From Alphaproteobacteria bacterium (GTDB lineage Bacteria; Pseudomonadota; Alphaproteobacteria; CALMVH01), in contig CBDAQZ010000001.1 in NCBI GenBank assembly GCA_965199335.1, positions 71,102 through 135,101 on the forward strand: DNA of 64,000 nucleotides, in the 5' to 3' direction. Under the pieces are notes generated by a model, which was given only the letters and a program-made list of their open reading frames with translations, ran no database searches and had not been told where the DNA came from. Positions 1-64,000 of this stretch are shown in pieces; the stretch's first letter is position 1, and each line of letters opens with the position of its first letter. The translations under genes and the position numbers were made by a program.

Positions 1-2965
1 CGCCATAGGAGTTGATTTCCACCGGCGCACTGTTCCCGATCGATACCGGGATTTCCGTCGGCGCGTTGACGTTGCGCGTCTGCCCGGCCATCAACTGTTC
101 GGTCACGACTTTCAGCGTGTAGTCGACGCGATTGTTCGGCGACACGCTGGTAACCGCGATCTGATATTTGCCAGCGCCCAGACGACCCTTCCAGGGCTTG
201 GCCGATAACGCAGTATCTTCTTCGATCCGCACCGGACCGGTCAGCTTTGCCTGCATGCCGCTATCGATGGCGATCGTCACGTCGGCGGCGGCAGGCAGCG
301 TGAACTGCCAGACATCCGGCGTGCGCTCCTGATCCTTCTCCGGCTCCTGCCAGCGGTTCGTCATGTCTTCGCCGAAAGCGACCGGGAAGGGGCCATGGCC
401 CGAGCGTTCCACCGGCAGCTCGATCCGGTGGAGCAGGGTCACGGCACGGTTCTCCACGGCGCCTGGCAGCAGGATCATGCGATAGTCGCCGGGTTCGAAA
501 TCCTGCGCGATGTTGGCGGGACCGCCGGGGACCAGCAGCGGCCAGCCGTCGCTATCCTCAAGCCGCATGGTGAAGTCGCGGCCGAGCCCCATCGTGTGCA
601 GCGAATATTTGCCTGCCTTGTCGATATGGAACGTATAGGTCCCGGCCTCTCCGGGGGCGAGGGTGGTGCGCGCCCAGAGCTCGGGCTGCAGCACGCCTTC
701 GGTCTTCAGTGGCGTGTCGTCCAGCATCAGCCCGATCGGGCCGAAGCTCTGCGCGGGCGTGCCGACCGTCAGCTGGTAATCGCCCTCGCCCAGGTAACGT
801 TGAATCAGGAAATTGCGGCCGGTGCCGTTGGCCGTCTCGGCGGCGATCTCCGGAATGACGCGTGTCCGCAGCGTGCCCTTGGTTTCGATGATCCCGGTCG
901 ATTCAAGCCGGTAGAGCGCGGGCTTGGTGACGGGTACCGCAAAGGTCGCATGTTCGCCCTGGGCCAATGTCTGGAACACAGGCTTGTCCGGTGCCAGCGT
1001 AGCGAATTGCGGCAGTCCGGCCAGCAGCTTCGCGTCGATTGCAGGCAGCGGCGTATCCGCCTGCAGGTTTTTTGGCGCGAAGGCGATGCTGACGTAACGC
1101 GGATTGCCGGCAGGTAACGTCAGGCCTAGCCGGTGTTTGCCCGCACCGACTGCGACCGACAGAGCGCTTGCGGCCTGGTCCAGAACGAGCGGCAAGGCCG
1201 TGCCGTCTTCGGCGGTTGCGGTGATCCGGCCCTCCTCGGTCGCGACCACCGGCAGGGCGATCGTCTGGCCGCCGACCATCTCGAACGTGATGCCGGGGCC
1301 AAGCGCGATCGGCGAATTGTAGAGCCGTACCCCGGCATGACCGCCGGCCAGAGTGTTCAGATGGATCGTGTAATCGCCGCGCCGGGTGAACGGAACCTCG
1401 ATCATCGCTGCCGCCTGGCGCGGGGATTCGACGCTCGGCGCCGGGGTGCCCTGCGCGTGCAGCCGCAGCGTCAGGATACCCTTGCCGTTTTCCTTCGGCA
1501 CGATGTCGAGTGCATAGAAGCCCGGATCGAGCTGCCAGCCATAGCCGGACGGCTGGTAGCTGCGCCGGTAGCGCGGGTCGACGTAGAAAGACTCGATACG
1601 GTACTGGGCATCGACGCCTTCGCCATCGACGCTCAGATCGACCGGTTCGGTGACCTCGAGAAACAGCTCCGTCTGGTCAAGCAGGTTGAAGCGCCTTTGC
1701 CAGCTGATCGATTTTCCGACCTTGATCGCGGTCGAGGCGATGGCCGGCTCGCTGATGGATTTCTTGCCGGTCTCGTCCGCGATCACGATGGTCGGATCGA
1801 TCTCGTCCTGGTCATTGCCGCTCTGGTACATGGCAGCCCAGCCGGTGCTTTCGCTGCCGATGGCGATCACGGGCTTAGGATTACGGTTGTCGAACCAGGT
1901 CAGCCTATATCCCTGGCCCGGCTGCCGCTCGACCGTCACCAGCGAGAACTTGCCGGCATTGTCGTCGCCGGCGGTCGTCGTCTCGGCAAACGGATCGCGG
2001 CTGGTCTTGTCGATCGTGACGCGGTTCATGCCGCCTATGAACGGATTGCCGGACTCATAGGGCTGCACGCCGAGCGCCGCGTGTTCCGATTTGGCGATGT
2101 CCAGCCGGAAGTAAGTCGCGGTGGCCGGCACCAGGAAGCGGTCGAAGCCGGTGGACGATGCCACCTGCCACAAACGCCCGGCCTCGGCCAGTTTGGGGAT
2201 GCCGAAGCGGATGTGCAGAGGGTGGGCTTTCGACTCGCTGGACCATTTCTGACCGTCGCCGCCATAGGCGGTGACGCGGTACAGGCCCGGCTCGAGCGAA
2301 AGTGCCAGTTGCTTGACCGTCAAGGGCTGGCCGGCGGACGGATCGGCGGTCGCGGTTCCCGGTTTCGCGTCTACCAGCCACTTGCCGTCGCGCCACAGCC
2401 GCAGATCGTCCAGATTGCGTCCCGACGCCTCGATGGCGACATCGCGCCGCGCCGGGATGTTCAGCCAGTATGAACGCTGCTGGTGGTCGCCCAGATCGCT
2501 GTCGATCGGCTTCAGCTCGACCAGCTGCTGCTGGTCGGTGTTCAGCTCCACCGAGGGTAGGACCGCAACCGTAGCGTTGCCGGAGCCGTGCGGGTCGGAA
2601 ATCAGCTTTATCTTGTACTGGCCATGATCCAGGAAGGCGTCGATGCGGCCGTCGGCATGCCCTGCCGATCCTTGCGCCAGACCCGGGCCCGCCATGCGGT
2701 CGACAAGCTGGATCGCCGTGCCCTGGTCGCTTTTGACCGCGATCGAATAGCGCCCGAAGGTGGCGGCCTTCAGCAGGGTTTCATTCCTGCCCGTGGCGGT
2801 GAAAACCGATTTGTCGAGAGTGGCGGAGGCATCGGGGACGATAGGCGAGGCCTGTGCCGGCGGCGAAGGGTCCTGAGGGGCGGCGAAGGAAGGAAAGACA
2901 CCTGCAAACGTACAGATCGCGGCGAGGCCAACGCACCCGAATACGGCAAAAGCGACCCGCTGCAA
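1..2965 (-). CDS. Large secreted protein with repeated PPC/beta-sandwich-like modules (GxYxLxV motifs); partial, continues past the window start
   Basis: Manual reverse-strand translation from TTG at 2965 gives an open frame of more than 980 codons with no stop. An AAGGAA ribosome-binding site sits 7 nt upstream. The N-terminus is a Sec signal peptide (MQRVAFAVFGCVGLAAICTFAGVFPSFA-AP). Plus-strand ORFs 395-1117 and 1133-2473 have R/G/A-rich antisense-type composition. The gene is absent from the ORF track only because it is truncated by the window edge. Confidence 0.55.
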   Translation of the reverse strand, partial: MQRVAFAVFGCVGLAAICTFAGVFPSFAAPQDPSPPAQASPIVPDASATLDKSVFTATGRNETLLKAATFGRYSIAVKSDQGTAIQLVDRMAGPGLAQGSAGHADGRIDAFLDHGQYKIKLISDPHGSGNATVAVLPSVELNTDQQQLVELKPIDSDLGDHQQRSYWLNIPARRDVAIEASGRNLDDLRLWRDGKWLVDAKPGTATADPSAGQPLTVKQLALSLEPGLYRVTAYGGDGQKWSSESKAHPLHIRFGIPKLAEAGRLWQVASSTGFDRFLVPATATYFRLDIAKSEHAALGVQPYESGNPFIGGMNRVTIDKTSRDPFAETTTAGDDNAGKFSLVTVERQPGQGYRLTWFDNRNPKPVIAIGSESTGWAAMYQSGNDQDEIDPTIVIADETGKKSISEPAIASTAIKVGKSISWQRRFNLLDQTELFLEVTEPVDLSVDGEGVDAQYRIESFYVDPRYRRSYQPSGYGWQLDPGFYALDIVPKENGKGILTLRLHAQGTPAPSVESPRQAAAMIEVPFTRRGDYTIHLNTLAGGHAGVRLYNSPIALGPGITFEMVGGQTIALPVVATEEGRITATAEDGTALPLVLDQAASALSVAVGAGKHRLGLTLPAGNPRYVSIAFAPKNLQADTPLPAIDAKLLAGLPQFATLAPDKPVFQTLAQGEHATFAVPVTKPALYRLESTGIIETKGTLRTRVIPEIAAETANGTGRNFLIQRYLGEGDYQLTVGTPAQSFGPIGLMLDDTPLKTEGVLQPELWARTTLAPGEAGTYTFHIDKAGKYSLHTMGLGRDFTMRLEDSDGWPLLVPGGPANIAQDFEPGDYRMILLPGAVENRAVTLLHRIELPVERSGHGPFPVAFGEDMTNRWQEPEKDQERTPDVWQFTLPAAADVTIAIDSGMQAKLTGPVRIEEDTALSAKPWKGRLGAGKYQIAVTSVSPNNRVDYTLKVVTEQLMAGQTRNVNAPTEIPVSIGNSAPVEINSYG

Positions 2966-3098
2966 GGCAGTGTTCCTTAAAGGAGTTATTTTCACCTTTA
3001 TAGGAGGGTACCTACCTCTCGGCAATATACAATCATGCGAATTCTACGAAAGAGCGCACTTTTATTTCAGACACAAGTATTAAGGGACGTCCTCTAGA

Positions 3099-6000
3099 TT
3101 ACCAGTTGTACTTCACGCCCGCCTGGACCGTGTGATCCAGCTCGTGCTCGCGAATATCGGCATCGTATGACAGCGTCGCGCTCAGATTGGGGTTGAAGGC
3201 GGCGGTCATGCCGGCGCCAAGCAACGCGGCGTCCCGGCCCGGATGCACGCCCGAGATGCGGAAGCCCGCGGCGGGGGCGCCGGTGAAGCTTTCGCTCAAC
3301 GCCACATTGGTCGCCATGAAATCGTGCAGGTAGGCGGCTCTGATTTCGGGCGTCAGGGCGGTACCGTTCTTCGTCATCAGCGTCAGGTCTGCCCGTATCC
3401 CCGCCAGCGAACGCAGGGCGTTCAGGTTCGTGCCGTTGGTGTCGAAGTCCAGCCCGGCGACCGGCGAGCCGCTGGTGGCGTACCGGTTCTGGTGGATGTT
3501 GTCGTATTCGACGCCGATACGCGGCACCAGCGTCAGCTTGCCGCTGGTCAGTCCCTGCGGAACCGAGAAAGCATGGCTCAGTCCTGCCTCGGCGCTTAGC
3601 TCGTCGCCGTCATGGCGGGATGTCTGCTGGTAGCCCGTACCCGATGCCAGCGGCAGGTAGTCGCTGTCGTGATAATCGTTGAAGGCGTAGCCGACCGCGG
3701 CATCGAACACCATCGGGATGGGGTTCAGCTTGGCGCTGCCGTAAAGAGTGGCGCGGTAGGTATCGATATTGTTCTCGCCATTATCGCCGCTCAGGTTGAA
3801 GTCGGTATGCTCGTAGGCGACCGCGGCACCGATCAGCACGCCGGGTGCGACTTTCGTGTCGATGCCGCCGACGATGCCACCGGTGCGGTACTGGAATTCG
3901 GAGAAGCCGCTTTCGCCGCCGGTCTCGCCCAACACGCCGTAGCCGTGGACCCACAGGCTGGCCTGGTCTGCGCGCGTAGGGTTGCTGCCGCTGCAAGGGC
4001 CGAACATGGATTCGTCGGTCCTGCCCACAGGAACGTCGAACGTGCCGGGCAGGCCGGTCATCGCCATGCGCGTGGTGGTCAGGCCCTGGCATTCGTTCAT
4101 GCGCTCGACGATGAAATTCTGGAAGCTGGTCAGATTGGCAAGGTCGATGGTGCCGATATCGGCACGCAGCTCACCCAGCGCGCCTGCGACCAGCGCGCGC
4201 GGCGCATCGGCAAGCGAAGGACCGAAGATGTTGACCAGACCCTCGGCGAAGGCGCTGCTCGGCGCTACGCCCGGCAGGATCGACTTGATCGCGCCATCGA
4301 CGTTGCTGGTGTTCGGTGTCGAAGTCGCGCCCGGCGGCGGGGCCGCAAATATGGCTTCCGGACTGGTCACCGTCAGCTCTACCGCGTTCGGCAGATACGT
4401 CTCGGTGAAGAACGTCCCGGTGGAGGTCGCCGTGGCAGTGGCGAACTGGCCAGTGATGCCGTTGTTCGCGGTCAGGACGGTATATTGCTTGCCCAAGGCA
4501 TAGCTGCCTGGATCGTTGACGATCGAAAGCGTGCCGTTCAGCGCGGCGGTGCCGTTCACGGCCAGGACGCTGTTGCTGGTCGGGGTGACCCTGATCGTCA
4601 GGACGCTGTTCTGCGCCTGCGTGTAGTTGCCGTTGACGGTCAGCGCACCGATCGCCGTGCCGGGATTGACAGTGCCGTTATTGGTCAGCGCGCCGACGAT
4701 CGTGCCGTAGCCCATCAGCGTGCCGCCGCTGGCCACGGTCACCGGGCTGGTCAGCATCGCGGCCGAACCGGGCGTATCGCCTACCTGAAGAGTGCCTGCC
4801 GAGACGGTCGTACTGGCGAAGCTGCTGGCATTGTTCAGGGTCAGCGATCCGGCCGTGGACTTGATGAGCGCGCCGGTGCTCGAGACGGTTCCGGTAAAGG
4901 TGCCGGCATCGGCCGTCAGCGTACCGCCTGTCGAGGTGATCGCACCGCTGCCGGAAAGGGCGGACGCCTCTTGGTCGAAGCCGTTCATGGCAAAGGTCGC
5001 GCCGCTGGCGATGGCGAGGCCGGCGGGCCCGGCGGCATTGCTTGCGCCGAGCGCCAGCGTGCCGGCGTTGACGTTGGTCACGCCGCTATAGGTGTTCGCG
5101 CCGGACAGCGTCAGCGTACCCGCCGTGTTCTTGATCAGGTTGCCCGCGCCGCTGTAGACGCCCGAGAACGTACCGGATGCGACGGTCAGCGCGCCGCCGG
5201 TGGTTGTGACCGCACCCGACCCGGTCAAGGCGGTGACAGTCTGGTTGAAAGTGCCTAATGCCACCGTGCCCGCATTGCCGACCGCCAGCGTACCCGCGGC
5301 GATCGCATTGTCGACGCCGAGCGCCAGCGTGCCACCGTTCGCGTTGGTGCCGCCGCTATAGGCGTTGCCGGCGTTGGTCAGGGTAACGGTGTGCGTGCCT
5401 GCTGTGTTCAATGCACCGGTACCCGTCAACGCGCCGCTATAAGTATAGGAATTGCCGAGGCTGGTCAGCGTGCCGCCGCCGGCCGCAAGCGTCGCCGCAT
5501 TTCCGATCGTGATGCCGGCAGCCGATGCCCCCAGTGCGCCGCCGTTGAACGTCACGATGCCGCTACCCAGCGAGGCATTGTTGCCGGCGTTGATCGTGCC
5601 GGCGTTGATCGTGACCGCGCCGGTATAACCGGTTGCGCCGCTAAGGGCCTGCGTGCCGGTGCCGTTCTTGATCAGCGCACCGGTTCCCGTGATCGTACCT
5701 GCGTAGGTGTAGGCGCCACTGCCTGCCAGTGTAAGTGTGCTGGCGCCCGCCAGAACGGAACCGGCGTTGTTGCCGTTCAAACCGTTGATGGTCGGACTGA
5801 AGCCGTTTAGGTTCACCACGGCCGCCGGACCGTTCACGTTCACCGTTCCGGTGCCGAGCGCGGCGACGTTGGCGTAGGTCGCCGTCGTATTGCTGTTGAT
5901 GAAGGCACCGCCGGTAAAGGTGTTCGCGCCCGAGACGGATACGCTGCCGGTACCGGTCGAGGAGGACAGGATCAGCCGTCCTGCACCGCTTACGACGCCC

Positions 6001-7454
6001 GATAGCGTATCCGCGTTGCCGTTGGTATCGACGGTGCCGTTGCCGGTCAGCGTTATATTGTTGCTGATCGTGGTTCCGGCGCTCGTCTGGATCGTGCCGC
6101 CCGCGCCGCCGAAGGTGATGGCGCTGCCAAGGTCGCTGGCGTTGGTGACTCCGGCCAGCGTTGCCGCGTTGTTGATCGTCAGGGCGCCGGTATAGTTGTT
6201 CGCGCCCGAAAGCGTAACCGTGCCGCCCAGCACCTGCACCGCGCCGGCGCCGCTGATAGCGCCCGAGTACGTGCCCGTACCGGTGTTCGTGAACTGAAGC
6301 GTTCCTGCATCCGCTACGCCGTTGTTGATCGGCAGGCTGGCAGTGGTGACGTTCAACGTACCGCCCGAATTGATGACCGAGCCGCCGGTATAGGTGTTCG
6401 TCCCTGTCAGGGACAATGTACCGGTGCCGCCATAAGTCACGCTGCCGGATCCCGAGATGACGCCGGCAAAGGTGCTGCTGCCCGAACCGTCCACCGTCAG
6501 GGAATTCGCGCCCAGCGCCAGCGTGCTGGTCGAATCGCCGCTCAGATTGTTCAGCGTCTGGCTGAAGCCGTTGAAGTTGAACGAGCCGTTGTTGGTGAAG
6601 CTGACACCGCTGGATTGCGCCAGCGTGTTGGCGCTCCCCGCGACCAGGGTGCCACCTGTTATGGTGGTCGAACCCGTATAGGTGACCGCCTGCGTCAGGG
6701 TCAGCGTGCCACCTGTCAGGGCGAAGTTGCTGCCCGCGCCCGAGATGACGCCGTCATAGGTCGTGGTCGACCCCGCGCCGCCGACCGACAGGTTGGAGCC
6801 GGTGCCGCCCAGCATGATCTTTTCCGAGCCGCCGCTGGTATCCGAGATCGAGCCGATGATGTTCGTACCGGTCGTCTGGCTTAAATCCAGCGTGCCGCCG
6901 GCGCTGCTGTAGGCGCCCATGATCGTGGCTGCATTGCCGTTGACGATCAGCGAGCTGTTGCCGATCGAAACGCTGCCGCTGAAAGTCAGGTTGCCGTTCG
7001 TGGTATTGAAGCTTTCACCACCGGTCGAGGTGTTGGTCAGCGTTCCGATGGTCAGCGTCGACCCCGTGCCGGTCAGATCGAACGTCTGGTTGGCCGTGGA
7101 CGAATTCGTCAGCGTACCGATATTGAACGAAACCGCGTTGCCTTCGAGGAAGGTGTATGAGACGCCGCCGTTGAACAGCAGGGTGTTGAGCGGATTGCTG
7201 GTATTGGCAAAGGTGATCGCCGACGTCTTGGTGACCGCCGCGGAGTTTCCGAACACCGCAGTATCCGCCGCGCCCGGGGCGTTGCCGGTATCGTAGTTGC
7301 TGCCGAGGTTGAAATTGCCGTTGCTGGTAGTCGAACCCGCCCCATCATACGTATCTGTCGCCGCCATGGCTTCCATGGGTGATCCAACGGCGACAAGCGT
7401 TAATGCAGTGCCCGCGAGAAGGATGGTCTGGAGGCGGCGGCTGAAACGGGGCAT
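3099..7454 (-). CDS. Type Va autotransporter (passenger with PATR-type G/T/S-rich beta-helix repeats plus C-terminal beta-barrel translocator)
   Basis: 1451 aa. Signal peptide, then dozens of GTGTLTLSGANTYTGGT-like repeats. The C-terminal roughly 280 aa is a beta-domain ending ...VKYNW; a terminal aromatic is typical of autotransporter barrels. Confidence 0.9.
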   Translation of the reverse strand: MPRFSRRLQTILLAGTALTLVAVGSPMEAMAATDTYDGAGSTTSNGNFNLGSNYDTGNAPGAADTAVFGNSAAVTKTSAITFANTSNPLNTLLFNGGVSYTFLEGNAVSFNIGTLTNSSTANQTFDLTGTGSTLTIGTLTNTSTGGESFNTTNGNLTFSGSVSIGNSSLIVNGNAATIMGAYSSAGGTLDLSQTTGTNIIGSISDTSGGSEKIMLGGTGSNLSVGGAGSTTTYDGVISGAGSNFALTGGTLTLTQAVTYTGSTTITGGTLVAGSANTLAQSSGVSFTNNGSFNFNGFSQTLNNLSGDSTSTLALGANSLTVDGSGSSTFAGVISGSGSVTYGGTGTLSLTGTNTYTGGSVINSGGTLNVTTASLPINNGVADAGTLQFTNTGTGTYSGAISGAGAVQVLGGTVTLSGANNYTGALTINNAATLAGVTNASDLGSAITFGGAGGTIQTSAGTTISNNITLTGNGTVDTNGNADTLSGVVSGAGRLILSSSTGTGSVSVSGANTFTGGAFINSNTTATYANVAALGTGTVNVNGPAAVVNLNGFSPTINGLNGNNAGSVLAGASTLTLAGSGAYTYAGTITGTGALIKNGTGTQALSGATGYTGAVTINAGTINAGNNASLGSGIVTFNGGALGASAAGITIGNAATLAAGGGTLTSLGNSYTYSGALTGTGALNTAGTHTVTLTNAGNAYSGGTNANGGTLALGVDNAIAAGTLAVGNAGTVALGTFNQTVTALTGSGAVTTTGGALTVASGTFSGVYSGAGNLIKNTAGTLTLSGANTYSGVTNVNAGTLALGASNAAGPAGLAIASGATFAMNGFDQEASALSGSGAITSTGGTLTADAGTFTGTVSSTGALIKSTAGSLTLNNASSFASTTVSAGTLQVGDTPGSAAMLTSPVTVASGGTLMGYGTIVGALTNNGTVNPGTAIGALTVNGNYTQAQNSVLTIRVTPTSNSVLAVNGTAALNGTLSIVNDPGSYALGKQYTVLTANNGITGQFATATATSTGTFFTETYLPNAVELTVTSPEAIFAAPPPGATSTPNTSNVDGAIKSILPGVAPSSAFAEGLVNIFGPSLADAPRALVAGALGELRADIGTIDLANLTSFQNFIVERMNECQGLTTTRMAMTGLPGTFDVPVGRTDESMFGPCSGSNPTRADQASLWVHGYGVLGETGGESGFSEFQYRTGGIVGGIDTKVAPGVLIGAAVAYEHTDFNLSGDNGENNIDTYRATLYGSAKLNPIPMVFDAAVGYAFNDYHDSDYLPLASGTGYQQTSRHDGDELSAEAGLSHAFSVPQGLTSGKLTLVPRIGVEYDNIHQNRYATSGSPVAGLDFDTNGTNLNALRSLAGIRADLTLMTKNGTALTPEIRAAYLHDFMATNVALSESFTGAPAAGFRISGVHPGRDAALLGAGMTAAFNPNLSATLSYDADIREHELDHTVQAGVKYNW

Positions 7455-7519
7455 TCAAGGCTCCTTATTATTGTTACTGCGGACGCGAGAGCGGGCGCCA
7501 CAATTCAGCCACTATAGAA

Positions 7520-7625
7520 ATTTGGTTAACAAAAATAGAATTAATCTTGGCCTTCTGGCCTAATATCGGCCACGAAAACATGCAGTTAACAAAAAGTTTA
7601 TTGTCGATAATATCGGAGCGGTATA
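7520..7625. promoter_or_regulatory. AT-rich divergent promoter region with an imperfect ~60-bp tandem duplication (GTTAACAAAAA...TAATATCGG occurs twice)
   Basis: Unit 1 is at 7524-7571 (GTTAACAAAAATAGAATT...CTAATATCGGCC). Unit 2 is at 7584-7621 (GTTAACAAAAAGTTTATT...ATAATATCGGAG). It lies between the autotransporter start (7454, minus) and ORF 7635 (plus). Confidence 0.4.
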
Positions 7626-7634
7626 ACATGCGGC

Positions 7635-8564
7635 ATGTCTCAGCCCGATCGTCGAACAGTCCTGCGTCTCATGGGCGCTCTCAGCGTTGTGGCATTTGCC
7701 GGTGAGTCGCCGCTGGGCGCGCAATATGACTGGCGCCATGATGGGCCGGAAACCAGACCCCATGCTCCTGTCGCCGCGAAGCCGCACAAGGAAACTATCC
7801 AGGGCCGCCCCTTCTGGACCGGGACCGAAGAAGCCAAGGCCAGCGCGCGGGTAACGATGGAAGGGTGGGTGTTGCAACCCAGCGTCGATACGCGCCAGAG
7901 CATGGAGATTTATTCGGAGCGCCATCCGCTTCTGGGCGGTCTTGCTCAGCTTGTCGGCGGCGGCGGTGTTTTTGCGCATCTGTATTTCGGCATTCACGAT
8001 GCGAAATCGTCGATCTATGTCCATGGCTTCAACATCGACCCGGACGGCAATCGGCTGGAAGCCTTCGATCCAGGCGGCACGCTCAAGATGGTGGCGCTGA
8101 CGCCAAGGCAAAGCGAGGATGACCGCCAGAGGCATGGCCACAGGCCTTTGCCGCATCAGGCGCTCGATAGCGTTCAGGTCGGTTCATCGGCACAGTTGCT
8201 GGGCCGTATTCTCGATCTCGGGGCGGCGGTCAATCGGGCGGATATTCCTTATCATATGTTGCTGACGAATTCGAACGGGCTGGCGGCGGCGGTGTTCAAT
8301 ATTGTCCAGCCCGGACGTACCGATTGCTCGACCCATAGCTGCCCGGCGTTGCTGGCTGCTGGAGGGGGCCATCTCGTTCCCGGCGTCGATTCCGGCATCG
8401 CGGCAAAGGTCGGCAAGCTGGGTCGCGTGTATGAAAGCCTGGCGCTTAGCGGCGTCGGAATGATCGACCTGGCCAGCCGGTTCAATCAGGAGTCCAACCT
8501 GCAGATACTGGCCAACCTCGACCGGGCGCCTGTTCGGGCGCAAGTCCTGGGCTTGAACACCTAA
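7635..8564 (+). CDS. Hypothetical exported protein, possible Tat substrate
   Basis: 309 aa. The N-terminus [19 protein letters not shown] resembles a twin-arginine signal. A GGAG motif lies upstream. The overlapping minus ORF 7560-8156 has junk composition. Confidence 0.5.
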
Positions 8565-8637
8565 CCGCTCATTCCTGTATTGTCGCCGCCTGCTGCCCGT
8601 GGCACACCCATGGGGCAGCATCACAGGGACATGGCGC

Positions 8638-10065
<1,428 letters not shown>

Positions 10066-10108
10066 AAATGCTATGGTATAACTACATATCTAAATAAGAG
10101 AATTCATC

Positions 10109-10837
10109 ATGGCACAAACATCTCGGCCAGATTTAATCTTGTTCGACATCGGACAGGTAATTGTGCCATATGATGATCATAAGTTGATTGAAAATATCGC
10201 TGCTCGTTGTAGCGATCCCGAAGCTTCCACTGAGATCAAATCATATTTAACGACCGACTGGAAAGCTTTACAGACAGGGGCAATGGCAGACGAACGATTA
10301 CATCAGAAGTTCGTAATCGGTCTTGGTTTCGATGGTAGTTTTAAGGACTTTCAGCAAGTCTGGTGTGCTCACACAGCACGCGATCCTGCGATGGAAACCC
10401 TTGTACGTGAAGTCGAGAAGACGACGGCAACAGCTTTGTTATCCAATGCAACAAAAATCCACATGCAACATTTTACCTCCAATTATGAGTTGATTGGGCG
10501 GATGAATTCTAATGGCAATGCTCATTTTTCCTGTTTGATGGGAGCCGTAAAACCTGACAGAGAAGCGTTCGAAATTACTCTTGATAGTGAAAGCCGGCGA
10601 TTGGGACGCCATATAAGTCCGGAAAAGACGCTTTTCATCGATGACATTTCGCAGATGACAGAGGGCGCAAAAGCAGTTGGAATGGATACAATTGTTTTCA
10701 CTGGAATTGCAGCTTTGATACCCGCTCTCGTGTCTCGCTGTGTACCAATCGGAGTGGCTGGCGTTAATCTACCAACCACCGCTTGGGCAGGAGCACGTGC
10801 CGGTATTATTGGTCATGATTCTACCAAGCCAATCTGA
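10109..10837 (+). CDS. HAD-superfamily hydrolase (variant motif I FDIGQV; motifs SNAT / K / LFIDD present)
   Basis: 242 aa. HAD motifs II-IV are recognisable. GC is about 42%, against about 63% in the flanks. Confidence 0.7.
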   Translation: MAQTSRPDLILFDIGQVIVPYDDHKLIENIAARCSDPEASTEIKSYLTTDWKALQTGAMADERLHQKFVIGLGFDGSFKDFQQVWCAHTARDPAMETLVREVEKTTATALLSNATKIHMQHFTSNYELIGRMNSNGNAHFSCLMGAVKPDREAFEITLDSESRRLGRHISPEKTLFIDDISQMTEGAKAVGMDTIVFTGIAALIPALVSRCVPIGVAGVNLPTTAWAGARAGIIGHDSTKPI

Positions 10838-10887
10838 CTCCATGACACGCGCAGTTTAAACCAGTATAAGGTCTGCAAAACAGCGTC

Positions 10888-11391
10888 ATGGAGACCGGCA
10901 TGATAAGAAAAATCTATAACAGGATAGTGAACCTGTCTCCTGCGGTCGTGCTGGTTATCGGCCTCGCTTTCATGCTTTCGGGTTTCTTTTTCCAGACCGA
11001 TCTTGGCTACGACGATGCGCCGATTGCAACCTCCTACTCCTTGTCTCTCGGGGCAAACTGCGAGAGCGACTACAAGCAATGCCATGTCAGGCCGCGGGTT
11101 GTAGTGGGCTATCGTATCGAAACCACCCGCAACGAGGTCGTCGCCTTCATGCCCGGCATGGACGGGCTGATGGACAAATACAACGAATGCACCATCTGGA
11201 GCGCATCCGACTGGCAGTGCGAGGCCGGCCGTATCTCGATGCATGACGGGCTTATCACTCACAATGAGTTCGAGACCGACCACGATATCTATTATGTCCC
11301 GAAGATCGCCTGGAAAATGGCGAAGCTGCACATCCTGCCGCTGAATTCCGTGCGTCATTCGCCCCCGCCGAAATCGGTTCACGGCACCTAG
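10888..11391 (+). CDS. Hypothetical membrane-anchored protein (N-terminal TM helix, four Cys in the C-domain)
   Basis: 167 aa, in the same low-GC island. The antisense ORF 10813-11727 has junk composition. Confidence 0.5.
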   Translation: METGMIRKIYNRIVNLSPAVVLVIGLAFMLSGFFFQTDLGYDDAPIATSYSLSLGANCESDYKQCHVRPRVVVGYRIETTRNEVVAFMPGMDGLMDKYNECTIWSASDWQCEAGRISMHDGLITHNEFETDHDIYYVPKIAWKMAKLHILPLNSVRHSPPPKSVHGT

Positions 11392-11443
11392 CCGGAACCA
11401 AATTGCTTCACCGGTCTTTCTCTTCTCGAACCAGGAGGAAGAC

Positions 11444-11659
11444 ATGGCGGAAAAGACCGTAAAAGCCGGCGACAAAGTCAGCTGGAGCTCTTCGCAAGGC
11501 GAGGTGAAGGGTACGGTAAAGAAGAAACTGACCTCACCCATCAAGATCAAGGGGCATGCGGTCAAGGCATCGCCGGATAATCCAGAATACCTCGTCCAGT
11601 CCGACAAGACCGGCGCAAAGGCTGCACACAAGCCGGGAGAGCTGAAAAAAACCAAGTAA
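11444..11659 (+). CDS. DUF2945-family small protein (hypervirulence-associated TUDOR-like fold)
   Basis: 71 aa. KAGDKVSWSSSQGEVKGTV...KGHAVKASPDNPEYLVQSDKTGAKAAHKPGELKK matches the DUF2945 consensus (KxGDxVxW...G.V.G....KGH...AS.D.P.Y...SDKT...AAHK). A strong AGGAGGAAG ribosome-binding site lies 5 nt upstream. Confidence 0.65.
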   Translation: MAEKTVKAGDKVSWSSSQGEVKGTVKKKLTSPIKIKGHAVKASPDNPEYLVQSDKTGAKAAHKPGELKKTK

Positions 11660-11896
11660 GAGGCAGATACATTCTGTAAGTATTCAGATAAAATTTTACT
11701 CAAAACATAAATATAGATGGAAATCACTTAACTAAGTATTGAGTATATATATTTTAGGTTGTCTTGCGCGGCTGAATCAGATTCCTCGTTTGGGGCCCAA
11801 GTGGCAAAAATGCACTTAATGTGTATTCCAGGCAACGAATCGCGGTACTGCCGATTTTGCTTTACAGCCCGATTGTGACTGTGCCAGAACCCCGCC

Positions 11897-12340
11897 ATGA
11901 AATTGAAACTGTTGCGCCTGGCCTGTGCCTTCATCGCCGCATCGTTCGCAACCCTTGTCAGCGTCCCGGCCCGTGCCGATACGCCCGACAGCAAGAAAGT
12001 CGAAACGGGCATCGCCAGCTACTATGGCGATGACTGGCAGGACCGCCGCACCGCCAACGGCGAGCGGTTCAACCCCGAGGCTTTTACGGCGGCACACCGC
12101 AATCTGCCGCTTGGCGCCTGGGTCAAGGTGACAAACCTGATCAACGGGCGTAGCATCAACGTCCGAATAAACGATCGCAACGCGCCATCGCATACCCGAA
12201 TCATCGATCTGTCAAAGGCCGCCGCCGATGCCGTTGGCATGCTGCAGGCCGGCTTGGCGAAAGTGAAGATCGAGCGCATACTGCCGCCGGGCCATCGAAT
12301 CGCGATGCACGAGCCGCCGCACAAGCCCGTTTACAATTAG
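11897..12340 (+). CDS. rlpA: Septal ring lytic transglycosylase RlpA-family protein (DPBB domain)
   Basis: Signal peptide, then GIASYYG...TANGE.F...TAAH..LPLG..V.VTNL.NGRS..VRINDRNAP; this is the RlpA double-psi beta-barrel signature. Confidence 0.85.
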   Translation: MKLKLLRLACAFIAASFATLVSVPARADTPDSKKVETGIASYYGDDWQDRRTANGERFNPEAFTAAHRNLPLGAWVKVTNLINGRSINVRINDRNAPSHTRIIDLSKAAADAVGMLQAGLAKVKIERILPPGHRIAMHEPPHKPVYN

Positions 12341-13513
12341 CTAGTCCGCCAGAGCCTGCTCCAGGTCGGCGCGCAGATCGTCGGCATCCTCGATCCCGAC
12401 CGATATCCGCACCATTCCATCCGATATGCCCGCCGCTTCCCGTGCTTCCTTGGGCATGAAGGAGTGCGTCATGGTCGAAGGCTGCTCGATCAGGCTCTCG
12501 ACGCCGCCCAGGCTGATCGCCAGCGTGAAGATGCGACACTTCAACAGGAAACGGCGCACGGTTTCGCTATCGCCCTTCAGCTCCAGGCCGATCATGCCGC
12601 CAAAACCGCGCTGCATCTGTCGTGTCGCAAGCTCGTATTGCGGGTGGCTTTTCAGCCCGGGGTAAATGACGCGGGCGACCTTGGGATGGCTTTCCAGCCA
12701 TGTCGCCAGTGCCAGCGCGTTTTCGCTATGGCGCTGCATCCTCAGCCCCAGCGTCTTCAGGCCGCGATGCATCAGAAAGGAGTCGAAGGGACCGGACACC
12801 GCACCCAGCGCGTTCTGCAGAAACTTCATCCGTTCGTCCAGCGCCGGATCGTTCGTGACCACCAGCCCGCCGATGACATCGGAATGGCCGCCGATATACT
12901 TGGTGCCCGAATGCATCACGATATCCACCCCCAGTTCCAGCGGGCGGTGAATCCAGGGCGTGGCGAACGTATTGTCGACCACGGTCTGAAGCCCATGCGA
13001 CCGCGCGAATTTCACGATCTCCTGGATGTCGAACAGCTTCAGTAACGGGTTGGTCGGCGTCTCCACCCAGATCATGCGCGTCTTGGGGCGAAGCGCAGCC
13101 TTCAGTTTCGCGGGATCGTTCAGATCGACATAGCTGGTGCTCATTCCCGCCGATTTGTGCCGGACCATGTCGAAGATGCGGTAGGTGCCGCTGTAAATGT
13201 CGTCGGTCGCGATGATGTGCGACCCAGCCGGTAGAAGATCGACGATAGTCGCTGCCGCCGCCTGTCCCGATGCGAAGGCGAAACCGGCGCTTCCGCTCTC
13301 CAGCGAGGCGATCAGGCGTTCGAGCGCGAAGCGGGTGGGATTCTGGGCACGCCCGTAATCGAAACCGGTGTGCTGGCCCGGCGTCGTATGCGCGAAGGTC
13401 GAGGTCGCATAGATCGGCATCACCACGGCATTCGTCGTCGGGTCGAAGGATTGCCCGGCATAGATGCAGCGGCTGTTGAAGCCCTTGGTCAGGTCGTCGC
13501 GTTTCATATCCAC
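12341..13513 (-). CDS. PLP-dependent Cys/Met-metabolism enzyme (cystathionine gamma-synthase / gamma-lyase / methionine gamma-lyase family)
   Basis: 390 aa. The SGTKYIGGHSDV PLP-lysine motif is present. Similarity to MetB/MetC/MdeA runs the full length. Its stop abuts the arsR-family gene at 13515. Confidence 0.85.
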   Translation of the reverse strand: MDMKRDDLTKGFNSRCIYAGQSFDPTTNAVVMPIYATSTFAHTTPGQHTGFDYGRAQNPTRFALERLIASLESGSAGFAFASGQAAAATIVDLLPAGSHIIATDDIYSGTYRIFDMVRHKSAGMSTSYVDLNDPAKLKAALRPKTRMIWVETPTNPLLKLFDIQEIVKFARSHGLQTVVDNTFATPWIHRPLELGVDIVMHSGTKYIGGHSDVIGGLVVTNDPALDERMKFLQNALGAVSGPFDSFLMHRGLKTLGLRMQRHSENALALATWLESHPKVARVIYPGLKSHPQYELATRQMQRGFGGMIGLELKGDSETVRRFLLKCRIFTLAISLGGVESLIEQPSTMTHSFMPKEAREAAGISDGMVRISVGIEDADDLRADLEQALAD

Positions 13514-13514
13514 T

Positions 13515-13829
13515 CTATTCCTTCTTGCCCTTGCGGGCCATCGCGGCGCTTTCGCGCTTCAACGGCCGGCTCAGCGGGCAGGCCTCCTGAACGAAGCTTG
13601 CCAGCGTGTTGACCAGATTGTCGCCCACCTGCGCATAATAGACAAATTGCCCTTCCTTGCGGCTGGTGACCAGACCCGCGTTTTCCAGGATCGACAGGTG
13701 TTGCGAAATCGAGGGCTTCGACATTTCGAAGCGCGATGCGATTTCGCCCGCGCTCAGCTCGGTATGCGCCAGATAGGCGAGGATCTGACGGCGAACGGAA
13801 GAGGAAAGGGCTTCGAAGACGCGTTGCAT
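13515..13829 (-). CDS. ArsR/SmtB-family HTH transcriptional regulator
   Basis: 104 aa. The winged-HTH core is LAYLAHTELSAGEIASRFEMSKPSISQHLSILENAGLV. There is no metal-binding Cys pair in alpha3. It is operonic with the downstream lyase-family gene (2-nt spacing). Confidence 0.85.
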   Translation of the reverse strand: MQRVFEALSSSVRRQILAYLAHTELSAGEIASRFEMSKPSISQHLSILENAGLVTSRKEGQFVYYAQVGDNLVNTLASFVQEACPLSRPLKRESAAMARKGKKE

Positions 13830-13880
13830 GCAGATTAATTAGGTGGTGAGCTAAGAATTGACAAGCGGCAGAGATATGGT

Positions 13881-13900
13881 ATTTAGTTACTAGACTAAAT
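13881..13900. promoter_or_regulatory. Perfect 7-bp inverted repeat ATTTAGT-N6-ACTAAAT; candidate ArsR operator
   Basis: The sequence is ATTTAGTtactagACTAAAT. It lies 52 bp upstream of the arsR-family start and overlaps the first ATG of the divergent desaturase ORF. Confidence 0.45.
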
Positions 13901-13913
13901 GATACGAGTTTGC

Positions 13914-14813
13914 ATGACCTGCCTTTCGACGGCCCGCCTGATTGCCGAACCGGAAACGTCCGCGATCGATGGCGTTGTCGTCTGGGCACCGGTGCGGTCA
14001 TTGTGGGTAGGTGGCATGACCCTGGCAGCGCTTGTTTTATCGCCCTTTTACACGACACCTGGCGCGATCCTGCTCTTTCTTGTCACAAGCGCGGTGACAT
14101 TATGCGCCGGGCATTCCATCGGTTTGCATAGGCTCCTGATCCACCGCAGCCTGTCCGCCCCCTTATGGGTCGAGCGTGTGCTGATCTATCTCGGCACTCT
14201 GGTCGGGATGGCGGGGCCGCTCGGCATGGTCAGGTTGCACGACACCCGCGACTGGGCGCAGCGGCAGACGCACTGCCACGACTTGCATGCGCATCGTGCC
14301 GGTTGTTTTCGGGATGCGTGGTGGCAGATGCATTGCCGTCTTGTCCTGGTGCATCCGCCGCGCTTCGTGCCGGAAGCGCATCTGGTGGACGATCCTTTCA
14401 TAGGCTGTCTGGAAGCAACCTGGATGCTGCAGCAGCTGCCCTGGGCCATCCTGTTCTTCTGTATCGGGGGCATGCCGTGGCTGGTCTGGGGAATTGCAAT
14501 GCGTGTCGCCGTGTCGCTGACCGGTCACTGGCTGGTGGGACATATCACACACAGGCGCGGCCATCAGGGCTGGGCCGTGGATGGCGTCGCCGTACAGGGC
14601 TACAACCTGCCGCTCGCTGCGCTGGTCACGTTCGGCGAGGCTTGGCACGGCAATCATCACGCCTGGCCGGACTCGGCGCGGTTGGGTGTCGAGAAGGGGC
14701 AGGCCGATCCAGGTTGGTGGATACTCCTGGTCATGCAGCGATTGCGGCTGGTATCCGACCTCAGGCAGCCATCGGATTTGACGCCGCGCGAGGGGCTGCG
14801 CCGGATAGATTGA
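13914..14813 (+). CDS. Membrane fatty-acid desaturase (acyl-CoA/acyl-lipid Delta9-type; His boxes HRLLIH, HDLHAH, HGNHHAWP)
   Basis: Three histidine-box motifs and hydrophobic segments are present. The start could be 13899, but 13914 avoids the operator palindrome. Confidence 0.8.
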   Translation: MTCLSTARLIAEPETSAIDGVVVWAPVRSLWVGGMTLAALVLSPFYTTPGAILLFLVTSAVTLCAGHSIGLHRLLIHRSLSAPLWVERVLIYLGTLVGMAGPLGMVRLHDTRDWAQRQTHCHDLHAHRAGCFRDAWWQMHCRLVLVHPPRFVPEAHLVDDPFIGCLEATWMLQQLPWAILFFCIGGMPWLVWGIAMRVAVSLTGHWLVGHITHRRGHQGWAVDGVAVQGYNLPLAALVTFGEAWHGNHHAWPDSARLGVEKGQADPGWWILLVMQRLRLVSDLRQPSDLTPREGLRRID

Positions 14814-14817
14814 TAGC

Positions 14818-16680
14818 CTAGCCCACAGTCTCCAATCTTGTCGGTGGCCTGCTGATCCCCACGGCCTCGCAGACCTGATCGCGGCCCTTGTGCTTGGCCT
14901 GGTAAAGCGCCTTGTCCGCGGCGTCGATGATTTCGCTCGGGGTGGCACCGCATTCGGGATAGATCGCCACGCCAAGCGACGCGGTCAGCGTTCCCAGCGA
15001 CGTGCCGTTGTAGTCCAGCCGCAGATCCTTGATCGCGCTGCGAACCTGCTCCGCGCGCCATGCCGCCGGCTGCACCGGGGCGCCCACCAGCACCAGCATG
15101 AATTCCTCGCCGCCGTAGCGGCAGGCAAGGTCGCCCTTGCGGATGCAGCGCCCCAGCACCTCACCGACATGTTTCAGGACCAGGTCGCCCGCCGCATGGC
15201 CGAACGTATCGTTGAACCGCTTGAAGTGATCGATATCGATCATGATGATCGCAATCGGCGTCTTGCTGCGCTCGGCGCGGCTGAACTCCAGTTCCAGGCT
15301 TTCCTCAAGGTAGCGGCGGTTGAACAGTCCGGTAAGCGGGTCGCGGATCGACTGGCTGCGCAGCGAATCGCGCAGGCGCAGGTTGACCAGGGCCAGTGCG
15401 ATGGTTTCGCACAGCACACCGATATCCTGTAGCCTGTCCTGCAGTACGAACGGCGTGCCCGTGACATGTTCCAGGTACAAAAGACCGACAGTGTCGTTCT
15501 GCGCTGCAAGCGGGAAGCACATATAGGCGTCGGTTTCCTGGACATTCATATGCGAACAGACGACTTCCTTGCTGAAGTCCAGGTTGATATGCGACTGGCC
15601 GCGTCGCATCGCCCAGCAATCGTCCGGCTGGAATTCAGTTGCGCTGGCGTGGGGTGAATTCCATTGCGCAACCGCCCGCAGAAGCGTGCGCGAGGGGTTG
15701 AGCAAATACAGCGCGCCGGGAATATCGGTGAACAGCTGCGGCACATAACGTTCGATCAATTCCGAGAATTCGGCTTCGGTGGTGCAGCCGGGCAGGCGGT
15801 GGGCGATACGGCCCAGCACGTCCAGCGATTGGGTGCGTTCTTCCAGCATCCGGCTATGGTCGGCCAGTTCCTTGTTGCGTTCGCGCAGCTGCGCCTCGGC
15901 GCGGTTCTGGGCAAATGCCGCCGAGCCGAGCCGTGCCGCCATGCCGTTGAACGACGATGCCAGCCGGCTGAATTCGTCATGGCCGGAAATCTCGATATGC
16001 AGTGGCTGGCCGCCCGATCCCATCGACACCACACCCTGTTCCAGCAGCCGTACCGAGCGCACGATGCGCGTAGTGGCCAATCGGATACCGACGATCGCCA
16101 GCAGCAGGATTGCGGGGCCCGCCGTGATCATCATCAGCTTCAGGCGGCGTTGCAGCAGGTCCTGCTTCGAGATCGTGGACAGCAGAATGGAGTGTTCAAG
16201 GTCGGTGATCTCCTGCGCCACGACGCGGGCATCTGACATGTATGTCAGCCCCCGGTCGGTCAGGATCACCTGCATGGCGGCATCCATGCCTTTCTCCCGC
16301 CGCAACGCGATCGTCTCGCGCAGTTCAGACATCTTGCCGGCAACCGCCATATCCAGCTTGCGCACGCGCTCATTGAGCAGCGGATCCTCGTCGGCGCCGG
16401 CATGAAGCGCGTGCTGCGTGACGGGAATCTGGCTTTCGGCCATGGTAAACGGCTCGAGATAACGATCGGCGCCGGTAAGCAGATAGCCGCGCTGGCCGGT
16501 TTCGGCGTCTTTCAGCTGCGACAGCAGCCGGTTGGCGAAATGCGTGATGTCATTGGAGCTTGCCTCGGCCTGCCTGTACTCCGTCTGACGCTCCAGAACG
16601 AGATAAACGCTCGCGCCGAAGGCAAACATCATCATGAAAATGATGGCTATCGGCAGCCATACTCGAAAAGTCGTATTCAT
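14818..16680 (-). CDS. Diguanylate cyclase with CHASE3 sensor, HAMP, GAF-like and GGDEF domains
   Basis: 620 aa. N-terminal TM helix, CHASE3 (GYLLTG), second TM helix, HAMP, and a C-terminal GGDEF domain (RYGGEEF, DxDHFK). Confidence 0.9.
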   Translation of the reverse strand: MNTTFRVWLPIAIIFMMMFAFGASVYLVLERQTEYRQAEASSNDITHFANRLLSQLKDAETGQRGYLLTGADRYLEPFTMAESQIPVTQHALHAGADEDPLLNERVRKLDMAVAGKMSELRETIALRREKGMDAAMQVILTDRGLTYMSDARVVAQEITDLEHSILLSTISKQDLLQRRLKLMMITAGPAILLLAIVGIRLATTRIVRSVRLLEQGVVSMGSGGQPLHIEISGHDEFSRLASSFNGMAARLGSAAFAQNRAEAQLRERNKELADHSRMLEERTQSLDVLGRIAHRLPGCTTEAEFSELIERYVPQLFTDIPGALYLLNPSRTLLRAVAQWNSPHASATEFQPDDCWAMRRGQSHINLDFSKEVVCSHMNVQETDAYMCFPLAAQNDTVGLLYLEHVTGTPFVLQDRLQDIGVLCETIALALVNLRLRDSLRSQSIRDPLTGLFNRRYLEESLELEFSRAERSKTPIAIIMIDIDHFKRFNDTFGHAAGDLVLKHVGEVLGRCIRKGDLACRYGGEEFMLVLVGAPVQPAAWRAEQVRSAIKDLRLDYNGTSLGTLTASLGVAIYPECGATPSEIIDAADKALYQAKHKGRDQVCEAVGISRPPTRLETVG

Positions 16681-16736
16681 TCGCAGGCCCGAAAATTCCA
16701 GACCAGCTACTATTGTACATACCGATTAAGCCGGTC

Positions 16737-17879
16737 CTAACGCATCAGAACCGGGTAATCCAGGTAGCCGCGCTCGTTTCCGCCGTAAAACGTGCTTTCA
16801 TCTGCTTGCGCCAGCGGTGCGCCTGCCTGCAGGCGCTCGACCAAATCCGGATTGGAGATGAAGGGACGGCCGAAGGCGATCAGGTCGGCAAGGCCGCCGG
16901 TCATCGCTTTTTCCGCCAGATCGAGCGTGTAACCGTTGTTCGCCATGTACGAACCTTTGAACATCCGGCGTAGCGTCTGCAGGTCGAACCCATCGGACGG
17001 ACTGCGGGAACCGCGTGTTTCCCCCTCGATGACATGGATATAGGCGATACCGTAGTGGTTCAGCCGGTAGACGACGTTCAGGAACAGGCTTTCGGGATCG
17101 TCGTCCCCGATGTCGTTGACGTGGCTGAGGGGCGACAACCGGATGCCGACGCGGCCCGGTTCCCATACGTTGCACACGGTCTCGACCACCTGCAGCATGA
17201 ATCGGCAGCGGTTATCCAGGCTGCCGCCGTAGAAATCGCTGCGATGGTTGGTCTTGTCGCGCAGGAACTGGTCGATCAGGTAACCGTTCGCGCCATGGAT
17301 CTCGACGCCATCGAACCCGGCGACGCGGGCGGCGATCGTCGCCTTGCGGTAATCGTCGACGACGCGGGCGATCTCGCTCGTTTCCAATGCCCGGGGCGTC
17401 GGGTGCGGCTTCAGCCCGTCCTCCGTGAAGGCCTGGCCATTGGCGCGGATCGCGGACGGCGCAACCGGCAGGCCGCCATTCGGTTGCAGGGATTCGTGCG
17501 AGATACGGCCGACGTGCCAGAGCTGGCAGAAGATCGCGCCGCCTTTGGCATGCACGGCGTCGGTGACCAGCCTCCAGCCCGCGATCTGCTCGTCGCTGTA
17601 GATACCGGGCGTCCAGGCATAACCCTTGCCCTCCGGGCTGATCTGCGACGCCTCGCTGATGATCAGCCCAGCGGAGGCGCGCTGGGCGTAATAGTCGGCA
17701 TTCATCTGCCGCGGCGCATCGCCCTGCCCGGCGCGGCTACGCGTCAGGGGCGCCATGACGATACGGTTGCGCAAGGTCAGCGAGCCCATGCGAACGGGCT
17801 TGAACAGGTCGGCGGCGGAATGGATGCGGGCATCGGTCGACAAAGCGGTTTCCTCTGTTTGCAATTGAGCTAGACTCAA
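16737..17879 (-). CDS. Old Yellow Enzyme-family NADH:flavin oxidoreductase (alkene reductase / NemA-like)
   Basis: LTLRNRIVMAPLTRSRA...HGANGYLIDQFL are OYE signatures. The true start may be an internal Met about 30 codons in. Confidence 0.9.
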   Translation of the reverse strand: MSLAQLQTEETALSTDARIHSAADLFKPVRMGSLTLRNRIVMAPLTRSRAGQGDAPRQMNADYYAQRASAGLIISEASQISPEGKGYAWTPGIYSDEQIAGWRLVTDAVHAKGGAIFCQLWHVGRISHESLQPNGGLPVAPSAIRANGQAFTEDGLKPHPTPRALETSEIARVVDDYRKATIAARVAGFDGVEIHGANGYLIDQFLRDKTNHRSDFYGGSLDNRCRFMLQVVETVCNVWEPGRVGIRLSPLSHVNDIGDDDPESLFLNVVYRLNHYGIAYIHVIEGETRGSRSPSDGFDLQTLRRMFKGSYMANNGYTLDLAEKAMTGGLADLIAFGRPFISNPDLVERLQAGAPLAQADESTFYGGNERGYLDYPVLMR

Positions 17880-17908
17880 CGCCAGCCCGGTCAGGTTTCA
17901 AGGAGAAT

Positions 17909-18661
17909 TTGCGAATGTATTCGTCGTTTAGACCATTGCTGCTGGCCTTGTCGATTGCCATTCTCGCGGTCCCCGCCATCGCCGAGGATGCCCAGGTGCA
18001 GCTCGTCCCGGCCAAGCCAATCTCAAAGGATGTGGCAGCCTATCCGCGCGTTGCCGCGAAAGCGGGGATCGATGCGGACAGGATCAACGCTTCCCTGAAC
18101 CGCGACGAACGACACACGCGCAAGGAGATCGCCGAGTGCAAGCAGAGTCAGGAGTCCGATTACAGCGTCGATATCGCCGTGACTATGAAAGGTCCCCGTT
18201 TCATCAGCTACGTAAAGAATATCGACTATTATTGCGGCGGGGCCCATCCCGATACCGAGACGCTGGCCCTGGTTTTCGACCTGAAGAGCGGCCTCATGCT
18301 CGATTGGTTCAAGTTCCTGCCCGCAAGCCTGCTGACACAGACTGTCGAGGACAGGCAGACGGATAAATCGATGCCGGGCACGATCACGTCTAAGGCCCTG
18401 GGCGATCTCTACCGTGCCAACGCCGACCGCTCAGAAAAGGATTGCAACGAGGCGATGAACGACATCAAGACATTCATATTCTGGCCCGATGCGAAGGAGA
18501 ACGGCATCGTGTTTTCACCCTATGGCCTGGCTCACATAGACCGCGCGACATGCGGAGCCGATGTCACGATTCCAACTGGCAAGCTACGGGCAGTGGGTAT
18601 GGATGCCGCCATGCTCGATTCCATACAGTCGGCCCACGATCACGGCTGGTACGACAAATAG
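17909..18661 (+). CDS. Secreted hypothetical protein, possible DUF3298/RsiV-like fold (YYCGGAHP motif)
   Basis: Signal peptide MRMYSSFRPLLLALSIAILAVPAIA. A GGAHP motif is present. Confidence 0.5.
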   Translation: MRMYSSFRPLLLALSIAILAVPAIAEDAQVQLVPAKPISKDVAAYPRVAAKAGIDADRINASLNRDERHTRKEIAECKQSQESDYSVDIAVTMKGPRFISYVKNIDYYCGGAHPDTETLALVFDLKSGLMLDWFKFLPASLLTQTVEDRQTDKSMPGTITSKALGDLYRANADRSEKDCNEAMNDIKTFIFWPDAKENGIVFSPYGLAHIDRATCGADVTIPTGKLRAVGMDAAMLDSIQSAHDHGWYDK

Positions 18662-18667
18662 TAATCG

Positions 18668-19618
18668 TTAGACGGTGATTCCGATCTTGCCGCGGAAACC
18701 GCCCTTCTGGGCAAATTCATGCGCAGAGGCAATCTGTGAAAGGGAAAAGATCTTGCTGGTGACAGCCCGAACCTTGCCGCCGTCGATCAGCGCGGCGATG
18801 TCGGCCAGCTGGTGTGCGTTCGGCCTGGCCCGATAGCGTTCGATGCGAACGTTCCTTTCCTTCGCGAGTTCCTCCGAAGGCGGACTGACGGCCGATATCA
18901 ATGCGCCACCCTGCCTGACGATCTTCCACGAACGATCCTGCGTTTCGCCACCTGTAAGGTCCAGCACCAGATCCACCTCGCCGCAGACATCCTCGAAACG
19001 CTGCGCCTTGTAGTCGATGGCCATGTCCGCGCCCAGCTCGCGCACGAAGTCCAGATTCGGTGCCGAAGTGGTAGTGATGACCTCCGCACCGCTATTCTTT
19101 GCGAACTGGACCGCCATATGTCCGACGCCGCCGGACCCGGCATGGATCAGCACACGCTGCCCAGACTGCAACTGCCCGTGATCGAACAGGCCCTGCCATG
19201 CCGTCAACGCGACCAGGGGAACGACCCCGGCTTCTGTCAGGTCGAGCGTCTTTGGCTTGCGGCAGACTTCGGTCGCCTTGACCACCACGAACTCGGCATA
19301 TGTGCCGCGATCGAAGGCGGGCATGCCATAGACTTCATCCCCGAGCTTGAGCGTGCTCGACGGTGTATCGCAGATTTCTATCGTTCCGGCAAAATCGCGG
19401 CCAAGGGTCACAGGCAGGTTTTCCTGCAGGACAAGCGGAAATCTGCCTTCGCGGATCTTGTAATCGACCGGATTGACGCTGGTCGCGGCGATCCGCACCA
19501 GGATTTCATCGGCCTGGGGGTCTGGCAGATCGATCGTGTCGGTCTTCATCACCGATGGCGCGCCGAATTCGTGAATGCGCACGGCGCGCATGGTTTCCTG
19601 CTTCTGGTTCAGCGACAT
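18668..19618 (-). CDS. Zinc-independent MDR-family NADPH:quinone oxidoreductase
   Basis: 316 aa. GSGGVGHMAVQFAK Rossmann motif and MDR-superfamily architecture. Confidence 0.85.
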   Translation of the reverse strand: MSLNQKQETMRAVRIHEFGAPSVMKTDTIDLPDPQADEILVRIAATSVNPVDYKIREGRFPLVLQENLPVTLGRDFAGTIEICDTPSSTLKLGDEVYGMPAFDRGTYAEFVVVKATEVCRKPKTLDLTEAGVVPLVALTAWQGLFDHGQLQSGQRVLIHAGSGGVGHMAVQFAKNSGAEVITTTSAPNLDFVRELGADMAIDYKAQRFEDVCGEVDLVLDLTGGETQDRSWKIVRQGGALISAVSPPSEELAKERNVRIERYRARPNAHQLADIAALIDGGKVRAVTSKIFSLSQIASAHEFAQKGGFRGKIGITV

Positions 19619-19630
19619 CGGTCTTCCTGT

Positions 19631-20869
19631 CTATTCGTTAGTGCCAACAGAACGATTGGGGGCCTCAGCCGTTCCCCGCGTCTCGGGCATGAAGATCCAC
19701 AGTAGCCCCAGTGCCGCCACGCCGCACCCTGCCATCGCCAGGAAAGTGACATTGTAGCCCAACAAGGATTCGACAAGACCCGCAGCCATGTTGCTGAGCG
19801 CCTGGCCCAGGCCGAATGCGGCCGAGACAATGCCAACCGCCAGATTGTACGTGCCGGTGCCGCGCGTCAGATCGTCGACGACGATCAGGTAGACGACAAA
19901 GAAAATACCGGCGGCAAATCCGTCCAGAGCCTGGATGGCAATGGACTCGGTCGCATTTTGGGCAAAGACGTATAGCACGCCGCGCAGCGGCAACGCGGCG
20001 AAGGCCGCCAGCATCAGCGTCTTGCGGCCCCAGCGATCGGCCTTGTGCCCCGCCATGATCGCGGTCGGCACCATTACGGCCTGCGCCACGGCGATGCAGG
20101 CCGCGATCAGGGCCGAGGCCTTAACGGCATCCTTGCCCGCCAGCTTTTCAGCCAGCAGAGGCAGCATGCCGGTATTGGCGAACTGGAACAGCGTGACGCA
20201 GGCGCAGAAGATCAGGAACGGCCGGTTGCGCATCAATTGGCGCAAGCCTGCGGTCTTATCCTGTGTGCCTCCTCGCGCCAGGTCGTGATCAATGTCATCG
20301 GCGCGGATGCACAGGGCCGCGACCATGCTCGACGCGGCAAGCCCCGCGATGCCCCACAGCACCGCGACCGCCGCCACCATCGAGCCGAAGAAGCCGGATA
20401 TGGCGGCGGTGAACAGATTGCCGGCATGGTTCCAGGCTTCGTTGCGGCCCGTGCGCCGCGCAAACGCCTTCTGGCCGACGATGCCCAGCGTGATGCCGGG
20501 AATGGCGGCGAACATCGCGCCCGCCGTGCCGATGACGATCTGCAATCCGGCTACGATGGCAAAGGAATGGAACAGGCTGAGCCCCATCGCGCAGACGCCG
20601 ATCGTACCGGCGGCGACCACTACCAGCCCGCGCTTGAAGCGGGTGCGGTCGATCAGACTGCCGAACGGCGCGCGGGCGACGACGTTGGCGAGGCCCGACA
20701 AGCTCATGACGATACCGATGCGACCGGCCGACCAATGCTGCACCGACAATAAATACATCGCCAGAAAGGGGTTCAGCCCGTCGGTGACATCGGCCAGCAG
20801 GAAATTCAGCCAGTCTAGGGCGTGGCGGTTCCTGCGCTCTCTAACATTTGGTGTGTCGCTGATAGTCAC
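19631..20869 (-). CDS. MFS transporter
   Basis: 412 aa. Twelve predicted TM helices, with an MFS motif-A-like GSLIDRTRFKRG. Confidence 0.85.
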   Translation of the reverse strand: MTISDTPNVRERRNRHALDWLNFLLADVTDGLNPFLAMYLLSVQHWSAGRIGIVMSLSGLANVVARAPFGSLIDRTRFKRGLVVVAAGTIGVCAMGLSLFHSFAIVAGLQIVIGTAGAMFAAIPGITLGIVGQKAFARRTGRNEAWNHAGNLFTAAISGFFGSMVAAVAVLWGIAGLAASSMVAALCIRADDIDHDLARGGTQDKTAGLRQLMRNRPFLIFCACVTLFQFANTGMLPLLAEKLAGKDAVKASALIAACIAVAQAVMVPTAIMAGHKADRWGRKTLMLAAFAALPLRGVLYVFAQNATESIAIQALDGFAAGIFFVVYLIVVDDLTRGTGTYNLAVGIVSAAFGLGQALSNMAAGLVESLLGYNVTFLAMAGCGVAALGLLWIFMPETRGTAEAPNRSVGTNE

Positions 20870-21193
20870 TCAGGGCAAAAGGCCGGCGCCGCCCAATAGT
20901 TCCTGCAACTCGCCGCTCGCATACATCTCCTGCACGATATCGGCGCCGCCGATGAACTGGCCGTTGACGTAAAGCTGCGGGATGGCCGGCCAGTCGGCGA
21001 ACTGGCGGATGCCTGTCCTGGTGCTGGGGTCCGAATTCACGTCGATGCCGCGATAGCGCACGCGCAGATGGTCCAGTATCTGGACGATGGCCGACGAGAA
21101 GCCGCATAGCGGATAGGCGGCGGAGCCGCGAAGATACAACACTACGGGCGTCGATGTGACCTCGACGCGGATGCGGTCGACGGGGTTGCTCAC
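20870..21193 (-). CDS. grxD: Monothiol glutaredoxin (Grx4/GrxD family, CGFS active site)
   Basis: CGFS motif and a full-length Grx4 match. Confidence 0.9.
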   Translation of the reverse strand: MSNPVDRIRVEVTSTPVVLYLRGSAAYPLCGFSSAIVQILDHLRVRYRGIDVNSDPSTRTGIRQFADWPAIPQLYVNGQFIGGADIVQEMYASGELQELLGGAGLLP

Positions 21194-21432
21194 GCGGCCC
21201 GTTCCAAAACATATGTGCGGACGGAAAGGACCGGCGGTGGTTCCAGAACCTGCTGTCCCAGGGCCTTGTACACCAGCCGGTGCTGCTCGATACGCGTCAG
21301 CCCCTTGAAGCTGGTAGCCCCTACCTGGATCACCAGGTAGATATCGTCGCCACGCGGATTGCCGATGGCGATTTCGGCATCCGGAAAGGCCTGCTTCAGG
21401 CTGCTTTCGATAGTGACGGCATCAAGCAGCAT
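21190..21432 (-). CDS. bolA: BolA-family protein
   Basis: 80 aa. BolA class II HTH. It overlaps the grxD start by 4 nt; the bolA-grx pairing is classic. Confidence 0.8.
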   Translation of the reverse strand: MLLDAVTIESSLKQAFPDAEIAIGNPRGDDIYLVIQVGATSFKGLTRIEQHRLVYKALGQQVLEPPPVLSVRTYVLERAA

Positions 21433-21439
21433 GAACCTG

Positions 21440-23674
21440 TCATCCGTTCATGTAGGCAGGCAGCCAGCCTTCATGCGCGACGCGCAGATCGTCGAGCGGC
21501 AGGTCCAGCCCTCCGCCTGCCACGAGGCGCGTGCCACCCGTGATCCCGACGATGCGTGCGGGAACGGTGGAATGGGATACAATCTCCATTACGGTATCGG
21601 GGTCGCCGGTCGCGACCACGTAGCATCCCTGGTCCTCGCCGAACAAAACGCCGGCATCGTTCGCAACGATCAGCGCCGCGCCGATATTGCCGGCCAGGCA
21701 CATCTCCGTCACCGCGACCAGCAGGCCGCCATCGGCGATGTCGTGGCAGGCGCTGATCAGGCCGCCCTCGATCAGATCCAGAATGATTTCGCCCGCGGCA
21801 AGCTCCTCGGACAGCTGGACCGGCGGCGGCGCGCCGGCATCGGCCCCTTCGATGCCCAGCACCTCACGCAGATACAGCGACTGGCCCAGATGGCCGGCGG
21901 CATTGCCGATCAGGATCAGCGTTTCACCCTGGCTGCGCAACGCCAGCCCGATGGCCTTGGTCACGTCGGCGATGATGCCGACGCCGCCGATCGCCGGGGT
22001 GGGGGGGATGCCTTCGCCGTCTGTCTCGTTGTAGAGGCTGACATTGCCGGATACGACCGGGAAGTCCAATACGCGGCAGGCCTCGGCCAGGCCCTCGATG
22101 CAGCCGACTAGCTGTCCCATGACATGCGGCTTGGTAGGATTGCCGAAGTTCAGGTTGTCGGTCACCGCCAGCGGCTTTGCGCCCACGGCAACCAGGTTGC
22201 GCCAGGCTTCCGCGACCGCCTGCTTGCCGCCCTCGTACGGATCGGCAAGGCAGTAGCGTGGCGTGCAGTCGGTCGTCATCGCCAGCGCCTTGTTCGACGC
22301 CTCGAGGCCCTCGCCGATACGGACGATGGCGGCGTCGGCTGCGCCCGGGCCCTTGACCGTGTCGCCGCGCACCAGGCTGTCGTACTGCTCGAAGATCCAG
22401 CGTTTGCTGGCAAGGTCGGGGCAGGCCATCAGCCTCAGCAACGCCTTGTCCGCATCGCCCATCATCGGGAATGTGGCAGGATCGATCGGCTCGGGAGACG
22501 GTGTGATCTCGTAGGGGCGATCGTATTTCGGGGCTTCGTCGACCAGCGGGCCCACCGGCATGTCGGCCTCGACCTTGCCATGGCGCTTCAAGACAAGATG
22601 GCCTGTATCCGTGATGCGGCCGATCACCGCGAAATCCAGTTCCCATTTGCGGAACACGGCTTCCGCCATGGCCTCCGAGCCGGGCTTCAGCACCATCAGC
22701 ATGCGTTCCTGACTTTCCGACAGCATCAACTCGTAGGCCGACATGCCGGGTTCGCGCTGCGGCACCAGGTCCAGGTCGATCTCGATGCCGACGCCGCCTT
22801 TGGAAGCCATCTCCACCGATGATGAGGTCAGGCCCGCCGCACCCATGTCCTGGATCGCGATGATCGCATCCATGCCCATCAGTTCCAGGCAGGCTTCCAG
22901 CAGCAGCTTCTCCACAAACGGATCGCCGACCTGGACGGTGGGGCGTTTCTTCTGGGTACCCTTGCCCTCGAAACTGTCCGAAGCCATTACGGCGCCGTGG
23001 ATACCGTCGCGTCCGGTCTTCGATCCGACATAGACGACAGGATTGCCGATACCGGCGGCGGCGGAATAGAAGATGCCGTCCTTCCTGGCGATGCCGACGG
23101 TCATGGCGTTGACCAGGATATTGCCGTTATAGCCCTTGTGGAAATTGGTCTCGCCGCCGACGGTCGGGATGCCCATGCAATTGCCGTAGCCGCCGATACC
23201 GGCGACAACGCCCGACACCAGGTGGCGCGTGCGCGGATGGCTGGGATCGCCGAAGCGCAGCGCGTTCAGGTTGGCGATCGGCCGTGCGCCCATGGTGAAC
23301 ACATCGCGCAAAATGCCGCCGACGCCGGTCGCCGCGCCCTGGTAGGGCTCGATGAAGGACGGATGGTTGTGGCTCTCCATCTTGAACACGGCCACGTCGC
23401 CGTCGCCGATGTCGATCACCCCGGCATTCTCGCCGGGGCCCTGGATGACGTGCGGCCCCCTGGTGGGAAACTTGGCCAGATGGATGCGGCTGGATTTGTA
23501 GCTGCAATGTTCCGACCACATCGCCCCGAAAATGCCGATCTCCGTCAGGCTGGGATCGCGTCCCAGGGCTTTCAGGATGTGCTGGTACTCTTCGCGGGTC
23601 AGCTTGTGCTCCAGCGCGACGGCCTCGTCGACCACGCGTTCGGATACGGGGCGTTCCTTCAGCACGACGTTCAT
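21440..23674 (-). CDS. purL: Phosphoribosylformylglycinamidine synthase subunit II
   Basis: [11 protein letters not shown] and the full-length PurL AIRS/AIRS_C pair are present. The start at 23674 gives an ATGA overlap with the purQ stop. Confidence 0.95.
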
Positions 23675-24363
23675 GCGGCGATCCTTTCGCACAGACCGGA
23701 AAAGAAGTTCGCGCCGTCGGTATTGCCGTGCAGCGCCTCCACGGCATCCTCGGGATGCGGCATCAGGCCCAGGATGCGACCGCTTTCGTCATACACGCCA
23801 GCGATATTGTCGACCGAGCCGTTGGCATTGCCGGCATGGTCCGTCGATCCGTCCGCGTTGCAATAGCGGAAAGCCACCTGGCCGTTGCCGGTCACGCGCT
23901 TTAATGTCTCGGGATCGGCGCTGTAATTGCCGTCGGCATGGGCGATGGGAACGCGGATCACCTCGTCCTGGCTGTAAGCATACGTGAAGATGGTGTCGCT
24001 GCGCTCGACCCGCAGATGCACCATGCGGCACTGGAACTTCAGGGCGGCATTGCGCATCAGCGCGCCGGGCAGCAACCCCGATTCCACCAGGATCTGGAAA
24101 CCGTTGCAGATACCCAGTACCGGCACGCCGCGGGCGGCCTGTTCCCGCACCGCCTTCATGATCGGCGAATGGGCCGCGATCGCGCCGCTGCGCAGGTAGT
24201 CGCCGTAGGAAAACCCACCGGGCAGCACGATCAGGTCGCTGGCGGGCAGGGCGGTATCCTGGTGCCACACGATGCCGGGCGTATGGCCGGACGCCTGTTT
24301 CAGGGCGCGGGCAACGTCGCGCTCGCGGTTCGAGCCGGGAAAAACGATGATCGAGGTTTTCAT
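23671..24363 (-). CDS. purQ: Phosphoribosylformylglycinamidine synthase subunit I (glutaminase)
   Basis: Class I GATase with GICNGFQ and HPE. Confidence 0.95.
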
Positions 24364-24466
24364 CTACCCTTTATACAAGAGCCTTCCTGTTCTGCAACGC
24401 TCGGACATTGCTGGAGCATGGTTGCGCCGGTATGGTCGGTTACATTGGCCAATGGCGGAGACTGAA

Positions 24467-24973
24467 ATGGGCAGGTTCAATTCGGACAGGGTCGATTCCG
24501 AGAAAATTGGCGAGAATACGCGCATCTGGGGCGTCGCACGGGTCCTGCCGGGAGCCGTTATAGGCTCGAACTGCAACATCAACGACTTCGTTTTTATCGA
24601 GAACGACGTGGTCATCGGCGATAACGTGACCGTCAAATGCGGTGTCCAGCTATGGGACGGCACTCGGATCGAGGACAACGTGATGATCGGCCCTAATGTC
24701 ACGTTCACCAATGACAAATATCCGGTCAGCGGCAACCGCGACTACAAGATGGAAGGGATTACCATACGAAAAGGGGCATCCGTAGGCGGTGGCGCGGTGT
24801 TGCTGCCGGGTATCGAAATCGGGGCAGGCGCGCTAGTGGGCGCCGGTGCGGTCGTAACCAGGAATGTGCCGGATTTTGCGGTAGTCATCGGCAATCCGGC
24901 TCGGATTACAGGTACCGTGGACCAGCTCATAGGCCACACCCGAGCCGGGCAAAAGGTTAACGAGCCGATTTGA
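24467..24973 (+). CDS. Left-handed beta-helix (hexapeptide-repeat) acyltransferase, WxcM/FdtC-like sugar N-acetyltransferase
   Basis: Hexapeptide repeats [36 protein letters not shown] motif sits 6 nt before the ATG at 24467. The ORF-track start at 24272 is an upstream extension. Confidence 0.75.
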
Positions 24974-25064
24974 CGTTCCAACCTGCGTCATTGTCACCGG
25001 GTCCCTGCCTTGCTATACCCGCGCTTCACGCTGCACTATGCAGCCATACCCACGGAAATGCGGA

Positions 25065-25832
25065 ATGATGTCACGACGCCGCCGGATATATGAAGGCAAG
25101 GCCAAGATCCTGTTTGAAGGCCCGGAGCCGGGAACGCTGATCCAGTATTTCAAGGATGACGCGACCGCCTTCAACAACCAGAAAAAGGGCACGATCTCTG
25201 GCAAGGGAGCGCTCAACAACCGCATCTCCGCCCATTTGATGACCAAGCTGGGCGAGATCGGCATACCGCACGCCTTCGTGCGCCGGATCAACATGCGCGA
25301 GCAGCTAATCAAGGAAGTCGAGATCATCCCGGTCGAGGTCGTGGTTCGCAACGTCGCCGCCGGCACGTTCTGCAAGCGCTACGGCCTGGAGGAGGGCGCA
25401 CCGCTGCCCCGGCCGATCTTCGAGTTCTTCTACAAGAAGGACGAACTCGGCGACCCGCTGGTTTCCGAGGAACACATCACTGCGTTCGGCTGGGCCAACA
25501 TCCAGGAGCTGGACGACATGATGGCGCTGACCGTGCGCATCAACGATTACCTGACCGGCCTGTTCACGGGCGTCGGCCTGCGTCTGATCGATTTCAAGCT
25601 TGAATTCGGCCGCCTGTGGACGACTGAGGACATGCGTATCGTCCTGGCCGACGAGATCAGCCCCGATACCTGCCGCCTGTGGGACGCGGTGACCGGCGAG
25701 AAAATGGACAAGGACCGTTTCCGCCAGGATCTCGGCAAGGTCGAGGAAGGCTATCAGGAAGTCGCCAAGCGTCTTGGCATCTTCAGCGAGGATCTGCTGA
25801 CGGAGCAGACCGGTCCTAAACTGGTGAAATAA
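25065..25832 (+). CDS. purC: Phosphoribosylaminoimidazole-succinocarboxamide synthase
   Basis: [26 protein letters not shown] is the canonical alphaproteobacterial PurC N-terminus. Confidence 0.95.
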
Positions 25833-25846
25833 GGGTTGTCAGGAAG

Positions 25847-26092
25847 ATGAAAGCCATCGTTCACGTATCGCTCAAGCAAGGTGTCCTCGATCCCCAGGGC
25901 AAGGCCATCGGCCATGCCCTGACCGGGTTCGGCTTCGACAAGGTCGAGGAGGTGCGCCAGGGCAAGTATTTCGAGCTGACCCTGGCCGACGGCACCAGCA
26001 AGAGCGATGCGGAGGAGCAGGTGGGCCGCATGTGCGATATGCTGCTGGCCAACACCGTGATCGAGGATTACCGGGTCGAGATCGGCGAATAA
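25847..26092 (+). CDS. purS: Phosphoribosylformylglycinamidine synthase subunit PurS
   Basis: 81 aa, starting MKAIVHVSLKQGVLDPQGKAI. Confidence 0.95.
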   Translation: MKAIVHVSLKQGVLDPQGKAIGHALTGFGFDKVEEVRQGKYFELTLADGTSKSDAEEQVGRMCDMLLANTVIEDYRVEIGE

Positions 26093-26096
26093 AGGC

Positions 26097-26957
26097 CTAG
26101 ATCAGGTCGAAGCGTTTTATCAGCGTATCGACGTTGCGGCAGACCTCGAATGTTTCGCCACCGCGCGCCAGGTAGTGGTACCTGACCTTCGGCAGGGCCG
26201 GGTCGTAAAGCGACAGGAGCTCGGGCTGGAAGGTGAATTGCAGATGGTCGGAGAACGCCCATTTGGTAACGGCGTTCAGATATAGCCGGCTCATTCTAAG
26301 CTGTTCCCGCTGCTCGGGAGTCAGCGCGGTTTGTCCGGGGGCGATCTTCAGGGCCGGAAACGTATGCCCGAAATTGATCGAGGCCGGATCGGTCACGCTG
26401 TAGACCATGTTGCGGCACCCCGCGCGGGCGAATGCCGTGTTGGCGGCAAAAACCAAATCGAACGACGTCTCGTATTTCCCGGCCTCAAGCTCATCTACCA
26501 AACCCTTGGTAACGTTGTATGTGCTCTTGAAATGCTCCCGGACTGCCGGGTTCGAGCCGAAATACAGCGTCAGGGAGACGTCACCGGGCAGGCCGTCGGC
26601 CAGTCCCACCGGCGAGGCATAGGCAAAGAATACGTCGTTGCGCCAGTCGACCATGCGGCTGCTGGACCAGTATTTCTGTTCGCGCAACGAGCGACAATTG
26701 CTGCGATCGCCGAACAGGATCGCCATGCCCTGCGGCGGCGGTGAATACCAGCCATCCGCCAGCACGTAGGGCTTCGCTGCCATGCGATGAAACCACTCGT
26801 CGTGAAACTTCTTTTCGCTGATGCCGCTTTTGCCGATCAGATCGTCCAGGGTTTCCGTAAGGGCTTCCATGGCCAGTACGCGCGTTACGTTGAAGCTTGG
26901 CATGTCCACACAGTGACATATGGTTGCACAGACGCAAGTCGCGTGGTTATTGAACAT
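26097..26957 (-). CDS. Hypothetical protein (no family recognised); start uncertain (26957, 26903 or later)
   Basis: 286-aa ORF with protein-like composition after residue about 19. It is convergent with purS and divergent from the alkA-like gene. Confidence 0.45.
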   Translation of the reverse strand: MFNNHATCVCATICHCVDMPSFNVTRVLAMEALTETLDDLIGKSGISEKKFHDEWFHRMAAKPYVLADGWYSPPPQGMAILFGDRSNCRSLREQKYWSSSRMVDWRNDVFFAYASPVGLADGLPGDVSLTLYFGSNPAVREHFKSTYNVTKGLVDELEAGKYETSFDLVFAANTAFARAGCRNMVYSVTDPASINFGHTFPALKIAPGQTALTPEQREQLRMSRLYLNAVTKWAFSDHLQFTFQPELLSLYDPALPKVRYHYLARGGETFEVCRNVDTLIKRFDLI

Positions 26958-27599
26958 ATGTTGCTGTCCGAAGTTCCTGAAATTGCTGAAGGTATTCTGA
27001 ATCTGGCCGCAACCGAGCCCGGTTTTGCAACGGCGCTTGCGGAAAACGGCCCGCTGCGATTCGAATTGAAGGCCGGTGGCTTTACAGGTTTGTTGCGGGT
27101 CATACTGGGGCAGCAGGTGTCGGTGCTGGCGGCAGATGCGATCTGGCGCAAGATCAGCGCCGCCATGCCGATAGTTTCACCCGCTGCGATGGTCGAAGTC
27201 GATGACGATGTGTTGCGAGGATGCGGCTTCAGCCGGCAGAAGATACGCTATACCAAAGGGCTGGCCGCCGATATCCTGTCCGGCGCCCTCGATCTCGATG
27301 GCCTGTCGCGGCTTGATGACGAAGCGGCGATCGCCGCCATCACGAAATGCATCGGGCTCGGTCGTTGGACGGCCGAGAATTATCTGCTGTTCTGCGAGGG
27401 CAGGTCCGATCTGTTTCCCGCCAAGGATTTGGCCATATTGATCGGCATGCAGATGTTGTCCGGTGCGCCGGTACGGCCAACGCATACCGAAGCCTGGGCC
27501 CAGGCCGAACGCTGGCGGCCGCATCGCAGCGCCGCCACACTGCTGATCTGGCATCATTACATCGGCATGGTGGCAAGGCGGAAGAAGGTCAGGGCGTAA
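26958..27599 (+). CDS. HhH-GPD superfamily DNA glycosylase (AlkA-like 3-methyladenine DNA glycosylase II)
   Basis: LLRVILGQQVSVLAADAIW and the HhH-GPD motif IGLGRWTAENYLLF are present. The ORF-track start at 26787 is an upstream extension overlapping the divergent gene. Confidence 0.75.
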   Translation: MLLSEVPEIAEGILNLAATEPGFATALAENGPLRFELKAGGFTGLLRVILGQQVSVLAADAIWRKISAAMPIVSPAAMVEVDDDVLRGCGFSRQKIRYTKGLAADILSGALDLDGLSRLDDEAAIAAITKCIGLGRWTAENYLLFCEGRSDLFPAKDLAILIGMQMLSGAPVRPTHTEAWAQAERWRPHRSAATLLIWHHYIGMVARRKKVRA

Positions 27600-27651
27600 G
27601 GAACCGACCGGCGCACCAACTGTTCTGTTATGACTGTCAAAAGGAAGCGCC

Positions 27652-27981
27652 ATGCCCCGCATCGTCGACGAAGCCATCGATTACCTGACCGAGCGCAATA
27701 CGCATATCCCGCCGGTGATTTCGATACTGGCACTGATCGGCCTTGGCCGCGTCGCCCGGCTGGCGTCTCTTGGCCTGGCTGCCTTGTGGGTCGCCGACCA
27801 GGTGCGGAACATCGACCGTGACCGCGCGCATACGAACCCCAAGAAACAGGAAGATCGCATGGTGGATACCGCCATGGAGGATTCCTTTCCAGCCAGCGAC
27901 CCGCCATCCTACAGCGGCACGGTCGCCACCGGCGCGCCTGAAGAAGTATCGAGCGTCGTGCAACTGCGCACGGTTCACTGA
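27652..27981 (+). CDS. Hypothetical small membrane protein (conserved DSFPASDPPS-type C-terminal motif)
   Basis: 109 aa, with one TM segment. The overlapping minus ORFs are junk. Support is weak. Confidence 0.35.
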   Translation: MPRIVDEAIDYLTERNTHIPPVISILALIGLGRVARLASLGLAALWVADQVRNIDRDRAHTNPKKQEDRMVDTAMEDSFPASDPPSYSGTVATGAPEEVSSVVQLRTVH

Positions 27982-28740
27982 CTAAGGCGCGAACTGCTCC
28001 TTCAGGATGCGTTCCTGAAGCGTGTGATGCGGGTCGAACAGGATGGTCAAATTGATCGCATGATCCTGCACGATCTCGACTGAAGCAACTTCGCGTACCT
28101 CGGTCACGCCGGCTACGGCACTGACCGGTCTTTTGTCGGGCTCATGGATTTCCACATTGATCGTGACCTGGTTCATCAGCAATGCTCCGCGCCAGCGCCG
28201 GGGACGAAACGCGCTGATCGGGGTAAGCGCCAGCAGGTTCGAGCCTAAGGGGATAACGGGGCCGCCTACGGACAGGTTATAGGCTGTACTGCCGGCAGGT
28301 GTTGCACACAGGACACCGTCGCAGATCAGTTCGGGAATACGCGCAACGCCATCGATGGTCACGCGCAACTTCGCCGCCTGACGCGTTTCGCGCAGAAGTG
28401 AAACCTCGTTCATCGCCAGTGCGGTTACGACTTCGCCCTGATAACGTGTCGCGATCATTTTCAACGGGTGGAGGGTCAAGGCCTGCGCCGTTTCCACGCG
28501 CTCCAGCAGGTTATCCTCGTCGTATTCGTTGAGCAGAAAACCAAGCGTTCCACGGTTCATGCCATAGACCGGAATGTTATCGCCCATGAACCTGTGCTGG
28601 ACTTCCAGCATCAGACCATCGCCTCCAAGTGCGACGATGCGATCGGCATCTTCGGGGGCGCAACCGCCGTAACGGGCTTCGAGCCGTTCCTTCGCGGCTT
28701 TCGCATGATCCGCATCGGAGGCGATGAACCCGATTTTCAC
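27982..28740 (-). CDS. nadK: NAD kinase
   Basis: VKIGFIASD...GGDGLML...NEVS...[15 protein letters not shown] are NadK motifs. The GTG start at 28740 overlaps the pyrE TAG stop (taGTG). The 391-aa ORF in the track is an upstream read-through extension. Confidence 0.85.
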
Positions 28741-29435
28741 TAGGCTTCGACCGATTCCCGGCCGCCATGCGCCGCCGACCACAATATGGGATCGTGCAGG
28801 AACAGTTCGACCTCGGCCAGGGTATTGGTGTCGAACCGTTTCTCCGCTTTGGCGACGGCCAGAACATCCCACCAGGTGCAGAGGTGGTGCAGCTTCAGCC
28901 CGCCCGCCTTCAATTGCGCCTCGGCGCCTTCGTAAATGCCGTAGAAGAATACCGAGAAGGCATGATCGACGACCGCGCCGGCGCTGCGCAAAACTTCGGC
29001 GAAGGTGATCTTGCTCTTGCCGTCGGTGGCCAGATCCTCGACCAGCAGAACGCGGCTGCCTTCCTCCACCACGCCTTCGATCTGCGCCATACGCCCGAAA
29101 CCCTTCGGTTTCTTGCGGATATACTGCATCGGCAGGCCCATGCGGTCGGCGATCCATGCCGCATAGGGAATACCGGCGGTCTCGCCGCCGGCGATCGAAT
29201 CGATCGAGCCGAACGGCACGTTGGCCAGGATGGTCGAAACGGCGAAGCTGGACACCATGGAGCGCACATCGGGATAGGCGATGATCTTGCGGCAGTCGAT
29301 ATAGACCGGGCTGGCCCAGCCGGAGGTGAAGATAAAGGGCTTGTCGACGTTGAACAGCACCGCCTCGATATCCAGAAGGGCCTTTGCGGTCAGCCGCGCC
29401 ATCAGTGCGGGATCGGTGAAGCCGGGAACGATCAT
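28740..29435 (-). CDS. pyrE: Orotate phosphoribosyltransferase
   Basis: [15 protein letters not shown]...[12 protein letters not shown] are PyrE motifs. A GGAGG ribosome-binding site lies 5 nt upstream of the ATG at 29435. The track ORF is extended upstream by read-through. Confidence 0.9.
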
Positions 29436-29650
29436 TCTGCCTCCATCATGCGCCAGTTCAGGGTCTCGCCGGCGCGGAATGGTTGGATCATATCGCCCGT
29501 CGCGCCAACGGCAATAGATTCCGGTATCGGCAGAGGTTCGCGACGCAGGGTAACGGTGCCATGGTTCAGGGGCAGGCCGTAATACCGGGCGCCGTTCTCG
29601 CTGGCATGCACATGCCAGTCGTCGGGGCGGCGGATGGTAAGTTCGGTCAT
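29432..29650 (-). pseudogene. pyrC: In-frame internal-deletion remnant of homodimeric (type II) dihydroorotase; keeps only the N-terminal ~15 and C-terminal ~55 residues
   Basis: The 72-aa ORF is [15 protein letters not shown]|[55 protein letters not shown]. The N-terminus aligns to E. coli PyrC ..[15 protein letters not shown]. The C-terminus aligns to ..[48 protein letters not shown]. All catalytic-core residues are missing. It makes ATGA overlaps with both the upstream WaaL-like stop and the pyrE start. Confidence 0.6.
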
Positions 29651-30798
29651 GGGTTTTCCGTACGTCGTGCGGCGAGCAGAAGCATCGAAGTGAGAAGGGC
29701 GAGGCAGGCCAGCCACCAGCCCTGCCAGATACCAAAGGCAAAGGCGGCGACGGCCAGCGCGCCGGCGGATACCGCCAGCGCGAACATGCGCGGGATACGA
29801 TCGAGCTGGCCAATTTTCTCGAACAGCCTGACCATGAAATACAGCGTCGCGCAGACCCCGACAAAGCCGAGCTCAAGCCATATCTGCAGGAAGAAATCGT
29901 GCGGATGCAGTGGCGGCGTGTTGCCGCCCAGCGGCAGGAAATCGGGCGGCAGGTCGGCGGTCGGGATCGCGCGCGACCCCTCTAGGCCCAGCCCTACAAG
30001 CGGCCAGTGTAGGATGCGGTCGGCGGTGAAATGCCAGATCTGGATGCGATGACGAAAGGAGAATTGCAGGCTTTCCTTCTGGTCCAGCCCCCATTTGGTC
30101 AGCAGCAGGCCGACCGGAATCGCCAGCGCAAAGCCCGCGGTGGTGATAGCCGACAGGCCGCGCTGTACGAGTTTCGGCGCCAGCCACGCCACCCCGAACG
30201 TCACAATCCCGAGTACCATGCCGACCATCGCCGAATGGCTTTGCAGGAAAAGGATGCCCACGGTGTAAAGGCCCAGCATCGCCAGTGCCGACCAGCGCAT
30301 GCCCTCGCGAAAACGCACCAGCGCGGCAGGCCATAGGAAAAGGGAGAAACATACGACCTCGCGGTCATAGGCGTTGACCGGGATCGTAGGCCAGTGCTTG
30401 TGCATATGCTTGATCGGGCCGCCCAGCGCGATATCGCCAAGGCATATCAGCAGGCCGAAAAGCAGGCTGAACAACAGGGCCCGCTGGGAGATCAGCACGT
30501 CGCGCACCGGCATGCCGCGAATGGCAACCGGGATGACCAGGGCCGAGGCGGCGATTGCAATCAACTCAGGCAATTTCTCCCATGCCATGATACCGGCCTT
30601 TGCCCACAGGCAGGACGCCGCCGCCCATGCCAGCAGTACGCCCAGGGCAATTGTCAGCGTACGATCCGGCACCGGCCAGCGCTGGTGGTCCAGACGGTAG
30701 GTGATCAGCGATCCCAGCCCCAGCACGAACAGCAGCGGTGCAAGGCCCAGCGGGTCCAGACCGCAGATCGGACCGATCAGGACGCACGCGCCCGTCAT
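29647..30798 (-). CDS. O-antigen ligase (WaaL)/Wzy_C-family integral membrane protein
   Basis: About 10 TM helices and the [14 protein letters not shown] motif (H-[NH]-x-[FY]-L-Q-x3-E-x-G of Wzy_C). Alternative starts are 30831 and 30858. Confidence 0.8.
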
Positions 30799-30811
30799 CA
30801 GATAACCGGTT

Positions 30812-31615
30812 TTACTTTGTATTCTGGGCATCTTTGGAGTCCGATTGCAGCAGCGCACGCGCCTTGATGCAGGTCAATAGCGGATAGAGGGCGGAGAACA
30901 GGGCGAGCGCCAGGCCGTAGACGCCTTCGCGGTAGCCCCGGCGGCTGAGATAGGATTTGTAGAAGCGTCCGAACACACGCCTTGTCGTCGCCCATTTACC
31001 GGGTATCTGGCCGGTCATTACCGCCTGTCGCGCGGCCAGGCTGGTGTAGCGGTTCAGGCGAGCATACATGTCGTCCAGGTCGTCGTCGACGAAATGGTCG
31101 ATGCCGTTGACCAGGCGGATGCGCGGGCCGGTCATCGTGACCTTGGGATGCACTAGGTCCTGGCCCCAGATCTTGTTGCCCTTGTAGAACAGGCAGCTTT
31201 TCGCGCCGACGCCGTTATAGGCGCCCCAGCCATGGCGAATCAGCCGGCCGCCGACATAGTTGTTGAAGGGAATGCCGAATACGCCCGGCTCGGCTGTCGG
31301 CAATACGGATTTGATTTCCTGCGCCAGTTCCGGCGTCACGCGCTCGTCGGCGTCCAGCTCGATGATCCAGGGGCCGGCGCAGGCGTCGATGCCGGCCATG
31401 CGGCGGCTGCCCTCGTTCGGCCATGCGCCCTCGACCAGCCTTGCCTTGTATTCGAGGGCGATGGCGCGCGTGCGGTCGGTGCAGCGGTCCAGCACCACGA
31501 CGATTTCGTCGGCGAAGGCGACGCTGTCGAGGCAGGCGGTCAGGCGAGCCTCCTCGTTGTGCGCCACGATCAGCGCCGTCAGTGTTGTGGATGTCATGTG
31601 TGCGTCTTCTGCCAT
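30812..31615 (-). CDS. Family 2 glycosyltransferase (LPS core biosynthesis type)
   Basis: GT-A fold with LIVAHNEEARL...ELDADE (DXD). Confidence 0.85.
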   Translation of the reverse strand: MAEDAHMTSTTLTALIVAHNEEARLTACLDSVAFADEIVVVLDRCTDRTRAIALEYKARLVEGAWPNEGSRRMAGIDACAGPWIIELDADERVTPELAQEIKSVLPTAEPGVFGIPFNNYVGGRLIRHGWGAYNGVGAKSCLFYKGNKIWGQDLVHPKVTMTGPRIRLVNGIDHFVDDDLDDMYARLNRYTSLAARQAVMTGQIPGKWATTRRVFGRFYKSYLSRRGYREGVYGLALALFSALYPLLTCIKARALLQSDSKDAQNTK

Positions 31616-32562
31616 AGACGTGTCGCCGCTTCCACGGCATCGTCGACGGTGATGCGTTTCATCAGGGCCAGCGCCGCCTCATCGTCGCCATCCGCGCACA
31701 AATCGCGCTCTCGCAGCGGATCGTCTGCCTTGGACATATAGGCGGCGTGTTCGCCCCAGGGGCGGTATTTCCAGGCAACGCCGGGGCCGAACAGGGCCAG
31801 CGTCGGAACGCCGGCTGCTGCGGCCAGGTGGGTGAGACCGGAATCATTGCCGATATAGAGGTCGGCGCGTTCGATGCAGGCGGCGGTCACCGCGATGTCG
31901 ATGGTGCCGGTTAGGTCGATGACCTGCTCGGCAGGCAACGCGGCAAGGATCGGCTTTACCGTTTCATGGTCGCGCTCGTCTCCCAGCAACAGGACCCGTG
32001 CACCCGGCATCAGGCTGCCTGCCGCGGTCAGCCGCAGCGCCAATTGTCCGTAAAGCTCGACCGGCCATTTCTTGCCGTAGGAGTTTGCACCCGGGGCCAT
32101 TGCCAGAATGTACCCGTGCGTATGCTGGTTCTTGGGCACGAGCTCCTCGGCGTAGTGCAGGGCCTGCTCGCCATGCCAGAGGCGCGGGGCAGGCGCGGTA
32201 TCGAGTCCCAGCAAGGCGCCCAGCTCCTCGACCTTGTGCGGGCGGTTTGTCGGTTTTTTCCAGATCACGCGCTTTTTCGCCCGGATCAGCCGCGACACCG
32301 CGCTTTGCCGCAGATCGACGACCATATCCCAGCTCGTACCCACGGTTTCGCGCCACAAACTCAGCCAATGGCCCGACCACGGGCGTTTTTTCAGCTCGAT
32401 CACGTGCCTGACCTGCGGCACATCCCAGAAAAGGGCCGCGGGCAGGGGGCCGCAGACGACCGTGAAGTCGGCCTTCGGGTGCCTTTCCTTGAGCGCACCG
32501 AGGATTCCGGTCGACAAAATCGCGTCGCCCAGGCGGTTTGAAGTGATGAACAGGATTTTCAC
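31594..32562 (-). CDS. ADP-heptose:LPS heptosyltransferase (GT9 family)
   Basis: MKILFITSNRLGDAILSTGIL...GNDSGLTHLAAAAGVPTLALFGP is the GT9 (WaaC/WaaF/RfaQ) signature. Confidence 0.85.
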   Translation of the reverse strand: MKILFITSNRLGDAILSTGILGALKERHPKADFTVVCGPLPAALFWDVPQVRHVIELKKRPWSGHWLSLWRETVGTSWDMVVDLRQSAVSRLIRAKKRVIWKKPTNRPHKVEELGALLGLDTAPAPRLWHGEQALHYAEELVPKNQHTHGYILAMAPGANSYGKKWPVELYGQLALRLTAAGSLMPGARVLLLGDERDHETVKPILAALPAEQVIDLTGTIDIAVTAACIERADLYIGNDSGLTHLAAAAGVPTLALFGPGVAWKYRPWGEHAAYMSKADDPLRERDLCADGDDEAALALMKRITVDDAVEAATRLWQKTHT

Positions 32563-32618
32563 GCCCCTGTTCTAGCAGACACGGGGCGCTTGCAAAGCTT
32601 CATCGCCTGCACGACCTT

Positions 32619-33440
32619 ATGGCCATGTTGTTACCAGACCGGGCCATCGTCGCCGTTTCGGGCGAGGATCGCATAGCATTCCTGCAGGGACTCATCACCA
32701 ACGACGTCGACAGCCTGCGCGACGGCGAGGTCGCCTATTCCTGCCTGCTGACCGCCCAGGGCCGGTTTCTGCACGATTTCTTCGTCATTGCCGCCGGCGA
32801 CCGCTTGCTGTTCGACTGCGAAGCCGGCCGTCGCGACGACCTGATTCGCCGCTTGAAACAGTTCCGTCTGCGGGCGAAGGTGGATGTGACGGACGAAATG
32901 GCAGCCTATTCCGTCCATTGTCATTCCCGCGAAGGCGGGAATCCAGGATTGGATACGGGATATGCCTACGCCGATCCACGGCATGTCGACCTTGGCTACC
33001 GATCTATCGTTCCGGCTGGTTTAATCCTTGATTCACGCTTTCGCGGGAATGACGGGGAGTGGGAAGGCTACGAACGTATCCGCATTACTCTCGGCGTTCC
33101 CGACGGCAGCCGCGACATGGTGCCGGAGCAGGCCTTGCTGCTGGAAAACAACATCGACCGCCTGAACGGCATTTCCTTCACCAAGGGGTGCTATGTCGGG
33201 CAGGAAGTCACGGCGCGCATGCACCACAGGGGCGGGGTGAAGAAACGCCTGACGCCGGTGCGTATGGAAGCCGCCGCGCCACCGGTGGGAATGCCGGTTA
33301 CGATAGATGGCACCGAAATCGGCGAGATGCGATCGAGTTGCGGCGATCTGGGACTGGCATTGTTGCGGGCCCGTGCGGAAGAGGGCCAGATACATTGTGG
33401 TGATGCAAAGCTGTATGTGCTGAACCACACATCCACCTGA
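32619..33440 (+). CDS. ygfZ: tRNA-modifying folate-binding protein YgfZ (CAF17 family) carrying a 45-codon in-frame repeat insertion
   Basis: The KGCYVGQE signature (ISFTKGCYVGQEVTARMHHRG) is present. The low-complexity segment ...CHSREGGNPGLD...RFRGNDGE... is encoded by the palindromic element at 32919-33053. Confidence 0.85.
   Translation: MAMLLPDRAIVAVSGEDRIAFLQGLITNDVDSLRDGEVAYSCLLTAQGRFLHDFFVIAAGDRLLFDCEAGRRDDLIRRLKQFRLRAKVDVTDEMAAYSVHCHSREGGNPGLDTGYAYADPRHVDLGYRSIVPAGLILDSRFRGNDGEWEGYERIRITLGVPDGSRDMVPEQALLLENNIDRLNGISFTKGCYVGQEVTARMHHRGGVKKRLTPVRMEAAAPPVGMPVTIDGTEIGEMRSSCGDLGLALLRARAEEGQIHCGDAKLYVLNHTST
32919..33053. repeat. MITE/REP-like element (135 bp) with terminal inverted copies of a GTCATTCC-hairpin-GGAATCC unit, inserted in-frame in ygfZ
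   Basis: The left unit is tGTCATTCCCGCGAAGGCGGGAATCCAGG (32919-32948). The right unit is the reverse complement GTCATTCCCGCGAAAGCGTGAATC (33030-33053). 135 bp equals 45 codons. The antisense frame reads ...IPAFAGMT..., the known junk-peptide signature of this repeat class. Confidence 0.55.
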
Positions 33441-33442
33441 TT

Positions 33443-33527
33443 GTCATTCCGGTGCGTAGCACCGGAATCCATACCGCTGATAAAGGGAGGCACGACCGCA
33501 TGGATTCCGTGCTGCGCACGGAATGAC
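33443..33527. repeat. Second copy of the same palindromic element family (two hairpin units in inverted orientation) in the ygfZ/glyS convergent spacer
   Basis: GTCATTCCGGTGCgtaGCACCGGAATCCAT ... ATGGATTCCGTGCtgcGCACGGAATGAC. It starts 2 nt after the ygfZ stop and ends 7 nt before the glyS stop. Confidence 0.6.
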
Positions 33528-33536
33528 GATTTTTTT
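33505..33536 (+). terminator. Candidate intrinsic terminator for ygfZ formed by the repeat hairpin plus a T7 run
   Basis: TTCCGTGC-tgc-GCACGGAA is followed by TGACGATTTTTTT. The spacer to the T-run is slightly long. Confidence 0.4.
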
Positions 33537-35619
33537 ATCCTTCGATCTTCGAGAAATCCGCGATGGCGTCGAACGTTCCGGTGATCGCTGCCAACAGCTT
33601 CAGGCGATTCTGACGCAGCTTGGGATCGGGATCGTTGACCAAGACCTTGTCGAAGAAAGCGTCGAGGGGCAGTCGCAGCTTTGCCAGGACGTCCATGCTC
33701 TCTTCGTATTTGCCTGCCTGAGTTAGTTCACGGGCTTTGGAGAGGCTAGAATCCAAAATAAGGCCTAATTCTTTTTCCGCAGATTCAACGAGTAGCCGAG
33801 TTTCAAAATCGAGCCCATAATCTTGGTCTTTCTTATTCTCCTTTTCCAATATGCTGCTGGCTCGTCGGTAAGCGGTAAGCAAGGGGCCGCCATTCGCACT
33901 GAGAAATTTCTGTAAAGCCTGAGCCCTCTGAACGATAAGTAGCAAATTGTCCCCCGAATTTGCCCCTAGTAGAGCCTCAAGCAGATCATGACCAATACCT
34001 TCATCCCTTAACTGAACTTTCAAACGGTCGGCAATGAAAGCAAAAACTTTTTCCGCTACCGTATCTGGAACTAAGTTGGGAATAAGTTGGGAATAATAAG
34101 ATAGCGCAGCGCTGCAAACTGAAACCAGAGAAAGCTCTAGGCTATTCTCGCGAATCAGCCGGATAATTCCAAGTGCGGCACGACGCAGGGCGTAGGGGTC
34201 GCGGCTGCCGGTGGGCAGCTCTTCGATGGCGAAGAAACCGACCAGCGTATCCAGCTTGTCGGCAAGGGCGACGGCAACGCTGACCGGCTTGGTCGGGCAG
34301 GCATCGCCCGGGCCGGCGGGGCGGTAATGATCGGCGATCGCGTCGGCCACGTCGTCGCCGAGGCCTTCCTTGCGGGCGTAATATCCGCCCATGATGCCTT
34401 GCAACTCGGGGAATTCGCCAACCATGCCCGAGACAAGGTCGGCCTTGGCCAGCAGGCCTCCCTTGCGTGCCAGGTCAGCATCGCCATTTGTGTGGCTGCT
34501 GATGCGTTCTGCAAGATTGGCGATACGATCCGCTTTCTGGCGCACCGTGCCCAACTTCGCATGGAACGTTACCTTCTCCAGCTTCGGCAAACGCTGTTCC
34601 AGCGTCGTCTTCAAATCCTGGTCCCAGAAGAACCGGGCATCGGCAAGGCGGGCGCGCAATACGCGTTCGTTGCCGGCGACGATGGTTGCGCCGCCGTCGT
34701 TGCCGGGTACATTGGCGACGATGGCGAATTTCGCCGCTGACGTGCCGTCCCTGTTCGCCAGCGTGAAATATTTCTGGTTCTCGCGCATCGTCACCTGCCG
34801 CACTTCCTTTGGCAGGTCCATGAATTCCTGGTCGATCGAACCGAGCAGCACCGTCGGCCATTCGACCAGGCCGGTGACTTCCTCCAGCAGGCCGTTATCG
34901 GGCACCAGCTCCAGCCCCGCCTTTGTCGCCGCCGCATGCAGCTGGCGTGCGATTTCCGCCTTGCGCTCGTCGCGGTCCAGGATGACGTATCGCGTCCTCA
35001 GCTTGGCGAAATAATCTTCGAAATCATGGACGTGAAACGGCTCCGGCGCCAGGAAGCGGTGGCCGTGGCTGACATTGTTGCCGGTATAGGTAAGCGTCGG
35101 CGGAAATTCCAGCTTCGCCGTGATCGGCTGGCCGCCGAAGACCATCATGATGTTGTGCAGCGGGCGCACCCAGCTCAGCGGGTGCAGGCTCCAGCGCATC
35201 GATTTGGGCCAGGGGAAGTGCGTGATGATCTGCGCGACGATCTCGGGCAGCAGGTCCGCAGTGGGCTGGCCGAATTTCTTGGTGACGGCGTACCAGAACA
35301 CACCCTTGCCGCTATCGCGCTGCTCGGCCTGTTCCAGGCTGTCGATGCCCGCGCCTTTCAGGAAGCCCTGGATCGCGGCATCGGGCGATCCGACCTTCGG
35401 GCCCTTGCGTTCGTCCAGGCTGTCGGGCTGTTGCACTGCCAGGTCGCGCACGACCAGTGCCAGCCGGCGCGGGGTGACGTGGGTTTCGCAGGCGCTGAAA
35501 TCCAGCTTCGCCTCCTGCAGCCGTTCGCAGAACAGGCGCCTCAGGTCTTCCGCCGCCTGTTTTTGCATGCGGGCGGGGATTTCTTCGCCGAACAGTTCCA
35601 GCAGGAATTCGGAGTGCAT
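33535..35619 (-). CDS. glyS: Glycyl-tRNA synthetase beta subunit
   Basis: 694-aa full-length GlyS. The start makes an ATGA overlap with the glyQ stop. The 3' 450 bp (about 33700-34150) has markedly lower GC. Confidence 0.95.
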   Translation of the reverse strand: MHSEFLLELFGEEIPARMQKQAAEDLRRLFCERLQEAKLDFSACETHVTPRRLALVVRDLAVQQPDSLDERKGPKVGSPDAAIQGFLKGAGIDSLEQAEQRDSGKGVFWYAVTKKFGQPTADLLPEIVAQIITHFPWPKSMRWSLHPLSWVRPLHNIMMVFGGQPITAKLEFPPTLTYTGNNVSHGHRFLAPEPFHVHDFEDYFAKLRTRYVILDRDERKAEIARQLHAAATKAGLELVPDNGLLEEVTGLVEWPTVLLGSIDQEFMDLPKEVRQVTMRENQKYFTLANRDGTSAAKFAIVANVPGNDGGATIVAGNERVLRARLADARFFWDQDLKTTLEQRLPKLEKVTFHAKLGTVRQKADRIANLAERISSHTNGDADLARKGGLLAKADLVSGMVGEFPELQGIMGGYYARKEGLGDDVADAIADHYRPAGPGDACPTKPVSVAVALADKLDTLVGFFAIEELPTGSRDPYALRRAALGIIRLIRENSLELSLVSVCSAALSYYSQLIPNLVPDTVAEKVFAFIADRLKVQLRDEGIGHDLLEALLGANSGDNLLLIVQRAQALQKFLSANGGPLLTAYRRASSILEKENKKDQDYGLDFETRLLVESAEKELGLILDSSLSKARELTQAGKYEESMDVLAKLRLPLDAFFDKVLVNDPDPKLRQNRLKLLAAITGTFDAIADFSKIEG

Positions 35620-36470
35620 CAGACGCTTCCCTCAAGCCAGACTTCGCAGCAGCGTTTCGCCAAAGCACGCACGCGGCCGATATAGGCGGCGCGCTCGACC
35701 ACGCTGATGACGCCGCGGGCGTTCAGCAGATTGAACAGGTGGCTGGCCTTGATCGCCTGCTCGTAGGCGGGCAATGCCAGCTTGCGATCCAGCAGGGCCG
35801 CGCATTCGATCTCGGCGTCGACGAAATGGCTCAGCAGCTTTTCGACATTGGCATATTCGAAGGCATAGGCCGAGGCCTCGACCTCGTTGCGCTTGAACAC
35901 TTCGCCGTATTTGACGCCGGCGGAATTGTAATCCAGCTCGTACACGTTCTCGACGCCCTGGATGTACATCGCCATGCGCTCGATGCCGTAGGTCATTTCG
36001 TAGGCGACGGGGTAACAGTCGATGCCGCCCATCTGCTGGAAATAGGTGAACTGGCCGATCTCCATGCCATCGCACCACACTTCCCAGCCCAGGCCCCAGG
36101 CGCCCAGCGTCGGGCCTTCCCAATCGTCCTCGACGAAGCGGATGTCGTGCAGCAACGGGTCGAGCCCCAGAGCATACAGGCTTTCGAGGTAGATCTCCTG
36201 CGCGTTGGCGGGCGAGGGCTTCATGATCGCCTGGAACTGGTGATGCTGGATCAGCCGGTTCGGGTTCTCGCCATAGCGCCCGTCGGTCGGACGGCGCGAG
36301 GGCTGGACATAGGCCGCGTTCCACGGCTTCTCGCCCACCGCGCGCAGGGTCGTCGCGGGATGGAACGTACCCGCCCCCATCTCGACATCGTAGGGCTGGA
36401 GGATGACGCAACCCTGCCCGGACCAATAGGTCTGGAGGGTTAGGATGATGTCCTGGAAACTGAGTGCCAT
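35619..36470 (-). CDS. glyQ: Glycyl-tRNA synthetase alpha subunit
   Basis: [38 protein letters not shown] is the canonical GlyQ N-terminus. Confidence 0.95.
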
Positions 36471-36501
36471 GGGGTGAGCTTAATGGGGCGGGCGGTCGGG
36501 A

Positions 36502-36696
36502 TCAATCGTTTGACGGCACGCACTCGTGCGCTACGCCCTGTGCGACATAGGTGCCGCAGCCTGGGCATTTGACCGTTTCGACCGCCGCCACGCGCGGTGC
36601 TGGCTGATAGCGGGCAAAGCGGCGGCGCAGGTCGGCGCGCAGGAATTTCCATGCGACGTAGGCGATCAATACGAAGACGAGCAGGCGAAAGATCAT
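36502..36696 (-). CDS. Small membrane-anchored zinc-ribbon protein (hypothetical)
   Basis: 64 aa. One TM helix, then CPGCGTY...HEC. The stop of the upstream methyltransferase overlaps its start, consistent with operon context. Confidence 0.5.
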   Translation of the reverse strand: MIFRLLVFVLIAYVAWKFLRADLRRRFARYQPAPRVAAVETVKCPGCGTYVAQGVAHECVPSND

Positions 36697-37400
36697 CAGG
36701 CCCAGAGGTCTATGGCGGCACGGCCACGCAGGATCGCGTCGGCTTCCTCGGTATATGTGCCGTCATTCCGGTGCAGCACAAGCCCTGCTGCCAGACGCAG
36801 GGCCGTTTTACGGCCCTTGATGCCGCCGACGATCACGCGATTCGCATCCTCGCCCAGCCTGCGCCACAGGGGAAACACCACCAGCGCGCCCAGCCGGGGT
36901 TGGAACTCCGCCAGCAACTCGTCCAGGCGGTCGGCGCGATGGACGAAGATCACCGATCCGTTGTCGGACACGCGGCGACAGGCGAACTCGACCCAGTCGG
37001 GCAGCTTTGCCTTGCCTTCGTGGTTGGCGATCGACGGTTCGCCCGTGCCGTAGCCTTCCCGCAGATAAGGTGGGTTACAGATGACATGGTTGAATCGCCT
37101 CTGTTTCAACTCTGCCGGGGGCGCCATGATGCAGCCTTCGAAAATCGTCAGTCGCCTGCCAACATCGTTGGCGTCGGCATTGGTGCGCGCCAGTTCCGCC
37201 ATATGCGGCTGGATTTCTATGCCGACGGCCGTGCTACCGGTACGTTCCATTACGCAGAGCGCGGCCGTACCTACGCCGCAGCCGGCGTCGAGTACGGTGT
37301 CGTCAGGTTGCGCAGGGCAGGCGGCGGCCAGAATGAGAGGGTCGATGGCCGCCCGGTAGCCGTCCTCGGGCTGCGTCAGCGCGATACGGCGATCCAGCAT
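36696..37400 (-). CDS. tRNA (adenine-N6)-methyltransferase-like SAM-dependent methyltransferase (YfiC/TrmN6 family, NPPY motif)
   Basis: VLDAGCGVGTAAL SAM-binding motif and NPPY. 234 aa. Confidence 0.8.
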   Translation of the reverse strand: MLDRRIALTQPEDGYRAAIDPLILAAACPAQPDDTVLDAGCGVGTAALCVMERTGSTAVGIEIQPHMAELARTNADANDVGRRLTIFEGCIMAPPAELKQRRFNHVICNPPYLREGYGTGEPSIANHEGKAKLPDWVEFACRRVSDNGSVIFVHRADRLDELLAEFQPRLGALVVFPLWRRLGEDANRVIVGGIKGRKTALRLAAGLVLHRNDGTYTEEADAILRGRAAIDLWA

Positions 37401-37405
37401 AAATC

Positions 37406-37822
37406 CTAGAAGTCGGGATTTTGGTGGCCTTGCGGACCCGCTGAGTTTCGTTTGCCCGAAACCGCGACCAAATGGCTTATGTGAGTGGAGAGTTCTGAAT
37501 ACACGTCCAGATTTGGAGCTGCTGGCGAAATCACGGTATGTTTTGATTTCAATTGGCTAACGATCTGTTGCGAGGGAGTGGTACCCAGGTTCAACGCGTC
37601 GTACATTGTAAAATCGACCATCGGTCCGCTGGGGTCGAAGAAAAGCTGCCGTGATCCGACATGCTCGAGCATCGGGCTGCCGTTTTCCAGAGCCTTGCTC
37701 CAGATAGTGGCTGCCTCCTCATCGCTTACGGGTTCAGTCGAGCCTGAACAATCTATGGCGTTGTTCAGCATCGCCGATATCAAAGCCCAGGTCGGTACCC
37801 CGGAAACATCTGTTGCAGACAT
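37406..37822 (-). CDS. Hypothetical protein (lower-GC gene)
   Basis: 138 aa. An AAGAGG ribosome-binding site lies 6 nt upstream. It sits in operon position ahead of the methyltransferase. The plus-strand alternative 37485-37847 starts with GTG and has no ribosome-binding site. Confidence 0.45.
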   Translation of the reverse strand: MSATDVSGVPTWALISAMLNNAIDCSGSTEPVSDEEAATIWSKALENGSPMLEHVGSRQLFFDPSGPMVDFTMYDALNLGTTPSQQIVSQLKSKHTVISPAAPNLDVYSELSTHISHLVAVSGKRNSAGPQGHQNPDF

Positions 37823-37930
37823 GGTTCAGCCTCTTTTTAATGACTGATTAATACATGGGCGTTCGTGCATAGTCCAGAAAATTGTAAGCGGCGCCAACTC
37901 ACTTGAATACATAGTTTTGCCCTGTATGTT

Positions 37931-38959
37931 TTGCTTATGACCGCTGCCGACAATGTCGCCCGTACACACGCCAAGCCTGCCAGCGTCAATGCGCTGGACG
38001 AGCTTACCGCGCTGGTAGCCGACGACCTTGCCCGCGTCAACGCATTGATCCTGCAGCACATGCAATCGCCCGTGGCGCTGATTCCCCAGCTTGCCGGCTA
38101 TATTCTTTCCGCCGGCGGAAAGCGCCTGCGCCCGGTGCTTACCCTCGCTTCGGCGCGTTTGTGCGGCTACGAGGGCGATCGTCATCCCGGCCTGGCTGCC
38201 GCCGTGGAACTGATCCACACCGCGACCCTGCTGCATGACGATGTCGTGGACGAAAGCGATCGCCGCCGCGGCCGCGCCTCGGCCAATGCCGTGTTCGGCA
38301 ACGAGGCGAGCGTGCTGGTCGGCGACTTCCTGTTCAGCCGCGCTTTCGAGCTGATGACCAGCGATGGCTCCATCGAGGTGTTGCGCATCCTGTCCAACGC
38401 CTCTGCCGTGATTGCGGAGGGCGAGGTGCTGCAGCTGGCCACCGCCAACGACCTCGCCACGACCCAGGAAGCTTATTTCAAGGTAATCGAATCGAAGACC
38501 GCCGCCCTGTTCGCGGCCGCCTGCGAAGTCGGGGCCATCGCCGCCGGCACGCCCGATTACGCGTCCGGCCTCAGCGTTTACGGGCGCAAGCTTGGCCTTG
38601 CCTTCCAGATCGTCGATGACGTGCTGGACTACGTTGCCAGCGAGGCCCGGCTGGGCAAGGCGATCGGTGACGATTTCCGCGACGGCAAGGTGACCTTGCC
38701 CGTGATCCTGGCCTATCAGCGCGGCAGCGAGGGCGAACGCGACTTCTGGCGCCGCTCGATCGAGGATCAGGAGCTTGACGACGACGCGCTGGATTACGCC
38801 ATCGCCCTGCTGCGCCAGCACCGGGCGCTGGACGAAAGTTTCGACATCGCGCGCGGCTTCGTGGTCGAGGCAAAGGCGGCGCTTCTGCCACTGCCGACCG
38901 GGCCTTTCCGCTCGGCCATGACCCGCGTCGCCGATTTCTGCGTCGATCGCGATTTTTAA
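37931..38959 (+). CDS. ispB: All-trans polyprenyl (octaprenyl/decaprenyl) diphosphate synthase
   Basis: FARM LLHDDVVDESDRRRG and SARM QIVDDVLD motifs are present. The antisense 388-aa ORF is junk. Confidence 0.9.
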   Translation: MLMTAADNVARTHAKPASVNALDELTALVADDLARVNALILQHMQSPVALIPQLAGYILSAGGKRLRPVLTLASARLCGYEGDRHPGLAAAVELIHTATLLHDDVVDESDRRRGRASANAVFGNEASVLVGDFLFSRAFELMTSDGSIEVLRILSNASAVIAEGEVLQLATANDLATTQEAYFKVIESKTAALFAAACEVGAIAAGTPDYASGLSVYGRKLGLAFQIVDDVLDYVASEARLGKAIGDDFRDGKVTLPVILAYQRGSEGERDFWRRSIEDQELDDDALDYAIALLRQHRALDESFDIARGFVVEAKAALLPLPTGPFRSAMTRVADFCVDRDF

Positions 38960-39022
38960 CGCGGACGCGCCGTCTCCCGGCTTGAAGTTCATACGCCGCT
39001 ATGCTTATAGTCCGCGCCACTT

Positions 39023-39099
39023 CGGGATGTAGCTTAGCCTGGTAAAGCGCCTGCTTCGGGAGCAGGAGAGCGGAGGTTCGAATCCTCTCATCCCGACCA
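39023..39099 (+). tRNA. tRNA-Pro (anticodon CGG)
   Basis: CGGGATG acceptor stem pairing with CATCCCG (the C1:G72 pair is characteristic of tRNA-Pro). Anticodon loop TTCGGGA. T-arm GGTTCGAATCC. The CCA is encoded. Confidence 0.85.
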
Positions 39100-39202
39100 A
39101 TTGTGTTAACTAAGTTAAAAGCTGGTAAATTTCGATGATTTGCGATATAGTTACCTTTTAGAGCGCATAATAAAACTGCCGTAACCCTGTTCAGGTTGAA
39201 AT

Positions 39203-41626
39203 TTGGCCGATATGGAAACTGATTCACGCGAAGCTTACGAGGAGGACTACGACGTCCAGTTCCTCGATGCGGAATCTGACGTTCCGGTGGTTGCCAAGCC
39301 CGATCGCGCCCTTTCGCAGATCGCTCCCAGCTATATGGTTTTCGATACCCGTCGCCAATTGACCTTCTGGTCGATCCGGCCGCAGGACGATTGCATCGAC
39401 TTCGCCCGTCTGTTCCACACCGGCCTTGCGCTGGAGGACCTGATCGAAAAGGCGGTTCGCCTCGGCATCCTGGATACCGAGGGCGTCGAGATGCGCCGCT
39501 ATGTCGGCGAACGCCTGGCCCGGTTCGCCAGCGGCGAGGGATCGTTCCAGTGCCGTCTGGCCGGCGACCGCTGGTTCCGCATCGCGGACAAGCGCAGCCC
39601 GGACGGTACGACCATCACATCGATCGTCAATGTCACCAGCTTCGAACGCCGCGAACGGGCCATGGCGATGCTGCTGGGCGAACACCTGTCCGGCCTGCCC
39701 CTGTTCGAACGTGCGGCGCGTGCGCTCACGATCGGTCTCGGCTTCCAGACCGCCTCCATCGCCCGGCTGGTAGGCGACGACGAGGCTGAAACGATTGCCT
39801 GCCTGCATGCCGGCGTGTCTGTCGACGCGCGGCGCTTTTCCATTCGCGGCACGCCGTGCGAGCCGGTTTACCGCGCCGGCTATTTCGCCTTCAGCGGCGA
39901 CCTGCTGCGTCGCTTCCCGCTGATCAACTTCGACGGATATTTCACCGATATCGGCCATGGCAGCTATGTCGGGCAGGTGGTGTATGCCCGTGACGGCAAG
40001 CCGCTGGGGCATGTTCTGGCGCTGGACGAGTCAGAGCGCCAGTTCGACGAGGGCGAGCGCCGGCTGGTACGCATGGTCGCCGAACACGTCGCGCATGAGC
40101 TAGAGCATACCGATTCCGCGCTTGCGGTCGCGGTCGGTGAAAACCGCCTGCGGGATTTCACCGATACGGCGCAGGAAGCGTTCTTCGAAACCGACGCCAG
40201 CATGATCTGCGTTTTCGCTTCTGCCCAGGCAGAAAACGTTACCGGCCTCAGCGCCACCGCATGGCTTGGCCATCCGATGACCGAGCTGGGCCAGCCGAAC
40301 GATGCGGGCTGGCAGACCTGCCTGGAAGACATCAACGCTCACCGCGCCTTCCGGGGCGCCAGCTTCGCGTTCGGCAAGGAAGGCAAGGGCGGCCCACGCC
40401 TTTCCCTGAGCGGCAAGCCCCTTTTCGATCCGTTCGGCGGCTTTGCCGGGTATCGTCTGGCCGCACTGCCGGCCGCGACGGCGGCGCTGGCCGTCACCGG
40501 CCCGAAGCCGGAAACCGAAGAAACAATGAGCCAGGTCCTGGGCAGTAGCCTGGAAGGCGTCGCGCTGTACAACGCCGACTACAAGCTGATCTTCTGCAAC
40601 GACAAGTTTCTGAACCTGCTGTTCGGCAACAAGCAGGACAAGGTCAAGCCCGGCATGTCGCTGGCCCAGCTGAGCTATCTGTGGCTGCGCCAGGGCAGCG
40701 ATGCCGAGAAGCGCCGCCTGGTGAAGTTCCATCTCGAATCCGACGCGCTGGGCGGGGATTATCTCGACATCACCACGCCCGACGAGCGGACGCTGCGCGC
40801 CATCCGCCGCCGGACGGAGGAGGGTGGCCTTGCGACCGTCTACCTCGACATCACCGACCTGAAGCGCCGCGAGCACGAGCTGTCGGAAGCGCGCGATGCG
40901 GCGGTCGAGGCGAACAGCACCAAGAGCATGTTCCTCGCCAATGTCAGCCACGAGCTGCGTACGCCGCTGAACGCGATCATTGGCTTTGCCGAAATCATGC
41001 GCGAACAGCTGCTGGGGCCGATCAACAACCCGCGCTATTTCGAATACGTCCAGGACATCCGCGCCAGCGGCGAACACCTGCTGGACATGATCAACGACAT
41101 CCTCGACCTGTCGAAGGCCGAGGCCGGGCAGCTGGAGCTGGCCTACGAGATGATCGACATCGGCGACGTGATGAACGCCGTCGTGCGCCTCATGGGCGAA
41201 CAGGCGGAAAGCGGCAAGCTGCACTTCGTCGCGCTGTCGCCGGTCGGCCTTCCGCAGATCAAGGGCGACAAGCGCCGGGTCAAGCAGGTGCTGATCAACC
41301 TGATCTCGAACGCGATCAAGTTCACGCCCGCCGGCGGCACGATCGAGCTGAGCGCTCATGCCGACGACCACAGCGTCAAGATCACCGTCAACGACACCGG
41401 GATCGGCATCGCGGCGGATGAAATCTCCCGTGTCATGGTCCCGTTCGGCCAGGTCGACAGCGAAATCTCCCGTCGTCACAAAGGTACCGGCCTTGGCCTG
41501 CCATTGGCCAAGCGCCTTGTGGAACTGCATGGTGGAGAGCTGCATATCAGCAGCGAACCAAGCCGAGGCACGCGCGTAACCGTATCCTTCCCGTTCAACG
41601 CCAGCAGCAAGGAACGGGCAGCTTAG
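39203..41626 (+). CDS. Cytoplasmic multi-PAS/GAF sensor histidine kinase (HisKA + HATPase_c), orphan
   Basis: 807 aa. H-box VSHELRTPLNAI, N-box LISNAIKFT, G-boxes DTGIGI / GTGLGL. No adjacent response regulator. Confidence 0.9.
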   Translation: MADMETDSREAYEEDYDVQFLDAESDVPVVAKPDRALSQIAPSYMVFDTRRQLTFWSIRPQDDCIDFARLFHTGLALEDLIEKAVRLGILDTEGVEMRRYVGERLARFASGEGSFQCRLAGDRWFRIADKRSPDGTTITSIVNVTSFERRERAMAMLLGEHLSGLPLFERAARALTIGLGFQTASIARLVGDDEAETIACLHAGVSVDARRFSIRGTPCEPVYRAGYFAFSGDLLRRFPLINFDGYFTDIGHGSYVGQVVYARDGKPLGHVLALDESERQFDEGERRLVRMVAEHVAHELEHTDSALAVAVGENRLRDFTDTAQEAFFETDASMICVFASAQAENVTGLSATAWLGHPMTELGQPNDAGWQTCLEDINAHRAFRGASFAFGKEGKGGPRLSLSGKPLFDPFGGFAGYRLAALPAATAALAVTGPKPETEETMSQVLGSSLEGVALYNADYKLIFCNDKFLNLLFGNKQDKVKPGMSLAQLSYLWLRQGSDAEKRRLVKFHLESDALGGDYLDITTPDERTLRAIRRRTEEGGLATVYLDITDLKRREHELSEARDAAVEANSTKSMFLANVSHELRTPLNAIIGFAEIMREQLLGPINNPRYFEYVQDIRASGEHLLDMINDILDLSKAEAGQLELAYEMIDIGDVMNAVVRLMGEQAESGKLHFVALSPVGLPQIKGDKRRVKQVLINLISNAIKFTPAGGTIELSAHADDHSVKITVNDTGIGIAADEISRVMVPFGQVDSEISRRHKGTGLGLPLAKRLVELHGGELHISSEPSRGTRVTVSFPFNASSKERAA

Positions 41627-41759
41627 GCTGACCCTGTCGCAATGACCCAAATCGTAAGCGCATCGCAAGGCGATGACGCTGGCCGGCGTGAATGCTACTG
41701 GGCGAGGATCGCGTAATTCAGGCCAATACCGGTTTCATATTGAGGCAAGGCTAGACGGC

Positions 41760-42560
41760 TTACTCCGCCGCGTAGGCGATCCTGATCACGACGAACCAGT
41801 CATAGCGCGTATCGACGGGTGTGCCGTCGGTGGTGGCGATCAGGCCGGTATCCGTCGTCGGCACATGCTTCATCGTCACCGCGTCATGCACGTTGCCGCC
41901 GATCACGGTCAGCAATCCCGGCTGTGCGTCGATCACGATGTCGCAATGCGAGGGAAAGCCTTCGGCGGTCGGCAGGTCGGCAAAGCCGATGCCGCGCGAG
42001 CGGGCGCGGCCGAGGCAGATCAAATCGCCCGCGACCGGCGCATACCCCGCCGGGTTCTCGGCCGCGACAGCATAGGCGCGGCTATGCGATGCGGCGATGT
42101 TTATATAATCGGAATGCGAAGCAGAATAAGGGAAACGCGTCCCCGCGCCGGCGATGCGCATGACATAGGAGATGAACGCCGCCGACCAGGCATAGCGGCC
42201 GTCATCCTCCGCCGCGAAAACGCGTCCCGTGGCATCGTGCTCGCCGGTCCAGCGTTGCTCGGCGCTGCCACTCGGCATGCCCAGCCACCAGTATTCCCCG
42301 ACGCGCTGCCACAGGCCCTGCGCCCGCTCCGGTTTTTCCCAGCCTTGCCCGTCCTCGATCTCTCCCTCTGCGCCCGGCGAGCCGTCGTCGATGGGCGAAC
42401 CGAACACGCGCCATTCGCGCTCGGCCACGGCGATTGCGGCTGAGCGGGAGAATGGTTCATAGGGACGCTTGGCGAAATCCGGAACCTGCGCGTCCATGGT
42501 TTGGCGGGCGGCGCAGGCGGAAAGAAGCAGCACGACTGCGGCAGCAGCTGCCAGTCTCAT
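41760..42560 (-). CDS. DUF2272-like lipoprotein
   Basis: Lipobox LLLSAC after MRLAAAAAVV. The ORF-track start at 42617 is an extension. Confidence 0.55.
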   Translation of the reverse strand: MRLAAAAAVVLLLSACAARQTMDAQVPDFAKRPYEPFSRSAAIAVAEREWRVFGSPIDDGSPGAEGEIEDGQGWEKPERAQGLWQRVGEYWWLGMPSGSAEQRWTGEHDATGRVFAAEDDGRYAWSAAFISYVMRIAGAGTRFPYSASHSDYINIAASHSRAYAVAAENPAGYAPVAGDLICLGRARSRGIGFADLPTAEGFPSHCDIVIDAQPGLLTVIGGNVHDAVTMKHVPTTDTGLIATTDGTPVDTRYDWFVVIRIAYAAE

Positions 42561-42862
42561 TGCGTTTTCGGTAATGTATCGAGATAGGATTGATACTGTT
42601 TCTGCTGGGCTTCCCACGTATCCAGGACCTTGGAGAAACGATTCTGATCATCGATGCCCTTGTTGAGCATCGTCTCGTAAAGCTCCATGTGCTTTGCCTG
42701 GCGCGCAACCATGTCGATGGATTGCTTCTGGGCCGCCTGGTACTGCGCGGCAAATTCGGGGGAGGCAGTGACAGCCTCCCCCGAATTGGTCTTCAGGTTG
42801 AAGAACAGCAATATAGCGGCGATGCCTGCGGCGACACCCGCTGCGAATATTGCTGCCTTCAT
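42557..42862 (-). CDS. Small secreted/membrane-anchored Gln-rich coiled-coil protein (hypothetical)
   Basis: 101 aa starting MKAAIFAAGVAAGIAAILLF. The start lies 4 nt after the upstream comEA-like stop. Its stop abuts the start of the DUF2272 gene. Confidence 0.5.
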   Translation of the reverse strand: MKAAIFAAGVAAGIAAILLFFNLKTNSGEAVTASPEFAAQYQAAQKQSIDMVARQAKHMELYETMLNKGIDDQNRFSKVLDTWEAQQKQYQSYLDTLPKTQ

Positions 42863-42866
42863 CGTC

Positions 42867-43199
42867 TTACTTCTTGACCTGATGGGCGATGATCTTGTCC
42901 TTGATGCCGTTATAGACATCGGACGGCAGGATCTTCTTGGTCAGCAGCTCGGTCTTGCGGGTATAGGGACGGCCCGCGATGATCTTCGCCGAATAGGCCT
43001 TGCCGACGCCCGGCAGCGCGTCCAGCTGGTCCGCCGTCGCCGTGTTGATGTCCAGCAGGCTGGCCTTGGGCAGGGTGGCCGTTGTCGTCGACTTTACCGC
43101 AGGGGTGGTGGTCGTCTGGGTTGCGGTCTGCGCGCCCTGGGCAAAGACCTGCCCGCCGCACAGTGACAGCGACAGGGCGATTGTAGCGATCTTGAGCAT
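42867..43199 (-). CDS. ComEA-like helix-hairpin-helix DNA-binding protein
   Basis: Signal peptide, then [32 protein letters not shown] (tandem HhH). Confidence 0.75.
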
Positions 43200-43224
43200 C
43201 TTCACTTGGCTTGTTCCTTTTTTA

Positions 43225-45636
43225 TTACCGTCCCACGCCGGGAAAGTAGGTTGCGGCATAATCATAGCCGGCTTCGCGCGCGATGGAAGGGATAAGGCGC
43301 TCCAGCGCGTGAAGAATGGTGCCGTCGACCGGCAGGGGTTCGCTGGGATAGTCGTCCCACGCGATGTCGAGCCGCAGCAGGGGTTTCAGCGCAGCGCCAC
43401 GCGCCCAGAACATGGTGCCGATCGGAAAGTCGATATGCTTGGGCAGGGTGGTCTTGAAGCCCATGCGCTCGCCCATGCGCTGCGCATGTTCGAAATCGAA
43501 ATCCCAGCCGATTACATTGGGGTCTTCGGGGAAAACGAGGCCAAGCCTCGGATTTTCATTGAACGTTTTCAGTATGATGTCCATCGCCGCCGTCTTTGGA
43601 CCGATCAGATGCTGGAACATGAAATTGCGCCAGCGTTCACCCAGGTTCGGGTCCCATTTGGCGGTATGCAGGCTGCGCTTGCCGTGGACATGGCCGATGA
43701 AATCGTAATTGCCGTGCAGCGTCTGGCGGTAAAGATGCAGGAAAGGGCCAATATCGCGGCCCTTGTTCGGCACGATCTCGACCGTCGACTTGCCGCCGGC
43801 ATAGGTGCTTGTGGCCCTGAGCAAGTACTGCCGGTTTTCCTCGCTGCCCGTGGTCAGGAACAGGTCGACGCGGGTGCGGTTGGCGGCCAGCGCCTTCAGG
43901 AAGATGTCGAAATGATCGACATAGTAGAAATGGCCATGCACGGCCACGCGTCCCGTTTCGGCCTCCGGCTTTTCCGGAAGATCGAGGCGGATCACCTTGT
44001 GTATCCACGGGCCGGTCGGCCTGCCTGCCTTCAGGTAATGGGTCAGCGGATCGAGGCGCAGCGATTTGAAGTCCGGCGTCTGGCTGGCGTATAGCTCGGG
44101 GTGGAAACCGGCCAGCGTGCGCTTGCGGAAACCGTCGTAATAGCTGCGCTCCAGATAGCCCTCGATCAGCTTCGGCAACGCCGCGTCCGGAACGATATTG
44201 CCGGCATAAAGCGCGGCGTCGAAATTTCCGGGGTGTGTCAGCATCTTCACCGTCGCGGGCCGTTCGGCACGGGCTTTTGCCGCATCCTCCCCGAACGCCG
44301 CCAGTTGCCGTGCATAGGTACCGATGTCGCAGGCGGCGCGAACGCGTTTTTCCGCTGCCTGGCCAAGCGAAGCGGCAAGCGCGCGGTCCTGCGCCAGATC
44401 GTTCAGCAGCGCGACCGCAGACGGAATGTCCATATGCGGCAGGACGAGGCGGGCGGTCGCGGAATCGTCGACCAGTATCTCGGCAATGCCGCCGGCATTG
44501 GCGAAGCAGGCAACCGGTTTGCCGGCCAGGGCGAAATCGATTGCGGGCGAGGGCAGGTAATCCAGCCGCGCCGTCGCATAAAGGATATCGACATCGCTAT
44601 AAACCGCCTGCGTGTCGTCGCGCTCGAACAGCAACGTGACCGTCTCGCGCATGTCGGCGCGCGCGATCTGTTCGTCGATGTACTGCGAATAATCCTTGTC
44701 CGGCGCACGGCCGATCCAGACGAAATGAAATTTCGCCTGCGGGTTCTGGGTACGCCAGGCCGTCGCGGTCGTGACGAAGGCATCGACGCCGCTGCGGTAT
44801 TCGATAATTCCTTGCCCCAGCACCAGAAAGGCATCGGCTGGGATATAGGCCAGCCTGTCACGCAGGAGGCCGGCTGTTTTGTCCTTACCAACCTGTCCCG
44901 GTGCGATGACATGGGTGCGGCGGTAATCCAGCCTTCCATAGAAAGGGCCGTAGAGGTCTTCCACAGGCTTGCACGAAAATACGATATCGTCGGCGCGGTC
45001 CAGAAGGCCGCGCGTGGTCGAAGACGGGCTCAGCAAAGCCAGCGGCAATTCGTGGATCAGCGCGATCGTGGGTACGCCGGCGGTTGACAGGGGAATGGCA
45101 AGATGGCGGGTTTCGGCTCCGGCGGCGATGGCGAAGCGCGGTTTGTGTCCGGCAGCCAGACCCTCCGCCATGCCCAGCCCGGCCGCATAATCGTCCGCCC
45201 CGATGTTCAGCGGACCAACCACGGCATCGGCCGCTTCGGCAAAGCTGGCCGCGATCGGCCCGTCTCCCAGCAGTACGGCAACGATGCGATACGTCTTGCG
45301 TAGCTCGCGCATCAGCGCCCGCCCTAAAAGCGGTCTGGCGGTGTCAGTTGCCTCGTGCACCAGCACGAACACCGTCGGGCGATCATCATTGATCGTATCG
45401 ACGGTGCCGGTGCCGGGGGAGGTCGCAACGCGAACCGGACGGCGCAGCTTGTTACGCAGGCGGCGTGCCACCCGCGCCACCCGCAACGCCTGGTAAAGCA
45501 GCGGGGCGAAGCGCTTCAGCCGCTTGCCCATGCGCACGGCGGTGCTTTGCTCCAAGGCATTGATCTCGACCGCCTGCGCCGTAACCTGGGCCGCAAGCTT
45601 GTTACGCTCGTTCAAAAGTTCCTGATACGCATCCAT
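43225..45636 (-). CDS. Large polysaccharide glycosyltransferase: GT4-like N-terminal half fused to a rhamnan-synthesis RgpF-like C-terminal domain
   Basis: 803 aa. The C-terminal ...[13 protein letters not shown]...[16 protein letters not shown]...FMFQHLIG matches the RgpF family. The central region has a GT-B-like fold. Confidence 0.75.
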
Positions 45637-45687
45637 TGGGGGCTAATAAGCATGGACCCGCGCCGAAATACAGACCGGAATCAACGA

Positions 45688-46179
45688 TCAGTGCGACATA
45701 TCCATGCCGTCCATCTTCATGCCCTGCATGCCGCCCAGCGGCTTGAAAGTCGCAGGGCCCCTGACCGTTACCGTGACCGGCAGCGGACCGGCATGCTCGA
45801 ACGTCAGCAGCAATGGAAAGGTATCGCCTGCCTTGAGGGGGTTTTTCAGGCCGGTCAGCATCAGGTGATAGCCGTTCGGTCCCGCCTTGAACGGGTGCTG
45901 CGGGTCGATCGCGATCGGTTCGGTCACGGGCCGCATCCGCATGATGCCGTTATCCATCGTGCTGTCGTGCATTTCCGACTTGTCGGCGATCGGCGTGCTC
46001 TCGGCGGTCAGCCGGTCGGGCGTGCCCGAGTTCTCGACCGTGAAATAGACCGCGGCGCTGGATTGAGCCGTTGGCGTTGCCCGCGACCAGGCGTCAGATA
46101 CCTTGATCCGGTCGGTGGTCTGGGCCATGGCCGCCGTCGAAATACAGGTTGCGAATAAAGCCGTGGTCAATCTGTGCAT
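45688..46179 (-). CDS. Periplasmic copper chaperone PCu(A)C (DUF461)
   Basis: YHLMLTGLKNPLKAGDTFPLLLTFEHAG is the PCuAC signature. Met/His-rich C-terminus. A GGGAGA ribosome-binding site lies 6 nt upstream. Confidence 0.9.
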   Translation of the reverse strand: MHRLTTALFATCISTAAMAQTTDRIKVSDAWSRATPTAQSSAAVYFTVENSGTPDRLTAESTPIADKSEMHDSTMDNGIMRMRPVTEPIAIDPQHPFKAGPNGYHLMLTGLKNPLKAGDTFPLLLTFEHAGPLPVTVTVRGPATFKPLGGMQGMKMDGMDMSH

Positions 46180-46198
46180 GTTGTGTCTCCCTGTGATG

Positions 46199-46792
46199 TT
46201 ACGGCAGATGCCGGCCGATATCGGCGGCGATGGCGTCGCCCTGTTGCTCGGCGGCGATGACGGTGACGAATTTGCCATCCCGGTCCATGAGATAGAACAC
46301 CGAACTGTGGTCTACCTCGTAATCGTTAGACCCCGTGCCGGTACGATGGACTTCGCTGTATACCTTATAGTCCTTCTCGACCGACGCAATCTGCTCGCTT
46401 GTGCCGGTCAGGCCCAGCAGGGTCGGCCAGAACTGGGCGACGTAGGATTTCAGCACGGCGGGCGTGTCGCGCGCCGGGTCGACGGTTATGAACAGCGGTT
46501 GTATCCCGTCGGCCTTCGTGCCCAGGGCTTTCAAAGCGATCGCCAGGTCGGCCATCGTCGTCGGGCAGACATCTGGGCAGAACGTGTAGCCGAAATAGAC
46601 CAGCATGTATTTGCCGCGAAAGCTGCGGTCGGTCACAATCCTGCCGTCGCTGGCGACAAGGCTGAAGGGGCCGCCGACGCTGCCGCTGGAATCGCCATGA
46701 TACAGCATCACGCCGGCGATCAGGCCGACGCACAGCAGCGCCATGGCCAGCGCCGGAAACAATATGCGTCGATCAGTGGTGATGGTGGGCAT
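46199..46792 (-). CDS. SCO1/SenC-family copper chaperone (thioredoxin fold, CPDVCP)
   Basis: YFGYTFCPDVCPTTM ... H; TM anchor. Confidence 0.9.
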   Translation of the reverse strand: MPTITTDRRILFPALAMALLCVGLIAGVMLYHGDSSGSVGGPFSLVASDGRIVTDRSFRGKYMLVYFGYTFCPDVCPTTMADLAIALKALGTKADGIQPLFITVDPARDTPAVLKSYVAQFWPTLLGLTGTSEQIASVEKDYKVYSEVHRTGTGSNDYEVDHSSVFYLMDRDGKFVTVIAAEQQGDAIAADIGRHLP

Positions 46793-48665
46793 GACTCATA
46801 TCCATGGCTGCCAGCGGATGATCCACGATTTCATGCACGCTGACCAGCAGCTTGTCGGGATCGTTCCAGTCCCTGTTCTCTTCCGGGCGCTGCCAGCTGC
46901 GCAGCCAGCCATTGGGATCGATCAGGAACTGCCGGCCGTCCATGTCCCCTGCATCTACGCCCGACACATTGGCATAGGCCGCTGCCAGCGAGATATCGCG
47001 CGCGGCGCAATGGGCGCTGTCCGGCACGGCATGCGGATCGGCCAGCACGGTGACCAGCTGCCCGTCCAGCTTTTCGGGTGGCGTATGATCCGCGCCGAAC
47101 ACCAGCCTGACGGCCTGGCCATGCAATCCCTGCAGGTTGGTCGCGCCGCCGATGCAATCGATATCGAAGCCGGGAGCCTGCACCTGCATGTGATTGTCAC
47201 CGGCATTGCGGGCCCGGATGAAGTCGATCAGCTGCCAGCGTTCCTCCTCGCTCAGCATGGCGGCGAAAGGCGGCATCGCCTTGCCGCCATCGGGCGCATC
47301 GATACCGTTGGTCAGCCACCAGAACAATTCGCCGTCGCTGTGCCCCCAGAGATGGCCGGCGGTCAAGTCGGCGGGTGGTATGGGCAGATCTGTCGCATCC
47401 GGCCCATCGCCCATGCCGGTGGGCCCGTGGCAACGTGCGCAGTTGGCTGGATACAATGCCGCGCCTGCCGCGATCGAGCGGGTGCTGAAGCCTGTGGTCG
47501 AATGATAGAAGCTGGTCGGATAGGCCTCGACCAGCAGCAGGTCCAGATGCGGGACGGCGAACCAGACGATCACGGCCGCCAGCAGCAGGCCCGGGTAGCG
47601 CAACCGGCGCATGAAGATGGCGGCGACAATCAGCCCCGTGGCGGCGAGCAGCGCCAATGCCGCATATTCGACTTCGGCCCGCAACTCGGGTGCCTCGTTC
47701 AGGGTGAGCAGGCTGAATTGAAGGCCGAAAGGCCAGACGGACTGGATGTGCATGCCTGGCGGCAGCATGACCAGGGTGCTGGCGACCAGAAGGATCGCAA
47801 GGCCGAAGCCGGTTTCCAGGGTGATGCTGCGGACTAGCTTCCTGGCATCCCGCTCGGGCGTCAGGCGAAAGCGATTGAGCGCGGCAAATCCCAGCAGGAT
47901 GCCGAACAGCGCCAGCTTGACGAGTGCCAGCCAGCCATAGGCTGTCCCGACCAGAGCGGGAATGCTGCCGACCAGCACCGATCCCTGCCACAGGGCGGTT
48001 ACCAGCAGAGTCACGACACAGGCGGTACCGAAGCTGCCGAAACGGTGCGCGGCCAGGAAAGCGGGTTTGGCATCGGCGGCGCGTACAAGCATCAGCAACG
48101 GGACGAGCGATCCCAGCCAGGCGGTCGCGGCAAGCAGATGCGCGATCTCCGACAACAGCAAGGGACTGAACCCGTCATACATCGCAGCGGCGTGACCATG
48201 CCAGGCTTGCGCGACCACGGCGCATCCGGCCATGAAGGCGACAAAAGCGAATGTCTCGGAAGTTGTTTTCCTGAACAGCAGCAACGCCAGAGCGGCAAGC
48301 AAAGCCGTCGCCTGCAGGATCACGATATGGCCGAACTCGGTCGAGCCAAGCACGGCCGGTACCTGCGCCAGTGTCGGCATCAACCCGTGCGTGCCGGCTA
48401 ACGCGCCGCTTTGCACAACCAGCCACAGGCACAGAAAGAAAAGCGCGGCGCCGATGCTGGCGATGCCGGTTTTGCGGTATTTCGCATCGAGCCGGGAAGC
48501 CGCGGCCGGCGACATCAGTTTCAGCGACGGTCCCGCCAGTCGGCTGCGGAACAACGGCGTGCCGTAGGCGGAGGCCAGCGACGCGACGGACAACCCGCGC
48601 GAGAGGGCGAGCCAGAGCCCGCCCTCCGCTAGATCGAACGGTGGCAATGCCCCATTCAGTATCAT
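46773..48665 (-). CDS. copD: CopD-family copper-resistance membrane protein fused to a c-type cytochrome domain (CARCH) and a further C-terminal domain with an HAHHHH tail
   Basis: The N-terminal roughly 300 aa has about 8 TM helices (CopD). A CxxCH heme motif follows at CARCHGP. The start makes an ATGA overlap with the copC stop. Confidence 0.8.
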   Translation of the reverse strand: MILNGALPPFDLAEGGLWLALSRGLSVASLASAYGTPLFRSRLAGPSLKLMSPAAASRLDAKYRKTGIASIGAALFFLCLWLVVQSGALAGTHGLMPTLAQVPAVLGSTEFGHIVILQATALLAALALLLFRKTTSETFAFVAFMAGCAVVAQAWHGHAAAMYDGFSPLLLSEIAHLLAATAWLGSLVPLLMLVRAADAKPAFLAAHRFGSFGTACVVTLLVTALWQGSVLVGSIPALVGTAYGWLALVKLALFGILLGFAALNRFRLTPERDARKLVRSITLETGFGLAILLVASTLVMLPPGMHIQSVWPFGLQFSLLTLNEAPELRAEVEYAALALLAATGLIVAAIFMRRLRYPGLLLAAVIVWFAVPHLDLLLVEAYPTSFYHSTTGFSTRSIAAGAALYPANCARCHGPTGMGDGPDATDLPIPPADLTAGHLWGHSDGELFWWLTNGIDAPDGGKAMPPFAAMLSEEERWQLIDFIRARNAGDNHMQVQAPGFDIDCIGGATNLQGLHGQAVRLVFGADHTPPEKLDGQLVTVLADPHAVPDSAHCAARDISLAAAYANVSGVDAGDMDGRQFLIDPNGWLRSWQRPEENRDWNDPDKLLVSVHEIVDHPLAAMDMSHAHHHH

Positions 48666-49018
48666 GGTTGGTAATCGAAGCTGTAATGGCCGTTGGTGTG
48701 ATGGGTATCCACCGATACCACGTTCCATCTCACCTCGTAATGCCCGGGTTTGAGCGTCGTGCCAATCGGTGCGATCAGCTGCTTGGCATTACCGGCATCC
48801 ACAGTGACCGTACCCAGCTGAACGGCCTGACCATCGGCGGCGAACAACGCGATGTGCGAAAAGGTAGGTTCGATCGCTTCGGTATAGACGATGCGGATTT
48901 CCGTTGGCGCTGCCGCCACCGTCGATCCGACACGCGGCGTTGCCTCGTCCAGGAAGGCGTGGGCATCGGCAGCCCCCGCGGAAAGGCATGCCGCCGCTAT
49001 CAGGATGATATGTTTCAC
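48662..49018 (-). CDS. copC: Copper-resistance protein CopC (periplasmic copper-binding)
   Basis: The mature N-terminus is HAFLDEATP... (His1 ligand). The CopC fold is 118 aa. The GTG start overlaps the upstream stop (GTGA). Confidence 0.9.
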   Translation of the reverse strand: MKHIILIAAACLSAGAADAHAFLDEATPRVGSTVAAAPTEIRIVYTEAIEPTFSHIALFAADGQAVQLGTVTVDAGNAKQLIAPIGTTLKPGHYEVRWNVVSVDTHHTNGHYSFDYQP

Positions 49019-49949
49019 AGGCTGTCTCCTCCGAAAATGGGTTGGCCGAAAACGGCCGGCAGAAGATCGTCGAGGAAGACATGGAACTGGCCGATGACGC
49101 CTGTGCCATGCTGACTATTGGCGTTGATCGGAACGATCGCCTCCAGTCCGAACTGCCAGGTATCTGCCAGGTAGATGACGCCCGGATTGACCGTACCGCC
49201 GAAATCGTGATCGCCGTGGTCCAGCCCGACCGATAGCGGGAATTCCACTGTCGGGACCAAGTGATTTACGAAGCTAGGCAAACCGTAATCTTTCACCGTG
49301 GATTTGAGATAGGGCATGCTGTATTCCAGCGCGATTCCAGGCTGGAATTCGTCACCTTCTGTCCGGTCCTGCGGAATGGCGAGACCCAGCGTGCCGGTGA
49401 CCGCAAATGGCCTCAATAACGCTACGCTGTCTGGTAGATCGCCCATGCCCTTGCCGAAATAGAAAGTCGGCGTGTAGGTGCTGTTGCGATCGACACCGAT
49501 GCGGGACGAGCCGCTGCTGCCGACATCGACCACAAGGCCGGCCGACATCAGGATCTCGTGTTCGTCGTTTTCATAGAACTGGTATTTTCCCGGACACTTC
49601 GAGGTTCTGGAATCCGTAGCTTCCCGGTTCGCCCTTCGCGGTCTGCGAAGTCCCACCCCGGCGCGATGCCGACGGCGAAATTGGGCGCCACCAGAACGTC
49701 CAGTTCGGCGCCGACATCGGTTTCGCTTGGGATGTTGCCGCTGTCGTCTCGCGAATTGCGCTGCCAGCCCACAGTCGGCAGCGAGATCTCGCTGGCGGCT
49801 GCAGGATCGTCGGTGGCAAGAGTTGCAGGGAACACGCGGTCGCCGGCAATGCCGTGCGCGTGGGATGATGCGGGCAGCAACAGCGCCGCCGTAGCCAATA
49901 GCAGGGCAGGCGACGCAAGGCGCGCCTTCCCGTGATTTAGGAAAGTCAT
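49015..49949 (-). pseudogene. Outer-membrane beta-barrel-like protein gene disrupted by two +1 frameshifts in about 50 bp (49560-49620)
   Basis: Frame A is signal peptide MTFLNHGKARLASPALLLATAALLLPASSHA ... GWDFADREG. Frame B is EPGSYGFQNLEVSG. Frame C is KYQFYENDEHEILMSAGL ... to the TGA at 49015, which is coupled to copC. Each frame is protein-like only on its own side of the junctions. Confidence 0.5.
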
Positions 49950-50012
49950 GACGTCTCCGGAAGTTCGTTTTCAAGTAAGTGCGAGCGCGCCGGCCGAGTA
50001 CCGGCGGAAATA

Positions 50013-50462
50013 TCAGCCTATGGCTGGAGGCGCTCGCGCGGAGAAGGCAGCCGTACGGGGCTGCGATTCAAGATAGGTGACCGAAACGGAGAAAGCGGAT
50101 TTGGCGAACTGCGCCGGCGGTGGCGGCAGGGCGATCAGGCCCGCGACGACAAAGCTGTGCAAGGGCGACAGCACCGTGCAGAGCGGGCAGTGCAGGGATG
50201 CCTGCATATCGGTCTTGTGCGGGCCGGGTTGCGGTACGATGGCGTGATGCATTTCCAGCATCGGGCAATCGGCCGGCATTACCGTGTGGGTCGCACTTAT
50301 GGATGACTGCGAAGCCCCTGCCTGGGCATAGAACGGGCAATTGGTCAGCAGGTAGGGCAGCGTCGCCTGGACCAGCAGAGCTAGCAGGGCAAGCGAGAGG
50401 AACCGGTGCCGGACACCGTATGCAAACCGCCTTGCGCTATTCCTGCCGGATCGGATCATCAC
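50013..50462 (-). CDS. Small secreted protein with an H..CPLC motif (DUF2946-like, metal-cluster associated)
   Basis: Signal-like RHRFLSLALLALLVQATLPYLL. Motifs ADCPMLEMHH and HCPLC. Confidence 0.4.
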   Translation of the reverse strand: MMIRSGRNSARRFAYGVRHRFLSLALLALLVQATLPYLLTNCPFYAQAGASQSSISATHTVMPADCPMLEMHHAIVPQPGPHKTDMQASLHCPLCTVLSPLHSFVVAGLIALPPPPAQFAKSAFSVSVTYLESQPRTAAFSARAPPAIG

Positions 50463-50497
50463 CTTGCCTGATAAACCAGAGCTGAGCCGATCACAAG

Positions 50498-51235
50498 CTA
50501 TCTAGCCTTGGGGATCAGGTCCTCGAACGGCTTCGGCCATTTTTCGCGCAGCACCACGAAGGCTTCGGCACTGTCGAAGCCGCCTTCCTGGCCGCGAATT
50601 TCCTCGAGATGATCGTGATAGGGGTGGAAGCGGGCGGGATTCTGGCTGGTATGGGCATAGATCGCCTGCCATTTCAGTTCCTGCGTTTCACCGATATCGA
50701 TGAATACGTCGGGCAGGAAATGGTGCGACTGGATGCCGGTCATGACTTCGTAATACGCCAGGACGAATTTTTCCTGCGTCCACAGCCACGATTGATAGGC
50801 CAGCATGGCGGCGGTGCGATGATCGATATGCGTATCCAGCGGCCAGTGCGTGAAGACGATATCGGGATCGAACTGCGTCAGGCGGTCGTGGAATATCTTG
50901 TAACGGTCGCGGTTCAGCTCGGTATCGGCGTCGACCTGCCCCATGAAGTAGGCTTTCACCCCCAGCATGGCGCAGGCAGTCTCGGATTCCTCGGTGCGGA
51001 TCTGCCCCGCCCGATCGGCAGGCACGCCCTTGACCCCGGCCTCGCCCCTTGTCAGATACAGGATGCTGACGTTGTGCCCCTGCTTTGCCAGCTTGGCGAG
51101 GGTGCCGCCGCAGCCCGTTTCCGGGTCGTCGGGGTGAGCGCCGATCGCCACCACGTTCAGGACGGATTTATGATCGGCGGTATCGACGAACTTGGCGATG
51201 TCGCATGCCGGATTGCGTGTTTTGGACGATGTCAT
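50498..51235 (-). CDS. PIG-L/LmbE-family N-acetylglucosaminyl deacetylase
   Basis: AIGAHPDDPETGCGGT zinc-binding motif. Confidence 0.85.
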   Translation of the reverse strand: MTSSKTRNPACDIAKFVDTADHKSVLNVVAIGAHPDDPETGCGGTLAKLAKQGHNVSILYLTRGEAGVKGVPADRAGQIRTEESETACAMLGVKAYFMGQVDADTELNRDRYKIFHDRLTQFDPDIVFTHWPLDTHIDHRTAAMLAYQSWLWTQEKFVLAYYEVMTGIQSHHFLPDVFIDIGETQELKWQAIYAHTSQNPARFHPYHDHLEEIRGQEGGFDSAEAFVVLREKWPKPFEDLIPKAR

Positions 51236-51299
51236 GACACTCTCTCATTCTTGGAGAGGAGAGTGCCAAGATTTGGGCCCACTTGACAAGTAGGTGCGG

Positions 51300-51815
51300 T
51301 TATTCGTCGTATTTGAGCAGGGAATGTACCGGTACATCGAAGCGTTTCGCGCCGTTCAGGAACGACAGCTCGATCACGAAGGCCGTGGCTACGACGTCGG
51401 CGCCGACCTTGCGCAGCAAGGTTATTGCGGCTTCCATCGTGCCGCCCGTCGCCAGCAGATCGTCCAGCACCACGACGCGTTGGCCCGGCTTGATCGCGTC
51501 GGACTGGATTTCCAGATGGTCGGAGCCGTATTCCAGATCGTAGCTGTGCACGATCGTATCGCCCGGCAGCTTGCCGCGTTTGCGCAGCATTATGAAACCC
51601 AGCCCCAGTTCAAGCGCCAGCGGGCCAGTCAGCAGGAAGCCGCGGGACTCGATCCCTGCCAGCATGTCCGGCTTGTAAGGGCGTATCTCGTCTGCCAGTT
51701 GCTTGACCGCCTCGCGCCAAGCCTCGGCATGCGCCAGCAGGGTCGAGATGTCGTAGAAAAGAATACCCGGCTTGGGAAAGTCGGGAATCGCCCGGATATG
51801 CTGCTTCAAATCCAC
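51300..51815 (-). CDS. apt: Adenine phosphoribosyltransferase
   Basis: [23 protein letters not shown]...[12 protein letters not shown] are Apt motifs. The GTG start lies 2 nt after the upstream TGA. The track ORF is extended. Confidence 0.85.
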
Positions 51816-51817
51816 GA

Positions 51818-52510
51818 TCAGTGGACCTGGGCCATGCGCATGGCTTCGATGCCGTCGAGCGCCCCCCATAGCGCCGCCGCCGCCCGTTCCGTTCCGCGCA
51901 GTACGTCGGCCTTCGCGGCCGGGTCGTTGGCAAGCTCGATCTCGATCAGGTCGTGCCAGACCTGCGCGTGGTGGATGTCTGCGATCTTGTGGATGGCGAA
52001 ATACTCGCAGGATTCGTCGTCGGCGCCGTAGTGACCGGTCAGGCCGTCCATCTTGGTTTCCGCAATCCGCGGCACCTGCGATTCGTAGGCATAGAAAGCG
52101 GCCAGCGCCTCGGCGGCGGGTGCTTTCTCCCCGATGTCGCGGAAGGTGCGGACCAGCCGTGCCAGCTCGTGCAGTGTTTTTCCCTCGCCATAGGCTGCAC
52201 CTTGAACCGTCTGCGCTGCCATGCCGGCAGTGAACTGGCGCCAGATATCGGCGTGGGAACGGCCATTGCCTTCCTCTTCCAACGCGTTGGCCAGTACGGC
52301 CTTGCGCGTTTCGCCTTCAGGCAGGCGGGCGTGCAGGGCGGTCAGATAGGTCGGAAACGCCGCGACATGCGACACATATTGTTCGCCATAGAATTTCAGG
52401 TCGGCGTGGGTCAATTCGCCGTTCGACCATGCCTGGTAGAAGGGATGCTTCAGCAGGTCGTACTGGGTCAGGATTAAGGCGACGGACGCCCAGACTTCGG
52501 TGGATGACAT
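51818..52510 (-). CDS. Heme-oxygenase-fold TenA/PqqC/CADD-like iron-containing redox enzyme family protein
   Basis: 230 aa, with [24 protein letters not shown]. Confidence 0.6.
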
Positions 52511-52543
52511 CGGCGATCTCCGGCAAGGGGTGACAGGCCGGGT

Positions 52544-53101
52544 CTAAGGTCGGGCGGGCGGGGTGTCAATGCGCGTCAGCTCGTAGCGGTATTCGTCGCC
52601 GGGCGAGTTCCTGGGCGGGCCCGCCTCGCGGGTCATCCCGACAAGGGTGAAGCCGAGCGATTCCACCAGTGCGATGGAGGCGGCATTGCGGGTGTCCATG
52701 CTTGCCGCAACCGTTTTCACCCGGTGTGTATCGAACAGATGCCGGATCATCGCTGCACAGCCTTCCTTCGCATAGCCGCGCCGCCAGAAATCGGGGAAGG
52801 TTATATATGCGATATCCGCCGTACGGTCGCCATAGAGGGTCGCCTCCAGCCTGCCGATATAAAGCCCGCTCGAACGTTCCGCGACCGCCCAGTTCAACCA
52901 TATCTCGCTATTATCGTCGGGGGCATGCCCCACTTCGCGCGCGCTGTAATTGTCGGACAGATTTTCGACGAGTGACGGCGCATCGAGCGGCAGGTAGGTC
53001 CAGATACGCTCGTCCAGCAGATCGTCGTACAGCAGCGGCGCGTGTTCCCGCCGCAGCGATTCCAGGACCAGGCGTTGCGTCAGCAGGTCGTCGGCCGCCA
53101 C
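52544..53101 (-). CDS. GNAT-family N-acetyltransferase (RimJ/RimL-like)
   Basis: 185 aa with GNAT motifs. Confidence 0.8.
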   Translation of the reverse strand: MAADDLLTQRLVLESLRREHAPLLYDDLLDERIWTYLPLDAPSLVENLSDNYSAREVGHAPDDNSEIWLNWAVAERSSGLYIGRLEATLYGDRTADIAYITFPDFWRRGYAKEGCAAMIRHLFDTHRVKTVAASMDTRNAASIALVESLGFTLVGMTREAGPPRNSPGDEYRYELTRIDTPPARP

Positions 53102-53105
53102 CCGG

Positions 53106-53717
53106 CTACTTGACCGCCGTCGTCATCGCCTTGGCCAGGTCGTCGGCGCTGATGTCGCTTGAGAATATGCCGATCGTCTTGCCGTCCGGGTTGACCAGGT
53201 AGACGTAGGACGAATGGTCCATGACATAATCGGTCGCGTTCTGCGAGGCTTCGGACTTGGCGTAGTAGACCTTGTATTCCTTGGCGACTTCGGCGATGTC
53301 GGCGTCGCTGCCGGTCAGGCCGACAAGGCGCGGATGGAAGGACGGCACGTAATCGGCCAGCTTCTGCGCCGTATCGCGAGCGGGATCGATGGTGATGAAG
53401 ATCGGCTGCACCTTGTCGGCCTGGGCCTTGTCCATCTGGTCCAGCGCCTGGCCGACGACCAACAGTTCCGTTGGGCAGGCATCGGGACAGAACGTATAGC
53501 CGAAATAGATCAGCAGGTACTGGCCCGCGTAATCCTTCTGGCTGACCTGCTTGCCGGTCTGGTCGGTCAGATGGAAGTCGCCGCCGATGGATGTCGAAGG
53601 TGACGCAAGCAGACCTGTCTGCTGCGGCACCTCCGCCGGTGGACGATTCATGACAAACCAGACCGAGGCTGTCCCTGCAAGAGCGAGGGCCAGAATAATA
53701 AAGATCCACTGCTTCAT
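53106..53717 (-). CDS. SCO1/SenC-family copper chaperone (second paralog)
   Basis: YFGYTFCPDACPTEL. It is about 50% identical to the paralog at 46199-46792. Confidence 0.9.
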   Translation of the reverse strand: MKQWIFIILALALAGTASVWFVMNRPPAEVPQQTGLLASPSTSIGGDFHLTDQTGKQVSQKDYAGQYLLIYFGYTFCPDACPTELLVVGQALDQMDKAQADKVQPIFITIDPARDTAQKLADYVPSFHPRLVGLTGSDADIAEVAKEYKVYYAKSEASQNATDYVMDHSSYVYLVNPDGKTIGIFSSDISADDLAKAMTTAVK

Positions 53718-53769
53718 TCCACCCCTATAGGCGAAATGAAACCGCTTTTCCAGAGTTCGCTGACGGGAT

Positions 53770-54537
53770 TTACAGCACCGTCAGCATGGCGCCGACCAGC
53801 GGGTGACGCACGATGTCCGCTTCCTCGAGCGCCACCACCGCCACACCGGGCAGGGGCGCCAGACGCCGCGCGATATCCGCAAGCCCGGAAATGCCCGGCA
53901 GCAGGTCGCTCTGCTCGGGATCGCCCGTGATCACCATGGTCGAATGCCAGCCCAGGCGGGTCAGGATCATCTTGAGCTGCGTATAGGTGCAGTTCTGCGC
54001 CTCGTCGATCACCACGAACGAATTGTTCAGCGTCCGCCCGCGCATGAAGCCGACCGGCGCGATCTCGATCTCGCCGTCCTGCATCGCCTGGCGCAGCCGC
54101 TTGCCGCCCATGCGTTCGGACAGGCAGTCATAGAGCGGCCTTAGATACGGTGCCATTTTCTCCATCAGGTCGCCGGGCAGGAAGCCCAGGCTTTCCCCGG
54201 CCTCCACCGCCGGACGTGACAGGATGATGCGTTCGACCCTTCCGCTTTCCAGCGCCTCGACCGCGGCGCTGATCGCCAGGTAGGTCTTGCCCGTGCCCGC
54301 CGGGCCGCCGGCCACGATCAGGCTGTGGCTGTCGATGGCGGCCAGCAGCTTCTCCTGATTGGCCGAGCGCGGCTTTACCTTGCGGATGTAACTTTGGTCG
54401 CGCAGTTCCCGGCTGTCGGCATGTTCCGCCGCCATGGGGTCCCAGCCACCTGAAAAGAGCGGATGCACCTTTGCCTCGCCGGCCGGCTTGTTCGAAACCG
54501 ACTTGTAGGCAGCCTGATCACGTGAACGCTTGGTCAT
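53770..54537 (-). CDS. phoH: PhoH-family ATPase (YbeZ-like)
   Basis: P-loop GPAGTGKTYLA and PhoH motifs. Confidence 0.9.
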   Translation of the reverse strand: MTKRSRDQAAYKSVSNKPAGEAKVHPLFSGGWDPMAAEHADSRELRDQSYIRKVKPRSANQEKLLAAIDSHSLIVAGGPAGTGKTYLAISAAVEALESGRVERIILSRPAVEAGESLGFLPGDLMEKMAPYLRPLYDCLSERMGGKRLRQAMQDGEIEIAPVGFMRGRTLNNSFVVIDEAQNCTYTQLKMILTRLGWHSTMVITGDPEQSDLLPGISGLADIARRLAPLPGVAVVALEEADIVRHPLVGAMLTVL

Positions 54538-54823
54538 TCGACTCTCCGTTGGGGTGAATACAGAAACAACGAAACCATCCGCGACTCGGCGAAACGAATC
54601 GGCGAGGAGCGGACGGGAACGGGCGTGAAAACGGGATGTTGGGGCGGACTCGGAATTTCGCGTTAACGAAACTCTTCATCGTGCAGCGCCCAAACGCTGG
54701 GTTTTTGAGGCGAGGAAGGCGATCACCATCATCGATTCAATATGTAGTACGAAAGCACTAGCATGTCACACAATAAACTCTTATGAAGGTTACGGGGGAC
54801 TTAAGAAAGACGGTAAAAGAAAA

Positions 54824-55060
54824 ATGACTATGCCTTCGCTTTCTGCCGCGACATCTGCGTTGCCGGTCACTGAACCTGACCAGCCGACCCAACAAACCCA
54901 AACCGAGCAAATGAGCGACGACCTGCGGGCGCTGCGTGCCCTGAGGCTGATGCTCGAGAGCCGCCTGATCACCCCGCCCGAATATGCCCGCCGGCTGGAA
55001 TCCTTCCGCAAACGGCTGGAAATCGGTTCGCAGGATGAGCAGATCAATACCGCAGGCTGA
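54824..55060 (+). CDS. Small SHOCT-domain-like protein (hypothetical)
   Basis: 78 aa. The C-terminal LRALRLMLESRLITPPEYARRLESFRKRL fits the SHOCT pattern (L..L...G.IT.eEY...r..l). Weak ribosome-binding site. Confidence 0.4.
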   Translation: MTMPSLSAATSALPVTEPDQPTQQTQTEQMSDDLRALRALRLMLESRLITPPEYARRLESFRKRLEIGSQDEQINTAG

Positions 55061-55093
55061 TAGCCCGGATCCTGTCTATTTTTGAAGGTGGCC

Positions 55094-55396
55094 ATGTATC
55101 TCTGGCGTATTGTCCCCTCCGCCCGCGTCGACGATACGCGCTGGGAAGACCATCCTGTGTTTGAGGAAGTCGTGGTGCGCGCCGAAAGCGCCTCGCTGGC
55201 GCGGCTGACCGCCGGGCGGGCACTGTATACCGGCAACGCCAAGGTCCAGTTCGGCGAGGAACATGACCCGATCTTCGTAAGCGCCTTTGCCGACGAGAAG
55301 CTGTACCGCGTCAGCCGCGCCGAAGACCCGCGCTTTCCCGGCGACGGTGCGCGGGAGGTCGTGTTTTCAAAGCGGCTCGGAGCGCCTATATCTTAG
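55094..55396 (+). CDS. Hypothetical protein
   Basis: 100 aa starting MYLWRIVPS. A GAAGGTGG ribosome-binding site lies 6 nt upstream. Confidence 0.5.
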   Translation: MYLWRIVPSARVDDTRWEDHPVFEEVVVRAESASLARLTAGRALYTGNAKVQFGEEHDPIFVSAFADEKLYRVSRAEDPRFPGDGAREVVFSKRLGAPIS

Positions 55397-55417
55397 GGTA
55401 GCGCGGGAGTACGGGCC

Positions 55418-56350
55418 ATCGGACACGATCATAGTCATCATCATCTGCCGGCCAATTCCCGTACGCTCTGGCTGGCGCTCGGCCTGACCCTGGCATTCTG
55501 CGCCGGGGAGGCCGTGGTCGGGCTGGTCACAAACTCGTTGGCCCTGATCTCCGATGCCGGTCACAATCTGGGCGATGCGCTGGCGCTGGGCTTGTCCGGC
55601 TATGCCGCCTGGGTAGGGGGCAAGCCCGCGACCTCAAAGCATACCTATGGCTACCACCGCGCCGCAATCCTGGCGCCCCTGTTCAACGCCGCGACGCTGG
55701 TCGTCACCGCGCTTGTGATCGGCGCGGCGGCGGTCGGGCGACTGTTCGCGCCACAGCCGGTCGAGGCCGGGCCCATGATCTGGGTCGCGGCGGCGGCGCT
55801 GGTTCTGAACACGGTCATCGCCCTGTTCCTGGCGGGCGGTGTCAAACACAGCCTGAACGACCGGTCGGTGTTCGTGCACATGGTCGGCGATGCGTTGTCC
55901 AGCCTTGTCGTGATCGGGGGCGGCATCGTGATCCGCTATACCGGCTGGCAGGCGGTCGACCCGCTGGTATCGCTGGCCATCGCCGCCTTCATCCTGGTCT
56001 CCGCCAGCGGCATTCTGCGCCAGACCATCGGCATCCTGATGGAGAACGCGCCGCCCGGCCTTGACGTGGCGGCGCTGGTCAGGACCATCCGCGCGGTAGA
56101 GCCGGTGCAGACGGTGCACCACCTGCATGTCTGGTCGATCCGCGACGGCATGACGGCTTTAAGCTGCCATGTGACGCTGCCCGAGGCCTGCACACTGCGC
56201 GACTGCTCGGCCACGATCGCGGCGATCAACGCCCGGCTGCACGACGAGTTCGGCATCCATCACGCCACGATCCAGGCCGAGCTGGAAGGCCAGTGCGAAC
56301 CGGCGCACGAGGACGATGTATTCTGCGTCATGGAGACGCATGCGCACTAG
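55418..56350 (+). CDS. Cation diffusion facilitator (CzcD/ZitB-type) transporter; start codon ambiguous (ATC at 55418 behind a Shine-Dalgarno, or GTG at 55514 which would truncate TM1)
   Basis: The in-frame upstream sequence encodes GHDHSHHH-LPANSRTLWLALGLTLAF (the classic CDF His-rich N-terminus plus TM1) but has no ATG/GTG/TTG. GGGAG lies 8 nt before the ATC at 55418-55420. Confidence 0.8.
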   Translation: MGHDHSHHHLPANSRTLWLALGLTLAFCAGEAVVGLVTNSLALISDAGHNLGDALALGLSGYAAWVGGKPATSKHTYGYHRAAILAPLFNAATLVVTALVIGAAAVGRLFAPQPVEAGPMIWVAAAALVLNTVIALFLAGGVKHSLNDRSVFVHMVGDALSSLVVIGGGIVIRYTGWQAVDPLVSLAIAAFILVSASGILRQTIGILMENAPPGLDVAALVRTIRAVEPVQTVHHLHVWSIRDGMTALSCHVTLPEACTLRDCSATIAAINARLHDEFGIHHATIQAELEGQCEPAHEDDVFCVMETHAH

Positions 56351-56532
56351 GGCGAAAATGACGGAACGACCCCATGTACAGTAGGTAAGTCGTTGATATA
56401 GCTATCTGTTTTTAGCGGGCTTGCGAACTCTGCCTATTTTTAAAACAATTTATATTTATCAAATACATAGAGATAAATCTTTAATTTTTGCATCAGCTTG
56501 AAATGGTCCTGGAACAATTCAGGATGAGGCAG

Positions 56533-57696
56533 TTAAAACTCCACTATTCCTTCCGGCGTGTCGATCAGCAGGCGATTGGGGCCGTCCGATTTTTCCGTGC
56601 GCCCATAGATGCGGGCCGCGATGTCGAAAGCGCCCGCGGCGTCGATGATGCTTTGTGCGCGGTCCTCGTCGCAGACGATTTCCATGCGAAAGCCCATGTT
56701 GAAGCTGCGCAGCATCTCGCGGTACGGCAGGGCACGGGTTTCGCGCAGGAAGCGGAACAGGGGGGCTTCGGGGAACAGGCCGTCTTTTATATACCGTATG
56801 CCGCTGCCGAAATTCAGGCACTTGGTCTGGCCGCCGCCGGTGTTGTGGAAGATGGCGGAGATGCCGTCCAGCCCCCGGTCCAGGATTGCCTTGATCACCG
56901 GCGCATAGGTGCGGGTAGGGGACAGCAGCGCCTCGCCGACGGTCATCCCCAGGCCCGGCGCGAGGTCGGACAGGGCGTAGTCGCCGACATAGGCCAGGTC
57001 GTGGATCTCGGGCGCATAGGCTTCCGGGCTGCCGTCGCGGTAGGTCCGGTTCAATACCTCGTGCCGGATCGCGGTGATGCCGTTGCTGCCGATGCCGGAA
57101 TTGGGCCGGTCCTCGTAACTGGCCTGTCCGTCGGAGGCGAGCCCGACGATCACCTGGCCCGCGCGCACTTTGGCGGCATCGATGAAATCGGCGCGGCGCA
57201 TGCGGACGGTCAGCGTGGAATCGACGATCACCGTGCGCACCAGGTCGCCGACATCGGCAGTCTCCCCGCCCGCGATGGTAATTTCCACGCCGTGTTCGCC
57301 CAGCATGGCGACGACCTTGCTGTAGCCGGCGACAATCTGGGTCACAACCTCGCCCGGGATCAGCATCTTGTTGCGGCCGATCGTGTTCGACATCACGAAC
57401 GGCCCTGTGGCGCCGACGCACAGCAGGTCGTCGGTATTCATCACCAGCGAATCCTGCGCGATGCCCTGGAAGATCGCGGCGTCGCCATGCTGCTTGTAAT
57501 GCAGATAAGCCAGGATGGACTTGGTCCCAGCGCCGTCGGCATGGCTCAGCAGGCAATGCGCGACCGAACCGCCCAGTATGTCGGGCATGGCGTGGCAGAA
57601 CGCCCCGGGAAACAGCCCCTTGTCCAACTGCGCCACGGCGGCTTTGACATCGGGCTTGTCCGGCGAAACGCCGCGGGCTTCGTAGGTGACGGTCAT
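56533..57696 (-). CDS. PurM-superfamily (AIR synthase-related) protein of unknown function
   Basis: 387 aa. An N-terminal HADGAGTKS motif is analogous to PurM DGVGTK. It is not PurM/PurL/ThiL/HypE/SelD by N- or C-terminal features. Its start makes an ATGA overlap with the gntK stop. Confidence 0.65.
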   Translation of the reverse strand: MTVTYEARGVSPDKPDVKAAVAQLDKGLFPGAFCHAMPDILGGSVAHCLLSHADGAGTKSILAYLHYKQHGDAAIFQGIAQDSLVMNTDDLLCVGATGPFVMSNTIGRNKMLIPGEVVTQIVAGYSKVVAMLGEHGVEITIAGGETADVGDLVRTVIVDSTLTVRMRRADFIDAAKVRAGQVIVGLASDGQASYEDRPNSGIGSNGITAIRHEVLNRTYRDGSPEAYAPEIHDLAYVGDYALSDLAPGLGMTVGEALLSPTRTYAPVIKAILDRGLDGISAIFHNTGGGQTKCLNFGSGIRYIKDGLFPEAPLFRFLRETRALPYREMLRSFNMGFRMEIVCDEDRAQSIIDAAGAFDIAARIYGRTEKSDGPNRLLIDTPEGIVEF

Positions 57697-58217
57697 GTCT
57701 TTATATCCAACACCCGCATCACATCCACCAGCGTTTCCTCGACCGTGTTCTCGACATTGACCACCAGCGGATGCTCGTCTTCCCCCGGTTCCTCCAGCGT
57801 GGCGAATTGGGAATCGAGCAGTGAGGCAGGCATGAAATGGCCTTTTCGCTGCTGCATGCGCGCGGCGATCACGTCGTGGTTGCCCTTCAGGTACACCAGC
57901 CTTGCATCCGGCACATCGCCGATCAGTAGCCGGCGGTAAGCCTTGCGCAGGCCGGAGCAGGCGACCACCGCGCCCTTGCCCTCGGCCACATAGGCCTCGA
58001 TGGCGTCGTGGATACGGCCCAGCCAGGGCCAGCGATCCTCGTCGGTCAGGCCGTGGCCCGATTTCATCTTTTCGATCTCCTGGGGCGAATGGAAGGAATC
58101 GCCCTCCAGGAAATCCATGCCCAGTTTCCGCGACAGGTGCTCGCCGACCGTGCTTTTGCCGGAGCCTGAGACGCCGATGACCAGGATGATGGATTTGCGG
58201 ATGTCTGTATCGCCCAT
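57693..58217 (-). CDS. gntK: Gluconokinase (shikimate-kinase-like P-loop kinase)
   Basis: VIGVSGSGKSTVGEHLSRKLGMDFLEGDSFH is the GntK signature. Confidence 0.85.
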   Translation of the reverse strand: MGDTDIRKSIILVIGVSGSGKSTVGEHLSRKLGMDFLEGDSFHSPQEIEKMKSGHGLTDEDRWPWLGRIHDAIEAYVAEGKGAVVACSGLRKAYRRLLIGDVPDARLVYLKGNHDVIAARMQQRKGHFMPASLLDSQFATLEEPGEDEHPLVVNVENTVEETLVDVMRVLDIKT

Positions 58218-58322
58218 GGCAGCTACATGCCCTAATCCGGTCACGGATACAAATTGTTCACCTTTATTGTTCAGGGTCCCCGGCTTATAAGATTTGCCCT
58301 ACAACAATAAGGAAGACGCGGA

Positions 58323-60719
58323 ATGACCAACAATGCGCCGGGCGGTCCGGGTATCGAAGCGCGGTGGACCTCGAGCGCCAAGGATGGCGTCGGGTCGGTT
58401 CTTTCCCCTAACAGCCGCGTCTGGTTCACGGTCAGCCACGGCATCCTGAACGAAATCTACTACCCGCGCGTCGACCAGGCCTGTACCCGCGATTGCGGCC
58501 TGATCATCACCGACGGCGAAACCATGTGGGACGAGAAGCGCGATCTCGATCACCATGTCGAGCTGATGGATCGCCTGGTCCCAGCCTATAATCTGACCAA
58601 TACAGCGCCCGACGGCAGCTTTCGCATCATCAAGAAGATCGTCACCGATCCTAAGCGCGACGTCGTGCTGCAGCGGATCAAGTTCGAGGATTTGAAGCCG
58701 GAGCTGGGTCGCAATTTCAAACTCTATGCCCTGCTGGCGCCCCATCTGGTGAACAAGGGCGCGGACAACACCGGCTGGCGCGGCGATTACAAGGGCATCC
58801 CGATGCTGTTCGCCACCGGCGGCTCCAGCGCGCTTGCCTTCGCGCCTTCGGTGCCCTGGCGGCGCATGTCGGTGGGCTATGTCGGCACTTCCGATGGCTA
58901 CCAGGATATCGCGCATCATAAACAGATGACCTGCGAGTACGAGCGCGCCACGCTGGGCAACATCGCCATGACCGGCGAGATCGACCTCGAATCCTGCGAC
59001 GGCGAGTTCACGCTGGCGATCGGCTTCGGCCGCGTGCCGGAGGAGGCGGGTCACCGCACCCGCGCCAGCCTGCACGACGGTTTCTACATGGCATTCGACG
59101 CCTATGCCGAAAGCTGGCGCAAATGGCACAAGGAGCTGGAGGTCCTGGACCGGACCGACAACAGCGTCACGCTCGACCCCTACCGGGTCTCGGCCTCGGT
59201 GATCCGGGCGCACGAAGCCACGGCGTTCACCGGCGGCTATATCGCCAGCCTGGCCATTCCCTGGGGGTTCTCCAAGGGCGACGACGATCTGGGCGGCTAC
59301 CATCTGGTCTGGCCGCGCGACCTGTGCGAAACGGCCGGCGCGCTGGCGGCGATGGGCGCAAAGGACGAGGTTCGCAACGTTCTGCTGTACCTGCAGACGG
59401 TGCAGGAATTCGACGGCCACTGGCCGCAGAACATGTGGCTGGACGGTTCGCCTTACTGGTCCGGGCTGCAGATGGACGAATGCGCCTTCCCGATCCTGAT
59501 CCTGGACATGGCCCATCGCCACAAGATGCTCAAGCCGGGCGATCTGGAGGATTTCCTGCCGATGGCGCTGAAGGCCGCCAGCTTCGTTGCCAGGTTCGGC
59601 CCGGTGACGGGCCAGGACCGCTGGGAGGAGGACGCCGGCTACTCGCCCTTCACCCTGGCGGTCGAGATCGCCGCGCTGGTCGCCGCCGCGGACCTCTTCC
59701 AGCAATGCGGATACGAGCGCGAGGCGCAGTACGTGCTGGAAACGGCCGATACCTGGAACGACCAGATTGAACGCTGGACTTATGCTTCGGGAACGGAACT
59801 GGCCAAATCGCTTAAGATCGACGGTTATTACGTCCGTATTTCACCTGTAGACGAATCCGATGCCGAATCGCCGGTCGACGGCTTCGTGGCGATCAAGAAC
59901 CGGCCGCCCGAGGATTATAACCAGCGCGCCTCGATGATCATCAGCCCGGATGCCCTGGCGTTGGTGCGCTTCGGCCTGCGCGGTGCAGACGACCAGCGGA
60001 TCAAGGATACGATCACGGCGATCGACCACCTGCTGAAGGTCGACCTGCCGCAGGGCCCGGGCTGGCGGCGCTACAATCTGGACGGCTACGGGGAGCATGC
60101 CGACGGCGGTGCCTTCAACGGCACCGGAATCGGGCGCGTCTGGCCGCTGCTCTCGGGCGAACGCGGTCACTACGAAGTGATGGCCGGAAACATGAAGAAT
60201 GCCCAGGAAATGCTTGAGATGATGGAGAAAAGCGCCAATAGCGGCGCCCTGCTGTCGGAGCAGGTATGGGACAGCGATGACATCCCGGACAAGGAACTGA
60301 TCCGCGGTCGGCCCACGGGATCGGCGATGCCGCTGGTTTGGGCCCATGGCGAATACGTCAAGCTGCTGCGTTCCATTCGCGATGGGAAGGTATTCGATCT
60401 GCCGCCCCAGACAGAAGAAAGATATATAAAACAAAAGACTGTAGGCACTTACTTCCAGTGGCGCTTTAACAACAAGCCGTCCAGTTTCCCAAAGGGCAAG
60501 AAGCTGCGGATCGAGGCGCTGGCTCCGTGCCGCGTACACTGGACCACCGACCGCTGGTCGACCCAGAAGGAAGCGGAAAGCCACGATACCGGCCTGGGCG
60601 TTTACGTCGCCGATCTTGACACGGCGGACCTGCCGTCCGGCGCGGTCGTGACCATCACCTTCTTCTGGCCGGAAGTGGACAAGTGGGAAGGAACCGATTT
60701 CGGCGTGCGGGTGGCTTAA
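58323..60719 (+). CDS. Glycoside hydrolase family 15 glucoamylase/glucodextranase
   Basis: 798 aa. N-terminal beta-sandwich plus an (alpha/alpha)6 catalytic domain (GYHLVWPRD, WEE). An AAGGAAG ribosome-binding site is present. The antisense ORFs are junk. Confidence 0.9.
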   Translation: MTNNAPGGPGIEARWTSSAKDGVGSVLSPNSRVWFTVSHGILNEIYYPRVDQACTRDCGLIITDGETMWDEKRDLDHHVELMDRLVPAYNLTNTAPDGSFRIIKKIVTDPKRDVVLQRIKFEDLKPELGRNFKLYALLAPHLVNKGADNTGWRGDYKGIPMLFATGGSSALAFAPSVPWRRMSVGYVGTSDGYQDIAHHKQMTCEYERATLGNIAMTGEIDLESCDGEFTLAIGFGRVPEEAGHRTRASLHDGFYMAFDAYAESWRKWHKELEVLDRTDNSVTLDPYRVSASVIRAHEATAFTGGYIASLAIPWGFSKGDDDLGGYHLVWPRDLCETAGALAAMGAKDEVRNVLLYLQTVQEFDGHWPQNMWLDGSPYWSGLQMDECAFPILILDMAHRHKMLKPGDLEDFLPMALKAASFVARFGPVTGQDRWEEDAGYSPFTLAVEIAALVAAADLFQQCGYEREAQYVLETADTWNDQIERWTYASGTELAKSLKIDGYYVRISPVDESDAESPVDGFVAIKNRPPEDYNQRASMIISPDALALVRFGLRGADDQRIKDTITAIDHLLKVDLPQGPGWRRYNLDGYGEHADGGAFNGTGIGRVWPLLSGERGHYEVMAGNMKNAQEMLEMMEKSANSGALLSEQVWDSDDIPDKELIRGRPTGSAMPLVWAHGEYVKLLRSIRDGKVFDLPPQTEERYIKQKTVGTYFQWRFNNKPSSFPKGKKLRIEALAPCRVHWTTDRWSTQKEAESHDTGLGVYVADLDTADLPSGAVVTITFFWPEVDKWEGTDFGVRVA

Positions 60720-60828
60720 ACTGCCACCTATCGACTTTTTAACCATGGCTTGCTACCACAACGGCAAGTTTTGAACCTTAGCTGTTTACCGGCGTTGTCA
60801 GTGACGTCGATTCCCAGGAGACCATAGT

Positions 60829-62922
60829 ATGAGCCAAGTGCAGACGCGTGATGAGGCCGGTGCCGAGCAGAGTTCGGCAGGAATCGAATCGCTGGCCATC
60901 AACACGATTCGCACTGTATCTATGGACGCGGTGGAAAAGGCCAAATCCGGCCATTTCGGTACGGCGATGGGCGCCGCTCCTGTCGTCTACGAGTTGTGGC
61001 AGAACCATTTGCGCTACGATCCGGCCGATCCGCTTTGGCCGAATCGCGACCGCTTCGTGCTGTCCGTCGGTCACGCATCGATGCTGCTGTACTCGATCCT
61101 TCACCTGACGGGCGTCAGGGAAGTCGATCACAAGGGACAGCTTACGGGTAACGAGGCCGTCTCGATCGAGGACATCAAGAAGTTCCGCCAGGTCGACAGC
61201 AAGTGTCCCGGGCACCCCGAATTCTACCTGACGTCGGGTGTCGAATCCACGACAGGTCCTCTGGGGCAGGGTGTCGCCAACAGCGTCGGCATGGCGATCG
61301 CGGCCAAGATTCAGGCCAACTATTTCAACAAACCCGGCTTCGAGCTGTTCAACTACGACGTCTACGCGCTGGCCGGCGACGGCTGCATGATGGAGGGCGT
61401 GAGCCAGGAAGCCGCCTCGCTGGCCGGCCACCTGCAGCTGTCCAACCTCTGCTGGATCTACGACAGCAACCACGTCACCATCGATGGCGACACCAAGATC
61501 AGCTTCAACGAAAACACGCTGGACCGCTTCAAGGCATATGGCTGGCACACGATCGAGGTGATGGATGCCAACGATATCGGGGCCATGCGTGAAGCGCTGA
61601 ACGAATTCAAGCGCACCGAAGGCAAGCCGACATTCATCCTGGTGCACAGCATCATCGGCTATGGCGCGCCCAAGGCGCAGGGTACCAACGATGCGCACGG
61701 CGAAGGCATCACCCATGACGATCTGATCGCGGCAAAGAAGTCGTATGGCTGGCCGCTCGACAAGGAATTCTTCGTTCCCGACGAGGTGGTGCAGCATTTC
61801 GCCGGGGGCATCGGCCAGCGCGGCAAGCAGTTGCATGCCGCCTGGAGCCAACTGGCCTCACAATACGCTTCGGCCAACGGCGAACTGGCGACGCACCTGA
61901 TGCAGATGCAGAAGCGCGAGATGCCGGCGGGCTGGGACAAGGGCCTGCCTGTCTACGAGCCGGACGAAAAGGGCATCGCCACGCGTGAGTCGTCCGGCAA
62001 GGTGCTGGAAATCCTGGGCAACAACGTGCCGTGGCTGGTCGGTGGCGCCGCCGATCTGGTCAAGTCGACGAAGACCTTCCTCAAGGGGCAGGGCGCCATG
62101 TCGCCGACGGAAGTCGGCCGCAACATCAATTATGGCATCCGTGAACACGCCATGGGATCGGTCACCAACGGCCTTGCCGTGTCGGGCATGCGTGCGTTCG
62201 ATTCGACCTTCCTGATCTTCAGCGACTACATGCGCAATCCCATCCGCCTGTCGTCGCTGATGGAGATTCCGGTCATCCACATCTTCACGCACGATTCGAT
62301 CGGCGTGGGCGAGGACGGCCCGACCCATCAGCCGGTGGAGCAGATCGGCTCGCTGCGCATGATCCCGGGCATGATCGTGCTGCGTCCCGCGGATGCCAAC
62401 GAGGTGGTCGAGGGGTGGCGGGTGATCATGGCGCAGACGCATCATCCGGTGTGCCTGATCCTGTCGCGCCAGAACCTGCCCACGTTCGACCGCACCAAAT
62501 ATGCCGCTGCAAGCGGCATCGCCAAGGGCGCCTATGTGATGCGCGACAGCGAAGGCGGCGAACCGCAGGTGATCCTGATCGCAACCGGCAGCGAAGTGCA
62601 GCTGATCGTGAACGCGCAGAAGGAACTGGAAGCCAAGGGCATCCGTTCGCGTGTCGTATCGATGCCTTCATGGGAGCTGTTCGAGAAACAGGAGCAGGCC
62701 TATCGCGATTCGGTCTTGCCGCCGCATATCAGGGCGCGTGTATCGGTCGAACAGGCCTCCAACATGGGTTGGGAGCGCTGGGTCGGCATTGACGGCGCCA
62801 AGATCGGCATGCACACCTTCGGCGCCTCCGCGCCGCTGAAAGACCTGCTGACCAAATTCGGTTTCACCGCGGAAAAGATCGTCGAGGCAGCCGTCGATCA
62901 GGTTGCCAAGAACTCAAAGTAA
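60829..62922 (+). CDS. tkt: Transketolase
   Basis: SGHFGTAMGAAPV (TPP-binding), RDRFVLSVGHASMLLYSILHLTG. 697 aa. Confidence 0.95.
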   Translation: MSQVQTRDEAGAEQSSAGIESLAINTIRTVSMDAVEKAKSGHFGTAMGAAPVVYELWQNHLRYDPADPLWPNRDRFVLSVGHASMLLYSILHLTGVREVDHKGQLTGNEAVSIEDIKKFRQVDSKCPGHPEFYLTSGVESTTGPLGQGVANSVGMAIAAKIQANYFNKPGFELFNYDVYALAGDGCMMEGVSQEAASLAGHLQLSNLCWIYDSNHVTIDGDTKISFNENTLDRFKAYGWHTIEVMDANDIGAMREALNEFKRTEGKPTFILVHSIIGYGAPKAQGTNDAHGEGITHDDLIAAKKSYGWPLDKEFFVPDEVVQHFAGGIGQRGKQLHAAWSQLASQYASANGELATHLMQMQKREMPAGWDKGLPVYEPDEKGIATRESSGKVLEILGNNVPWLVGGAADLVKSTKTFLKGQGAMSPTEVGRNINYGIREHAMGSVTNGLAVSGMRAFDSTFLIFSDYMRNPIRLSSLMEIPVIHIFTHDSIGVGEDGPTHQPVEQIGSLRMIPGMIVLRPADANEVVEGWRVIMAQTHHPVCLILSRQNLPTFDRTKYAAASGIAKGAYVMRDSEGGEPQVILIATGSEVQLIVNAQKELEAKGIRSRVVSMPSWELFEKQEQAYRDSVLPPHIRARVSVEQASNMGWERWVGIDGAKIGMHTFGASAPLKDLLTKFGFTAEKIVEAAVDQVAKNSK

Positions 62923-62931
62923 GGGGCTCAC

Positions 62932-64000
62932 ATGACCACGAACACCGCCACGGCCGCAAAGCCGGATGCATCGCCGGGTAACTCTAAAGGGGGCAACCCG
63001 CTGAAGCAGCTCGAGCTGTTCGGCCAATCCCCCTGGCTGGACAACGTCAACCGCGCCGACCTGTCCAAGGGCGTGATCGAGAAGATGGTGTCGGAGGACG
63101 GGCTCAAGGGCGTGACCTCCAACCCCGCGATCTTCGAAAAGGCGATGGGCGGCTCGGACGTCTACGACGAGCAGCTGAAATCCATCCTCGGCAAGCACGG
63201 CACCTCGGCTGGCGACCTGTACGAGGAAATGGCGATCCAGGACATCCGCAACGTCGCCGACAAGCTGAAGGGCGTGTACAAGGACAGCGGCAAGGTCGAC
63301 GGCTATGTCAGCCTGGAAGTATCGCCGTACCTTGCCAACGACACCGACGGCACGCTGTTCGAAGCCCGCCGCCTGTGGAAGACGGTCGAGCGCGAGAACC
63401 TGATGGTCAAGGTTCCGGCAACCCAAGCCGGCATCCCGGCGATCCAGACGCTGATCGGCGAAGGCATCAACATCAACGTCACGCTGCTGTTCAGCCAGGA
63501 CGCCTACCGCCAGGTGGCCGAAGCCTATATCGCCGGCATCGAAAAGCTGGCTGCCAGCGGCGGCGACGTGTCGAAGGTGGCCAGCGTCGCCAGCTTCTTC
63601 GTCAGCCGTATCGACACGCTGGTCGACGCGCAGCTGGACGAGAAGGCGAAGTCGGGCGGCGACGCCGCTTTGTGCGAAAGCCTGAAGGGCAAGGTCGCCA
63701 TCGCCAATGCGCGGCTGGCCTATCAGCTGTACAAGAAGCTGTTCTCCGGCGCCAAATGGGAAGCGCTCAAGGCCAAGGGCGCGCATCCGCAGCGCCTGCT
63801 GTGGGCCTCGACCTCGATGAAGAACAAGGCGTTCAGCGACGTGCTGTATGTCGAGGAACTGATCGGGCCCGAGACGGTCGATACCATCCCGCCCGCGACC
63901 ATGGATGCCTTCCGCGATCACGGCAAGCCGCGCGCCAGCCTCGAGGAAAACCTCGACGCGGCGCAGCGCACGATGGACGATTTGAAGAAGTCCGGCGTGT
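62932..64000 (+). CDS. tal: Transaldolase (N-terminal part; likely the bifunctional Tal-Pgi of Acetobacteraceae), partial at the window end
   Basis: NPLKQLELFGQSPWLDNVNR...VTSNPAIFEKA...MVKVPAT. An AAGGGG ribosome-binding site lies 5 nt upstream. Confidence 0.9.
   Translation, partial: MTTNTATAAKPDASPGNSKGGNPLKQLELFGQSPWLDNVNRADLSKGVIEKMVSEDGLKGVTSNPAIFEKAMGGSDVYDEQLKSILGKHGTSAGDLYEEMAIQDIRNVADKLKGVYKDSGKVDGYVSLEVSPYLANDTDGTLFEARRLWKTVERENLMVKVPATQAGIPAIQTLIGEGININVTLLFSQDAYRQVAEAYIAGIEKLAASGGDVSKVASVASFFVSRIDTLVDAQLDEKAKSGGDAALCESLKGKVAIANARLAYQLYKKLFSGAKWEALKAKGAHPQRLLWASTSMKNKAFSDVLYVEELIGPETVDTIPPATMDAFRDHGKPRASLEENLDAAQRTMDDLKKSGV

Follow-up and report, generated by a model that had tools for sequence, protein, structure and literature searches.

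The window, by which we mean the whole 64-kb stretch of DNA analysed here, carries on its minus strand (49949-49015) one 310-codon gene that is spread over three reading frames, with 99 + 22 + 189 codons recovered in a three-frame translation of 49015-49974 (Table 1). We give an even chance to the reading that the DNA holds a loss-of-function allele, very recent and non-programmed, of an outer-membrane barrel gene, the second gene in a predicted copper-acquisition operon. The same three segments (49647-49851, 49593-49646 and 49017-49592) were found blind by a codon-usage HMM, which was unsupervised, trained on the long ORFs of the window and run across all 64 kb, and the three-frame pattern is thus real and no reading artefact. 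At the first lesion the uninterrupted sequence TGGACT is TGGGACT in the window, and at the second GGGAAATAC is GGGAAAATAC; each lesion is a single-base insertion, and reading through it would therefore take a +1 shift. Codon comparison with four relatives and the HMM together bear out the proposal of an earlier note on this DNA that the gene is split by two +1-type frameshifts at short G/A runs, and they correct its coordinates: the two extra bases lie 67 nt apart rather than within ~50 bp, the middle piece has 22 codons (49651-49586) rather than 15 residues, and the first junction, at ~49652, falls 12 nt outside the proposed span of 49548-49640, whose lower end is the frame-A stop.

Table 1. 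Pieces and lesions of the split barrel gene, and its neighbours in the copper operon (window coordinates)
Feature	Coordinates	Strand	Basis
Piece A, 99 codons, ends ..GIAPGW; residues 1-99 of intact homologues	49949-49653	-	Translation, HMM
Lesion 1, GGG run with one extra G: TGG G ACT vs TGG ACN or TGG TCC in relatives	49654-49652	-	Codon comparison
Piece B, 22 codons, +1 frame: TSQTAKGEPGSYGFQNLEVSGK	49651-49586	-	21/22 identical to P0003
Lesion 2, AAAA run with one extra A: GGG AAA A TAC vs GGN AAR TAY in relatives	49588-49585	-	Codon comparison
Piece C, 189 codons + stop, YQFYENDEHEILMSAGL...IFGGDSL*	49584-49015	-	Translation
Frame-B stop after ..SGKIPVL*, reached when the second shift is not made	49573-49571	-	Translation
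TGATG: frame-A premature TGA (49550-49548) overlapping the conserved Met ATG (49548-49546) of piece C	49550-49546	-	Translation
DUF2946/CruR-like ORF, 149 aa	50013-50462	-	PF11162, 26.9 bits vs cut-off 23.7
copC (PF04234)	48662-49018	-	Pfam
copD fused to cytochrome c domain, 651 aa	46773-48728	-	Pfam
SCO1/SenC copper chaperone	46199-46792	-	Pfam
PCuAC copper chaperone	45688-46278	-	Pfam

Piece A opens with the ATG at 49949 and contains a signal-peptide-like N-terminus (..PASSHA, then HGIAGDRVFPAT..), as the earlier note had recognised, after which come the conserved segment of the N-terminus and the opening strands of the barrel. Translation from this ATG stops after 133 residues, 99 of them native and 34 out-of-frame. 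The source genome annotation holds two proteins, of 133 aa (P0121) and 177 aa (P0052), the second of which starts at the conserved Met and covers only the last 177 codons of piece C. The TGATG at this point makes the two fragments resemble a translationally coupled gene pair, and is a chance product of the Leu-Met codons CTG ATG. At the far end of piece C, its TGA (49017-49015) overlaps the GTG start of copC (49018-49016), giving the GTGA that had been described before.

Intact relatives set the true frame. The best match of the reconstructed 310-aa protein is P0001, also of 310 aa (81% identity, 100% coverage, E = 5e-167), and there are 2,663 matches at E <= 0.001, the intact proteins being ~300-317 aa long. 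The gene is a single ORF in all homologues listed, so that the shifts are private to this assembly, and no frame change interrupts it in the 80 best genomic loci. When four intact relatives (L001/L002, L085, L086 and L087) were aligned with the window at the DNA and codon level, exactly two length differences emerged, one G and one A, and the close relatives have no homopolymer run at either lesion site. Furthermore, the reconstructed protein retains 66/66 of the columns with a conservation of at least 90% across 64 intact homologues, where intact members differ at 1.75 such columns on average. Against L001, dN/dS is 0.14 overall (0.16, 0.04 and 0.10 for pieces A, B and C, respectively), which argues that the gene was under purifying selection until very recently. 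The two insertions aside, the gene shows no decay. The disabling lesions are absent from orthologues, as expected of a recent pseudogene. In its short-homopolymer, single-base indels and in fragments that are annotated separately, the gene is like ordinary "frameshifted" pseudogenes and indel artefacts, and its sole oddity by comparison is that two lesions stand so close together in a gene that is otherwise undecayed.

Of the explanations proposed earlier, a fresh pseudogene and a sequencing error are the two that remain live. A choice between real mutation and consensus error is close to even, and we lean slightly to the former. If the lesions are an artefact, to which we assign somewhat less than an even chance, the gene is intact in the organism and two false single-base insertions arose at short homopolymers in a locally poor consensus, through low coverage or strain mixture. 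The lesions do have the look of a local consensus error, being clustered, of the same type and both run-lengthening, and they sit in an otherwise perfect gene (on conserved residues and dN/dS alike) within an intact operon. The close relatives all come from metagenome assemblies, and the source is likely to be a MAG as well. P0121, P0052 and CopC are singleton clusters from one 529,973-nt contig; the species has been sampled once, and no independent sequence therefore backs the lesions. Indel artefacts do exist in this kind of data, as judged from the closest relative, L001 (ENA ERZ24894558 ctg14230l), a public long-read contig in which G-run insertions split its own TENA/haem-oxygenase-like and PIG-L genes. 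Each of these genes is in two parts (the sites are at ~1960-1970 and 3170-3185 of L001), with extra bases in G runs compared with the intact genes of the window, resembling long-read consensus indels. Independent neutral events, moreover, might be expected to bring substitutions at conserved residues, and none are seen, which we count against a real mutation.

Against an artefact stands the condition of the rest of the window. The codon-usage HMM, applied to ~55 genes in 64 kb, found no further mid-gene frame change, every other same-strand frame change falling on a stop codon, that is, on a normal gene junction; Pfam matches revealed no second split gene among the other ORFs tested in the window. 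The window holds 83 homopolymer runs of at least 5 nt (5-7 nt), none of which breaks a gene. Generic homopolymer miscalling is therefore rare in this contig, and longer runs are where it would be expected to strike first. At the implied error rate, two random errors within 67 nt would be unlikely unless errors cluster locally. A second frameshift in an already dead gene, by contrast, would be neutral, which counts for a real mutation. An error at a methylation motif was also considered, both sites following CCGGG, and was rejected, there being no signal with 220 such sites in the window.

If the allele is real, the two insertions would each have lengthened a short run (TGG to TGGG, AAA to AAAA) and moved the frame twice, and the barrel could not form, leaving a cell without this outer-membrane component. 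Ribosomes ending at the TGATG may restart at the conserved Met, in which case translation would run on as far as the GTGA shared with copC, and polarity would be limited. The remaining operon is intact, and copC-copD-sco1-pcuAC could still be expressed. No compensating paralogue of the barrel gene was found in the window.

Two further explanations would preserve a function for the split gene, and we regard both as very improbable. In the first, programmed +1 ribosomal frameshifting at both sites would yield a little full-length protein. Read in the current frame, site 2 is AAA AUA. The overlapping AAA offers Lys-tRNA a place to re-pair, and no Ile codon is rarer here than AUA (1.8 per 1000); the site resembles a +1 site made of a slippery codon and a hungry codon. 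This context is, however, the mere product of the extra A before TAC. Site 1 (UGG G AC) is a poor slip site: a shift there would require Trp-tRNA to pair anew with GGG, and GAC, the codon that follows, is a common one. Moreover, two inefficient frameshifts in series would give a negligible yield, and the shift lacks the conservation seen with prfB-type frameshifting, given that four close relatives and all homologues listed read in a single frame. In the second, which the earlier note had raised as a slippery phase-variable site, slipped-strand mispairing at the G/A runs would switch an outer-membrane copper channel on and off, as at contingency loci. Phase variation typically affects proteins of the outer membrane, and both lesions do lie in homopolymers. 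Slippage becomes frequent at runs of roughly 7 nt or more, however, and the lesion runs, GGG and AAAA, are only 3 and 4 nt long, fall short of the tract of ~7 nt expected of a contingency locus and are absent from relatives at both positions. The window has hundreds of runs as long or longer, and a switch would need reversion at two separate sites. Transcriptional slippage was rejected for the same shortness of the runs, since it requires much longer ones.

The operon in which the gene lies runs in the order CruR-like ORF, barrel, copC, copD-cytochrome c, sco1 and pcuAC. Pfam matches confirm the copC, copD, SCO and PCuAC genes that had been named downstream, with the addition that CopD is fused to cytochrome c. 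The barrel gene had been taken to head this operon; a DUF2946 ORF with the hallmarks of CruR lies 63 nt upstream of it on the same strand, and it is therefore this ORF that stands at the head. In Bordetella pertussis, CruR (Bp2923) is an upstream ORF that senses copper via a CXXC motif and shuts off downstream copper-import genes (PMC9426467). CruR proteins are defined by PF11162, a CXXC motif, RAPP ~3 residues from the C-terminus, ~45 residues (+/- one or two) between the two motifs and first position in the operon, and CopC, PCuAC and Sco are frequent operon partners (PMC9426467). The ORF in the window has CPLC at residues 92-95 and RAPP at 143-146 of 149, three residues from the end, with 47 residues between them, and by sequence it shares all of these features, including its first position. 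By analogy, it is probably a copper-sensing upstream ORF that would control the whole operon, and the operon would be a copper-repressed copper-acquisition operon. The arrangement recurs: of the 83 related loci for which 500 nt or more of upstream sequence was available, 59 have an ORF with CxxC and ending in R[AG][PG]P immediately 5' of the barrel gene, and among 82 related loci spanning Alpha- and Betaproteobacteria, Verrucomicrobia, Rokubacteria, Planctomycetes and Myxococcota, copC comes straight after the barrel gene in 78 and copD is present in 57. The closest described arrangement is the B. pertussis cruR-crtA/bfrG-bp2921 operon (PMC9426467, PMC12914433), where likewise a DUF2946 gene with CXXC and RAPP comes first, and genes for an outer-membrane protein and for copper handling come after it. 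The outer-membrane part is a small barrel here, whereas in B. pertussis it is a TonB-dependent transporter, and a spacer of 63 nt here, versus 162 bp there, follows the upstream ORF.

Several smaller features of this region were recorded. The CopD-cytochrome c protein carries a long extension at its C-terminus, with HHHH as the last residues, many relatives having a plain CopD of ~300 aa. At the SCO1/PCuAC junction (46058-46278, minus strand), the codon-usage HMM shows no clean frame switch; the PCuAC ORF, taken from its first possible start, shares 80 nt with the 3' end of SCO1, and its Pfam domain begins only at residue 60, leaving the true start uncertain. A second SCO1/SenC gene (53106-53717, minus strand) lies 3.2 kb upstream of the operon and adjoins a PhoH-like gene. 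Between this SCO1 gene and the operon are GNAT, haem-oxygenase-like/TENA, phosphoribosyltransferase and PIG-L genes, in an order that is kept in L001 and L085.

The protein that the gene would encode belongs to an unnamed family of small, plugged outer-membrane barrels, FapF/COG4313-like by fold. Searched with hmmscan, the two end pieces (N- and C-terminal) as well as the reconstructed 310-aa protein matched no Pfam family at E <= 1 and no NCBIfam family, and a profile search of PDB sequences returned chance matches only (E >= 0.5). The family has 562 confirmed matches in species-representative genomes, and in the two homologues whose RefSeq name was checked (Nitrobacter hamburgensis and Paraburkholderia atlantica) it is "hypothetical protein". 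The predicted signal-peptidase site lies between SHA and H, which makes an invariant His the predicted first mature residue, and the most conserved segment of the family, HGIAGDRxFPATxxTDDP, follows right after the cleavage site. This N-terminal segment may form a metal-binding plug.

In fold, the barrel resembles that of the COG4313 channel Pput2725 (PDB 4rl8; PF13557, "Phenol_MetA_deg"), and neither PF13557 nor CopB gives a sequence match. Identity to COG4313/PF13557 is 11%, and the protein is without a PF13557 match even at E <= 1. Its gene, moreover, lies in a copper context (copC/copD and CruR) whereas COG4313 belongs to aromatic catabolism, and the invariant mature N-terminal His and the motif that it opens set the family apart. 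FapF, the barrel that secretes functional amyloid in Pseudomonas (PDB 5o65), is 10% identical and differs in its inferred cargo, and the window gene has no fap operon context. The gene is like PcoB/CopB of copper resistance (PDB 7pge) in being an outer-membrane barrel in a copper cluster with copC and copD; unlike them, it has no CopB Pfam match and is not paired with a multicopper oxidase (CopA/PcoA).

The family lies nearly always between a CruR-type ORF and copC-copD, which makes it a concrete, testable candidate for the route by which copper crosses the outer membrane to CopCD, SCO1 and PCuAC. Judged only from fold and gene neighbourhood, the intact protein would be a passive, plugged channel, independent of TonB, through which, under copper scarcity, the metal reaches CopC in the periplasm and CopD in the inner membrane. 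In the literature searched, the copper-specific outer-membrane importers named are TonB-dependent transporters only (PMC12914433), and searches on COG4313 with copper and on copCD with the outer membrane found no description of the barrel family. We tentatively propose, as a possibility somewhat short of even, that the family is the missing outer-membrane entry gate of CopC/CopD uptake, a small TonB-independent channel with an invariant His at its mature N-terminus, lying under a CruR-type ORF in many soil bacteria, and that the copy in the window is a natural knock-out. The frameshift itself matters little. It falls in the ordinary class of frameshifted genes, and the gene is best flagged as "frameshifted, verify with reads" rather than as a case of recoding or phase variation. 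Of greater interest is a by-product, the unnamed barrel family, which makes a reasonable lead.

Elsewhere in the window, a CDF (CzcD-like) metal-efflux gene (55397-56350, plus strand) has no ATG, GTG or TTG before its first transmembrane helix, and its annotated start lies inside that helix, giving 278 aa where homologues have 315-319 aa. In its start region (55405-55420), GGGAG is followed after 8 nt by an ATC ahead of a His-rich N-terminus, and in the corresponding position of the nearest relative, L088, an ATC stands 7 nt after GGGAG, which suggests from sequence comparison a conserved non-canonical ATC start. The absent start codon was considered as a second lesion and ruled out, the same ATC following the same GGGAG in that relative. 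An ORF of more than 1,000 aa with almost no Pfam match (1-3025, minus strand) runs off the start of the window, and adjoins a gene (3099-7454, minus strand) for a 1,451-aa autotransporter with PATR repeats and a beta-domain.
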